DNA from: Somniosus microcephalus
Taxonomy: Eukaryota
Assembly: GCA_052327205.1 (NCBI GenBank)
Contig: CM126211.1
Location: forward strand, 29,016,001 to 29,080,000
Length of the DNA: 64,000 bases
Direction: 5' to 3'
Part shown: positions 1 to 64,000 of the stretch, piece after piece
Position numbering within the stretch: position 1 is the first letter of the stretch
Layout of the letters: every line of letters begins with the position of its first letter
Made by a program: the position numbers and the translations under genes
The notes under the pieces: model-generated
The model's database searches: none
What the model was told of the DNA's origin: nothing
Seen by the model: the letters and a program-made list of their open reading frames with translations, nothing else

Positions 1-1323
1 TTTCAAAAAGCTACACTTCTATGGAAAACAAATTGTGAATTTTAAAGTAAGCAGAGAAATTTTAAAAAGCTAGTGCTCAACTCCCCTCCTGGAATGATAC
101 ATCAGAATAAAGTAAACCAATTTTCAAAAGGCAGCATATCAAATTAAGCTAAGCCATAAAATTTAGTGAACACATGAGTACCAACTGAGTTATTTTGGGA
201 GGCAGAGAAAAATATGAAAAAAACTGATGCTTCTCTCCTCCCAAGAGCATATTTTAAAACCAGTCCACGTAACCCAGAAACCATATTGAGAGATCTTTCG
301 CTGCAACTGGAAAAGATGGAGCAGTAAATGAACATTCAAAATTTGCATTTAGGAAATGCACTGAACCAACCAGTGAAAACCAAAACCTTCAATTAAAAGA
401 ACACAAACTAAAACAAATCAGTGTTAACGCATTAGCAGCATACCAGAATAACTAGCAGTCACAAGATTTATCGCACTATTTGGAACTACAGTGTAATGCG
501 AAATGTAGAAACAATTACACCTTCAATGACATTTTTACATGAATGGTACAATATTACAGTCCCTAGGTATAAATTTTGCATTTCCGCATTTAAATTTATA
601 ATAAATTTCACTAGTTCCAGCTGCATTTAAATGCAGCGGTGTATTTCTCAGTGGGCATTCTTAGCAGAATACAACTGAACTAGGTTTGCCCAGAGAATTG
701 CTATTTTTGTATCGAAAAGCAGCCACTTTATACACTAGGTACAATAATCCTACCAGAGTAATACTTATGGCAAAACAAATGGTTGAGGTGCAAGACTAAA
801 GACTCCATCTATATATACTAATTTCTCCTAAAAAAAGTCATCCATCTCTAACCATTCCCCACCCAAAAGGAGCACTCCTATTTTGCTGATGAAACGGTTC
901 ACACATACACAATATATTCACTAGTTTCTGAAGGACCTTAATGAAGATCCATACACTTATAGAAACACACATGTATATAAGAATATCAATATATTTAGCC
1001 TAGACCACCTCAAGTTTACGATTTCCACCAGCTACAGTATTCACAACTGAATAATGATACTGTGGCTAGAAAAGTTCAGCTAGTGCAATGCCAGTAGTGC
1101 AATGGCTATAAACCACAAGACACTTCACTTCAAATGATGAACTATGCAATGGAAAGCCGGTCAAGGATCATTGAAATTGGATTAGCTTCCTAAATTGCCA
1201 TGCCAAGTGCTTTCACTGTCTGGGATCCCATTCATAAAACGAGTGATCCCTTTAAATATGTTGGAGCTCATTTTAGTACTTGAAGTGATCCTAAATTTAC
1301 ATGATAAAAAACGATTTACTTAC

Positions 1324-1410
1324 AGCCTCTGCTTCTGCCCTCGTCTTGTAAGTAATGACTGCGTGACGAGAGCCGGCGTCAATCTGACAATCATCAATTT
1401 CACCAAATTG
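1324..1410 (-). CDS. RBM26: RBM26 exon 20, RRM2 (QFGEIDDCQIDAGSRHAVITYKTRAEAEA)
   Basis: ctttaag|CAA TTT GGT ... GAG GCT|gtaagt; 87 nt. Confidence 0.93.
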
Positions 1411-2789
1411 CTTAAAGAGAGAAATACAGTAAAGTCTTTTAAGCACTACAATTTCAAATACTGTGTTCATAATCAAACTCTCAGCCTTCTGTTTATTGAA
1501 GGCAATTAACTTAAGAAATGCATTCACCGAGAAATAAAAATGCTGCTGGACATAGTCCGAAACAAACCTTGTGCATAGTAAAATGCTATTATAGCAATCC
1601 TAATTTAGCCCAGACTTTGCAATATCAACGCTTTCCAATTTAGACACATCTGTGGCACGTGCATACCCATTTCATGGGCCGCACTGGATTTTGTGACAAG
1701 TCTTGGCTCCTGGGCTATAGGCCTAGAAAAAGCCTGCCAGAGGTTGGCCTGCAGCACATTTGGCTGGGGAATGCAAAATCTAACAGGGAAGCAGCTCGTC
1801 ATAAAACAGTTAAGTTGTGGAGGCGAGAGGGGCTGTGTCAAACTGAGAGGTAGAGCTGGGTGTCATCAGTGTACATGTGGAAACTGACACTGTGTTTTTG
1901 GATGTCGCCGCTGAGGGGCAACATGCATTCGAGAAATAGGAGGGGGCAATGGATAGTTCCTTGGGGGACACCAGAGGTAACGATGCGGGAGCAGGAAGAG
2001 AAGCCACTGCAGATGATTCTGATTAGATAGGTAAGAATGGAACCAGGTGAGTGCAGTCATGATACTTCAGACCACTCTAGATTGACAAAAATCAATCCAT
2101 GAAGGGAAATTATTGGAACTAGCCGAGAAGTGCAATACAGCTCACTCCAAAGAGCGGTTTAGGACTGGATAATGAAGTTGAAGTAATGATGAATGAATAG
2201 TACAAAGAGAAAAATTGCCAGGAATTATTACAAGGCAGTAACTTCAGAGGGATTTAAACAGTATCAAACAGAGCACAATTGGGCCATTTGGGTGAAAAAA
2301 ATATCTGAATCCAGGCAGGAAATCATTTCTATGCATGTGTGTTTTGTTTTAAATACTGCAGCCTTTGAAAGAGTAATTTTAATTTCCTTCCTGGCAGCAG
2401 GTGTCATGGACAATATAAGCACTTTTGCTGCATACATGTCACTAAGTTTATTAGAAGATAATTAATGATTGGTGAAAAATAATATACATCACATTATAAA
2501 CCAACAATTCAGCATCTGTATTGCCGAGAACAGCAATTACAGAACACCTCTGAATAGAAGAGATTTGATCATCAGATTACAGATCCAGCAGCATAGATCA
2601 TACAAGGTACGCTTGATGGGCTCAATGTCCTTTCCCATTTTTCTTATGTATGGATTGTGTAACTATATACACAACCAAAAATGGTAACTATAAAAACATT
2701 AGAAATGAAGATAAACAATGTTTCTCTTTCTTGAAAGCAATTCACCATCCTCATGCCATATGTGAATGGGACAATCCCTTAGGGGACCA

Positions 2790-3415
2790 CAAGGCTTTTG
2801 TTACAAAGGGATTCGAGTACAAGAGTAAAGAAGTCTTACTACAATTATACAGGGCATTGATGAGGCCACACCTGGAGTACTGTGTACAGTTCTGGTCTCC
2901 TTACTGAAGGAAAGACATACTTGCTCAAGAGGGAGTGCAGCGAAGGTTCACTAGACTGGTTCCTGGGATGAGGGGATGGCCCCGAGAAGAGACTGAGTAG
3001 ACTAGGCCTATATTCCTTAGAGTTTAGAAGAATGAGAGGTGATCTAATTGAAACAACTAAAATTCTTCAGGGGCTTGACAGGGTTAATGCTGGGAAAATG
3101 TTTCCCCTGACTGGGGAATCTAGAACACAGGGTCACAGTCATAGAATAAGGGGATGGCCATTTAGGACGGAGATGAGGAGAAATTTCTTCACTCAAAGGG
3201 TTGTGAATCTTTGGAATTCTCTACCCCAGAGAGCTGTGGCGGCTCAGTCTTTGAGTATATTCAAGAAAGAGGTCGATACATTTTTGAGAATGAAGGGAAT
3301 TAAGGGATACGGGGATAGTGCGGGAAGGTGGAATTGAGGTAGATCAGCCATGATCTTGTTGAATGGCAGAGCAGGCTCGAAGGGCCAAATGGCCTACTCC
3401 AGCTATGTTCTTATG
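2790..3415 (+). mobile_element. CR1 LINE 3' fragment
   Basis: [52 protein letters not shown], tail GGCCTACTCC...TATGTTCTTATG. Confidence 0.9.
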
Positions 3416-3861
3416 AATCCCTGTTCTTGCATGAAGTTTTCATTTCCTGTACCTATGTAGCACTTGACATTATCGAATTTTTTTTTTGAACCGGCTAAAA
3501 ACAATTTGAATGCACCCGGAAAATTATTTTTGTTGGAAAAGAAAAATGTGATACTACACAAGTAACACCGTGTAAAATAACACCCAACAGCAGGCTCAAG
3601 CCCAATGCACTACCCACAGTTGGCAGGATGCAGTTTGTGCTTACTATCTTCTGCATGTCAAGTTCCCAATCTCAAGCTGGTTGCTATGGAAAAGGCACCC
3701 TGCATGTCCAATTTCAGAGCAGCATTGGTAAAGGCCACCGAGCAGATTGAGAAAAGGAAAATCCAAGTCGGGAAGAAAACATCTCAAAAATCTAGATTTG
3801 ACCGAAAGATAATTTGCAAATAATCTTGTATACAAGTTGAGAGAAAACCCCCCCAGTACAG

Positions 3862-4100
3862 AGTGGTGTGGTGGGTTAGACAGTGGCCTGTCACCTTCGG
3901 GACATGGGTTCAAATCCAGTCCAGAAAGTTGGGATAAAAGTCTCCACTATCTGCCGGCTCTGTGAAATGAATTTAGGCAGCCTCAATTTCATTCCCATAA
4001 GTTGTCCCGAATGCAGCACTCATTTTGCCAACCTTACTCAAAGATGGCTAGCAAAGGAAAATTGTCTCACTAGTGCAACAGGGGGTGCGCAGTGCATTAG
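3862..4100 (+). mobile_element. tRNA-derived SINE resembling LF-SINE
   Basis: GCCTGTCACCTTCGGGACATGGGTTCAAATCCAGTCCAG...TGTGAAATGAATT resembles the recalled LF-SINE 5' half. Confidence 0.5.
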
Positions 4101-4240
4101 CTGTGCAATTATCAGGACATGGGCACGTTTGAAGCCCGACTGGGTGCTCCTAGTCTCTCCTGAATGCGATCAAATAACTAAAGATTTCCTGTTCTGTCTG
4201 GTTCAGTACAACAACATCCATCATGTTGACTATAACTTAC

Positions 4241-4444
4241 TGCAAAATGCGGCAGGACTTCATCTTGGTCACTTTCTGAAAAACCAGATATATTCAATGA
4301 CTTTGGACGATGGTCTACTACAGAGTGAAAAGGTACACCCCGGCCTCGTCCTCGATGTCCTCTACCTCGACCTCGGTGTCCACCTCGCCCTCTGGAGTGG
4401 TGCCCCCTTCCACGAACAGAAGAAAGGATCCCCCGTTTGGCAGC
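4241..4444 (-). CDS. RBM26: RBM26 exon 19, RG-rich region and start of RRM2
   Basis: ttgcag|GCT GCC AAA CGG ... TTT GCA|gtaagt; 204 nt; AAKRGILSS...VVDHRPKSLNISGF. Confidence 0.94.
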
Positions 4445-5006
4445 CTGCAACACAAGTATGAACACATAACATGCTCAGACACATTTAGCACGTTTAATGT
4501 TGATTATTAAAAGGGACATCAGGAAAAGCTCAATCCAGTTTTTTTTTATATAAAAAGTGAAATCTCCAAAGCTGCCAAAACTGTTGGGAGTTTAGCAAGA
4601 ACTCCAAGGGGAAGTACTCAGCATAACAAAAACTTCATCTAGCTGCAAAATGTCAAGAGTCACAAAAAATCTACTTGCTAGTTTACTTTATTTATCTTTC
4701 ATATTTAAGTTTTAAAAATGCAACATGACTGGAATGTTGCACTTACCACATCAATTCCCCTCACTTGGATGCACACAAACTTAAACTTGCTAACACTTTT
4801 TTACAATTTAATCCACATTTTTGCCTCAATTTATGCACAAAGTATATAATTAAGGAACATCACATGCTAGCCACCTTGTGGGCGGAAATCACGTTCTTGA
4901 AACTTCGATGAAAAGGTTATCAATAGTCTTGCACAAATAGGTAGATTAGCAAATAACACATTTAGATGACTAGTGTCACAAAATTATTAAAAGCTGTGTT
5001 ACCGTC

Positions 5007-5730
5007 TGTTAGATCAAGGTAATTTCAGTGGACCACACTGATTTGAGGTCAACACACTAAAATAAAAGTTTGCGAGTCCGGTGGTAAGTTTTAAATAGTC
5101 GATTTATTGCATCACTTGATTTACACTGTTTGACTTTCTTCCTCTGCCTGACTTGTGAACAAAATGGCAGGTTTTTATTTCAGGTGGAGCCTGCCCTCGC
5201 TTAATAGTCGTAGGTTTATCGAGTGGCGCCATAATATCGATTTATTTACTTGGGGGTCTCAAGTTGTAGGCTTAATTAAATAACACCGCCGAAGTTAGAG
5301 CTCTACAATGGGATCTCGCCGTCTTACCACCCAGAGGGTTCGCTACCCGGGAGGTTTTTATGAATCAGCAGATGTACCCGCCCCCTTTATAACCATTGGC
5401 TCAGCAGCATGCATGCAGAGTCATGGTTGGTTCAACTACATCACACTGATTGGATCTCTGATACATCAATCATTCCTTTGTTCTCTAGTTAAGCAGAATC
5501 ATCACTTTTAGTTTTAAGTTAAGATCAGCATTTTCATAGTTTTAAGCTAATTCAGCATTTCCATTGTTCTCAGTTTTTAAGTCAGCCGAGGTGACGTTAC
5601 CAGCTGTGATTGGATCTCATACATCACACCATCCTTTGGCACGTGGTCAGCTTAAACATAATCAAATTTCTTTACATTATTAGTTTAATCATATTCAAAT
5701 CTGTTTTATTAAAATATATATTCCCTAACA
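5007..5730 (-). mobile_element. 3' LTR of the endogenous retrovirus (724 bp)
   Basis: Minus strand begins TGTTAG right after polypurine tract AAAGAATCAAAGGGGGGAG (5731-5749) and ends CTAACA; repeated CCAAT boxes, TATAAA at 5386-5391, AATAAA hexamers near 5105, 5175 and 5243. Confidence 0.8.
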
Positions 5731-6059
5731 CTCCCCCCTTTGATTCTTTCAAAAAATTGAATCATTAACATAAAGATTAAAAATATAATCAAATCATTGC
5801 TGTGTTTTGCCACTGTCCGGATCAGTGGCACTGCACAAATTGACATCAACCAGGATTTTACGTGGCCACAGTAAAAGCCTGGTTTTAATAAGTTAATTGA
5901 TTTCATGATCTTAAATTAATTAGTGCATCTTAAAAAGTGGGAGGAACTCCCCTCAGCTTATGGCTTTGAAAAATACATTCAGGTAAAAAGGTAGAAAAAT
6001 TAAAAAGTAGAAAAGATACAAAAATTAAAAAGTAGAAAAGATACAAACTGATCTTGCAG

Positions 6060-7070
6060 CTAAATATAAGTTGTCACATCTTGGCTTACCCATGGGGCAG
6101 CAGCTGCCTGGCGGCAGGTACATTTAATCAACAGAAACACACAATACAGAATTACAATGATTACAAAGAACAAAATTAACCCCTGCACCACTGAAGTCCC
6201 CAGCGAGCCTAGCCATCCAGTTGCCCAATTCCATAAAGTGAAGGGCGGGGGTTGTTTAACCTTTTCTACTTCCTTACGGATATGTTTAGCCAAATTAGTA
6301 ATATCTTCGGAGTTGTCCGGGATATATGTGCAACAGTCAGCTCCGATTAGGGCACATGTTCCACCCTTCTCCGCTAGCAGATAATCTAGAGCCATTCTAT
6401 TTTGTAAGGCAACTGTGCGTATTGCCACCATCTCACTGTTCATTTTACCCAGTGACTCAGCCGTATCATCGGCTACTTCCTCAAGAATCGAGGCTACCAG
6501 CCGAATTTCTTTTATTGTCCTGGCTGTTCCATACCCGGGGAATAGGATAGCAAAGAATTGTTCTGTTTTAGTAATAGCTCTTTCGGATCGATAATGATGA
6601 TTCGCTAGAGAGGGCAAATGGTGAATATATGGCAACACATATGCCAGGTAACATGATCCTGTCCAGCCCCGTGGCAACCAGGGGTATGCTTTGTTGCCAC
6701 AAATAAAGTATGTCCCATTGTACGAGGTGGTTTTATCGACATCAAACCCTGCAGATACCAGGGAATAGTTGAAAGTACCTTTTTGGTTGGCGTATGGGAC
6801 TTGCAGTGTACAACCATAATACTGAGGGGATGGATAACAGGGAAACCAGTTAGCAGTACCAGTTACTGTAAAATTATACGTGCACCGACTAGTGCCTACG
6901 AATATCCCCCTCTTCAAATTCCTTACTAAACATATTGTCCCCGGTAGCCTTTCCATACCTGTGGCCTTAGTGAGGGTGAGGAAGGGAGGCTGTTGGGAGT
7001 GGTCGTACTTTGGTTGGTACCACGCTTTGAAGGTATTCATATAATATCCTCCCGCTACCGTCCAATCCAT
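6060..7070 (-). CDS. env: Endogenous retrovirus gamma-type envelope ORF (N-terminally truncated SU plus complete TM), 336 aa
   Basis: SU motif GTYFICGNKAYPWLPRGWTGSCYL; cleavage site RSER (6579-6590); fusion peptide AITKTEQFFAILFPGYG; heptad repeat; ISD LQNRMALDYLLAEKGG (6360-6407); CX6CC CALIGADCC; hydrophobic TM helix; short tail. No signal peptide or CXXC. Confidence 0.93.
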   Translation of the reverse strand: MDWTVAGGYYMNTFKAWYQPKYDHSQQPPFLTLTKATGMERLPGTICLVRNLKRGIFVGTSRCTYNFTVTGTANWFPCYPSPQYYGCTLQVPYANQKGTFNYSLVSAGFDVDKTTSYNGTYFICGNKAYPWLPRGWTGSCYLAYVLPYIHHLPSLANHHYRSERAITKTEQFFAILFPGYGTARTIKEIRLVASILEEVADDTAESLGKMNSEMVAIRTVALQNRMALDYLLAEKGGTCALIGADCCTYIPDNSEDITNLAKHIRKEVEKVKQPPPFTLWNWATGWLGSLGTSVVQGLILFFVIIVILYCVFLLIKCTCRQAAAAPWVSQDVTTYI

Positions 7071-7899
7071 TTCAAGGGCAAATGGTAGGGATTTTAAAAT
7101 GTTCTACTGTTGTGTCTATGCATTACTAATGATGCACAACCATTTCCAAACTGTGTTCTGATGGCAAACTTCACAGCGACATCAGTTTGGCAGATTTACA
7201 CTACACATCTTTAAGTGGTGTAGCAAGACTATCAGAAAATATGCAATAGAAATTACACGCTTTTCTGATCATTACATTCAACTGGCAGACAATGCTGCCA
7301 TCTCCTGTAAACCCCTATTATTGCAGCAAGTTCCTTGGTTTTTATTGTTTTACCAAGTTATGATTTGAGACAGCCTATAAGCTGAAATTGAGATTAACAG
7401 AAATCTAACAAACAGCCTTGTATCCAGTAAATCAAGCAGAGGTTGTGTTGGAAATATTAAGCTACATGTGGTGAAGTCTTGCCTCAGTAGCCTAAACTTA
7501 GCTCCAATCCAGAGGCCAGCAAACTACATATACCCAATTCATACAAAAAAAAGTAAAATATTGGGTGTGTACACAGCTAAATAAATTTGCACAGCATTCC
7601 TTTTATCAGAAATTCTGCCAGATACTCTAGAAACTTTGGCAAAAAGATTTCCAGAATAATTATCAGCATGATGGTCAGCAAATGAGCCACAGCTAGAAAT
7701 ATGTTTGCATTTTTCAAAGAAAACCTCAAGATTATTTTGTAAGAACCTCAAAAATAGATTTAGAAATGCGAACTACAATCTGGAGGGAAGAATGGAAAAC
7801 TTTGTTAACAGTAGGCAGAGAACATACTCGTGCATTAATATGAATATGAAAGCATGCAATTTCTTAATACCTTTGAATTACTATGGTCATTATTCCTAC

Positions 7900-8004
7900 C
7901 TCGAGCTGAAGCTCGTTGTATTTTTTTCTAAGTTCAGTGATATCTTCTCCAGCCTGCACTTTCTTGTACAAATCCAGCTCGGTGTCTAGTAGTTCTCTTT
8001 GCAT
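7900..8004 (-). CDS. RBM26: RBM26 exon 18 (MQRELLDTELDLYKKVQAGEDITELRKKYNELQLE)
   Basis: ttttatag|ATG CAA AGA ... CTC GAG|gtagga; 105 nt. Confidence 0.94.
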
Positions 8005-8843
8005 CTATAAAAAGAAAAATCCAGCATTTGCTTAAATCCAAATAACTATCGAACTGCAAGCCGATAATCTACTTGCGGGGAATCAGGTAATCGCTGCAAA
8101 TCAAAATGAAGCAGCAAGATTACAGGCTGGCAATTCACTCCCTCAGAATATATGTGGTCATTTTTGGTTAATACACTCAGTTTTGTAAGGAACAGAAATG
8201 GGGGACACATTTCAATTTCACATTTTGCAGTCTGTTTAACAAAAAAAGTGATTAACCATTTGCACTGTGATGGATAAAATGATCACTCAGGAGCTTCACT
8301 AATGGCACAGCGGATAAAAGCGGCATCAGTTTAGAACAGACCAGAAAATCCAATTTGAAGCGGAGTTGACTGATCTGAAACAGGATAGCAACTCAAGCAG
8401 TATGGGGAGCAGAAAAATCAAGTCATGACGAATTTGGAAAGGTGCTATAGGATACCCAGCAAGCGGTAGCACCTTCAGTCAAGGAAAGAGGAAAAAATGA
8501 TGGGTTAAAACCATTAGAAACAGTAATAATTTGGGAAGGGGCATGGTCTGAATGGCTATTTTTCATGCTATACTTAGTATTTATTTTTTCTGTTGGCTTA
8601 CTAGTTAAAAAGTGTTGTGCAGGGACAGTCATAAGCAATGGTTTCTGGTTTGCGGAAATGCTCAACGGCTATATATACACTTTAATCTAAATTCTGAACT
8701 TTGTTTTATACGTTTATAAACATTCGGGAAAACAAATAAAAACACAAGATTAAACTTTCCTTGTTCACCACCTTCATTTTTTGAACATGGAAAGTTATTC
8801 TTAAGAAACACAACATCCAAAAAACACCAACAAAATGCAATAC

Positions 8844-9011
8844 CTGAGCTTTGGTTTTCACTGTTTTGGGAAGAGATGAGCCTGTTCCACTTGCTTTCAG
8901 TTCATCCTGTAGTTTGGTTATACTCTTAGTTAAGGCCTGCAGTGTTTTCATTATTTCTGCTTTATCTTCGGATTTCATTTTTTTGTTTTTCTCCAGCTTT
9001 GCTATCAAGAT
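8844..9011 (-). CDS. RBM26: RBM26 exon 17 (ILIAKLEKNKKMKSEDKAEIMKTL...VKTKAQ)
   Basis: atttag|ATC TTG ATA ... GCT CAG|gtattg; 168 nt. Confidence 0.93.
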
Positions 9012-9597
9012 CTAAATATGGATTCAAAAAGTCAAGATGAGACAGACAGAAGTGCCCAGGATATAACTTTCTCAGACAAGATTTTTTAAGCAAAAGCAAA
9101 GCACATTATATTATACTTTGATTGATCAGACTACCCTTGGTTCCCTGATCAAGCATGTGGTTTTGTATATTCACTTCACATTTAATCAAAATTTTGAGAA
9201 GACAGTGCACAATTTTAATTACACAGTACCAATGGGGGAACACACTGGATTGACTGGTACGCTAACATTTGGTGGGCTGCAACAATTTATTATAGTATTG
9301 TTAGACCAGAGCTTTGTGAGTAGATGGGGAGAAAATAAAAGGGTTGGATCAGTATCTTTGGTGCAGCTGTTAATTTGATTCTCCTTCCTGCGTTACTCCT
9401 CAGGTTCGGGGGGGTTTACATCTCAGTCTATAAAGGGGTCTCAGACTGCCCAGTACTTTCAAAGTTCCTTAAGAGCAATCCAGTAATTCAAACCATGTAT
9501 GTTAATTCTGGTTTTCCAACATTAGGCAATTAAGCCAGTATTTACGAGAGGATCAGATGTAAAACATATTTAGGTGATACTTCTCAACAGAAGATAG

Positions 9598-10390
9598 ATT
9601 ACATCGGATATACGGCACAGAAACAGGCCATTCGGCCCAACCAGTCCATGCCGGCATTTACGCTCCACTCGTCCGCCTCCAGTGTTTCCTAATCTAATTC
9701 TGTCAGCATAACCCTCCGTTCCTTTCTCCCTCATATGCTATCAAGCCTCCGCTTAAATGCATCTATACTATTCGCCTCAACCACTCCCTGTGGTAGCGAG
9801 TTCCACATTCTCACCACTCTCTGGGTAAAGAAGTTTCTCCTGAATTCTCCATTGGATTTATTAGTGACGGTCTTATATTGATGGCCTCTAGTTACACTCT
9901 GCCCCACAAGAGGAAACACACCATCTTTTTTTTAAATATTCATTTGTGGGATGTGGGCGTCGCTGGCAAGGCCAGCATTTATTGCCCATCCCTAATTGCC
10001 CTTGAGAAGGTCTATCAAAACCTTTCATAATTTTAAAGACCCCTCAGATCACCCCTCAGCTTTCTTTTTTCAAGCGAAGAGACTCAGCCTGTTCATCCTT
10101 TCCTGATAGTGATTTGTGTATTTGTACTCCGATAGATCCCTTTGCTCCTCCACCCCACCCAGACTCGCACCCTCCAAGTGATAAGTGACCTCCTTATTCG
10201 TCCTACCAAAACATAACACCTCACATTTATTTGTGTTGAACTTCATTTGCCAATTATATGGCCATTCTGCAAGTGTATTAATGTCCTCCTGTAATTTGTT
10301 GCAGTCCTCCTCAGTATTGACTATCCCCCCAATTTGGTGTCATCCACAAATTTAGAAATTGTGTTTTTGATTCCGAAGTCTAAATCGTTA
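9598..10390 (-). mobile_element. CR1 LINE 3' fragment with a nested tail of another non-LTR family (about 9925-10010)
   Basis: RRNFFTQRVVRMWNSLP on minus strand; the nested GCTGGCAAGGCCAGCATTTATTGCCCATCCCTAA recurs near 17735 and, more diverged, near 56250. Confidence 0.85.
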
Positions 10391-10633
10391 ATATAAATTG
10401 CAAACATGTGTGTTAAAAGAACAAAGGGGGGGGGAGAAAGCAGGGAAGGCCCTGCAATTTCCTACAGAAATAGTTTTGACAAAATGGCACTGAACTGGAT
10501 TGAAATGCTAACATGCTTACATTTTATTACTCTAAACAGAGCAGGGGGGCAGGGTAAAAGACTCCCATGAAACAAAAAGCATAACCTCGCTTATGGATTA
10601 CCCTCCCAATCTGATTCATGTGGTAGTACAGAA

Positions 10634-10925
10634 GAACATAAGTAGTAAGAGCAGGAGTAAGCCTGATCATCGACCTCAACTCCACTTTCCCGCCCGATCT
10701 CCATTCCCCTAGAGTCCAGAAATCTATCTATCTCAGCCTTGAATATATTCTCTGACTGAGCATCTCTGGGGCAGAGAATTCCAAAGATTCACAACCCTCC
10801 GAGTGAAGAAATCCCTCCTCATCTCAAGTCTTAAATGGCCTACCCCTTATCCTGAGACTATGCCCCCTAGTTCTAGACACTCCAGCCAGGGGAAAACAAC
10901 CTTTCAGCATCTACCCTGTCAATCC
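10634..10925 (-). mobile_element. CR1 LINE 3' end
   Basis: Reverse complement of CR1 ORF2 end and 3' UTR (GAATTCTCTGCCCCAGAG, TACTCCTGCTC). Confidence 0.8.
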
Positions 10926-11650
10926 TACAAGAGGCTACAGTGACTTAACGCAGGCAAAGCATAGAATAAAGCTTTTGCCCATCACTCTCTTGCTGCCCCG
11001 GATTCTTGGTAGAAGAGGCATTTGAATTCTGCTGGTGCAGCTTAGAATTCACTACAGCTGTTTTCATATTACTTTTGATGTGTGCAGCAGAAACACATGC
11101 AAGCCAAAATTAAGATTATTTTTTAATTTAACACAAGTACAGAAAAAACACTTTTTTCCAGTTGAATCTTCCTGATTACTGCCAGTTTTCCTGAGATTGG
11201 GAAACGCAGTATTCCAGCACTGCAGAATCTCTTTAGCAATGCAATGATGTTGGGTAGCTGCTACAATGGATAAAGAAGTGACTGCGTGCTCATAGGCAGA
11301 AAGTTATCAATGGCTGCGGACCTGCTTAAAAACCAGTTACCAGTGGTGTCCCCCACAGATCGTCATTAGGGCCTCTGCTCTTTCCTATCTATATTAAACG
11401 ACCTAGATGAAGGTTTGCATGTGCATACTGAACTGTCATAACCAGCCTGTACCCGCACAATAGACCAGGATCCACTTTGCAGCCAGTTCACACGGAGACT
11501 GGTTCCACTACTCAAACATAACGGAGAGCAGCATACAGTGCAATTAAAAAAAATATATAAAATGGACTACATGTACATCCCCAAATTACATTCCCCTGTG
11601 AAAATAGAAGATTATCCTGATCAAAGAAAAATAGATGTCAGACTAAATAC

Positions 11651-11725
11651 CTTTTGGGTTTCTATGTGTTTTTCTAAAATCTCTCGTTTCTTTTTTCTCA
11701 CATCTTGCTGAAGTCGAAACGTATC
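11651..11725 (-). CDS. RBM26: RBM26 exon 16 (DTFRLQQDVRKKKREILEKHIETQK), coiled coil
   Basis: tttacag|GAT ACG ... CAA AAG|gtattt; 75 nt. Confidence 0.92.
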
Positions 11726-12255
11726 CTGTAAAATCATCATACACTTAAGAACCATGGCCAACTGGAACATAACCAAAGAGGAAAGCAAAAATCCAAAGGG
11801 AAAAAAAGAATGTAAACCTTTTGGAAAAACACAATGTTTGTAAGCAATACGTAATTTTCATCTGTAGGTTACTGGGGAAAAAATGTAGGCCCTCAGGTTT
11901 TAGGTTAGGCAAAACGACTGGCAACATGAGCTTTTGTTGGCTGTTCTGGTGCCAAGTATTATTGAAAAACTAAGTCAGCTTAAGGGGAAATGCTCAGCTG
12001 TTCAAGCTAGTTGTGCGCCTCCAGGATGCAGGTCTGTATCAGAGTGCGTTGTGTCTCTTTTTTCCTTTCCATGAAAACTTGTTTTTTTTTTTTTTTTTAA
12101 ATATTGAAGCGAACAAAATTATATTTTGATAACATAGCACCTTAGTTTTTTTCTCCAGTAAATCTTGATACATTTAATTCTGAATAGGTGTATGCCAAAG
12201 AAAACCCAACCAAATTAAGTTCCAATTATATTTATAAAAACTACGTAATCTACAT

Positions 12256-14668
12256 TGCTCAGTGAGGAGAATTTCCTTGACCAGTATGTTCTTGGCCCAA
12301 CTAGGAAGGAGGCATTGCTGGATCTGGTGCTGGGGAACGAGGTGGACCAGGTCGACCAAGTGTCTGTGGGAGAACACTTGGGTACGAGTGATCATCGTAT
12401 AAGATTTAGATTAGCAATGGAGAGGAGCAAGGAACAATCGAGAGTTGAACTTCTAAACTAGAATAGGGCTAACTTCAATGGGATGCAAAAGGATCTAGCC
12501 GGGGTAAAATGGAACCAAAGACTGACAGGAAAAACTGCAACTGAACAATGGGTGATCTTTAAGGAGGAGATGTTCCAAGTACAGGCTAGGTACATTCCAA
12601 GAAGAGGGAAGGGTAAGGGAATCAAAGCAAGGGCTCCTTGGATGACAAGGGAGATAGAGAAGATGAAACAAAAAAAGAGGGTGTATGATGAATGTCAGGT
12701 GAATTCTTCAAGGGAGAACCAGACCAAATACAATAAGTTGAGAGGGGAAGTGAAGATGAAAATAAGATTGCAAAGAGAGAATATGAGTGTAGAATGGCCA
12801 ACAGTAAGTGGGTAGTAAGAGGCGGGATGGGGCCTATTAGGGACAAAGGTGATATATGCTTAGAGGCACAGGGCAAGGCTAGAATACTCCGAGTACTTTG
12901 TATCGGTGTTTACTAAGGAGGTGGATGCTGACAAAATATCAGTAGAAGTGGAAAAGGTAGAAGCAATGGAAGGGGTGAAAATTGATAAGACAGGATGTAC
13001 TAGAAAGGTTGTGTATGCTTGGAGTGGATAAGTTGCCTGGTCCAGATGGCTTGCATCCCAGGTTGCTAAGGGAATTGGGGGAGGAGATAGCGGAAGGATT
13101 TGCCATAATTTTCCAATCTTTCCTAGATGTGGGGGAGGTGCCTGAGGATTGGAAAGTGGCAAATGTGACACCATTGTTTAAGAAAGCGTGCAAGGCCAAT
13201 CCTAGTAACTACAGGCCAGTCAGTTTAACATCAGTGGTGGGTAAAGTTTTAGAAACAATAATCAAAGAAAAAATTAACGGACACTTGGAAGATGATAAGC
13301 TAATTAAGGAGAGCCAACGCGAATTTGTAAAAGGCAGATCGTGTTTGACTAATCTAATTGAATTTTTTGATGAAGTAACAGGGAGGATTGATGAAGGGAA
13401 TGCAATGGATGTTGTCTACATGGATTTTAGGTAGGTGTTTGACAAAGTACCACATAGAAGACTGGTTAACAAAATTGAGGCTTGCGGAATAGGTGGTTCA
13501 GTGGCAGCTTGGATAAGGAATTGGCTTAAGGACAGAAAACAGCAAATTGTGGTAAACGGCTGTTTTTCAGACTGGAAGATGGTAGACAGTGATGTTCCCC
13601 AAGGGTCAGTGCTGGGGCCACTGCTTTTTTTGATAAATAAATGACCTGGATATTGGAATACAGAGTAGAATTTCTAAATCTGTCGATGACACCAAACTTG
13701 GGGGTGTGGCAGTGAGGATGATACTAATCGACTGAAACAGGACATAGAAAGGCAAGCAGAGTGGGCAGATGGAATTTAATACAAGTGTGAGGTGATGCAT
13801 TTTGGCAGAAGGAACTGGGAGAGGCAATATACACTTAATGGCACAGTTTTAAAGAGTGTGCAGGGACAGAGGGACCTGGGAGTTAATGTGCAACGGTCCC
13901 TGAAGGTGGCAGGACACATTGAGAGAGTGGTTAGCAAAGCATAGAAACATAAAAGATAGGAGCAGGAGTAGGCCATTCGGCCCCTCGAGCCTGCTCCGCC
14001 ATTCAATGCGATCATGGCTGATCATCCAAATTCAGTACCCGGTCCCTGCTTTCTCCCCATACCCCTTGATCCCTTTAGCCTTAAGATGGGATCTTGGGCT
14101 TCATAAATATTGAGCACAAAAGTAGAGAAGTTATGCTGAACCTTTATAAAGCGCTGGTTAGGCCACAACTGGAGTATTGCGTCCAGTTCTGGTTACCACA
14201 CTTAGGAAGGATGTGAAGGCCCTTGAGAATGTGCAGAGGAGATTTACCAGAATGGTTCCAGGGATGGGGAAAGCTACAAGGACAGGTTGGAGAAGCTGGA
14301 TTTGTTTTCATCAGAGCAAAAGGAGGTTGAGGGGTGATTTGATGGAGGTGTACAAGATTGTGATGAGGTTTGGATAGGCTAGATGGGGAAAGGCTGTTTC
14401 CACTAGTGATGGTACAAGGACTAGGGGACACAGATTTAAGGTTTGGGGCAAGAGATACAGGGGGGTGTGAGGAAAAACTATTTTACGCAGCAAGTGGTGA
14501 GGACCTGGGGCTCAATGTTTTCAAGGGGAAACTGGATCAGCACTTCAGGGAAATAAACCTGCAGGGCTACAGGGTTAGAGCGGGGGAATGGGACTGACTG
14601 GATTGCTCTACAGAGAGCCGGCACCGACTTGATGGGCTGAATGGCCTCCTTCTGTGCCGTTATGACTA
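12256..14668 (+). mobile_element. CR1 LINE, long 5'-truncated decayed copy with nested inverted CR1 tail (13941-14083)
   Basis: PTRKEALLDLVL, PGPDGLHPRLLREL, NYRPVSLTSVVGK, VPQGSVLGPLLF, RPQLEY and CR1-type 3' UTR; many stops and frameshifts. Confidence 0.92.
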
Positions 14669-14744
14669 TGAGGTCAGCAGTTAGGGATAGGATGTTTAAC
14701 TTGTCACTGTTTAGCTGTTTAAACAGTTGCACAGTGGGGGCACG

Positions 14745-15190
14745 AAAAGAAAGACATGTTTATATAGCGTCTTTCACAACCACAGGACATCCCAAAGCAC
14801 TTTACAGCCTTTTTGAAGTATTGTCACTGTTATAATGTAGGAAACGCGGCTGCCAATTTGCACACAAGCTCCCACAAAGAGCAATGTGATAATGACCAGA
14901 TAATTTGGTTTTATGTTGATTGACGGATAAATATTGGCCAGGACACCGGGGATAACGCCCCTGCTCGTCTTCGAAATAGTGCCATGGGATCTTTTACATC
15001 TACCTGAAAGAGCAGACGAGTTTTAACGTCTCATTTGAAAGACTGCACCTCCGACAGTGCAGCACTCCCTCAGCACTGCACTGGGGTGTTAGCCTAGATT
15101 TTTGTGCTCAAGTCTCTGGAGTGGGACCTGAATCCACAACCTTCTGACTCCGAGGTGAGGGTGCTGCCAACTGAGTCACGGTTGACACTT
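14745..15190 (-). mobile_element. tRNA-headed Deu-domain SINE (SacSINE1/AmnSINE1-related)
   Basis: A/B box head, core GAGGTGC...ATGAGACGTTAAA...GTAAAAGATCCCATGGCACTATT, L2-type tail GCTATATAAA. Confidence 0.8.
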
Positions 15191-15459
15191 AATGGCGCCA
15201 AACAGGAGCCAGATCAAAAATGGGGGAAAAATTGAATGAATTTCACATCTAAAATATAATGCTGTTGATTTTATATTAGAATTTAAAATGATGATTCGCT
15301 GGCAACTTAAGAAGTCCAAATTTCTGTCACCTTATTTGTGTGAGCAAATATATGAATTTCCACCCTGAAACACTCATTAGCCAAGTTCAAACCAGATGAA
15401 CATGCTCAATAGTATGTACATAAATCACAAATCATACAACGGTCATAAACCCAACAAAC

Positions 15460-15579
15460 CTGTTTTCTTTTGGGTGTTTCTGTAGAATCTGATGCAACAG
15501 TACCTAATGATTTTTGCACTGCTTTTAGGGCAGCAGGATTGTAGACAGTTTTTGTAAGGCCTGTTGTAGTTGATAACAC
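15460..15579 (-). CDS. RBM26: RBM26 exon 15 (VLSTTTGLTKTVYNPAALKAVQK...PKRKQ)
   Basis: ctgcag|GTG TTA TCA ... AAA CAG|gtttgt; 120 nt. Confidence 0.93.
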
Positions 15580-15942
15580 CTGCAGCAGAGTTTCATTTTC
15601 CATCGTAAAAGGAAATTAGATGAAGATAAAAGAAAAACATTTTTACAAGAACAGCAATTTATTATAGCCAAGATCATATAGAATGTCTTACACCAAGACA
15701 AATAACTTGCGTTAACTATTAAGACAGTATTTGATATTTGTAACTAGTGTTTCCATAAGTTGGTAAAAATGCTAATGCACATAAAGTTTGTTCTTGGATG
15801 CACAAAGAACAAGAATTAACTAACTGTGGGAATGCTGTCAAGAGTAGAATGGGACCTAATCCTGAAAAGTATTTGCTTTTAACACAATGTTCAAAGACTG
15901 AAAACAGCAGTGGTTCCAATACTACCATCAACTAAACTCTAC

Positions 15943-16017
15943 CTTTTCAGTTGGAACAGGTTCTGTGCGTTTAGTTGCAAAGCCTAGTCGATCTTTAACT
16001 GACAGCTTACTTGCATT
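15943..16017 (-). CDS. RBM26: RBM26 exon 14 (NASKLSVKDRLGFATKRTEPVPTEK), probable cassette exon
   Basis: ccctcag|AAT GCA ... GAA AAG|gtagag; 75 nt, phase 0-0; matches human NVTKLSVKDRLGF. Confidence 0.88.
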
Positions 16018-17689
16018 CTGAGGGATAAAGAAAACACATTACAAACGATCTTTCTCATTCTTCAATAGAAGTTTAACCTCCATTTAGTCTGATTTCCTCA
16101 TGCATTAGGGCAATCACCCAGGGACATTTCCCCTTTAGGAAATCTACTACCTCTTGGGTTCCCATGAGGGCTCATCAAATTGGGTCACTAAGATGAACTG
16201 TACAATACGGTTGGACAGGACTGGGCTCAGCTATGATTTCCCCCCTCCTCCCCCGATAATGAATTTTAGCCATTTGGGTAAGGTGCTGGAGGATGCCCAG
16301 CATTTATGGAACTGTACCCCAAGAAGGGAAGAGAGGGGAGAAAAATTGCCAGAGGAAATCGACAAGAAAAAAACCCACTCCCATTCGATCCTCTCTTTGT
16401 TGTAGTATGTAAAACTTCACTCATTCACTTTCAAGTTTCGTCCAAGAGAAAGGAGCACAAGAACTGTAAGACAAAGACATAACGACTGAAAGAATTACTG
16501 TGAAGAAAGGAAAAAAACAGGAAGGGGAATCTGCAGAGGCTGAACAATGAGAAGGCATGCAACCATTGTTTATTCAACCTCCATGTACTTTGGTGGATTT
16601 CCAAAGACTTGAAGTATTCAATAGGTGAGCTTGGAAAAGCACGGTCAAATCTTCTGTTATCATAGGCTGGCAACGCAAGACACTAAATCTAGTGAAAGCA
16701 TATGTAATGTTCCAACCTTACAAATGCCACAGATAGAAATCCCTTCAAATTAGCCAAAGAGGTGGCACAACAGGAATAGAATGATCTTCAAGATCCACCA
16801 AGGATTAAAGGTCATGTTCCACCAGGAAATAAGGATCGCTGCTACTCACATTGCTAACCGCTTAGTAATAGATTCACCTTAGGCTTTGTTGCCGAATGAC
16901 AAGAACTGCCTAAATTAATCTTTTCGCACTGTCCAGTTAAAATTTTAGCAGCACGTACAACCAAAAAATGATCTTCAAAAGGAAACACGAGAAGGTTGAC
17001 AGAACTTGTGCACCATATTCTCAACATTAAAAGAAATAGGAATGTTGAGCCCTGTGGATTGTCCTTCCCACATGCTATCTATCACAAATGGCAAATCTTG
17101 CAAAGTCATGGTGCAATCTTTCCCATCCTCTTTCAAATCTTGGCACTGGGGCATGAAATAGCCATTACACAGATCTGGAGTAAACTCTCAGAACTCAATT
17201 CATACAGATAGGATACGATCATAAGCATGCCATACGACAGTGAATTAAAGTGGATGTTGTGGCATAAGTGAACAAAATACTCCCACAGTCTTGTGATCCT
17301 CCAGATGCCAACAACAACTACCAGTGGCTGCTCGAAAGTTTAACTTTTCAACATCCACACATTCAGTGGCGAGCTCTGGCAGCTGCTGGGAGAAGTCTGA
17401 CCGCTTTAGTCTGGAGATGTTCTCACAAGTGATCTTGATGAGCTGACATCCAAAGCCAGAAGCTCCAAGAATCAAGTCTCCCCTGCACAGAGGCACATGG
17501 AGACCATCATCACCTCCTTGCAATTCTCTGAAGGATGGTATTCAGGGAAATTGAAGAATGTGTACAAGAATCCACACTCTATAAATCTGCCCAGGACCAC
17601 AAGGGGCTACAATGGCAGGAGTCACAGAAAGTCTTACAATTAGGACCATGAAAATCAGCCAGTTATGAAGCCCAAAATGATTTTTTAAA

Positions 17690-17720
<31 letters not shown>

Positions 17721-17841
17721 CGTTTATGGGAATCGCTGGCAAGGCCAGCATTTATTGCCCATCCCTAATATTATGTAGAATAATTATGCACAACTAAGCC
17801 TACAACTTTGATTCCAACTGGAGCTTGGCACACAATGCATA

Positions 17842-17982
17842 CATCACATCGTCAGGGAGATACCATTCTCTCTCCCATCACATCGTCAGGGAGATAACAT
17901 TCTCTCTCCCATCACATCGTCAGGGAGATAACATTCTCTCTCCCATCACATCTTCAGGGAGATAACATTCTCTCTCCCATCA
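17842..17982. repeat. Minisatellite, 4 x 34 bp
   Basis: Unit CATCACATCGTCAGGGAGATAACATTCTCTCTCC, two substitutions across four copies. Confidence 0.95.
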
Positions 17983-18905
17983 GAAACTAAACTCCTACAA
18001 ATGACCAGCTGTGTTTAACAGTTGAGATTTCTCTAAAATAATTAAAAGTCCCTCAACGTGAGAACAGTTCTATGATCTACCCCTTCTCCTCCACTTCCTT
18101 CAAAAATGACTGCATGTCAACCACACATGGAATTTCTCATGCCCAGAAAATTCTCAAAAACGATGCCATTTCATGAAGACCCAAGTGCTGAATTGAGACT
18201 AAATAGTATTATCCTGAATTGGTAATGAACTCCACCAATTATTACCTAACATGGGCGGATAACTAATACACAGAACACATCCTTCAAATTCACTACAGCT
18301 GGCTAGTCTCCAGACAGCACTGCTCGAATAATCGGTAGAAGAGTTACTATCATTTATTTCTTCACGAAAACATTTAGACCCACATTAACTAGTGAGTAAA
18401 AGATTCTCAGAGCAACTTGTAGCGCAAGGTCAAAAAGTTTCCAGCATCAGATTAAACTGGATTTTTGGCAACAAAAAAACCCAAAAAAAAAGACAGCCAA
18501 CTCGAGAGTCTGGAGAAGCTTGTGGGGGCAGGGGAGAAACATTAACATATGAATGTTAAAGAGTAATATAGTCAAAGTTACGCTGCAGTTTTAGAGTGAA
18601 TAGTTAGTGGGGGGAAACATTTTCAACGGAGACAACAGCAGAGAGCTCCTCCTGATAAGAGGAAAGAAACAAATGCAAGTCTCAGCAGGTTATACTTCTA
18701 CTCAGTGAAGAGATCATCTAACATTAAAATGAGGGAATTTGAGAAGGCAATTGCTCTGTAGAGAAATACGTGTAGTATCACATGGTCTGTGGAGGCCGAA
18801 TGAATAGTAGGGTCTGTACCAGAACTGGTAAATTGCAACAGAAATAATACTTTTGTTATGAATTAAAATATTTATCATTGTTAAACAAACCTTTACTGTA
18901 CATAC

Positions 18906-19046
18906 CTGAATGCTGGCTATGGGAATGACCTGAGTTTGTGTGGGTTCCAAATTTCCTTGTGGTAGAGGCCCCAGTCTGTCCTTCACAGATTGTTTGACAA
19001 CTGTGAAAGAGGGTTGCTTAACTGGCTGTTGCAGTCCACAAACCAC
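18906..19046 (-). CDS. RBM26: RBM26 exon 13 (VVCGLQQPVKQPSFTVVKQSVKDRLGPLP...IASIQ)
   Basis: ttttttctaag|GTG GTT ... ATT CAG|gtatgt; 141 nt; exact acceptor less certain (an in-frame CAG lies 21 nt further in). Confidence 0.82.
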
Positions 19047-20299
19047 CTTAGAAAAAAGACAAGTGGAAAAAAATAATAACAGCCTAGAAAATAAAGATAA
19101 TGTTACTCACTTGAACTCCCAAGACATACTTCAAATTCGGTTGTAAGTATGCCTTAATGATCGCTCTACATTATAACAATTGCTCTACATTAGACAAACA
19201 GCTGACATTTAATCACCGGCAAAGGGTTACATTTCGCACTTTGAATGTTGCCATGTCTATTTATGAACCTTACGTCAGATCACCAGATCTATATCCAATA
19301 TCATCAGCTATACAGCTGGAATACGGTGAATTGGGAGAAACAGCAATTTTGCCCTTTGCTGTTGGTGATTTTTTGTCAATGCAAGGGATGTCGACACCGT
19401 GGTATAGAATACTTTCCTCGTTTCAGGCACCCACTGTCTATCTCGAGCACTCCTGGGTTAGGTATAGCATATACAAGAGAGTTCATTCCACTCTTCCCAG
19501 ACAAAATACTTCAACCGCAAATTCAGTAGTCCACCCCTAATATCTTCTATGTTTCTATAGGGATCAAGGGATATGGGGAGAAAGCAGGGACAGGGTACTG
19601 AGTTTGGATGATCAGCCATGATCTCATTGAATGGCGGAGCAGGCTCGAGGGGCCGAATGGCCTACTCCTGCTCCTATCTTCTATGTTCTATGTTTCCGCA
19701 GCGCCTCTCACATGATACATTATCCAAACTCTGACTGAGGGAAACAGATTTGTGCTGTGGCCCAATGTTTATATTTCATCCATGCCAGTCTGTGCTGTTT
19801 TCAAACTTGCTCTCAATATTACATTTCAAAATGGTTCCTTGTTTAAAAAATTATGTGGGCTCTTGACAGCTCAGCAATTAAGTGAGGCATTTAGACCAAG
19901 ACCATCACAGATTTTATCCTCAATTCAGTTAACAGATCTCAAATCGATCGGATGGTAGAGGCACTGTCCTATTTCACCCCTGCGACTAGAATGGGACAGA
20001 AAGGGTGGGGGGAAATGTGGTCATGTTTCTTTACCCTGACCACAATCCCTGCTTGAAGTGCATGTAGGGGCATCAGGTGAAAACAGCATTAGGCTCCCCC
20101 ATGATAAAATAGCCTCACTTACTGCTGAGGCTTACTTGGACCAGGTACTGAAGGATGACTGACACCCAATGAACCATGCCCCAGCAAGGAGCCGATAGCT
20201 TAAGCGGAGAAAAAATATATATACTGTTTTAAAGAAAGTTACACATGCGCAGCATGAGATTTTAACCAATTAAAGATTTCAGTAGATGAAAACAGTGAA

Positions 20300-21425
20300 A
20301 TCAAAAGTTGGTAGGCAAATCAGTAACTGAACTATAGGAGGCTTCAAAGAAGAGATGGTTCAGGTGCAGAGCAGACACATCCCTATGAGGAGGAAAGGAA
20401 GGGTATCCAAAGCTAGAGCTCCCTGGATGACTAAAGATATAGAGGTTAAAACACAACAGAAAAAGGCTTATGACAATTGCAAGGTTCATAATGCAGTAGA
20501 GAACCAAGCTGAATATCAAAAGTACAGAGGCGATCTAAAAAAGGGAATAAGAGGGGCAGAGAGTACAAGAATAGATTAGCAGCTGAAAGGGAAGTGTTAT
20601 TTGATGAAGTAATGGAGGGGGTTGATGGGGGGTAATGCGGTTGATTTTGTGCAAATGAACTTTCAAAATGCGTCTTGACGAAATACCACAATAGATTTGT
20701 TAGCAAAATTAAAACCCATGGGATTAAAGGGACAGTGACAGCATGGATACAAAATTGGCTAAGGTATAGAAAGCAGAGTGTAGTGAACGGTTGTTTTCAG
20801 ACTGGAAGTAAATATACAGCGGTGTTCCCTAGGGGTTGGTATCAGGACCACTGCTTTTTTTGATATATTTTAATAAGCTGGACTTGGCTGTACAGGCCAC
20901 AATTTCAAAGTTTGCAGATGATACAAAACTCAAATGTAGTAAACAATGAAAAGGATAATAACAGACTTCACGAGGACATAGACAGACTGGTAAAATGGGC
21001 AGACATGTGGCTGATTAAATTTAACGCAGAGAAGTGTGCAGTGATACATTTTGGTAGGAAGAATGAAGAGCAATGTTCCTTTTAAGCTGCGCAGCCAGCT
21101 CACCGGCTTCTAAATGGGAAACACTGCCTATGCGTGGTATTTTTAATGGGCCGCTCACCCAAAAAATTAATTAAAGGGAACATTGATGGCGAGGCGCAAT
21201 ATGAACAAAACAGTACAATTTTAAAGGGGGTACAGGAACAGAGCCCTGAGGATGTATATATATAAATCTTTGAAGGTGGCAGGACAAGATGAGGAGGTTG
21301 TTTTAAAAAAACATATGGAATCCTTGGCTTCATTAATAAGAGACAGTAAAACACTGGTTAGGCCTCAGTTGGAGTACTGTGTTCAATTCTAGGCACCACA
21401 CTTTAAGAAGGATGTCAAGGCCCAG
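20300..21425 (+). mobile_element. Decayed CR1 fragments
   Basis: KARAPWMTKDI, GIKGTVTAWIQNWL, KFADDTKL-coding and RPQLEY-coding segments. Confidence 0.8.
21071..21185. mobile_element. hAT-type MITE nested in CR1
   Basis: TIRs CAATGTTCCTTTTAA / TTAAAGGGAACATTG; imperfect 8-bp TSD ATGAAGAG / ATGGCGAG. Confidence 0.7.
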
Positions 21426-22338
21426 AAAATTCGCACCAAGGGACATTAGAGACAAGAGGGAGTTTCATTCTGCAACTGAATGTACTGTGCCTGACCGCAA
21501 GAGTACTTGATGCCCATAATGAAATATCAAAATGGTAACATTTAACATTCTCTACCACCAACATCTTTGCCTTGAACACATAAAAGTAAAGTTGATCATT
21601 TGGAAGTGGGCGGAGTCTTAGTCCGAGAAAGGAAACGTTGGGTGGCGTTATATTAGCTTCAGACCATGTGAACAACGTTGGTATTTTGTGCAAGGGGAAA
21701 TAACCAACTATCATCTTCCTGGGCTATATTTCTAGCAGCCCTGCTATCATGATTTTATCACATTGTGAAAGTATGAAGCCTTAAGGACCACATGCAAAGT
21801 TTAAATGCATGTGGTCATTACTTTGCAGATCTTAAGCTACAGATACTAGCCGATCCTGATGTTTTAAGTTAGGATTAGAAACAGCACTTTGCAAACCACA
21901 AACAGGACAAACCAGCAGATAAATACAAGCACAATAGGGCGGAGTTGCTTGGGCTTGAAGGCCATAGGTTTGACGACTCGGATCTATAATGCTGAACATA
22001 TGCAACATTGTCTCATCCTTCCAAGGCTTGTCGATTGCTTCCTGTAGAACCACAGGAGGCGGCCATTTGGCTAATCATGCGTGCCGTCTTTACTATAGCA
22101 ATCCAAAACTATATTATCCTGCATGTTATTCTGCTTCAAATGTTATATCAGGAAAAATAATGAAGCAAGACAATATAGTATATGTGGTAGCACTGCATGT
22201 GATCCACTAGGTACACTACAGACATTTCATCTATAAAATTAGAACAATTATTGGCATTCTAATATTAAAACCTAAAAATTATATTGCCTCACTTGCTACA
22301 ACTAAACTAAACTGTGCACAGAAAAATGTAGTTACTAC

Positions 22339-22503
22339 CTTTTGATTTGCAGTTGTCTTTTGCTGAGAATTGCTTTCCCGATGCCAGTATACCTTGATGA
22401 ATCGATTATTGAGCACGGCTTCTGTACTCGAGATTGCTCTCTTTGCTTCTTCATGCACGGCAAACTGAATAAGGGCACCCTCTAGATCACCTTGATAAGC
22501 AAC
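22339..22503 (-). CDS. RBM26: RBM26 exon 12, RRM1 second half (VAYQGDLEGALIQF...LNNRFIKVYWHRE...NQK)
   Basis: ttccaag|GTT GCT TAT ... CAA AAG|gtagta; 165 nt; an alternative donor lies 3 nt downstream. Confidence 0.92.
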
Positions 22504-25500
22504 CTTGGAAAAAGTCAATCAATACATTTAAAATGAATTTTAGCCTCCTCATAAATCACAATACAGATCAAAAAAGTCACACGGTTTTCCCAGCACTCAA
22601 CATCAGTAGATGCTTGCATAATCTAAGCACTCAAGCAGGCAACTAGACTACCTGGGCCACATCAAGCGATAGGGATTTCTTTCCCTCTTCTTGCTAGAAC
22701 TCCACATGTCCTCCTCCACCGTGCTGCCCTCCTAATGGTGAAGTCCCTTCCCTCTCCACCCTTGTTTTCCTAGCACTGCTCCATTCTGCAGTGACGAAAT
22801 CAAGAATCACAACTAGTAGGCAAGGACTGTCTCTGCTTCCCCCCTGCTTCAAAATCAGTCTACAAGAGAAAGGAAGGGAAAAGAGAAAAGGAGAACGGAA
22901 AAGTTTTCAAAATATAATTGACATATTAAACCAAAGTCATCTTTGCCAGTTCAACTGGATGTTTAAAGATCGCACTATTCAAAGAGCAAGGAGTTCAGAG
23001 ACTGGCGTTCTACAGTCCTTGCCAACATTCTTACCATCAAACACTACCAAAAACAGATTCATTGATCATTCATCTCATTAATGCTTGTGGGATCCTGCTG
23101 TGTTGTGCCTACAAATCAACAATCCTTGGATTTCAAAATAATTCTAGTATTGTGCAGGATATGATCGTGCAAGTCTTCGCCTTTCAAGATGCACATAATT
23201 ATACTGCTTCCACCATCAAAACCTGGACAGAAACATTACTATCTCATTAGCACTCATTTTGAAACGGGCTTTAAATTACTGTTGACGATAATAGCAAACA
23301 AAAGGTTCCTCTGTCTGCTATTTTAACAAAGGTTTTCATCAGTTTTAAAAAAAGTTAATACCTTATTAAAATAACAGGCAAATGAATGTCAAATACATTA
23401 AGCATTGGTTGGAATAATTTATAACCTAATTTGCTGACTAGCACATGCTGTATTACATTTTGCCACATGGTGGAGACTACCTTCAGTGACAACTATAGTA
23501 CAAGATTATAGTGGCACCTGCTGGCAGCAAGGAACTACTCATTTCAGCTGAAATAGTTCAGACAACACACGGGACTAGAAACGTTCTGGAAAAAAAGTTT
23601 ACAAAGTTGCAAGAAAATTATGCCAAGTTAACAAACGAAAGCTAGACATTCAAGATTTGTTTCAAAATTCAGAAGTAACAAATGTGAGAAATACTATATG
23701 AAATATTTTGGACTTCTTTAGAAGATACTTGAAATGTTGCATGGTTTTTCTCTCTCCCTCTGCATGGCTCTGTACAAATTATCTTGAATCAACTGTAATT
23801 TTAATCGAATAAAACAGCAACTTTCAAAGTTTGCATTCCTGACTGCAGATAGTTATTTCCATGCAAACTGACCACACATTATGCCCTTAACCAACAGTAG
23901 CACCTGGAATGAGAAATATTGCAATGTAAAATGCATTCTTATCAAAAACAACTGCAAGAGAAACATGAAACATTATCAACATTCAGTGAAGGGAAAAAAA
24001 AACATTTACCACAGAGTGATTTTAAGATTCCTTATGTATTCAAAAAAGCAGAATGAATGTGACTCTGAAAACAAGACCAGAAGGTCACAACCCAAGCAAG
24101 CTCCATTTTCCATTTTACCCATCGTTTCAACATTAAAATACTATTCTTTGGGAAATGATTTATTCTACCTCTAATGCCAGGATTCACTTGGAGTCCACAT
24201 TCTAGTCTGTGGACAAAGTTTGTTGAATAAATTCAGATGCGCCTGTTATTAGTCATTAAGATTATATGCTTTGAAACCTACTGTAAAATCTGGGGCGTGA
24301 CCCAGACCCATATAGAAGTATGACACAAAGATGTGACTGGAGTAAAGTGTACATCTCTTTTTTTTTTAAATTACAACTTTATGATGACCTTTCTGTTTAA
24401 ACAGAAAGGTCAAATCAAGCTTAACTTAAAGTGAGTGACGAGTAATCAACAGCTAGACTGGGTTGTCAGAAGAGGTAGTTAAGCCAAGGCACTAGACTCA
24501 TTTAAAAACCAACTTGGGCTGTAATGGAAAGACATTGGATTGGTATACTGAAAGCAGGAGTTGTAATGTCCCCAAGTGCCTTCTTTATCTAAACCCATCG
24601 GAGTTTCTCAATGCAAAGTGCATTTTAATCACAAGGTTAATAATCATTTAACATTGACGTCATAGGCAAATGAGAAGCTAATTCCACAAAGTATGCAATA
24701 AACATCAAGAATGTTTGTAGAAACACTCGGTTTTACAGGTATTTTTCATAAACTGAGACATCATGGCAGCTCCCCCCCAACTGCTGTCACCAGGGTCAGG
24801 TGATTCATTGTTAGCAGTATGAACCATGGACAATGTACTACCCATTTTTATAAAGGGAGACAGCTAATCCAAGTAATTACAGGCTAGTTAGCTTAGCATC
24901 TATCGTAGGGAAGATTTTAAGAATCTTTAAGTATAAATTACAATGGATCCAGATAAAAAGAAAATTTAGAGGTAGCCAGCACAAATTTAAAAATGGACAA
25001 TCGTGCTCGACAAACCTCAGAATTCTTTGATGATGGTTGGTGAAATTGCAGTGGATATAGTGTACATGGACCTTAGGAAAGCCTTTGACGAGGTACCGCG
25101 TGGGAGATTACCAGAGAAGATGAATGGATACGGAACGGGGGGGAAGAGATTGGCAAACTGGATTAAAAATTGGTTAGAAGGGAGAAAACGGAGAGAAGGT
25201 ATGAGAAGCTTTTCATAGCGGTTGAAAGTGGGTAGTTGTGTCCCCAATGGTTCAGTTCAGGTTCGGTTTGCAGGTTCAAGGGAAACCACAATTGCAAATA
25301 CATTTTTTTTTTTTTTTAATAAGAAATGCCCAAGGATTAACGGTTCAGTTTGGGATTGGTCACAATGTTAGGTGCTGAGTTAGCCAATCTAAGCAGGTCA
25401 GCAGCTGAGATACTTCATTTGGACTTGGCATCCCCCAAGCCCAAGAAGGGAACAATTAACCAGTGTTTCCACTCCAGATTACTATCCAGCAGCCTCTGCT

Positions 25501-25582
25501 GCAAAGTGCACAGGTAGACACTGGGCGAAAATAGGACCAGGCTCGGCTGTGAAGCCCGTAACAATTTTCTTTGAATTCCCAC

Positions 25583-25742
25583 CTGCAGATTCACAATTGT
25601 TCCAAATTTACTGAAGTGTTCATTGAGCTTGCTGATGTTATTTAACTCCTGTGGAATCTTCCGAAGCTCAAGCTTGGTGTTTTCAATCCCGTACAGTGGT
25701 TTCTTTTGAAATCCTTGGTTATTTGCGTTGTTGAAATTTGGC
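25583..25742 (-). CDS. RBM26: RBM26 exon 11, RRM1 first half (PNFNN...ENTKLELRKIPQELNNISKLNEHFSKFGTIVNLQ)
   Basis: ttcaacag|G CCA AAT ... CTG CAG|gtggga; 160 nt. Confidence 0.94.
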
Positions 25743-27651
25743 CTGTTGAAACAGTCAGATCAGGTTAGCCTATGTACTCATTAAAAGTTAGCTGCATAAA
25801 ACTATTGCCTACATATTTTATATAAATTTGACTGAAGAAAACCAATCCATATGTTGATTTTAAGGCTCAATGTTTTTGGCAGTTAGTTACTTGGCTTATT
25901 TGGATATCCAGAGTCATTCGAAGCAGAGAGTACATTGCTAGGACTAACATTTTGGAACTGGATCTCCAAACAGCCAGGTCTTCACAGCATTCCTTTTATA
26001 TAGCACCACAGTGTCCTGTTTTTTAAGTTTATAAATAACTGGTTTTAAAAAGTTGCTGAAAGAAATGGATTCTACTGCTGGCGCACACCAAGGAGTGCCT
26101 TGCAATAAAGCCTTCAATTTAAGAACGAGTCTTGGCCTAAAATTAAACATTATAAAATTCCTCAAACTCGCAAAACTCAAGTCCACTTTGTGTGTAGAAA
26201 TTAAGACTCGTGGCACAGCTCCCAGTCCAACGCAGTATTTGCCAGAATCTCAAAACTGAAAACATATCAATGCCCTGAGTGTTCCTTTCTCTCTACAAAC
26301 TAGAGGCTTTTAAAACACTTGGCATCACCTAGCCACAACTTGATTTCTCTCATCTTCCCCAAATCTTTTTAGTGCCGTATTCTTCAATTTTGGCACTATC
26401 CTAAGGCACCTGTTGCTTCAGATTGGCTTTTTTTCCCTCCTCTCATCAGTTTTCTCCCTTCCAGTCCTGAAGTAGATTCCTTGCTGGGAAACAGCTCAAT
26501 GGCAACCCACCACCTTCTAGTTACCCATGTGGGCATCATTCATTTGTGAGCCGTAACGAATGATTGGCAGGTAGACATCATTGGAGAGCCAGAATGAGCT
26601 TTGACTTCGTGCTAGCATTCCCGCCCGGGCCAAAAGGTGCAGGGTCCGGTGGATGCGGGTGCACCCTACCCTCTATCATCGTATGGGTTGTAGGACTCTA
26701 AAATCTTCCTGCTGTATCGGACTAACCAATCTAAATCGGCTGGTAGAAGATGTTTGCGACCAGAGAAGTGTTTACGTTGCAGCCTATCAAACTGTTAATC
26801 AGCCTGCGAATCCTTCGACTACTTCACACTATTCTCCATGGGATACGAAAAACAAACTGCAGTGCCCAATCCTATCCTCAGCCAACACCACATCTTCACA
26901 GTTCTAGCAGGGATCACTGGATAGCATCCAGTAGTGGGAACCTTGGCTGATATTCTCCACCATAACCCAGGATGACTGAAAAATTGTAGCATGCTTACTG
27001 ACAATCAGATGAGACAGCTAATTCAGCAGAGACCAGGGATTAAGCCTGTGGACGTCCTGTGGCTCAGCTGCTGTGTGAAACTGCTAAACCAACAGGAGAA
27101 CACGATCTTGAGTTGTCAATTTTTTAATGTTTTTTCCTAAAAAGCACATCTTAAAGTCATGTGCCATCACCTTAATTACTTGATGCAGAAGCTCAGTGAG
27201 GCTGAACTTCAGCTGACATTAATGATTTCAATATCTAAGACATTGTGGCTAGCAACTGAAACTTGTAAAAATCTTAATTGTGCCTATACCTATTTTTTTT
27301 TTTAAATAAGATGCAGCTAAATATTTGGAACTGTTGCCTATAATGGGAGAGAAAAATAACTAAGAAAGGTGAGGTCCATTAAAAAAGCCTACTACACAAA
27401 AAAAGGATGGCGTTTGGCCAAGTTGCACCACATGGCACAGAACTCAAGGTAATGCATCTGCACGCGTTTCATTGGTGAATAACTGAGCAAGTTTTATACT
27501 TCATCAACCCAAATTTACACTTTACCAACCCAAATCAACCTCTTGTTGAAAAGGTCAGCGACAATAAGTTTACACAATTCATTTGCAATGCCAAGGAAAT
27601 TACAAAAGAGAGGTTGAAAATATATAACAGAAAATGAAAATCAAACTTTAC

Positions 27652-27787
27652 TTGTCAAACCAGGATTTCTTTGCAGGCACTCCTTCAGCAGCAGCACCTA
27701 TTGTACGTTTCCTGGACTCGGAATCCACCACTATTCTCATGTTGTTGTTGGTAGTAGGCTTTTCGGTTTTCACAGTTATATTTACAG
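27652..27787 (-). CDS. RBM26: RBM26 exon 10 (AVNITVKTEKPTTNNNMRIVVDSESRKRTIG...KKSWFDK)
   Basis: cattctag|CT GTA AAT ... TTT GAC AA|gtaaag; 136 nt; nearest in-phase AG acceptor. Confidence 0.85.
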
Positions 27788-27922
27788 CTAGAATGTGAAC
27801 AGATAGTCGTTTTCAAAACCAGAACATACTTCAATGAAAACCTATTGAATGCAAGCTGCTCTCTTTCATGATTCATATATAGAATTAGTACAGATGTATG
27901 GGAGGCAGTAATTAGAGATGAT

Positions 27923-30690
27923 AAATTGCATTTATATAGCGTCATTAAATGCAGAAAAACAAGACGCTTCAAAGAAATGTAATCAGGCAAAAATTGACAC
28001 CGAGCTACAGGAGAGATTAGATGGGGTCAGATAGGTAGCTTTTAAAAAGCAATTTAGAGGAGGAAAGAAAGGTGGTATGGAGAGGTTTAGAAGGGAAATT
28101 CCAGAGCCGAGGCCATGACCACTAATTATGGGGTGAAGAGAATGGTGGAGGCACGAGGCCAGAGTTGGAGGAATGCAGAGTTCTCAAGAGAGTTATAGGG
28201 CTGGAGGAGGTTATGGAGTTAGATGGGACAAGATCATGATGGGAGTTGAACACAAGAATGAGAATTTTAAATGGAGGCTCAGGGGGGACCAGGAGCCAAA
28301 TTGGATGGGTAAGCAAGGCTTGGTACAGGTTTGGATACGGGCAGCAAATGGGCTATGATACAGACCTTTAAGTCGATGGTCTTTGTGATGGAGAGGATAA
28401 GGGATCAAAAGCTCAAGGTGGGGTCAAATAGGACGCCAAGGTTATGGTCAGCTTCAAACAGAGACAGTGGCCGGGGAGGGCGATGGAATCAGTGGCGAGG
28501 GTATTGAATTTGGTGGGGGGGCGAAGACTATAGCTTCACACTTCCAAATACTTAACTGGAGGAAACCGTGGCTCATCCAGGACTGGAAGTTGGACAAGTG
28601 GGATAATACATGGATAGTGGACGGGGCCAAGAGCTGGTGAAGATATAGAGCTGGGTGTCGTCAACGTACATGTGGAATCCAACCCTATGTATTCAGATAA
28701 TGTTATTGAGGGACAGCATGTAGGCCAAAGATAGATACTTGTGGAACTCCAGAGGTAATGGTGCGTAGGTGAGGAGACGTCATTGTTATAGATGTTTTGA
28801 TTACAATTAGATAAGTATGAGTGCAGTCAAACAAGGGCAGGCTCACTCTGCTGGACAACGGTGACAATACATTCAAGGACCCGAGAGAAAAGGCAGGTTG
28901 GAGATGGGGAGGTAGTTTCTAAGGACAGAGGGGTCAAAAGTGGGTTTTTTGAGGAGGAATGCAATGACAATGAGAGGGAGCAGTACCAGAGGAGAAGAAG
29001 CCATTTACAATGTTAGCTAGCATTAGGGGCAGGAAGGGAAGTTGGGCAGTCAGGAGTTTAGTGGGAATGGAGTCGAGAGAGCAGGAGGTGGGTCTCATGG
29101 AGAAGCTGAGCTCAGAGAAGGCATGCGAGATGGGGGAATAGAAGCGAGAGAAATATTTGGGTTCAGGGCTAGTGCAGGTGAGCAAGTGGAAAGGAGCATG
29201 AAGTAGAGATAGCTAAACAGATGGTCTTAGTGACAAGAAAGTCCAAGCTCCTTGTAGTTGTTGTTGGAGGTATAGATGGAGGGAGCATGGGAGCAGTTTA
29301 CGGAGACGGTTGGTAGTGGAGGAAAGAATCCAGGGGTTATCTTTTCATTCCAGGACGATCCTGGAGTAGCGAGAAGTTTTGCCAAAGGAGAGCAAGACCA
29401 GGCAGTGCTTTATGTGGTCCAACCAGATCTGGCGGTTGGTGGCCAAACCAGTCTTGCATCAAATACGTTCAAGTTGTACCCCTTGGATCTGAGGGAGCAG
29501 AGATGGGTTCTATATTCATGAGAACAACCAGAGCGTGGGGGGGGGGGGGGGGAGGAGAAGGGAAGAGAGAGAGAGAGAGAGAGAGAGAACATATTATTCA
29601 ACAAGCTAAGCCAAACAACCCCAGATTTCAAGGAATTGGATGGCCTGTCAAAATTGAGATTAGTCCTAGGAGAAGGAGACAGACCATACCTTGGGGCCAA
29701 ATATGTAACAACATGTCACAACCTGAGGACTGTTTAAAATTAAGACTGTTTAAAATTAATATTGAACGTACCAAATGAAGTACAAAGACTGTTTAAAATT
29801 AATATTGTTTCAAAGTAATATTGTATGTACCCAACAAATGTCAAATCGATTGACACCTACAGAATGTTGGAAAACTGTACCTTTTTGCTATGTAAGCTTT
29901 GGCAATATGGTTCTCTGTAAACTTTCATGCCAATAAAGCATTTGAATTGGAATTGGAGAGAGAGAGAGCGCGAGAGAGAGATTGACTGGGAACTAAGGCA
30001 TCAAAGGCAGAGGTGAGGAAGTGAAGCACATCGACAGCTACAGAAACATTGTGGCGAATGGAGGGCAAAAGGCTAGGCAGCTGGGAGGTTGAAAGTGCAG
30101 CTGCAAGTGATTCCTGGGAGAGTTGTTTTCCCCTTGAGGCAGGTGTAGAAGTAAGTGGGTAGGGACACATTGAAGTGATCAGAGATGATCTTTTCTGCAG
30201 TCAAGATGACAGGCAGAAATGGCACTGTCGATTGGTGGCCATAAATAGAGTTAATGCAGTGGGAGAAGTTAAGGGAGGGCAGAGAGCGAAGTAAAATCAG
30301 AGGAGAGCACGGTGAGTTGAGATGGAGATTGTCATCAGCAAGGATGAGGAACCTTTCAGTGCAGAGGCTGAGGGAGGAAAGAAGTGAGGATAATGCAGCA
30401 AGAAACTCAGGGTGGGGGCTGGTAGAGAACGAGGATTTTAAAGGAGACACAAGGGGGTGGAACAAGGCGAGGTACCCGAAGGAGGAGAATATGCCAGAGG
30501 AGTAGGGGGAAGATGCCACGGTGTGATTTGGTGATAAGAGTCACACCATCACCATGGCGGTTTGGGTAGGGCAGGTGGTGAAACATCTAGTCAGGCAGGG
30601 AGGCTTCAGTAAGGGGTCAGGTGTCACCATCCGTAAGCCAAGCTTCAGTCAAAACCATATCAATGCAATCATCCATAATAAGGTCATAGA
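27923..30690 (-). mobile_element. L2-type LINE, decayed and split by an insertion at about 29.5-29.98 kb
   Basis: Tail TTGCATTTATATAGCG, FKILILVF, RPTSCSLDSIPTKLL, ERFLILADDNLHLN (endonuclease GDFN region). Confidence 0.75.
29589..29955 (+). mobile_element. RTE-X-like LINE 3' end within a (GA)n microsatellite
   Basis: Unlisted frame ILFNKLSQTTPDFKELDGLSKLRLVLGEGDRPYLGAKYVTTCHNLRTV*; tail AATAAAGCATTTGAATTGGAATT; (GA)n on both sides. Confidence 0.6.
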
Positions 30691-31231
30691 TCACAAGAGT
30701 CTTGAGATGCAATTTATTCTGGGGGGGGGGGGGGGGTTCAGATATCAAACATGAAGCTTGAATGGTTTAGGATTTTAAAATTGATGACCCCCATTAATGA
30801 CTCCCCAGCCAGAGGAAACAGTTTTTCCCTATTCACCCATCAAACACTTCCTAATTTTAAAAATCCAAATTAAATCTCCTCTAGGCCATCTCTACTCAAG
30901 GGGAAATAATCCCACTATCAAGTCTCTCCTCATAACCAGCATCGCATCCCAGATATCATCCTACCGAATCCACATTGTATGTTCTCAATGGCTTTAATGT
31001 CCCTTCTATAACAAGTACCCAAAACTGCACACAGTACTCATAACTGTGGCCTAACCATTGCTTTGCACAAATGTATTACCTCTTGCATTCAATATGCCTA
31101 TGTTTAAAACTCATACTATGATGTGTTAAATTATAAGCAGAATAGCTGAAATACCAGTTTTACAGGGGTTAGGTTTTTAAAGTATTTGCCTATTCCATTG
31201 CAGATATTTTGTAGGCATATTTTTATCGTAC

Positions 31232-31372
31232 CTCGTGGTGGTAGATCCATATCTCCAGATGTGAGTCCAATTAAGTTCGGTCTTTGGCTGTGTACCCTGG
31301 GTCTGTAAACGGGTCTTGAAGTACTGGTTATACTAGGTGCTTCAGGGTTATATCCATCAGTTTCATAGGTAT
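31232..31372 (-). CDS. RBM26: RBM26 exon 9 (DTYETDGYNPEAPSIT...QRPNLIGLTSGDMDLPPR)
   Basis: ctgtag|AT ACC TAT ... CCA CGA G|gtacga; 141 nt. Confidence 0.94.
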
Positions 31373-33720
31373 CTACAGACAAAAACAAACAGGCATGAAC
31401 TGCAGAGCTAGCCTCTTTATCATGATGTGCTATCTAGTTGCAACTAAAAGTTTACCAACAGTTTGCATTAATATAGCACCTTTAACATAAGAAATATACC
31501 AAACTACTTTACAAGGAAGGGAGAACATAAATTAGGAAACGGATGCTGAGCTATGGAGTTAGGAGAGGCAACCAAAAGCTTGGAGTAGGAGGGTTGTTTT
31601 TTTAAAAAAATAGTTAGGGAGAAGTGGGGAGGCAGATGAGTGAGTAGGGAGAAAGTTCCAGAGAGTAAGGCTGAGGCAGCTGAATTTCTACCACAAATAT
31701 TGAGAAGGGAGGGTGGGAGGCACAGAAGACCAAAGGGTGCAGAAGAGGATACAAGGATCTCAAGTTCCACATACTGGGGGACAGGGAGCCATTGCAGGGT
31801 TTTGGATCATCTAGCCAGATGTTGTGCAGGACAAAATGCAGGTGCCCGATTTCATTATCCTATACTATTGTCTCCCCATAATCCTGTATCTTTGCTTTGC
31901 TTTGGAATTTAGGGAGGGAGGGTGATGGGAAATCAGCAAAGATGACACTGGTGAACTCAAGTTTACAAGTGACAAAAACATGGATAAGAGTCAAGACACC
32001 AAACCAAACAGTACAAGAATCGATATAATGCATCGTAGGGAAAGGTAATCTGTTGCAGGCAGCAAAAGTACACAAGACACTAAGCTATTCTCACTTGTAA
32101 ATTCTCCTGATGGTTTTTAGCATATACTCACCAACACTTCAGCATACCTTCATGAGGACCCAAACTTTAGGCCAGGTGTTGGTCTCTTCGCTGGTATCAG
32201 CCATCGGCTCAGTCAGTTGAATGACTCCATCCTTCTTACTTCATGTGACAATGCAAAGCAAATACTTGATACTAACGGAGTGCGTGTGCATGCGCGTACA
32301 CATGCACACAAATTAGGAACTTTATGCTTTAAAATGTTTCATGAAACATTTTAGATTTTATCTATTCCTGGATAGAGTTGGAGTTAAAGCTGTTCTTTAA
32401 AATGGTGCTTTTGGGTAAGGGAGGAGGTAGAAAACTCCATCTGCTGGTGCCACAACTAATTACTATCTCTGTGGCATTTGGTGACTCGTGGGCAGGAACT
32501 GCATTAGTCATCGCTTTTCTGCATTAAATACCAATTGAAGCTCCCAGCCAAACACAAATACTCATCATTTTTTTGTTAAAACATCCCCAAGTTATACTGC
32601 ATGCAATTGACATTCTGATTACTTGCCACCCTAAATATTCTCCAATCCTCCTTGCTTCCTCACTGATAACATTACAGCATTATACCGTTGCACTCTTCTA
32701 TTCTGTCTCGGGATCTTAAACTGTGGCACTCCTGGCCTCCCTTAGCCGTCCCTTCCTTCAACTCTGTATGCCTTTAATACCCAAGCTCAAGTCACCTTTA
32801 AATACTGCCCTGCACAATCGATCAAAGTCTTAGCCACTACATCTAAGCACAATACAAGTTGATTCAAGCAAACATCACAAAGCAGATCAATCATCCTCGC
32901 CACCATTACAGCACTGAAATGCTGCAAGTTTCCAAATATAAGAAAGCAGATAAACTCAGTCATCGGGGGAACTGTGGTTACTTTCAAGATGATGGTAAAT
33001 AATCTCTGACAAGCAGCAAAATATTCACTTAGCAGAATGAATTCGAATAAAAGCTTAATTGTAATCTCTTTCATATCAAGTCTTGTATAGGCAGAATACC
33101 CAGTTGGAAAGTAATAAAAGATGCATCTTACTCAACAGGACTGGTCTGTATTAAAATGGGTATTCAATTGCTCCCTATTGTACATCATAAATTAGATTTG
33201 CATTAAGGCAACCTTTGATCTTATCTGCTCAAAATAGCCTGACCATCTTCCCATTTGTACAGCATCTAGCCATTTGTTAAGAGTTCCAAGTCTACCCTCA
33301 ACCATTATTGCAGATCACTCTCTGCATAAATATCTGTTGACATCTGCCCTATATGTGCCCTTTCGAACAAATATTTTCTGGTTTACTTTCTCTATGGTCC
33401 AATTATGGAGCACTGGACATCCCACCCAATACCATTTTGATCTAGCTCCTCTACCCGCTGATTCCCATCCCTTCAGCCAGTTACAAATCCATTTCTTGGA
33501 TATAAAAAGGAGTTTCTTATACTGTACCCAAGTGCTTTTTGAAGTCTAGGTACATTGTGTCATATGACTTTCCCACACCCCAGTTGAGACAAAAATTCCT
33601 CAAACTGTAACCTCAAATACACCATTTAACAAATGACAGGTGGGAACAGAGAGGGGAGAAAAAGGAATAGAATGTCTTATTTAACTTGGCATAAAAAGCA
33701 AAATATTGTTTTTATTTTAC

Positions 33721-33861
33721 CTGTTGTATATGGAGGAGGCTGTGTTGCAGGAGGCTGGTGATGAATCACGGACGTGACAACAGGAGGCACTGAACTAGTA
33801 ATTGAGCTTGGGGGTGCATCTATTCCAGGAGGCTGAAGTGGTGGTAATGGTGGTGGGGGAC
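33721..33861 (-). CDS. RBM26: RBM26 exon 8 (GPPPPLPPLQPPGIDAPPSSITSSVPPVVTSVIHHQPP...)
   Basis: ttttagtag|GT CCC CCA ... ACA ACA G|gtaaaa; 141 nt. Confidence 0.9.
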
Positions 33862-34454
33862 CTACTAAAAAACAGCAAATTTATAAGAATACCAGCAACT
33901 GTACTTTTAAGAAGATTGTAAATGAGGTTTTTAGAAAGAAAATACTTGAACAAAACCAAGAGACCAAACCTACCTTGTGCCAAGTTTCACAAAGAAAAAT
34001 CAAACTTGCATTCATATAGAACCTTTCATGACCTCATGGCTGCTCAAGTGCTTCACAGCCAATGAAGTGTAGTTGCTGTTGTGCAAACTCAGCAGCCAAG
34101 TTTCACATAGCATGGTCCCACAAACAGCAACGAGATTAACTGACCAGATCATGTCCCTGAATTTGCAGTTGCAATGACAGCCAAACTGTCAACGCTCACC
34201 ACCATTACTGTGTAAAACTAACAGCAACTTCTGGCATCCGCACATGCGCAGTTAAGCGCTGAAATCCAGATGCTGTTGTCAGTGATACGCTGCTCCTCCA
34301 CAGGGTGGCCTGCTGCAGTCTTCGCAGATGCAATCAACGCAGAACCAGTGATTTAACGCGAACTTCAACTTTTTACGCACTATTCTTGCTGTAAAAACCA
34401 TTGAAAATGTTAAACTTTGTTGAATGAGGGTGTAACTGAGGTTTTAAACAGCGT

Positions 34455-35422
34455 ACGATCTAGATTAATGATTTGGAGGAGGGGACCGAGTGCAACGTAT
34501 CCAAGTTTGCCGACGATACAAAGATGGGAGGGAAAGCAGTGAGTGAGGAGGACATAAAAAACCTGCAAAAGGACAGACAGGCTAAGTGAGTGGGCAGAAA
34601 TTTGGCAGATGGAATATAATGTTGGAAAGTGTGAGGTTATGCACTTTGGCAGAAAAAAATCAAAGAGCAAGTTATTATCTAAATGGAAAGAAACTGCAAA
34701 GTGCTGCAGTACAAAGGGATCTGGGGATCCTGGTGCACGAAACACAGAAGGTTAGTATGCAGGTGATCAGGAAGGCCAATTGAATCTTGGCTTTTATTGC
34801 AAGGGGGATGGAGTATAAAAGCAGGGAAGTCTTGCTTCAGTTATACAGGGTACTGGTGAGGCCACGCCTGGAATACTGCGTAGTTTTGGTTTCCATATTT
34901 AAAAGATATACTTGCTCTCGAGGCAGTTCAGAGAAGGTTCACTCGGTTGATTCCGGAGATGAGGGGGTTGACTTGTGAGGAAAGGTTGAGTAGGTTGGGC
35001 CTCTACTCATTGGAATTCAGAAGAATGAGAGGCGATCTTATCGAAACATATAAGATTGTGAGGGGGCTTGATCGGGTGGATGCAGGAAGCATGTTTCCAC
35101 TGATGGGCGAGACTAGAAGTAGGGGGCATAATCTTAGAATAAGGGGCTGCCCTTTCAAAACTGAGATGAGGAGAAACTTCTTCACTCAGAGGGTGGTGAA
35201 TCTATGGAATTTGCTACCTCAGAGCTGTGGAAGCTGCGACATTAAATAAATTTAAAACGGAGAGAGACAGTTTCCTAGCTGATAAGGGAATTAGGGTTAC
35301 GTGGAGCGGGCAGGGAAGTGTTCGCGAGTCTAGGTTCGGATCAGCCATGATCCTATTGAATGGCGGAGCAGGCCAGAGGGGCCGTATGGCCTACTCCTGC
35401 TCCTACTTCTTATGTTCTTATG
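34455..35422 (+). mobile_element. CR1 LINE 3' ~1 kb
   Basis: KFADDTK, RDLGILVH, RPRLEYC, RRNFFTQRVVNLWN, full 3' tail ending TTCTTATGTTCTTATG. Confidence 0.9.
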
Positions 35423-35529
35423 TACCAAGTCATAATTACTGCTGAACAACCTCTCTGGCCCTGTAAAACTAATCGTCAGTCTAGATTGTGTGCTCACGTC
35501 TCTGGAGCAGAGCCTGAACCCACAGCATG

Positions 35530-36500
35530 GTGGGTAGTGGTGCTCCACAAGGATCAGTGCTGGGACCACTGCCGTTCACAATTTACATTAACGATTTAGA
35601 CTTTTGAATCAAAAACACAATTTCTAAATTTGTGGATGACACCAAATTGGTGGGGATAGTCAATACTGCGGAGGGCGGCAATAAATTACAGGACATTAAT
35701 AAACTTGCAGAATGGGCAAATAAAGTTCAACACAGACAAATGTGAGGTATTACATTTTGGTAGGAAGAATAGGGAGGTCACTTATCACTTGGAGGGTGCG
35801 AGTCTAGGTGGGGCAGAGGAACAAAGGGATCTCAGAGTACAAATACACAAATCACTAAAAGTTGCGCCACAGGTTAGCAAGCCCATTAAAAATGCAAACC
35901 AAGCACTAGTGTTTATTTCTCGAGGGACAGAATTGAAAAGTAGGGAAGTTATGCTAAACCTGTATCGAACCTTGGTTAGACCACACTTGGAGTACTGCGT
36001 GCAGTTCTGGTCGCCATATTATAAAAAGGATATAGAGGCACTGGAGAGGGTGCAGAGAAGATTTACAAGGATGATACCAGAAATGCGAGGGTATACATAT
36101 CAGGAAAGGATGAACAGGCTGGGTCTCTTTTCTCTTGAAAAGCGGTGACCTAATAGAGGTCTATAAAATTAGGAAAGGTTTTGATAGAGTGGATAGAGAG
36201 AGAATGTTTCCACCTGTGGGAAGAGTATAACTAGAGTACATCAATATAAGATAGTCACCAATAAATCCAATAGGGAATTCAGAAGAAATTTCTTTACCCC
36301 AAGAGTGGTGAGAATATGGAACTCGCTACCACAGGGAGTGGTTGAAGCAAATAGTATAGATGCATTTAAGGGGAGGCTGGACAAACATATGAGGGAGAAG
36401 GGAATAGAGGATTATGCTGATAGATTTAGGATGAGGAAAGACGGGAGGAGGCTCGAGTGGAGCATAAACGCCGGCATGGACTGGTTGGGCCGTATATCCT
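35530..36500 (+). mobile_element. CR1 LINE 3' ~1 kb (second subfamily, similar to the 9.6-10.4 kb copy)
   Basis: [51 protein letters not shown]. Confidence 0.9.
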
Positions 36501-37606
36501 ATGTAACATTGTGACTCAGAGGAGAGAGTGCTACAAGGGAGTCAAGGCTGATGTACAGAAACAGCAATATGTTTATCTGTTAATTATTTCCAAAACAGAC
36601 AAATTTAGCTTGTTAACCACAGATTTTGGCTGAAAATCAAGAGTTAAACATTTTTGAGAACTGGCATAACAAATGAAGCCGCAACATTTCTTGGCCAGAT
36701 GTAGGATCTTTTGAGAGAAAAGTTGGAGATCACAAGGCATCCAAAAGAAACATTTGCATGTAAAGACTGTGGCCATGCCTTATTTAACATGGGAAGATCA
36801 CTTAAAGCTATAAAGAGGGCATAGATCTTGGAGGGGCACAGTCGAGACAGTTTCCTCCACGGGATAACAGTCTCAATCTTACTGTATGCAAAAAGATACC
36901 TAGTTGTGTAGTTTTTTATTCTCTCTCTACCCTTGCCCGCCACGCACCCCTGATGGCATCAATGTTTACTGGGGTACGCTTGCACAAGATTCTCTTTACT
37001 GGGGTATACTTGGACAACCTTCTTCTACCTTGTCCAAGTGGCCATTATTGTGTGGAAGCCTAGACAAAAGTGTCAACGGCTATTTAAATCGGAGAGGTTT
37101 CAAACTGTGCCTGGTCTTGTTCTCAAATGTCTTCCACATGTACATTTACAAATGAAGTTTTTGGGCAGCAAATGAAGAAGAAGCATGTGCTAACTTCCCT
37201 GCTCCTACTCCAAGGGTTCGGAGGTTGATTATAGTGCTGCTACCAGAGCAGCGGAGATCAGCTAACCTAATTACATTTTCTCTTGATGGACAATAAAGTC
37301 CCGATTCGAAAAAGAGGCCCAGTAATTATCAAGCAATTTGTTACAAATAGGGTGAGGAAACTCAAGCAAATCTGAATTTAGAAAGGAAATCAGTTTGAAA
37401 GTGGTGTGATGACAATCTTCTGAAGTGCACGCAATGATTTAGGAGGTGGGAGAATACTGAAGTGTGGCAATATGATTACTCTTACAACAAAATCTCCAAT
37501 ACATGCTGGCCAATTGCGTGATATCCTACAATATATTCTGGAAGTGTCCTGTGCTTACCCTGTCATTTTTCAAAGTAATGGCATGTACAGAAAACTTATT
37601 CTTTAC

Positions 37607-37849
37607 CTGCAACAGGAGGCAGACTTGGTGGTAATGGTCCTGGTGGAGGGACTGGAGGTCTGAGATTAACAGGTGGAGGAGGAGTCAGAATGGGCGGCGG
37701 TGGAGGAAGGGCAGGAGGATTTGGTCCCTCAACTACTGGGGGCTGTGAGGGAAAAGGCAGCATGCCTGGAAGATTCACATCCTCTACCACTACTGGATCA
37801 CTTCCGTGGTCAAATGGACACATGTCACCTCTCATACAGAAGCCCTTTT
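37607..37849 (-). CDS. RBM26: RBM26 exon 7, CCCH zinc finger and Pro-rich region
   Basis: tttatag|AA AAG GGC TTC TGT ... GTT GCA G|gtaaag; 243 nt. Confidence 0.95.
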
Positions 37850-38321
37850 CTATAAAAAACACAAAAAAGAAATGCAGTGTAAAGCACATGTCATTAAAAC
37901 AATCTGCAACACATCAAAAAGAACCTTTATGCCAATGTATTATGATATTACATAGTTGTTTCAACAATACAGTACAGTAGAAGCCTCTTAATGGGACACC
38001 CCTGTGGTGAGCGAAACATTCCCTTTATCCAGCCGTTCCTGTTAAGCAAACACAGTAGAATGGAGGGAATGAATTGATGCCTGTGCAAGTGTTGTGTTTT
38101 AGTGAACATTCCCATTATTAAGTGCCCATTAACTAGTATGTACTGTATTTCCAAATAGGTTTAAGTTCCCTTCCCCATTGAAAGCCATTCTTGTTTTGAT
38201 TTTTTTTTATAGATCAAATTGCATTAGCAATAGCCAGTTACAGCACTTGAATTTTTAATAAAAAGTTTAGTGTTTAAATGGGATGACAATCTGTTTTAAC
38301 ATTGTAATAGCCCTGTCTTAC

Positions 38322-38579
38322 CATCATAGTCTCTACAACGCTTCTTCGGAAGTGGCCCTCTTTCATACGAGTTGTGATCTATCTGGTCTTCATGGTACTC
38401 TGACCAACTTTCTGTAGTGGTGTTGCCATGGTGAGCTGGTGCTATAACTGTGATCGCACTACTCAGAGTAGGAACAGGATAATGCCCAGATGTTATGTTT
38501 GGCAGAGTATTGGGCGTGTAGCCACTTTCCGATGATTCTGTTCGGTCGAGGTCATACTTTGACTTCCCTGAATCCCTCT
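38322..38579 (-). CDS. RBM26: RBM26 exon 6 (ERDSGKSKYDLDRT...SGHYPVPTLSS...PKKRCRDYD)
   Basis: ctttag|AG AGG GAT ... TAT GAT G|gtaaga; 258 nt; includes first Cys of the CCCH finger. Confidence 0.93.
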
Positions 38580-38814
38580 CTAAAGAATAAAAAGGATCTA
38601 ATATTAATATATAACCCTTTCACCAATTTGTTTTTAAAAAACTTACTGAAAACCATAGCTATACAAACTGTTCATACTTAAAATTTTAGGTATTAGATTT
38701 TGAAGTTACAAATAAGATTGTTGCACCTACACAATTCCCAAATTAAAGATGTATAACTATGTAACAGTATAGAACAGTAAATGTTTTTAAAATGAAAGTC
38801 GAGTTATAATGGAC

Positions 38815-39551
38815 TTTCACGGGAGGTATTGCTTCAGTCGTACAAGGTATTGGTGAGACCGCACCTGGAATACTGCGTACAGTTTTGGTGTCCATACTTA
38901 AGAAAGGACATACTTGCTCTCGAGTCAGTACAAAGAAGGTTCACTCGGTTAATCCCGGGGATGGACATACGAGGAGAGGTTGAGTAGATTGGGACTCTAC
39001 TCATTGGAGTTCGGAAGAATGAGAGGCGATCTTATTGAAACATATAAGATTGTGAAGGGGTTGGATCGGGTGGATGTGGGGGAAGATGTTCCCGATGATG
39101 GGTGAAACTAGAACGCGGGGGCATAGTCTTAGAATAAGGGGCTGCTCTTTCAAAACTGAGATGAGGAGGAACTACTTCACTCAGAGGGTGGTAGGTCCAT
39201 GGAATATGCTGCCCCAAAAAACTGTAGAAGCTACATCATTACATAAATTTAAAACAGAAATAGACAGTTTCCTAGAAGTAAAGGGAATTAAGGGTTACGG
39301 GGAGCGGGCAGGAATTTGGACATGAGTCTAGGTTCGGATCGGTCATGGCCCTGTGGGTAGCGGAGCAGGCCCAGGGACCGTGTAGCCTGATCCTGCTCCT
39401 ATTTTGTGTGTCTAATTCTGTTAGATGCAGGAGATGGTTCTGTGATAGTGGATTGGCAGTTAGGATCAGATCAGCCATGATCTTATTGAATGGCGGAGCA
39501 GGCTCGAGGGGCCGATTGGCCTACTCCTGCTCCTATTTCTTATGTTCTTAT
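38815..39551 (+). mobile_element. CR1 LINE 3' fragment with doubled 3' UTR module
   Basis: [11 protein letters not shown]-coding, RRNYFTQRVV, two GGAGCAGGC...TCCTGCTCCTATTT modules. Confidence 0.88.
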
Positions 39552-40439
39552 GCACCAAAGACACTAAATTGTACACTCCATTTACACCACACTTCATTAT
39601 GCAACAATAAACATGTTCTGAAATGAACAGAATGATATAAAAATAAATGCTGAAAATTGGCTAGCAGCACTCTCTGCAGTTAGTCAGTCAAAGCAAAGCC
39701 TACTGAAAAATGAGAATTACAGAAGGTACGACACCAGTATGGTAAACCCAAGCTATTTTCTCCACCTACTGCTGTGATATACAACATCCAGCATTTTCTG
39801 TTGTTATTTCAGATTTCCAGCATCCACAGTATTTTGCTATTGTACTGTGATATACAACATTCGTCACACCATCCCAAACCTTTACCAGCTCCTTTTAGCA
39901 TTAATGGCACAGAAGCCTGTGTTAACCCATTCTCAGGTTTTGTCTCCTTCAGTTGGGTAAATGCCTCATCTCTGCTCTTTTGTGCCTCTCGACTCAATTA
40001 AGATTCTGGATAGCTTTCATTCAGCACAGGCACAATGGGCCAAATGACCTCAATCTGTGCTGCATCATTCTTTGAACCCAATTGGCACGACATCCCATTA
40101 ATCTGTGAGATTTGTTGCGATATCAGGGTACTCCACACCTCTAGTAAGAGTTAGAAAGTAAAACTTTAGCTCTCGCTTCACAATCAACTAGCAAACTCAG
40201 TCTGTTTTTAATAAATATTTTTCGAACTCGTGCACACCAAAGGATTTTCATAGCAGAAGAGAATGTGCTAAGTCAACAACAAATGGACAAGCAGCAATTG
40301 TATGCATGCTGTACGACTTTGAACCGTGGAAAAATCATCAGCGGAACACACCAGTAAATCTGCACCTTCGACATAATAGCAGATTAGAACAACTAATTTC
40401 GTTGTTCCAATCTGACACCGTGCAACAGAAGGACAGGTA

Positions 40440-40800
40440 TCCAAAAGCTTGGTCAAAGAGGTATGTTTTAGAGAGGTGTTTAGGGAGGGGATTCCAGAGC
40501 TTAAGCAGTTGAAGGCACGGTCGTCTATGATGGAGCAATAAAAATTTGGGGATGCACAAGAGGGTAGAATTGGAGGAGCGCAGAGATCTCGGAGGATTGT
40601 TGGGCTAGAGAAAGTTACAGAGATAAGGAGGGATTTGAACACAAGGATCAGAATTTTAAAAATCATGGGTGATGTAGGTCAGTGAGTGCAGGGGTAATGG
40701 GTGAACGGGACTTGGTGCCAGGCAACAGAGTTTTGGATAAGCTCAAGTTTACAGAGGGTGAAAGGCCAGTCAGGATAGCATAGTAATAGTAAGAGTCTGG
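40440..40800 (-). mobile_element. L2-type LINE 3' fragment
   Basis: FKILILVFKSL, KTYLFDQAFG, KLELIQNSVA. Confidence 0.7.
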
Positions 40801-41760
40801 AGGGATCAGCTGGAGGGCTGTTGTACCACAAGTCCCTCGAAAATAAAAACCCCTGTACACAATGCAACAGATTGAGAAAAAGTTGAGGATATCCTAGGAC
40901 ATTTCTGCAGCCTGTGGAGTAATTTTGTGGCATACATCACTATGTCAAAAAGGTTACATAATTTAGGAGACTGGATATCCTTTCTGTGCGATACTTTTAA
41001 ATTGAAATTTTGGGTAGTGCCATCATGTATATAGCAACTAAGTAAGTGATTAAATGAATTTGGTGAATTCACTGAAAAAACTTTCAATCACATAGTATGT
41101 TATATAGTTTGAAAAATGAAGATACACAACATCTCAGGTTACTAGCAACACCGGTCTGTAGCCACCCAGTTGGAGACACAAATATCCTAGCTTCCTGCTT
41201 ATTTATCTACACTACAAGCAAGTACCTCATCAACTGACCTTGTACATACTGTATCATGGGCTGCAAGAACAAATGTACATCCTACCCCTCAATTACACAC
41301 AACTGCACTGTGCCACCAAGCTACTGAATAAAAGCTTCAGGCTGAGAATGCAACCAATGTCAGAAAAACAGCTAGAAATGAGGACGGTTTCAATAAAAGC
41401 AGACACTTTGTGTGCATATGCACGGGAAACTGGTTGAGACTGCTCAAACTTGCGTTACAAAAGGGCCCTTGAGGCTACTCACTCAATTTACGCAAAACCC
41501 TATATTGCCAGAGAGAAGATATTTATCTTGTTAAAAGGACAATATACCTACCCAATGTGCCAAGTTCAATCAGATTTAGTTTTCATTTCAGTTGAATACT
41601 CAAAAGCCAAGATTATAAAAGATTACCCTACAAGTATTCCTTTAAGTGATCACAAACTTAACCAAACAGCAGCATTCAGGACTAACATTTGGATAAAATG
41701 CTGACCCAAGGTGTTTTTAAGTACAAAGCTCAAGACTTATTTACATCTGAATATAACTAC

Positions 41761-41951
41761 CTCTGCTTCTACTCCTGCTTCTGCTCCTGTCCCTGTTTCT
41801 TTCCTTACTCCAACTGCGACTCCGACTCCTACTGTAGCTTCGGCTTCTTCCTCTTCTTCTGTTGTATCTGTCCCTGTATGAATCTCTCCTTGGAGGATAT
41901 CGGTCGTACTCCCTTTTACGAGAACGATCATTTTTTCTGTCATCGCGGTTT
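41761..41951 (-). CDS. RBM26: RBM26 exon 5, RS-rich region
   Basis: ttttag|A AAC CGC GAT ... AGC AGA G|gtagtt; 191 nt; RRDSYRDRYNRRRGRSRSYSRSRSRSWSKER. Confidence 0.92.
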
Positions 41952-42654
41952 CTAAAAGTTAACAGAAACTGTAACATTACTGAATGATTATCTGACTGCT
42001 CTCTTGGCCTTAACTGAAAGCCATGTACTCATTAGGCAACTATTCCAATCTAGCTGATTATGTATTTTTCTAATCCAGCCACAGACTAACATTCTTCCTG
42101 CTGAATAGGAATTCCTTATAGGTTTCAAAACAAATGCTCTGATAGGCTGTTTCAAGGTTAATATATTATGTGGTACACCTAATCAATACAAGATAGTATT
42201 CTCACAGTTAACCATCCTCAGGAATTTGATATTTTTTGGCATCCAATATTTGATAGAATGGTAATATATTAAATTTCCCTCAGATTTACCAGTTCAGTTG
42301 TATGGTAAACGCACAATGTGTACTGAGTCACAGGCAGCAGAAAGTTTCCAGATTTGAGCTAACCTCAGCCAAGGCAGCAGTAGCTACACTGTAATTGGGC
42401 TTATTGTAATCAGGCTTTTGGGAGGGGGGGGGGGGGGGGGGGGTAGAAAGAAGGCATGGTTCGGGGGTGTTATATAAGGGATTCCCCATCCCAATCTAGT
42501 CAGTCACTCCTTTTGGACAGTACCATGGATGCTATCAGACCTGGATTTGATGCCTGCTATGGGGAAATAACCCGACGTTTGCCATTTACACATTAAGAAT
42601 AGCTAGCCGACAAGGTATCCAAGTACTGCTGGTGCTCATGGAATCATACCCATA

Positions 42655-43190
42655 AGTGACCACACCTGGAGTACATTATACAGATTTGGTCTCCTTACCT
42701 AAGGAAGGATATACTTGCCTTAGAGGGAGTGCAACAAAGGTTCACCAGACTGATTCCTGGGATGGGGGGGATTGAGTAGACTAGGTCTATATTCCCTAGA
42801 GTTTAGAAGAATGAGAAGTGATCCCATTGAAAATCATAAAATTCTTAAGGGCTTGACAGATGAGATGCAAGGAGGATGTTCCCCCAGGCTGGGAAGTCTA
42901 GAACTCGGGGTCACAGTCTCAGAATAAGGGGTCGGCCATTTAGGACTGAGATGAGGAGAAATTTCTTCACTCAAAGGTTTGTGAATCTTTGGAATTCTCT
43001 ACCCCAGAGGGCTATGGATGCTCATTCAGTACATTCAAGACAGAAATTGATAGATTTTTGGATATGAAGGGAACCAAGGGATATGGGGATAGTGTGAGAT
43101 GGTGGAATTGAGGTAGAAGATCAGCCATGATCTTATTGAATGGCGGAGCAGGCTTGAAGGGCCAAGTGACCTACTCCTGCTCCTATTTAT
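42655..43190 (+). mobile_element. CR1 LINE 3' fragment
   Basis: RRNFFTQRFVNLWNSLP and CR1 tail. Confidence 0.88.
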
Positions 43191-43887
43191 CTTCACTTAG
43201 CAAAAAAAGGTACGGAGGACTTTTACACCCACATTATAGCGCAACCCCATTCTACCAGCCATCACATTCACGTGAACACGCTCACTAGAAGCAGCGGGGA
43301 CTGTCCTTGTCTCCATTAAAGATAAACCCAGAAATTCCCCCTCTGCCTACATTTCTTGGTATGCTTCAAGTTGTAGAAATGCCACTGCTTCCTCACACAA
43401 TTCTACAATCAATCCTTTGTTATTTGTCCAATAGCATTCTGAACCTCATCGACACCAAGAAGCTTATGTCAACTACATCTGTTCAGTTTCTAATTGGAGT
43501 AGCGCTCCCAGCAGTGACATCTTTGGAACAATGCAAATTTGACACGTGTTAATGGGAATAACCATACGGTGAAAAGTAGAAACTTGTAAAAAGGACAAAC
43601 TCCTCAGAAGTAGGTGGAAAATGATTAATGAATAATGAATAAATAAAAGTTAAAAAGAAAAACAGTCAGTCATTCAAAAACACAGGGCTGATATGTACCC
43701 GACTATAAAAGCATCTTATGAGGATGACTAAAATTTGGATGGATGAAGCTTTTCTAACTCAACATGGTGACACAAGTACTCTTCAAGGACAAGACTAAGA
43801 AATTGCTGACAGCTACTTACGGATTTTTAAAAAAAAAAAAAAAAAAAAAATTTTTTTTAATTACAAACTTTAAAACAGCACATTTAC

Positions 43888-43979
43888 CGGTTATCTCTAT
43901 ATCGTGATCCTGACTGCAGTGGGCTGTGATTCAACCTCCTCGGAAATTTTTTGTCTCGATCATCATCATCTTTACTTCC
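43888..43979 (-). CDS. RBM26: RBM26 exon 4 (GSKDDDDRDKKFPRRLNHSPLQSGSRYRDNR)
   Basis: aatag|GGA AGT ... AAC CG|gtaaat; 92 nt; matches human KKFSRRLNHSP; not in ORF track. Confidence 0.9.
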
Positions 43980-44089
43980 CTATTTTTAAAATGAGAAATT
44001 TACTAATATTAAAGCGGAGCATCAGAAAAAGTTTGCAATTATATAACAACTTCAAAAAGCATCAAGAACTGTAATCATGCTAAACATAC

Positions 44090-44226
44090 CTCTTCTTTTT
44101 TATCCTCCCTTTCCTGCCGTTGTGCAGACTCAGATTTTACATTCACGGATAACAATTGCTCAGACTGAGGTAGATAACTCTTTGCAGTTATAGCTTCAAA
44201 AAGCTTTTCTACAAAAGTATGGGTGT
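44090..44226 (-). CDS. RBM26: RBM26 exon 3 (DTHTFVEKLFEAITAKSYLP...DKKEE)
   Basis: tttacag|AC ACC CAT ... GAA GAG|gtatgt; 137 nt. Confidence 0.93.
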
Positions 44227-44564
44227 CTGTAAAGGAATATAGCATTATTGCAATACAACTAAAGTTAAAAAGTTCTGCAAAATCCAACAATATTTTATTG
44301 CAACTTAAAATGCAAAACAAATGAGCTAGGAGGTTAACAGAGATGATTTTGCACCTTGAATTCAAACTGTTTTCAATGAACTGACAAAATCCACAAGCCA
44401 CTGAACTATTTCTGCCATTTAATTAAGTTTTTAAAGTGTTGATATGTACAATATAGTTTTCCAAGCCAGAGTCAAATTACAAAAAAGTGGAAAAAAAAGC
44501 CAAAACTATATTTCAACTTCAATGACTGTTTAGAAAACTATTAACATGTAAAAAACAGCTAAAG

Positions 44565-45010
44565 TGTCAGGCTTGGCTCAGTCGGCAGCACTCTCGTATC
44601 AGAGTCAAAAGGTCAAGGGTTCAAGTCCCACTCCAGAGATTTGAGCACATAATCCAGGCTGGCACACTCAGTGCAGTACTGAGGGAATACTGGCCTGTCG
44701 GAGGTGCTGTCTCTCCAATGAGATGTTAAACCGAGGCTCTGTCCACTCTCTCAGGTGGACATAAAGGATCCCATGGCACTATTCGAAGAGAAGCAAGGGA
44801 GTTTTTTCCTCCCCCCGGTGTCCTGGCCAATATTTATCTCTCAACCAACATCACTAAAAACAGATTATCTGGTCATTGTCACTTTGCTGTTTGTGGGACC
44901 TTGTGGTGCAAATTGGCTGCCGTGTTTCCTGCATTACAACATTGGCTGTGAAGCGCTTTGGGACATCCAGAGATCGTGGAAGGTGTTACTTAAATGCAAG
45001 TCTTTTTTCC
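44565..45010 (+). mobile_element. tRNA-headed Deu-domain SINE
   Basis: TGGCTCAGTCGG ... GGTTCAAGTCC boxes, same core as the 14.7 kb copy. Confidence 0.8.
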
Positions 45011-45267
45011 TTCTTTCTTTCAAAATGGCTGATTACAGTTCAGCAGTTCCTAAAAATAGCAAATTAAAAAAAAATAACACTGAACCCGGCCAGAACCAGG
45101 GGACACCTCAGTTTAGTCCAGTTTGAATTCAGGGTCCAACTAATTGCAAGGGTCTTAAAATTAAAGAAATTTAGCAGCCTCATCTTGAATTCCTAATTGG
45201 GATGACTCCACAAATGTTTTCATGAGAACAGAGGAGGTTTGACAGAGGTGTTTAAAATTATGAATGT

Positions 45268-45286
45268 AGAGAGAGAGGGAGAGGGG

Positions 45287-45332
<46 letters not shown>

Positions 45333-45342
45333 AGTAGAGAGA
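45268..45342. repeat. (GA)n microsatellite
   Basis: Long GA run, imperfect at both ends. Confidence 0.95.
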
Positions 45343-45439
45343 AACAGATTGCTTCCAGTGGTTGAGCAGTTTAGAATGAGGGGACATAAATCGAAGAATA
45401 ATTGCAAGAGATTTAAGACAGATAGCAGGAAAATCTTAA

Positions 45440-46142
45440 GGGGTAAAGCTTCCACTTTGGGCGCAATCGGGAAATTGTGCCGGTTAGATCACAGTTCAAG
45501 TTTCTGCTAAAAATATATTTGCATAATCACAAACGTAAAATCTTCCATGAACCAGCAGAGTCAGGCAACGTCATAGAACACAATTGTTACTTTTTTCCTT
45601 TCCATTAAGAAGGACTCGTTGATGTATTTAATAGTAACCTGGAGCAGTTTTATTAATACAGCCAGAAGTGGGTTAAAAAATCACAAAAAATAAGCATTTT
45701 TAATAACAGAGTCCAATCCTTTACCTGTAAGTAACCTGATGTAAAATCACTGAAAACGACTTCGAAAAACTACTCAACCATTTACTACTTTCATTGGAGT
45801 ACACTATAGTCAGTTTCTTAGTAAATTCAAGTTTTTGATATGTAAAAACTTCTAAAACGTGCCTACTAGTGCCTGTGCGCCAAGAAAATGAGCGCAGTTT
45901 AAAGAGCCTTCCCATACTAGCGCATAGGAGGAAATTCGCAATGTCAACTTGGGACTGTGACCAGTGTTGTGGTCTAATCCAGGAGTCTAATCCGGGCAAA
46001 TTTAAGCCAACGTAAAAGATCGCAGAAAAGCCGCAGGTGGATTTGGGTGTAACTCAACTTATGTTTCAAATTCCCAATCTTTTGCACTGGTTTGGCTGAT
46101 TACACTTGAATCTGGATGCAAAACTAACAGAAAGTCTACCCC
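45440..46142. mobile_element. Non-autonomous DNA transposon (Harbinger-like ends) inserted in a CR1 fragment
   Basis: Imperfect TIRs GGGGTAAAGCTTCC / AGAAAGTCTACCCC; CR1-like sequence on both sides. Confidence 0.5.
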
Positions 46143-46640
46143 ATGATGTATATATAGGCGGCGGAATGCACTACCAGAGTTTGTGACTGAAGCAGAGACC
46201 ATGTCAACTTTTGATAGATTAGACAGGTGGATGAAGGAAAGGGGGATAAAGACAAGTTAGGCTGAATGGCCTGCTCCAATGTTGTAAATTCTATATAATA
46301 TAAAAAAGCCACGCTTTCAGTGCTGAAGTGCATGCGAGAACATGGTCAGCACATTCGGTTCCCCCCTTGGCCCCCAACAATGTTTCCCTTCCTCCTCTCC
46401 TAAAAGTATTAACATGGGCTACAGCAATATTTATGGGGTTCTGTTGATCCAAAGATCTTTTTCTATCAAATATCATTTTAAGTTGGGCCCTGACCAGGGA
46501 ACCTTCAAGTAAGTGATTCAACAATAGGGAGTCAAGCCACATACTCACTTGTAATATGCACCAGCCTACATACTACTTCATTAGAAAATAGCCATTAGGT
46601 GTAATACTGTAAAACAACAAAAAGAAACTCAAAAGAATTA

Positions 46641-46964
46641 CAGGAAACTCTTTTTTATCCGGCACCGACGGGACCGGCGTGGTGCCGGTTTATCAAAAAG
46701 TCCGGATTACAGAGAGTTATAGTAAAAGATACGAGAGCCCCGTACACAGCAACAAATCCAGGCTTCCCTGTTGCTTAGCAACAGGTACAGGAACCCCGGC
46801 CACAAGATCCAGGCGTCCCTGTTGCTTAGCAACATGTGCAGGAACCCCGGTTACACAGCCACAGATCCAGGAATGGCCACTAATATGAAGTAAAACTTAG
46901 CTGAATTTTGCCGGTTAACAGAAATTTCCGGTTATTTAGGTGCCGGTAAATCGAGAGTTTCCTG
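46641..46964. mobile_element. Tigger/pogo-type MITE
   Basis: TA TSD; TIRs CAGGAAACTCTTTTTTATCCGGCACC / GGTGCCGGTAAATCGAGAGTTTCCTG; internal direct repeat ATCCAGGC-TCCCTGTTGCTTAGCAACA. Confidence 0.85.
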
Positions 46965-47175
46965 TACAAGCAAGTCCACCAACCACATTAAACTTATTTT
47001 TAAATTAGAAATTAAGTTGCCAGCTACTTGCTTAGTCTGTCAACACAGACCTGCTGTCAAGTCAAATACCTGGGGCAGTGAACACATCTGTCTGGCAGTA
47101 GCTAGCTCCTGCATAGCAACAAATTCCCAGACGTCTCACAGATCCGTACAAACATGACTAGAAGTGCAAGAGGAG

Positions 47176-47219
47176 ACCATCAGGCGCCTCAAGCCTAACC
47201 ATCAGGCGCCTCAAGCCTA
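47176..47219. repeat. Tandem duplication, 2 x 22 bp
   Basis: ACCATCAGGCGCCTCAAGCCTA twice. Confidence 0.9.
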
Positions 47220-47584
47220 CCCATCCCAACGCTGTGAAACCATGACTAATCCCCCAGCTATGCAATTACCTGGAACATGCAAATAGCAGAAGAAATCCTG
47301 CAGTAAACTCAAATAGCTCTGGGAAATTCCTTTCCAACTTCTCAAGGCAGTTATGAAGTCGACATACATCTTCAAAACGCATTTACTAACAACTTAGTGC
47401 TTAACAGAACAATTCTGTTTTAGGTACTTAATCTCGGGACCATGTTAGGTAAAACAATCTAGAGATTAGAATAAAGCTCTCTCAATTCCACTCAAATACA
47501 ATGCCTTAAACCCAAGTAAACACACACACATGGGGCAGACCAGGCTGACACTTCTGTGGCCTGTTAATTGGAACATGAATGATC

Positions 47585-48590
47585 TTCTTTTGTATGGGAG
47601 TAGCAAAGCAAAGGTCAGATATCCAGGCCAAAGCTTCTGGTGCAACAGCGTGGATATCTTGTAGGCTGCCTGCGAATTTCCTCCGAGGGCAGTGCTCAAT
47701 GAAGTGCTCCACAGTCGCATGATGGGGATGCTTTAATCTTCCATCTATGGAGAAGGTGGCAGCATCTACCATGACCGGTTCTGAGGAGGTTGATGGTTGT
47801 CCACTGTTGGTGAGGAAGGTTTGATCCTTCAGGTTGTACTGTGGGGTTCTCTATAAGGAATCCATTCCATATGTCACAGTTCTACCAAGCATTTCACCAT
47901 CGGTCATCAAAGCCGAGGGGAGATCGCTGAAGGGCTTCGGCGATGGTCCAAAATGGCCTTCTAGATTTGAGACGGTTTGGTGGTAGATTGTTCAAGTCGG
48001 CCTGTCTTTGCTGGTGTAGTGGTTGTATTCTCTGGAGACTGCATATTCACGGCGTAGGTGTGGTGATGCGATGTGATGTTTGCAAGCACGGGCAGCCAAG
48101 GTGTTGGTGTCAATAAAAGCGTACCGGTGATAATTCTCATAGTAGAATTCAGCTGGACATCAACAGATTTGACATGCAGACTTGATAGCCAGGCCGGAGA
48201 TCAGTACTTTGCTGTAGAGTACACCAGGGCGAGTGTGCCGTACGGAGGGTTTGAGCGTCTGCTCCCCATGTGGTTTCTGGATCAAGTTGACCCTACTCTT
48301 TAGTTTCTTCCCAAGGTTCTGGAGATGCTGTCTATATGAATAGGATGGTTTTTTGGCATGGTTTACCTCTGCGCCGTAAAAGGAGACTTTCAAAGCTTGG
48401 TGTGCTTGATGGGTGTTGAGGTGGAATGTCGAGGTGACGGTCTTTTGCGGGTTTGACCGAAGTCGCCATTGGCGGAAGTAGGCCTCCATCGTCTGTAAAT
48501 CACTGGTGAGGGTCTCCTGGTGATGGACAGATTAATGTTTTGCGTGGCCAAGGCAATGTCATCAGCGTATACGAAAATGGATCGAAGTTG
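47585..48590 (-). mobile_element. Vingi/Ingi-like LINE, 3' part, frameshifted
   Basis: FVYADDIALATQ; YFRQWRLRSNPQKTVTSTFHLN; YRQHLQNLGKKLKSRVNLIQK; C-terminal TVEHFIEHCPRRKFAGSLQDIH...ALAWI. Confidence 0.7.
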
Positions 48591-49079
48591 CCCATAAGCC
48601 ACTTTTGCATCAGGGCTCTTTTAGTTTGGATTCAGAGACCAGCATCAATGAGGCCATGATGGTCACACTGATAAATCCAGCTCCCTTAACCAAGTGACAG
48701 AATCCCTAGAGCCAGCTTTTCTTGGATCTACAATTCTGCCACTGGGGTAAAGGACCCAGCTTTAGCAGCGTGAATGCAGGAAACCGGATCATAGAGTCTG
48801 AACTAAACAAGCATCAATGTAAAAGTGCCTTTACTCACTTAATTTTGGTCAGCACGCATTCTTCTCATCATTCAGAGCTGAATTTGATCCCAGGTTACAG
48901 AAGAAAAGGGATCATGGGCTAACCTTCCTCATTAACCAGCTCCTTCAACAATAGACAACTTAATGTATTTCAAATAGTTAGATACAGAACTACATGAACA
49001 CCTCTGGATACAGTTCACAGCTCCACAAAAGCCAACGCTAGTATTATTGTTTTGGTTAATAAGACATTCTTTACTATAC

Positions 49080-49198
49080 CTTTCTGCAGGAAGACATCTA
49101 ATTGGTCAACGCACAATGCCTTCAACTCCTCCTCAGTTTTATCCTTCTTTACCAAAGCAACGACATATTTAGCAAGCGCGGATGGATCTGCATCACAT
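49080..49198 (-). CDS. RBM26: RBM26 exon 2 (CDADPSALAKYVVALVKKDKTEEELKALCVDQLDVFLQK), PWI domain
   Basis: tttgcag|A TGT GAT ... AAA G|gtatag; 119 nt. Confidence 0.95.
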
Positions 49199-50177
49199 CT
49201 GCAAAGAAACAAAAGCAGAAAAATACTTAAGCCACCAGATTTAATACTAATATACTTTGAACAGAAAATGCGCTGGAATATGTTCAGCATGCTTTTTTTA
49301 AAATGACTGGAAATGTCTAATTTTAAAAATTAAGAAAAATGTTTACATTTTGGAAGAATCATCCATCATAAAGACGTTAGCTTAAAGATTAGATGCTATC
49401 TTTCCCCACTTTCTCCTGGATGACGTAGGTCATTCTTAATAATTTGTAAAAATGTAATTAATTAGCGGGAGCCAAAATAAACCCAATTTTTTTTTTTTTT
49501 TTTTAGGGATTTCAAAATGAGATTTGTTGCCTCTTTCAGTGCAGCACGCAACCTGGTGCACACTGCCACTTCAGTAGGGCAGCTAACTTTAAAGCTGTTG
49601 AGGTTAAAGCAAAAAGACAACAGTCATCGGCATTTTTATTTGCATATACACTTTTGTTATATGGCGACAAGCGCAGGCAGCGCAAGGAGCGCACGTCAAC
49701 CCAAGCACCCCACCCACCCGCCCCTTCAACCACCATCTGCCCCACCTGTGACAGAGACTGTAGGTCCCGCATTGGACTCATCAGTCACCTGCGAACTCAT
49801 TTTTAATGTGGAAGAAAGTCATCCTCGGTTCCGAGGGACTGCCTAAGAAGTATACGGTGACAAGGATGCTATTCAAATTTATATTGGAAACCGCAGCTAA
49901 AGCATTTGCCTACATATCAGTAATCCAATGGCTGTCGTGCTTTGGAACACCCAAGTACATGAAAGGTGCTGTACCAATGCAAGTTTGCTTGCTCTTAAAA
50001 CTTCTCATTCTCCCCTTGTCACAACTAAATGGAGCGCAATTCCATGATAAAATAAAATAGAAGTATTACAAAGACCAAATCAATTAATAATCACAATGTA
50101 GAAAAGGTGCAAATGTGTGTTGATCCGTGTCCAGGTAGTGGTTAAAATAAGCCAGCCTGCAGAATACAAAGTCAAAA

Positions 50178-50273
50178 ACATACATGAAGCTGTGATGTGC
50201 ACAGCGTCACATAAATGAAGGTGTGATGTGCACAGCATCACATACATGAAGGTGTGATGTGCACAGCGGCACA
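50178..50273. repeat. Minisatellite, 3 x 31 bp
   Basis: Unit ACATACATGAAGGTGTGATGTGCACAGCRTC. Confidence 0.9.
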
Positions 50274-50274
50274 A

Positions 50275-51850
50275 TCGCGTGGATGTGGTATATATGGACT
50301 TGCCGAAAGATTTTGAAAAGGTGTTCGTGACAAACGTATGTGGAGTCGGGGCCAGGTAGCAGAATGGATTGAACAAAGCAGAAAACAGAGGGCAGGAGTT
50401 AAGGGATGTTCCTCATCCTGGCAGAAAGTGGGATGTGGTGCCCTGCAGGAATCCATGCTGTGCTGGGACTACTGTTGTTTGTCATATACATACATACATA
50501 CATACATGATTTAGACTCAGGAATTGGAGATATGGTGTTAAAATGTGCAGATAATACCAAATTAAGGGGTATAGCTAATACAGGTACACTATCCCTTATC
50601 CGAAAGCCTTGGGACCAGCTGAGTTTCAGATTTCGGAATTTTTCGGATTTCAGAAGGTATTATTATAAGACTGGGAAATTTGTATTTAATATAAATTTTA
50701 AAAGTTCAGGCTACCTCTTGCGACTGTTCCGTGTCTCATTCCCCTTCCTGCTTCTCTGGAAAGCCAGATATCGGCTGACTCCTACTAAGCTGGCCTGCAA
50801 ATCAGGTCGGGGTTGGGGGGAAGAAAAGAATATCGGACGGGCTGCGGTTCGGGTCGGGTAGAAAAGAATATCGGATGGGTCGGGGGGGGGGGGGGAGGTC
50901 GGAAAGAATATCGGACGGGCCGCGGTTTGGGTCGGGTCGCGAGTCGTGCGCACGACTTACGCTGAACGAAAAAACTTTTGGTTTTTAGAGGTTTTCGGAA
51001 GTTCGGATAAAGGATAGTCTACCTGTAATGTAAAAGACTACCAAAATACAGGAAGACAAACAGGCTTGCAGAGTAGGCAGATAAATGGCAAACAATATTC
51101 AATATAGGGAAGTGCAAGGTGGTTCATTTTGGTAGCCACATCTCTTGGATGGCAAGAAACTGAATATGGTAGAAGAGCAAAGAGATCTGGGAATCCAGAT
51201 ATATAAAATCGCAAAAAAATAGTAACAAGTTAATAAGGTCATAAAGAGTTCCAACCAAGTACTGGGATTCATTTCTGGAGGAAAATAATACAAAAGCAGG
51301 GTGGTAATGTTAGTTATATAGAAACTCGGTTAGACCACACTGAGTACTGTGCACAGTTCTGGTCTCCATACCACAAAAACAATATTGAAACACTGGAGAA
51401 AGTGCAGATAGGATGTTACCAGAATTGATGGGGAATAACTATCAGGAAAGATTGAGCAGGCTGGGGCTCTTTTCCCCTGGAAAAAAGATGGAGGAGAACT
51501 GGTAGAGGGCTTTACAATTATGAAGAGATTCTATAGGGCGGCTGTGGAGAAATGGCTTCCACTTGTGAGCAAGTCCCGAATCAGGGGGAATAACTATAGG
51601 ATAGCCACTAACAGATCAAACAAAGAATTTAGGAGAAATTTCTGTACAGGGAGTGGCGAGAATGTGGAACTTACTGCCACGTGGAATGGTTGAAACAGAT
51701 AGCATTGACTCATTTAAGGGGAGCCTTGATGCATACATGAGGGAGAATGAAATAGAGGGATATGGGGGCAGAGTGGGAAGAGGCTTGTCTGGAGTATTAA
51801 CACTAGCATAGACCAACTGGGCTGTTTCAGTGCTGTAGATTCTATGTAAT
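50275..51850 (+). mobile_element. Old CR1 copy interrupted by a Tigger-type MITE
   Basis: DVVYMDL, LGLLLFVIYI, ADNTKL, RPH-EYCAQFWSP-coding segments; CR1 sequence resumes after 51027. Confidence 0.75.
50581..51025. mobile_element. Tigger/pogo-type MITE (MER46-like ends)
   Basis: TA TSD; TIRs CAGGTACACTATCCCTTATCCGAA / TTCGGATAAAGGATAGTCTACCTG; internal GC-rich repeats AAGAATATCGGAYGGG. Confidence 0.85.
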
Positions 51851-53511
51851 ACCATATCGAGTGGAGGACTGGATCAGCTCAAATTCAATAAAAGGAGCAC
51901 TCTTACCTGTGAGAGTAGGGAGACATAGCATCCTCAGCAAGTCAGAATCTTTGACCCACCCTCTCCCACAAGTTCCTGCCCACTCTGCAGATGCTGAATG
52001 GCACCCACCCACAAATGTTCTAATCTGCCTGGGGGGAGCGTAATTACAGTGAGAAGGCTATTAGCGACTAATACCACTGATTCCGATGTATCCAGTTGCT
52101 CCCATTAGGATATCCTAGGCAAAAAGAGGTAATGGAGGAAGACAAGGAAGATGACAATGAGTGCACACCCAGAAATAACCTGGGAGTGGGAGTGGACAAG
52201 AAGAATTTTGCTTTCAGTTGCCTTACTGTCCATCCACGACGGAATATCCACTCTCTGGTAGTTTAAGTAATACGCTGCAAATAAGGGCACCTGTTTCAAT
52301 CCCCACAGATGCATCCACTCTCTTGATTCTACTCCAGGATAGAAAGTGTATCAGTGTGGAAATGGGACAGCTTCTTTTTCTGGAGTGGAGCTTTCTGCAC
52401 ATGCCTCCCTTTCATTCCCACCATCCCGGTTCCCTAGCTGCTGCAGAAGGCACTAGCAGACCAAGTGAAACATATTCGGATTGCGCGGTCAGCTGTGCTT
52501 CCTTGTGATTTTGTCCATGACTAGTGCCAGCACCTCGGAAATGCTCTTCTGTATCTCTCTAGTATTTTCTCAAAAATTCATCTCCGTGTAATACCCTCAC
52601 CAAATTCTGTTACACAGTCAACTATAAAATAATCTTGTCCTGGAGGATTTGGGAAAGTTTTTGCTACAATTTTGGATCCTGAAGGGTGAATTGGAGACAT
52701 ATCAGGATGAACTTCAATACTGGACAAAACTGTATTAGCTATTGTACTTGTGACTAATGTTATATAAATGATACAGCAGTTAAACATTGGAGCAAAAAGG
52801 GATAAACACACATCAGACAAAAATAAATAAGCGTCACTTTCAAACTTTGGAACACATTCCACCTTAATATAAATGAATAAATATACAATAGATGTTGGCA
52901 TTTTCCATTCTGTGGGGTCTCAAAGCCAATACACAAGTACTGTACACGGTGTTGAGTTCCAAGGGTCCTTGACACAAGAGCCAAAGTCTGTGGTAATGAT
53001 ACCATCTTAAGCTGTTCTTTTCAAAATGAAGGAATTTAAAGATCCAAGAGATTAAAAACTTCATTCCTTTGAGAACAAAGTAATAGAAACAAAACCCCTT
53101 ATTTTGTAGCCTAATGGAATCTTTTCTGTGATTGAGAAAAGTAGAGGTTTCTCGACTTCCAGAAACAAAAGTTCTTTGGCAGCACTTTGACTGGACCAGA
53201 AGTAAATGTCAATGACTTTACAAGTTCAAACTCAATAGCACAATTGATATAAACTTACATAACAAACTTTGAATGTAGTTAGACAAATAAAACTTGGAAG
53301 ATGAATATTTCATCGTGTGCCAGCAGCAAAGTTAACAGGAGACTGGAGACTGAGTGAGACACTTTGGAGTCATCTAGAATTTGTCAGAAAAGTAACCAAC
53401 CCGTCTATTGCTAAGCATACTCTTTTCCAGCCTTGCCTTAAACACACTTTTGACCCCAACATAACTAATGTATTTCAATTAAAAACTAAATTCAGGTAAC
53501 TTGTTAACACT

Positions 53512-53766
53512 GGCCCGGATTTTGCGGAGGGTAGTAACGGTGAACTGTCTGCGTTCGCAGTCATGACCCCTGTGAAACTGACCGCAACTTCAGGATGCAG
53601 CACAGGCGCATCCTAAAGGCAGAAATCCTGAAGTTGTGGTCAGTTTCAGGGGGGTCATGACCCGCTGCCTGGATTTTGCAGGCAGTCATTCACTGCTCCG
53701 ACACTGGCTTTCTTCGGGGCCAGCGGCAAGCGCCTTTTCTTTGCTGCTGACCGCAAATTACAGGCC
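53512..53766. mobile_element. Palindromic MITE, probably PIF/Harbinger-derived
   Basis: TIRs GGCCCGGATTTTGCGG / CCGCAAATTACAGGCC; long internal inverted repeat 53560-53661; flanks ACT / AAT. Confidence 0.65.
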
Positions 53767-56214
53767 AATTATAAGATAATAACGTTTAGAAAGATTAAGG
53801 GCAGAACCTTTTCCTGTAACTTATATACATTACGGGCAGTTTCTCTGTACAGCAGGGGGAACCAAAATCAACGCTGGGCTAGATTTACTGTAGCAGGGCA
53901 TCCAACAGCATCTGCCAACAGCTAGACTTGCCCCTGCACCCTTCAGCTGAAAATGGTTTTTGCCCATTACGCTGTTGAAGGTGCGAGCTGATAACTGCGC
54001 AGTGAGGGAACAGGCACCTGGGATCTCAGTGAACAGGGCATCTCCGTAACCAATGAGATATGAGGATTGGGAAATAAACAAAGTCTGAGAAGGAGGGTGA
54101 ATTAAAGCTGGTGAATTCAATGTCAAATGAGGTACAGAAAGAGAACTAGAGGGAAAGAAAGATTGGTTAAGAGAGCAAGAGAGAAAAAAGACAAAGGAAA
54201 AGAGAAAAAAAATTAAAATTTGACATTTAAATCTCCTAAAACAATTCACAACCTGAAGGAATGAGACTCCGTACTTATAATAGTTCATTTTCGGTGCCAG
54301 AGAGGTTGATGGGCAATCAACACATATCACATCATTAAAAGGGTACTTACACTTGTGATTACTAGCCCTAATTACCTGTGGTGGGTTTAGTTCATAGTTT
54401 GTCTGCAATTACACTAAATTCACAACATTCAATGCCTGCCAATGGTAAGGCAGGCAGCAAAATGCTGTTTCCGTGAAGCACCTCTGACAGCAACCTTTGG
54501 CTATTTGGCATTTAACCGTGCATCTGCCCCTTGCCTGAAGTTGCTGTACAATTTACGCATAAGTAACGGTGAGCGTCATTACCCTCACTGTTATTTTGAC
54601 AGCAACATCTGGCCCAATGTTGCTACATGGTCTAAAGGAAGTGTCCCAATGGCTTCCCCCATTCTACATTAGGATGACAACATTTATTTATACACAAAAG
54701 TTGAACAAGTGAAGAAAAGATGCAACTTTTCTTCAAGAAAGTCATTAATTTTTTTTGCTAATTAGGTGTCTTTTTGTCAACAGATTGGTCTCGGACTCTC
54801 TACCCACCACTAATATAAACCGCAAATATACCCCTACAAATGTATAAGTATAAACATTTGCAAATTAATGGTTACAGAATATTTGTGATAAATATAATTG
54901 AAATTCTTGCATCTCGTTTGCATCTGTAGTCAGTGGACAAGTTGTCTACCACACTTTGAATGAAGTGCAATACATATAAAACGCCCTTCATACTTGCTCC
55001 CAGCCCCACCTTCTTTCGCTCAACCATACATATTTCATCGCCTCTCCAACAGCCTCTCCCACCCAATCCCAGTACCCACCTCCAACATGTTGTTCCCATC
55101 AAACTGAATGCGAGGGTCATTGAGACAAAGGGAAAGAGAGATTCAAGACAGCAACTATAAGAAAGTCAGGCATAAAAGCAACACAGTGAGAAGTGAAAGC
55201 CAGAGAGAAAGGGGACAGAAGACAAAGACACAGCAAGGGACACAAAAATGAGTGGGAAAGCAAAGGCAATTACATGTTTCACTTTGTGAGCAATGCCATG
55301 TAGTTACACTGTGTGTTAAATGGCTCCTGTAACTATAAAACAGCAAATCTTATGACTTAAGAGCAATGCAAAAATAACACAGTTGATCAGTTTGCTGCCT
55401 TTGTGCAATCTGATCAGGCCATGACCTGAACTCGAAGTTTAACGCCTCATTTCTTATTGTCTGACTGCTCCCTTAGGCTGAAGTGCCATTTTGTGCATTA
55501 TAAGGAGGGAACAAAATATCACATGCTGCATCACTCAAAGATACCAACACGTTTTTTGACTTTTAAGTAAGCTCAAGCTTTCCATATCCTAATTTTATTT
55601 TTATTTTATTTTATTTATTTTTTTAAAAAGGGGGTATGGGTGGGTGGAATTGAATATTCAAGGATATTGCTGTAACACAAAACAAACAGGACAAGGCCCC
55701 AGCTGCTGATGACTAGAGAGAGTGAATGTCTCTGGGAGGCTGATGGGGGTGGACTCAGAGATGCTTCGGTGAAGGCAGGAGACAAAAAGGGGGACTTCAA
55801 TTCTGTTGACATTGAACTGAAGGAAATGGATCCAGCAACTGATGCCAGATAGGCAGCCAGATAGTATAGCCACAGCATCGGGAGTCTACCGTGGTGGAAG
55901 GGGGAGAGTGACCTTTTTTGTTCCCAATATGCATGTTGAATTTTGAAAGCAAACAAGATAGAAAAGAAGAGTAGGAGGGAAAACAGGCTGAGCGAACGGA
56001 TCTCTGGCCAATTGCCACTCACCCTCGGAGGGGACAAGTGGGAGTGAGGAGAGTGTGGATGGTGATTCAGGAGGAGATCATTGTGGACCAAGGATGGAGG
56101 ATACAGGTGTTCCGCAGGTAGTTCAAAAGGGGAAGAGGTAGGGGTGGCATGAAGGGAGGTTGATCACAGGAATATGAGATGCGATGGGAGGAAAAGGGCA
56201 GATTAATGCACAAG

Positions 56215-56590
56215 TGTTTTTTTTTATTTGCTCTTGGGATGTGGGTGACGTGGGCATGGATTCATTTACTGCCCATTCCTAGTTGCCCTGCAAATGTGCT
56301 GGTGAGCCTTCTCCTCGAATAGCTGAAGTCCTTGTAGTGATGGTCCTTTGACAATGGAGTTAGGTAGGGAATTCCTGCGATGAAGGAATAGCAACGTATG
56401 TCCAAGTCATAATAGTGTGTGACCTGAAGTGGAACTTGGAAGGTGTTCGCACAACATTGCTACCCTTGTGCTTCTTGGTGGTAGAGGTGACAGAGGAGGT
56501 CGGTACTGTCAAAGTAACCTTGATGAGCTACTGCAGTGCACATCCTACAGATCATACCTAGTTCACCAGTGCTGGATATTGTTTGAGGGA
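56215..56590 (-). mobile_element. 3' part of an unassigned non-LTR retrotransposon family
   Basis: Tail GGGATGTGGGTGACGTGGGC...CATTTACTGCCCATTCCTAGTTGCCC related to copies at about 9950 and 17730. Confidence 0.6.
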
Positions 56591-58599
56591 GGATGGGAAG
56601 CAAGCTACTGAGGACTATACTTCCCGAGCAACGCCACACCAATGCGGCCACTGCTGGGTCCTTTCTCCCCTACAACACACCATCTCATGCCATTGCTGAC
56701 CCCTCAAAGGAAAGAAGAAAAGGGACAGAAATTAAAAGACAGCCGAGAAAGAGAAAACAGAAAAGGAGACGGAGAAACAGCAACACAAAGGCAGCAGAGA
56801 CAGGCAAGAGAGAGACCATATTCTCTAACTTACATTGTACAATGCCACGGAAGATCAACTAGAGATATTAACAATCTTACATATACATGTACTTGTTTTT
56901 TGCATTATAAATGTCAATTTTGGTATAGTCTGTTATGAGAAAATGCATTAAAAAAATTCTCTAATTCTGGTGTTACTATATTGTCTCATTGGAAGGCATT
57001 TTTATTTTTGAAGAATGCAGGCAATGACAGACATTTGGTTTTCCCGCTGACTTGTAAATGTAAACGACCTGATCATCGCTGCTGCAGCAGCGACCCACTT
57101 TTTTTTGTAGGTCTTGTGAGCCGTCACTGGATTGACTGGTTCTGCTTCATGCCCACTAAAGGCGAAGAGTAGTAATATCAAGTGTTACAATCTGGTGTTA
57201 CCAGTTTTAAAATCTGCCCGTTTCAAGTACACAGACCCTACTGACATAACTTTGCTATAAGCATGAGCAGAAAAATGGATCTCCATATTTGCAATTGGTG
57301 TTCTGTGGGTTTACAGACAACCGCAGGGGAAAACAAAATAAACAGGGTAGGGCAGTGCCGAAGAAAATACGGCACCTTTTTTCTCAAATTCCTCTTCAGT
57401 AGGGTAAAAGCACATGTTTGTTGCAGATATTGTAGACCTGATGCATTCATTACAGTACAATACTTCTTAAAAAAGATAACCATACAAATCCTACAAGTAT
57501 ACTAAAGATACCATGAAGTATCAGCTTTTGGTGAGAGTGTAAAATTGTATTAACACTTGAAATATATTTAGCTATTGGTTTTAGCCAATTACATTGTAGA
57601 AATATAATTTATGTTCGTCTGCTTCAACCGCCACAGGAAGGAAACAGTAACTGAAAATAGTGCACACATTTAATACTTACTTGCAGGCAACGAATATTTT
57701 AACAAATCTAGTCTTCTCTAAAATGAACTGTTTGGGGTCCGGGGGGGGGGGGGGGGGGGGAGGGAGGGGCGCGGTGAAGAAAAGGGAAGGCATTATCACT
57801 TAACCAGTTGTAAATGGTCCCTTCTCAGATAAATATTAGTTTAACAATTACTTTAAAGTAGTATAGTTACATTTTGACAAATATAGAAAGAATTTTGATA
57901 AAAAAAGGAGATACTTTGATCAGCTTTTTAAATAGCAGTAAGGAATGGTACACGAGCAATCAACGGTCAGGTCAGTAAGTAGGCCTCAAATATCAAGAAA
58001 TACAAACTGCAGTAATAACTTACAAATGCATCGACAGGGTTACTGACGAAAATTGTCACTTACAGCACAAATTAAGACAAAGATCCTGCCAACTCTTGCT
58101 AAACCCGTGATTGCATACGTTTGGATTCTGTTATCTATACTACATTGCAAAGCAAGCATTTTTGACGTTCATCACTTGCAGTGTGTTTGATACAGCAATG
58201 AAATTTTTTTTTTTTTTTTTTTTTTTAAGTTCATGGTCTTCCAAGTATCTATGTAGATATAGTACCGAGTACAAGACTGGGAACCCAAAGAGTGGATGAT
58301 TATAGCAAATCCACATACAGTAAAATACTCACCCATGTGCTGCCACAGTACTAATAAACAACACATCTTGCTTCAGAGGGGGAAGTTGAAAAACTGTCGA
58401 CAGGTCGCTGAAATGACCTGGGACTAAACAAATTCAGCAGAAGTAAAGCAGAAGCTGAAGGAGCTCTCCTAAATGATGGGAGTTCTCTTTTCACGTTCAC
58501 CAATTCTCCCTCCCCAACAACAACAAAAAACCTACTTCTGCAGTCACCTCGTGGATCTTTAAATATCTGGATTTCCATTCTAGATTGGGGAAAAGAGAG

Positions 58600-59290
58600 A
58601 AATCGCGCAAACTCTTGTACTTACATGGGTTCGAGGGTCTTGGTGAGCCACGACTTGAGTGCATCGAGATTTTCTATCATCATCGTGATCAATTCTGGGG
58701 AAGGGGGAGAGGGAGAGGGGTAACAGGGGAGAGGGGTAACAAGGGCCGGGCCGAGCCGAGCCGCCCTCGTCAAGACAGTAACCACGGGGCAGAGGAGATG
58801 GAGACAAAAAGTGGGTGGGGAGGGGTGCCCCTGATCTAAAAGAGCAGTTTTGTTTTCCCCCCTTTGGAAGGAAAGGGGGAGGTGGGGGTCAGAGTCCGAG
58901 CATCAACAAAAAAAGGCCCAAAACAAACAGCAGCGGCGGAGGTTGCAAACTCAACGTGTCCACACGGCGCACAGTGCCCGGCCTGCAAATACTTTTTTTT
59001 CTAAAAAAGGCCTCCGCACGGGGGAAAAGAATGAGTGAGGGAGAGGATGAAGCTTAAAACGCGCGGCGTATTTCACCAGCCGGGCCCAAAGCACCAGCTT
59101 AAAACTAACATTTCTGCTTTTTTTTTTCCTCTTTCGGCCGCTCTCGCTCTTCGCTAGTTTGTTCAGAAAATGGCGGCCTCCTACTCTCGGCCCGGGCCGC
59201 AGCTCTCGCGATGTTTCCCGCGGAGGGGGGGCGGGGCCGGCGTTGAGTGTCAATTTAAGATAAGTTCCAAAGTGCGCCACCCGAACTCAG
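58600..59290 (-). promoter_or_regulatory. CpG-island promoter and 5' UTR of RBM26
   Basis: CpG-dense; YY1-type AAAATGGCGGC at 59167-59177, TCTCGCGA (BANP/ZBTB33-like) at 59204-59211, E2F-type TTTCCCGC at 59214-59221, GC box GGGGCGGGGC at 59228-59237; no obvious TATA. TSS position is inferred. Confidence 0.8.
58625..58683 (-). CDS. RBM26: RBM26 exon 1 coding part (MMIENLDALKSWLTKTLEP-I), start of PWI domain
   Basis: ATG ATG ATA GAA AAT ... CCC AT|gtaagt; 59 nt, phase 2; lies in CpG island. Confidence 0.92.
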
Positions 59291-59404
59291 GAAACCTCCT
59301 GTGCTCAATCGATGGTGCTTGTTTCCAGCTTATCCAAATTCATTGACAACTTTAAAAGCTCAGCAAGGAAACACTGGAGGTCCAAAAGAGATTTAAGCGA
59401 CACC

Positions 59405-59862
59405 GAAAGAAAGAAAGACTTGCATTTATATAGCGCCTTTCACGACTACCGGACATCTCAAAAGCACTTTACAGCCAATTAAGTACTTTTTGAAGTGGAG
59501 TCATTGTTGTAATGTGGGAAACGCAGAAGCCAATTTGTGCACAGCAAGGTCCCACAAACAGCAAGGTGATAATGACCAGATAATCTGTTTTTGTTATGTT
59601 GGTTGAGGCCACCAGGGAGAACTCCTTTGCTCTTCTTTGAAATACTGCCATGGGATCTTTTACGTCCATCTGAGAGAGCAGATGGGGCCTCGGTTTAACG
59701 TCTCATCTGAAAGACAGCACCTCCGACAGTACAGCAGTCCCTCAGCACTGCACTGGAGCGTCAGCCTAGCTTTTTATGTGCTCAAGACCCTAGAGTGGGA
59801 CTTGAACCCACAACCTTCTGACTCAGAGGCCAGTGTGCTACCAACTGAGCCACAGCGATCAC
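59405..59862 (-). mobile_element. tRNA-headed Deu-domain SINE, full length
   Basis: TGGCTCAGTTGG and GGTTCAAGTCC boxes, core, tail GAAAGGCGCTATATAAATGCAAGTC(TTTC)n. Confidence 0.82.
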
Positions 59863-59871
59863 TAAATTGTA

Positions 59872-61017
59872 GTAACAACAGCAAATGCTGGAAAAACTCA
59901 GCAGGTCAGGCAACATCTGTGGAGAGAAATTTGAGTTGACGTTTCGGGTCGAACCCTTCTTCAAAACTGGAAAGAAAAGAAACTAGATCGAAGGCAGGGC
60001 TGCGATCGGACAAAAGAATAAAAGAAACAAAAGAAGTAAAAGAGATTAGAAGCTAGACGAGATGGTAATAGGCTAAGATTAGGTGTAAAGTGTACTGGCA
60101 GGGCAAGAGATAGCTGCCAGGTGTGAGAGAGAAACAAAAGGGGGGGGAAAGGAGTGGAAAAATTACAGGAAAAAATGAAATAGGGGCCGAGCTTATGATC
60201 TGAAATTGTTGAACTCGATATTGAGTCCGGAAGGCTGCAGAGTGCCTAATCGGAAGATGAGGTGCTGTTCCTCGAGTTTACGTTGAGCTTCCGTGGAACA
60301 ATACAAGAGGCCAAGGACGGTGAGGTCCGAGTGGGAATGGAGCGGTGAATTAAAATGACAGGCGACCGGAAGCTCGGGGTCACCCTTACGGACTGAACGG
60401 AGGTGTTCCGCAAAGCGGTCACCCAATCTGCGTTTGGTCTCCCCAATGTAGAGGAGACCGCATCGTGAGCAGTGAATACAGTATACTAGATTGCGAGAAG
60501 TACAAGTAAATCGCTGTTTCACCTGGAAGGGGTGTTTGGGGCCCTGGACAGTGGGAAGGGGGGAGGTATAGGGGCAGGTGTTACATCTCCTCCGCTTGCA
60601 CGGGAAGGTGCCAGGCGAAGGGGAAGGGCTGTTTGGGGTGATAGAGGAGTGGACTAGGGTGTCTCGGAGGGAGCGGTCCCTGCGGAATGCTGAAAGGGGA
60701 GGGGAGGGGAAGATACGTTTGGTGGTGGGATCACTTGGGAGGTAGCGGAAATGTGGGAGGATGATCCGTTGAATGTGGAGGCTGGTGGGGTGAAAGGTGA
60801 GGACAAGGGGAACCCTATCGTGGTTCCGGGAGGGAGGGGCAGGGGTGAGGGCAGAAGTGCGGGAGATAGAACTGACACGGCCGAGGGCAGTGTCAACCAC
60901 GGTAGAGGGGAATCCTCGGTTGCGGAAAAAGGAAGACATGTCTGAAGCACTGGCGTGGAAGGTGGCATCGTCGGAGCAGATACGGCGGAGACGGAGAAAC
61001 TGGGAGAATGGAATAGA
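59872..61017 (-). mobile_element. Penelope-like retroelement, 5'-truncated (RT thumb plus GIY-YIG endonuclease, 3' tail)
   Basis: ORF 60193-60939 with CKRRRCNTC and LVYCIHCSRCGLLYIGETKRRLGDRFAEH...GLN; the same frame continues upstream as IPFSQFLRLRRICS. Confidence 0.9.
59934..59968 (-). ncRNA. Minimal type I hammerhead ribozyme motif in the Penelope tail (C3U variant)
   Basis: AGUU-UUGAAGA-A-GGGU UCG ACCC-GAAAC GUC-AACU: stem I, stem II and core present; palindromic ACGU in place of stem III. Confidence 0.6.
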
Positions 61018-61029
61018 TTGTAGTGGTCA

Positions 61030-61600
61030 GTTCCAAAAAAAAATCAAAAAAGCTGTTGGATTGTTAGCCTTTCTAGCTAGAGGGCTAAACTATAAAGGGG
61101 AGGAGGTTTTGCTACAGCTATACAAAGCCCTGTTAAGACCACATCTGGAGTACTGTATACAGTTCTGTGCACCGCACCTTCGAAAGGATATATTGGCCTT
61201 GGAAGGATTGAGCACAAGGCTTCAAGGATTAAATTATGAGGAGAGATTGCATAAACAAGGCTTGTATTCTCTAGACGGTTAAGAGGTGATTTGATTGAGG
61301 AATTTAGGATTTTGAAAGGAATTGACATGGTAGAGAGAGAGATGCTTTTTCAGCTGGTGTAGGGCAAAGGGACAGAACCTTAAAATCAGAGCTAGGCCAC
61401 TCAGGTGAGAAGTTAGGAAGTCTCTCCCACAAGTAGCAGTCGATGCCAGCTCAATTAATGTATTTAAATCTGAGATTGATAGATTTTTTACTAGCCAAGG
61501 GTATTAAGGGATATGGCATTAGAATTCCGATCAGTCATAATCTCACTGAATGGCGGAACAGGCTCAAGGGGCTGAATGGCCTACTCATGTTCCTATGTAA
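61030..61600 (+). mobile_element. CR1 LINE 3' fragment
   Basis: YKGEEVLLQLYKALLRPHLEYCIQF and CR1 tail. Confidence 0.85.
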
Positions 61601-62149
61601 TGCTTCCATGTTAATTTATAATGTATTAAAATTTATTACATTTGCATTCCCTGTCATTTTCCATTATGAATTTCAATGTCCACAATTTATAATGGAAAGG
61701 TGGAACAGTAGCTGAGATTTCCAAGCTTTGAGCAGGACGTTTGGGTCTTTCTGGCAGGTGTGCTTTTTTGAAGTGCCTGCTGACATCTATCCCCTAACAG
61801 CCTTTAGGAGATCGAACCAGATAGGAGTTGGGGACCATAGAAGAGAAAGAATTATCCCAAGCGGCCAGATACTTCGGTCAAACAAATACTGGAGGAACCA
61901 GAGATACACAGAGGAGCTCAAGGAAGAGAAAAGAGCCAGCAAATGGTAGCAATAATACCTCATAGTAAGTAGAAAAGCTACATTGGACAATGGGAATCAG
62001 ACTCAGAGACCTGCAAAGGAGGCCAGAGAGACTTGAATTAAACAATTATTTTAAAATAAAAGATTATTTGGAAGGAAATGGTGAAGGAGAAATATTTGCA
62101 ATGGAAGAAATGGGAGAACTGCTGGACAGTTTAATTGATGCTTTATTAC

Positions 62150-63375
62150 AACAACAACTTGCATTTATATAGTGCCTTTAATTAATGCAGTAAAACAGCC
62201 CTAGGTGCTTAATCAGAAAAAAATTGACACCAAGCTAAAGAAGGTGATAATAGGGCATATCTTGGTCAAAGAGGTAGGTTTTAAGGAGCGTCTTAAAGGA
62301 CGCGAGAGAGGCAGCAAGATTCCAGAGCTTAGGGCCTAGAAAGCTGAAAGCACAACCGCCAATGGTGGGGAAATAAGGAATGCACAATAGGCAAATTTCA
62401 CAGAGGGCTGTAGGGCTGAAAGAGGTTGCAGAGATAGGGAGGGGCGAGGCCAGGGGGGCATCTGAACAGAAGGATGAGAATTTTAAAATCAAGGTGCTGG
62501 CGGACCGAGTGCTAATTTAGGTCAGCGAGCACAGGGGTGATGGCTGAACGGGAGCTGGTGTGAGTTAGGATATGGATTGCAGAGTTTTGGAGGAGATCAA
62601 GTTTATGGACGGTGGAAGATGGGAGGCCAGCCTGGGAAGCATTAGAATGGTCGAGTCTGTTGGTAACTAAAGCATGGATGAAGGTTTCAGCACCAGATAG
62701 GCTGAGGCAGGAGCGGAGACAGGTGATATTACAGAGGTGAAAGTAGGCGGTCTTTGTGATGGAGAGGATATGGGGTTGGAAGCTGAGTCAAATAGGATGC
62801 TGAGGTTGCGAGTAGTCTGATTCAGCCTCAGACAGTGGCCAGGGAGTACGATGGAATCAGTGGTTAAGGAATGGAATTTGTGATGGGGGGGCCGAAGACA
62901 ATGGCTTTGGTCTTCCCAATGTTTCATTGGAAGAAATTTTGGCTTATCCAGGACTGCATGACAGAGGCACCTGAACGATGGTCTCAATCTTACTGACAAA
63001 TAACTCCATGAGCTTCTCACACATGTTGTTGGAGGTGAAGGTGGTGAGGGGTTTAAGGAGAGAAAAGATGCTGGGGGTTATCTCTGCATTCCGGGATGAT
63101 TCTGGAGTAATGAGCAGTTTTGGCAGAGAGCAGGGCCCGATATTGCTTGTTGTGGTCCAGCCAGATCTGGCAATGAATGGCTAAACCAATTGTGCACTAT
63201 AAATGTACAATTCTGTGTCCCTTGGACTTAAGGAACAAAGATGGGGGACGTACCAGGGCAAACGACCAGGGTGGGAGAGAGTAATGGTTTTACTGGGGAC
63301 GAGCATCAAAAGTGGAGGTGAGCTTGTGATTGAGCAGTTGATAGCTGCAGAAGTGTCGTGGCGAATAGAGGGCCA
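62150..63375 (-). mobile_element. L2-type LINE fragments
   Basis: Tail CTTGCATTTATATAG, IGGCAFSFLGPKLWN, FKTLLKTYLFDQ, LRLNQTTRNL. Confidence 0.78.
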
Positions 63376-64000
63376 AAGGCACATAGACTACTACAAAATG
63401 GCACAGTAAATATTTGTCTTTTACTACTCTGAATTGCTCTAGCATATTCCTGTAATTAGCGTTAGCCAGTCGCCATGTTAGCTGAACCAACCATTACTGT
63501 ACATTAAACTTTAATTTTTATTTCTTAATTCTGTTTACCTTCCACAAGGTTCTCCTTCTCTTTCCCACAGTTTCCTCTTCTGAAGATGGCAGTTCCCATT
63601 GGAGCAGTGCTGCAGACATCTGTGGACCTAAAATACCTCATCCAAGTAATCATTTTTGAAGTATTCGTTTCAACGATGAGTGATGGGAGAAGGACTTGGC
63701 ACACGCAAACCCAAGCCAAATTTCAGCTGGAGTTCCTGTGTGTGATCAAGATTGCAAAGTCTAGTCAATTTACCCACCTCAAGTGGTGATTTACGCTGGA
63801 AAATAATTCCATGGGTGCTGCAGTGGCGCAATACCACTCCAAAATGGCTGTTTCATATGTGAGCCTAGACAATTTGACCATGAAGCCATAATTATGAAGC
63901 ACAATTCTGTCTTATGGTCAACATCCACATATATGCATTTCCTACAGGGATCACTGGACAGTAAGGAGCAAGAACCTGGCTTAATTTTTTTCCTCTTTGC

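Follow-up and report, generated by a model that had tools for sequence, protein, structure and literature searches.

Among described systems, the nearest to the env sequence analysed here are the chondrichthyan syncytin-like Env candidates, 295 of which have been reported from 16 of 36 chondrichthyans, with none in placental sharks (Proudley et al., 10.64898/2026.05.06.723177). These candidates resemble the present copy in having a gamma-type Env with ISD, CX6CC and TM and in coming from class I (epsilon-like) ERVs of sharks (10.64898/2026.05.06.723177). The preprint filters for a frame of ~400 aa or more and a signal peptide (10.64898/2026.05.06.723177), whereas the copy studied here has neither and no adjoining pol. 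In rockfish, candidate co-opted env genes without predicted signal peptides are described, and one of them, percomORF, is intronic (PMC12813294, as excerpted). The genes percomORF, Seb-env3 and Seb-env4 are similar to the present case in that an Env frame stands without gag-pol, several lack a predicted signal peptide and percomORF lies in an intron, but the same excerpt gives purifying selection over many species and tissue-specific expression for them, and percomORF is single-copy (PMC12813294); the copy analysed here is one of at least 121.

A second group of systems concerns proviruses that lack a 5' LTR. In an HTLV-1 provirus of this kind a short repeat abuts internal pol/env sequence, which the excerpted review reads as loss before integration (PMC6950816), and 8 of 12 cases are given in the corresponding passage of a further review (PMC3185741). 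These HTLV-1 proviruses and our element are alike in an intact 3' LTR, the lack of a 5' LTR and a repeat of integrase length set directly on env; they differ in that HTLV-1 is a somatic, leukaemia-selected deltaretrovirus with a 6-bp repeat, whereas ours belongs to a class I ERV of the germline, has a 5-bp repeat and shows no sign of selection. One-ended integrations of HIV mostly leave long duplications or deletions and not the normal repeat, according to the relevant passage of PMC5041404, and normal-length repeats are given as the mark of coordinated joining in the excerpt of PMC2857682. A truncated HERV-K with a 111-bp duplication is also on record (PMC5488345, in extract). Finally, the elephant shark CmiERV lineages II and III, as presented in part of PMC4422223, have an MLV/epsilon-like pol, a downstream env, many fragments and a slow LTR clock; they belong to another host and another family, and are likened to our element by description.

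It is already known that shark genomes are rich in env-bearing ERVs, and the element in the window, by which we mean the whole stretch of 64,000 nucleotides analysed here, is one truncated copy. We interpret it as a defective class I ERV copy in intron 18 of RBM26 whose 5' part was likely gone by the time integration was complete and which likely serves no function in the host (probability a little under 0.6). That it is a functionless relic, by one route of truncation or the other, we hold to be highly probable, and we regard loss before or during integration as about twice as likely as later deletion.

The Env frame and its start codon

The minus-strand frame 7103-6060 runs for 347 codons without a stop in the ORF translation, is bounded upstream by an in-frame TAG (7106-7104) and has its first ATG at 7070-7068, from which 336 aa can be read. 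Its viral part (6063..7056, minus strand; 331 full codons) comprises a C-terminal portion of SU, the motif RSER at the SU/TM boundary (6579..6590, minus), a fusion peptide, an ISD with K at position 14 followed by CX6CC (6330..6407, minus; ISD itself 6407-6357), a predicted transmembrane helix (6126..6182, minus) and a short tail that ends at the TAG stop codon (6060..6062, minus). The helix is the most hydrophobic 19-mer of the frame and begins at residue 297, with a hydropathy of 3.33 across its 19 residues that qualifies it as a C-terminal membrane anchor. In Pfam the frame matches TLV_coat (E=5e-15), its top matches among solved structures are syncytin-2 and syncytin-1 (~7e-14), and sharks provide its top homologues in the protein database (53-61% identity); most database homologues are shark proteins named 'syncytin-like' or 'PABLB Env-like' (34-66%). 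The strength of the gamma-type match is far beyond chance, and the lack of stops in the frame is within chance expectation. The preliminary description, made from the window alone, had proposed a stop-free 336-codon gamma-type env frame containing a partial SU, fusion peptide, ISD with K14, CX6CC and TM helix, and all of these parts are found.

The features that define a gamma-type Env include an ISD followed by CX6CC in TM, and a signal peptide and CXXC are needed for Env secretion and the SU-TM bond, as stated in the excerpted review of these proteins (PMC9967133). The window frame has the ISD and CX6CC in the expected order in TM, and lacks both the signal peptide and the SU CXXC of a complete gamma-type Env: a CXXC and a hydrophobic N-terminus were looked for in the frame and neither is present, which agrees with what had been noted at the outset. 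All seven paralogous frames examined are longer by 129-149 residues and have both a hydrophobic N-terminus and a CXXC. The boundary motif RSER departs from the furin pattern K/R-X-K/R-R and satisfies the minimal R-X-X-R alone. Lysine or arginine at ISD residue 14 is associated with lost immunosuppression.

The host gene is RBM26 (95% vs a shark RBM26), transcribed from the same strand as env, and the element sits in its coding intron 18, with coding exon 18 (7900..8004, minus) upstream and coding exon 19 (4241..4444, minus) downstream of the insertion. Exon 8004-7900 is the 18th of 20 RBM26 tblastn segments within the window, so the intronic location first proposed is correct. Of 19 other loci from the DNA search, 18 align up to window position 7056-7059 and then run on with env sequence that is missing here, while window 7040-7890 is single-copy in the genome and is present as continuous intron in relatives without the insertion. 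Because viral homology ends at 7056-7059 and the flank is single-copy, host intron DNA (7063..7106, minus) is the source of the ATG at 7070-7068 with its Kozak context, and of the in-frame upstream TAG at 7106-7104. The start codon of the env frame is therefore host intron DNA and not viral: the ATG in good Kozak context that had been pointed out does exist, but beyond the end of viral homology. An in-frame ATG ahead of the first stop would occur at 109 of 679 positions of the intron.

Neither gag, pol nor a 5' LTR adjoins env, 7040-7890 being single-copy, just as had been described for the stretch up to exon 18 at 7900; a repeat search of window 1-20000 gave no second LTR, and no promoter for the env frame was found upstream. 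As the frame lacks a promoter, its transcription would depend on a retained intron or a cryptic start, and the protein, if made, would be without a signal peptide, CXXC and ~130-150 N-terminal residues. Since signal peptide and CXXC are missing, a surface Env would not be expected.

Element boundaries and the route of truncation

The element measures 2,050 bp and is made up of the env part, a viral 3' untranslated region (5742..6059), a polypurine tract (5731..5741) and a 3' LTR of 724 bp with TG...CA ends (5007..5730), all on the minus strand; sister LTRs are 538-546 bp long. The downstream copy of a 5-bp target-site duplication (5002..5006, minus) follows directly after the terminal CA of the LTR (5730-5007), which had been reported to survive and does, and the upstream copy lies at 7058..7062 (minus). 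Six bases past the LTR (5001-5006) recur exactly at 7057-7062, abutting the first viral base, and we read five of them as the 5-bp repeat of the family; the sixth, 7057, is ambiguous, as it may extend the repeat, begin the lost 5' LTR or be a substitution. The combination of TG...CA LTR, polypurine tract and short target-site duplication is that of a class I ERV. Inside the LTR lies a ~170-bp copy of the proviral leader (5179..5348, minus), 97% identical to the leader of another copy, placed just after a TATA-like word and bordered on either side by short homologies; in none of the other 39 scored LTR matches does this leader sequence lie inside the LTR.

The repeat length of the family was taken from a survey of LTRs at 29 loci (6 solo LTRs, 3 5' LTRs, 13 3' LTRs and 7 unresolved). 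An exact 5-bp repeat flanks five of the six solo LTRs, the sixth having no repeat, and among proviral pairs the repeat is exact in five and has one mismatch in two. Two copies of a more distant subfamily have a 4-bp repeat.

Four DNA read sets, from organisms A, B, C and E, were compared at the locus. One contig of organism E omits exactly 2,056 bases, i.e. the 2,050-bp element and one 6-base copy, and the empty site of organism C is identical to it; by this comparison the host DNA on both sides of the insertion is complete. Organisms A and B each provide one contig that bridges the env junction, and the junction is identical in the two. No empty allele of A or B is listed among these contigs, which drop rare variants. 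The locus thus shows a repeat of normal length against internal viral sequence with no loss of host DNA, as in the 5'-LTR-less proviruses.

A 5' truncation with a short duplication is typical of LINE-made copies too, and a LINE-made retrocopy of an env mRNA would account for both. The element, however, ends at the CA of U5 directly against the repeat and has no poly(A), includes the whole of U3 and the polypurine tract, and is flanked by a repeat of the length made by the family's integrase, while an assembly artefact is contradicted by independent contigs of two organisms that bridge the env junction. The CA end, the family-length repeat and the bridging contigs largely refute both of these readings, which we consider most improbable.

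Because both 5-bp repeats survive and no host DNA is missing, the 5' part was likely gone before or during integration. The preliminary description, which had seen a provirus with its 5' part deleted and no LINE retrocopy, was right to prefer a provirus to a retrocopy; the survival of both repeats would place the loss earlier than a deletion of integrated DNA. We suggest that a faulty reverse-transcription product lost its 5' part and had its leader miscopied into its own LTR; the truncation and the leader piece in the LTR would both fit error-prone reverse transcription. Such defective viral DNA would have been inserted into intron 18 with the normal 5-bp stagger of the family; the left end of that DNA would lie inside env or retain no more than one LTR base. 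The insertion may have been tolerated because the intron is still removed by splicing, and drift would since have added ~7 private substitutions. Against this, the viral sequence does not start with a TG/CA end, so that a direct use of an internal site by integrase is conjecture.

The other route to the same relic would be the normal integration of a full provirus followed by a chromosomal deletion that starts with the first 5' LTR base and reaches into env. A normal 5-bp repeat is, on this account, simply the product of concerted two-ended integration, base 7057 could be the first LTR base, there is a 2-base homology at the env/host joint, many deletions and nested insertions are found in sister copies, and the leader piece in the LTR implies earlier access to a longer template. 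It would, however, take an unlikely coincidence for a random break to fall within one base of the LTR end; breaks no more than 20 bases from that end are present in 3 of 17 copies, and the junction is identical in both carriers, A and B. We therefore regard later deletion as possible but doubtful.

The 17 elements are those with a known downstream 5-mer, the window copy included and L024/L025 counted as one. Six have a long 5' LTR start, eight have no assignable upstream end and three break near the terminus; no repeat was found at the upstream limit of L021, L023, L090, L091, L092, L094, L096 and L097, a 5-mer match upstream in L092 being dismissed because viral homology goes on past it. These three keep an intact repeat and have their break no more than 20 bases from the terminus of the 5' LTR: they are the window copy (0-1 base), L095 (a hexamer that agrees with the LTR start in 5 of 6 bases; at ~8531-8542, oriented, with its 3' LTR in L088) and L027 (~17 bases; at 2638-2800, oriented); the empty-site comparison covers the window copy, and the breaks of L095 and L027 are read from the sequence of the copies themselves. 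It is conceivable, and no better than tentative, that the family repeatedly entered the germline as one-LTR proviruses with a left end of 1-17 LTR-terminus bases set on internal sequence. Such proviruses would be a germline fossil counterpart to those of HTLV-1 without a 5' LTR, and in the window copy the truncation would have happened to bring env into frame with a host intronic ATG, a starting state for env capture. If near-terminal breakpoints prove common, ERV fossils would offer a large natural sample of one-LTR provirus formation.

Age of the insertion and the retrovirus family

Substitutions in the flank amount to 0.47% between the window and B, 3.5% to C and 5.0% to E, and of 921 env sites of the window copy 7 carry private substitutions (0.76%), which fits an insertion after the split from C and before that of A and B. 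With the shark rate of 2.2e-10 per year assumed by Han 2015 (PMC4422223, in extract), the insertion would be 23-36 My old; with 7e-10 per generation, the rate measured in the epaulette shark according to the excerpt of PMC10587355, its age would be 7-11 million generations. The insertion is young in sequence, not necessarily in years, and the 'young elasmobranch ERV lineage' of the preliminary description stands in that relative sense only, given 23-36 My at the assumed rate.

In the shark's own genome, a DNA search (40 of 1,541 candidates scored) returned 53 matches and a protein search (120 of 3,666 candidates scored) at least 121 env matches, the window copy among them, so the env that had been called an orphan is without gag and pol locally but has many relatives. 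By a hand tally from the match table, 19 of the best 34 non-self matches are stop-free (291-328 aa, 77-95% identical), in a ranking that favours unbroken copies. Among 20 copies fetched with 10 kb of context, nine have a single open frame across the homologous stretch, as does one of the six closest, which are 95.6-98.3% identical to the window copy in env. The full furin pattern is found in 12 of the 20 and RSER, with identical residues, in the six closest, while two of the 20 have other motifs; K14 and CX6CC are present in all 20. RSER and K14 were thus rightly read from the window, but they are inherited within the subfamily and are uninformative about this locus. A 12-bp tandem unit at window 6839-6850 occurs once here and in distant copies and twice in the closest ones, an in-frame difference.

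Close copies have MLV-like RNase H, rve and MLVIN_C domains directly upstream of env, and the RT/RNase H of the pol of a more distant subfamily has its best match in MLV/XMRV (E=4e-118). We classify the window element from these sequence relationships as a fragment of a class I (gamma/epsilon-like) ERV family, whose complete LTR pairs differ by ~0.7-3%. The 5-bp repeat, together with Gypsy-like frames upstream in two loci, raised the possibility of a Ty3/Gypsy backbone for env; it was rejected because the pol next to env is MLV-like and includes MLVIN_C, and because the frames of Gypsy-like, DDE-transposase and LINE type either lie apart from the env-linked pol or interrupt it.

Three observations concern the family at large. 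Copies L021-L028 and L029-L040 are 88% alike in env, yet neither their LTRs nor their internal regions are related and their repeats measure 5 bp and 4 bp respectively, which suggests that ERV lineages have exchanged env. L024 and L025, ~0.85 Mb apart on opposite strands of one contig, are near-identical and have a flanking tandem repeat and a nested insertion in common; judged by these shared features they are a segmental duplication rather than two integrations. L027, L028, L092, L093, L094 and L097 have the same LTRs and an internal region without intact pol, several of them without env, and this sub-lineage apparently consists of non-autonomous deletion derivatives that were themselves copied.

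Selection, transcription and host function

Between subfamilies dN/dS is 0.25-0.45, the mark of viral replication, and pairwise values for the window copy against its six closest relatives range from 0.35 to 1.22. Private changes of the window env were counted without L025, which nearly duplicates L024; two are synonymous and five non-synonymous, and their ratio of 0.77 falls inside the 0-1.55 range of 15 other copies (pooled ~0.47). These seven changes, two of which adjoin the 12-bp repeat and may be alignment noise, fit omega 1 (p=0.67) and omega 0.3 (p=0.28) alike; no purifying signal beyond that of sister copies is seen in them (n=7), and they fit drift while being too few to exclude selection. 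A dN/dS near 1, which the preliminary description had named as adverse to co-option, is compatible with these changes. The probability of no stop arising with 7 substitutions is 0.76, and as ~7 substitutions are too few to make a stop likely, the open frame is explicable without selection. This is a caution for syncytin screens in slow-evolving sharks, where an open env without gag-pol can be shared by sister species: with only ~1% of sites changed, such a frame is expected from drift alone.

Two shallow RNA runs labelled organism A, of unspecified tissue, were read to 24% and 31%, giving 53 and 140 reads at the locus. Splicing of RBM26 is normal in them, exon 17 being joined to exon 18 in 4 and 7 reads and exon 18 straight to exon 19 in 4 reads of one run, and no read falls on 7152-7807 at an RBM26 exon depth of 1-9x. 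Reads on env and the LTR bear the letters of other copies (10 of 10 at 6952, 6969 and 7000; 8 of 8 at 6074 and 6092), and no locus-specific env read is present in these two runs, a result made weak by the same exon depth of 1-9x.

The element shares its strand with RBM26 and contains eight poly(A)-type hexamers, and could in principle act through RNA signals, either by early RBM26 ends in the LTR or by an exon 18-env fusion, RBM26-Env. The sole acceptor that would give an in-frame fusion is the AG at 7105-7104, in frame with exon 18, but only 7 of the 20 bases upstream of it are pyrimidines and all other in-frame AGs lead into TAG. With canonical joins 17-18 and 18-19 the only ones seen, we judge this reading very unlikely. 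Fusion splicing itself was rejected for its weak acceptor and lack of supporting reads.

The remaining possibility is a co-opted, probably non-fusogenic env, as raised in the preliminary description, which would serve as an immunomodulator or restriction factor and be translated from the ATG that the host supplies. The frame is open with its ATG in good context, five of the six closest copies are interrupted, and the insertion is present in two organisms: restriction to one species had been named as a finding that would count against co-option, and it does not apply, since A and B carry the insertion and C and E lack it. There are also shark env candidates with expression and synteny in print, whose minimal R-X-X-R is satisfied by RSER (10.64898/2026.05.06.723177), and candidates without a signal peptide in the rockfish excerpt (PMC12813294). 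The second adverse finding that had been named, near-identical multicopy relatives, is nevertheless what the genome contains, in the six copies at 95.6-98.3%; with at least 121 matches, many of them stop-free and longer, the locus is not low-copy. Promoter, signal peptide and CXXC are all missing, RSER and K14 are not specific to the locus, the private dN/dS of 0.77 is no lower than in sister copies, and the two shallow runs hold no locus-specific RNA. The frame moreover falls outside the length and signal-peptide filters of the shark preprint, the candidates of which are absent from placental sharks (10.64898/2026.05.06.723177). An env that a shark had co-opted together with a start codon from the host would, if true, be of real interest, but the present evidence does not lead there, and we think co-option at this locus highly improbable.

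Three further features of the window lie outside the element. On the minus strand, 60193-61026 holds a 277-codon open frame that ends in a C-rich, endonuclease-like segment and that we take to resemble a Penelope-type element. A tandem array with a 34-bp unit in ~4 copies occupies 17842-18011, in an RBM26 intron. The segments 13946-14078 and 19555-19687 form a 133-bp inverted pair, 95% complementary, and are probably two opposed LINE 3' ends around RBM26 exons.
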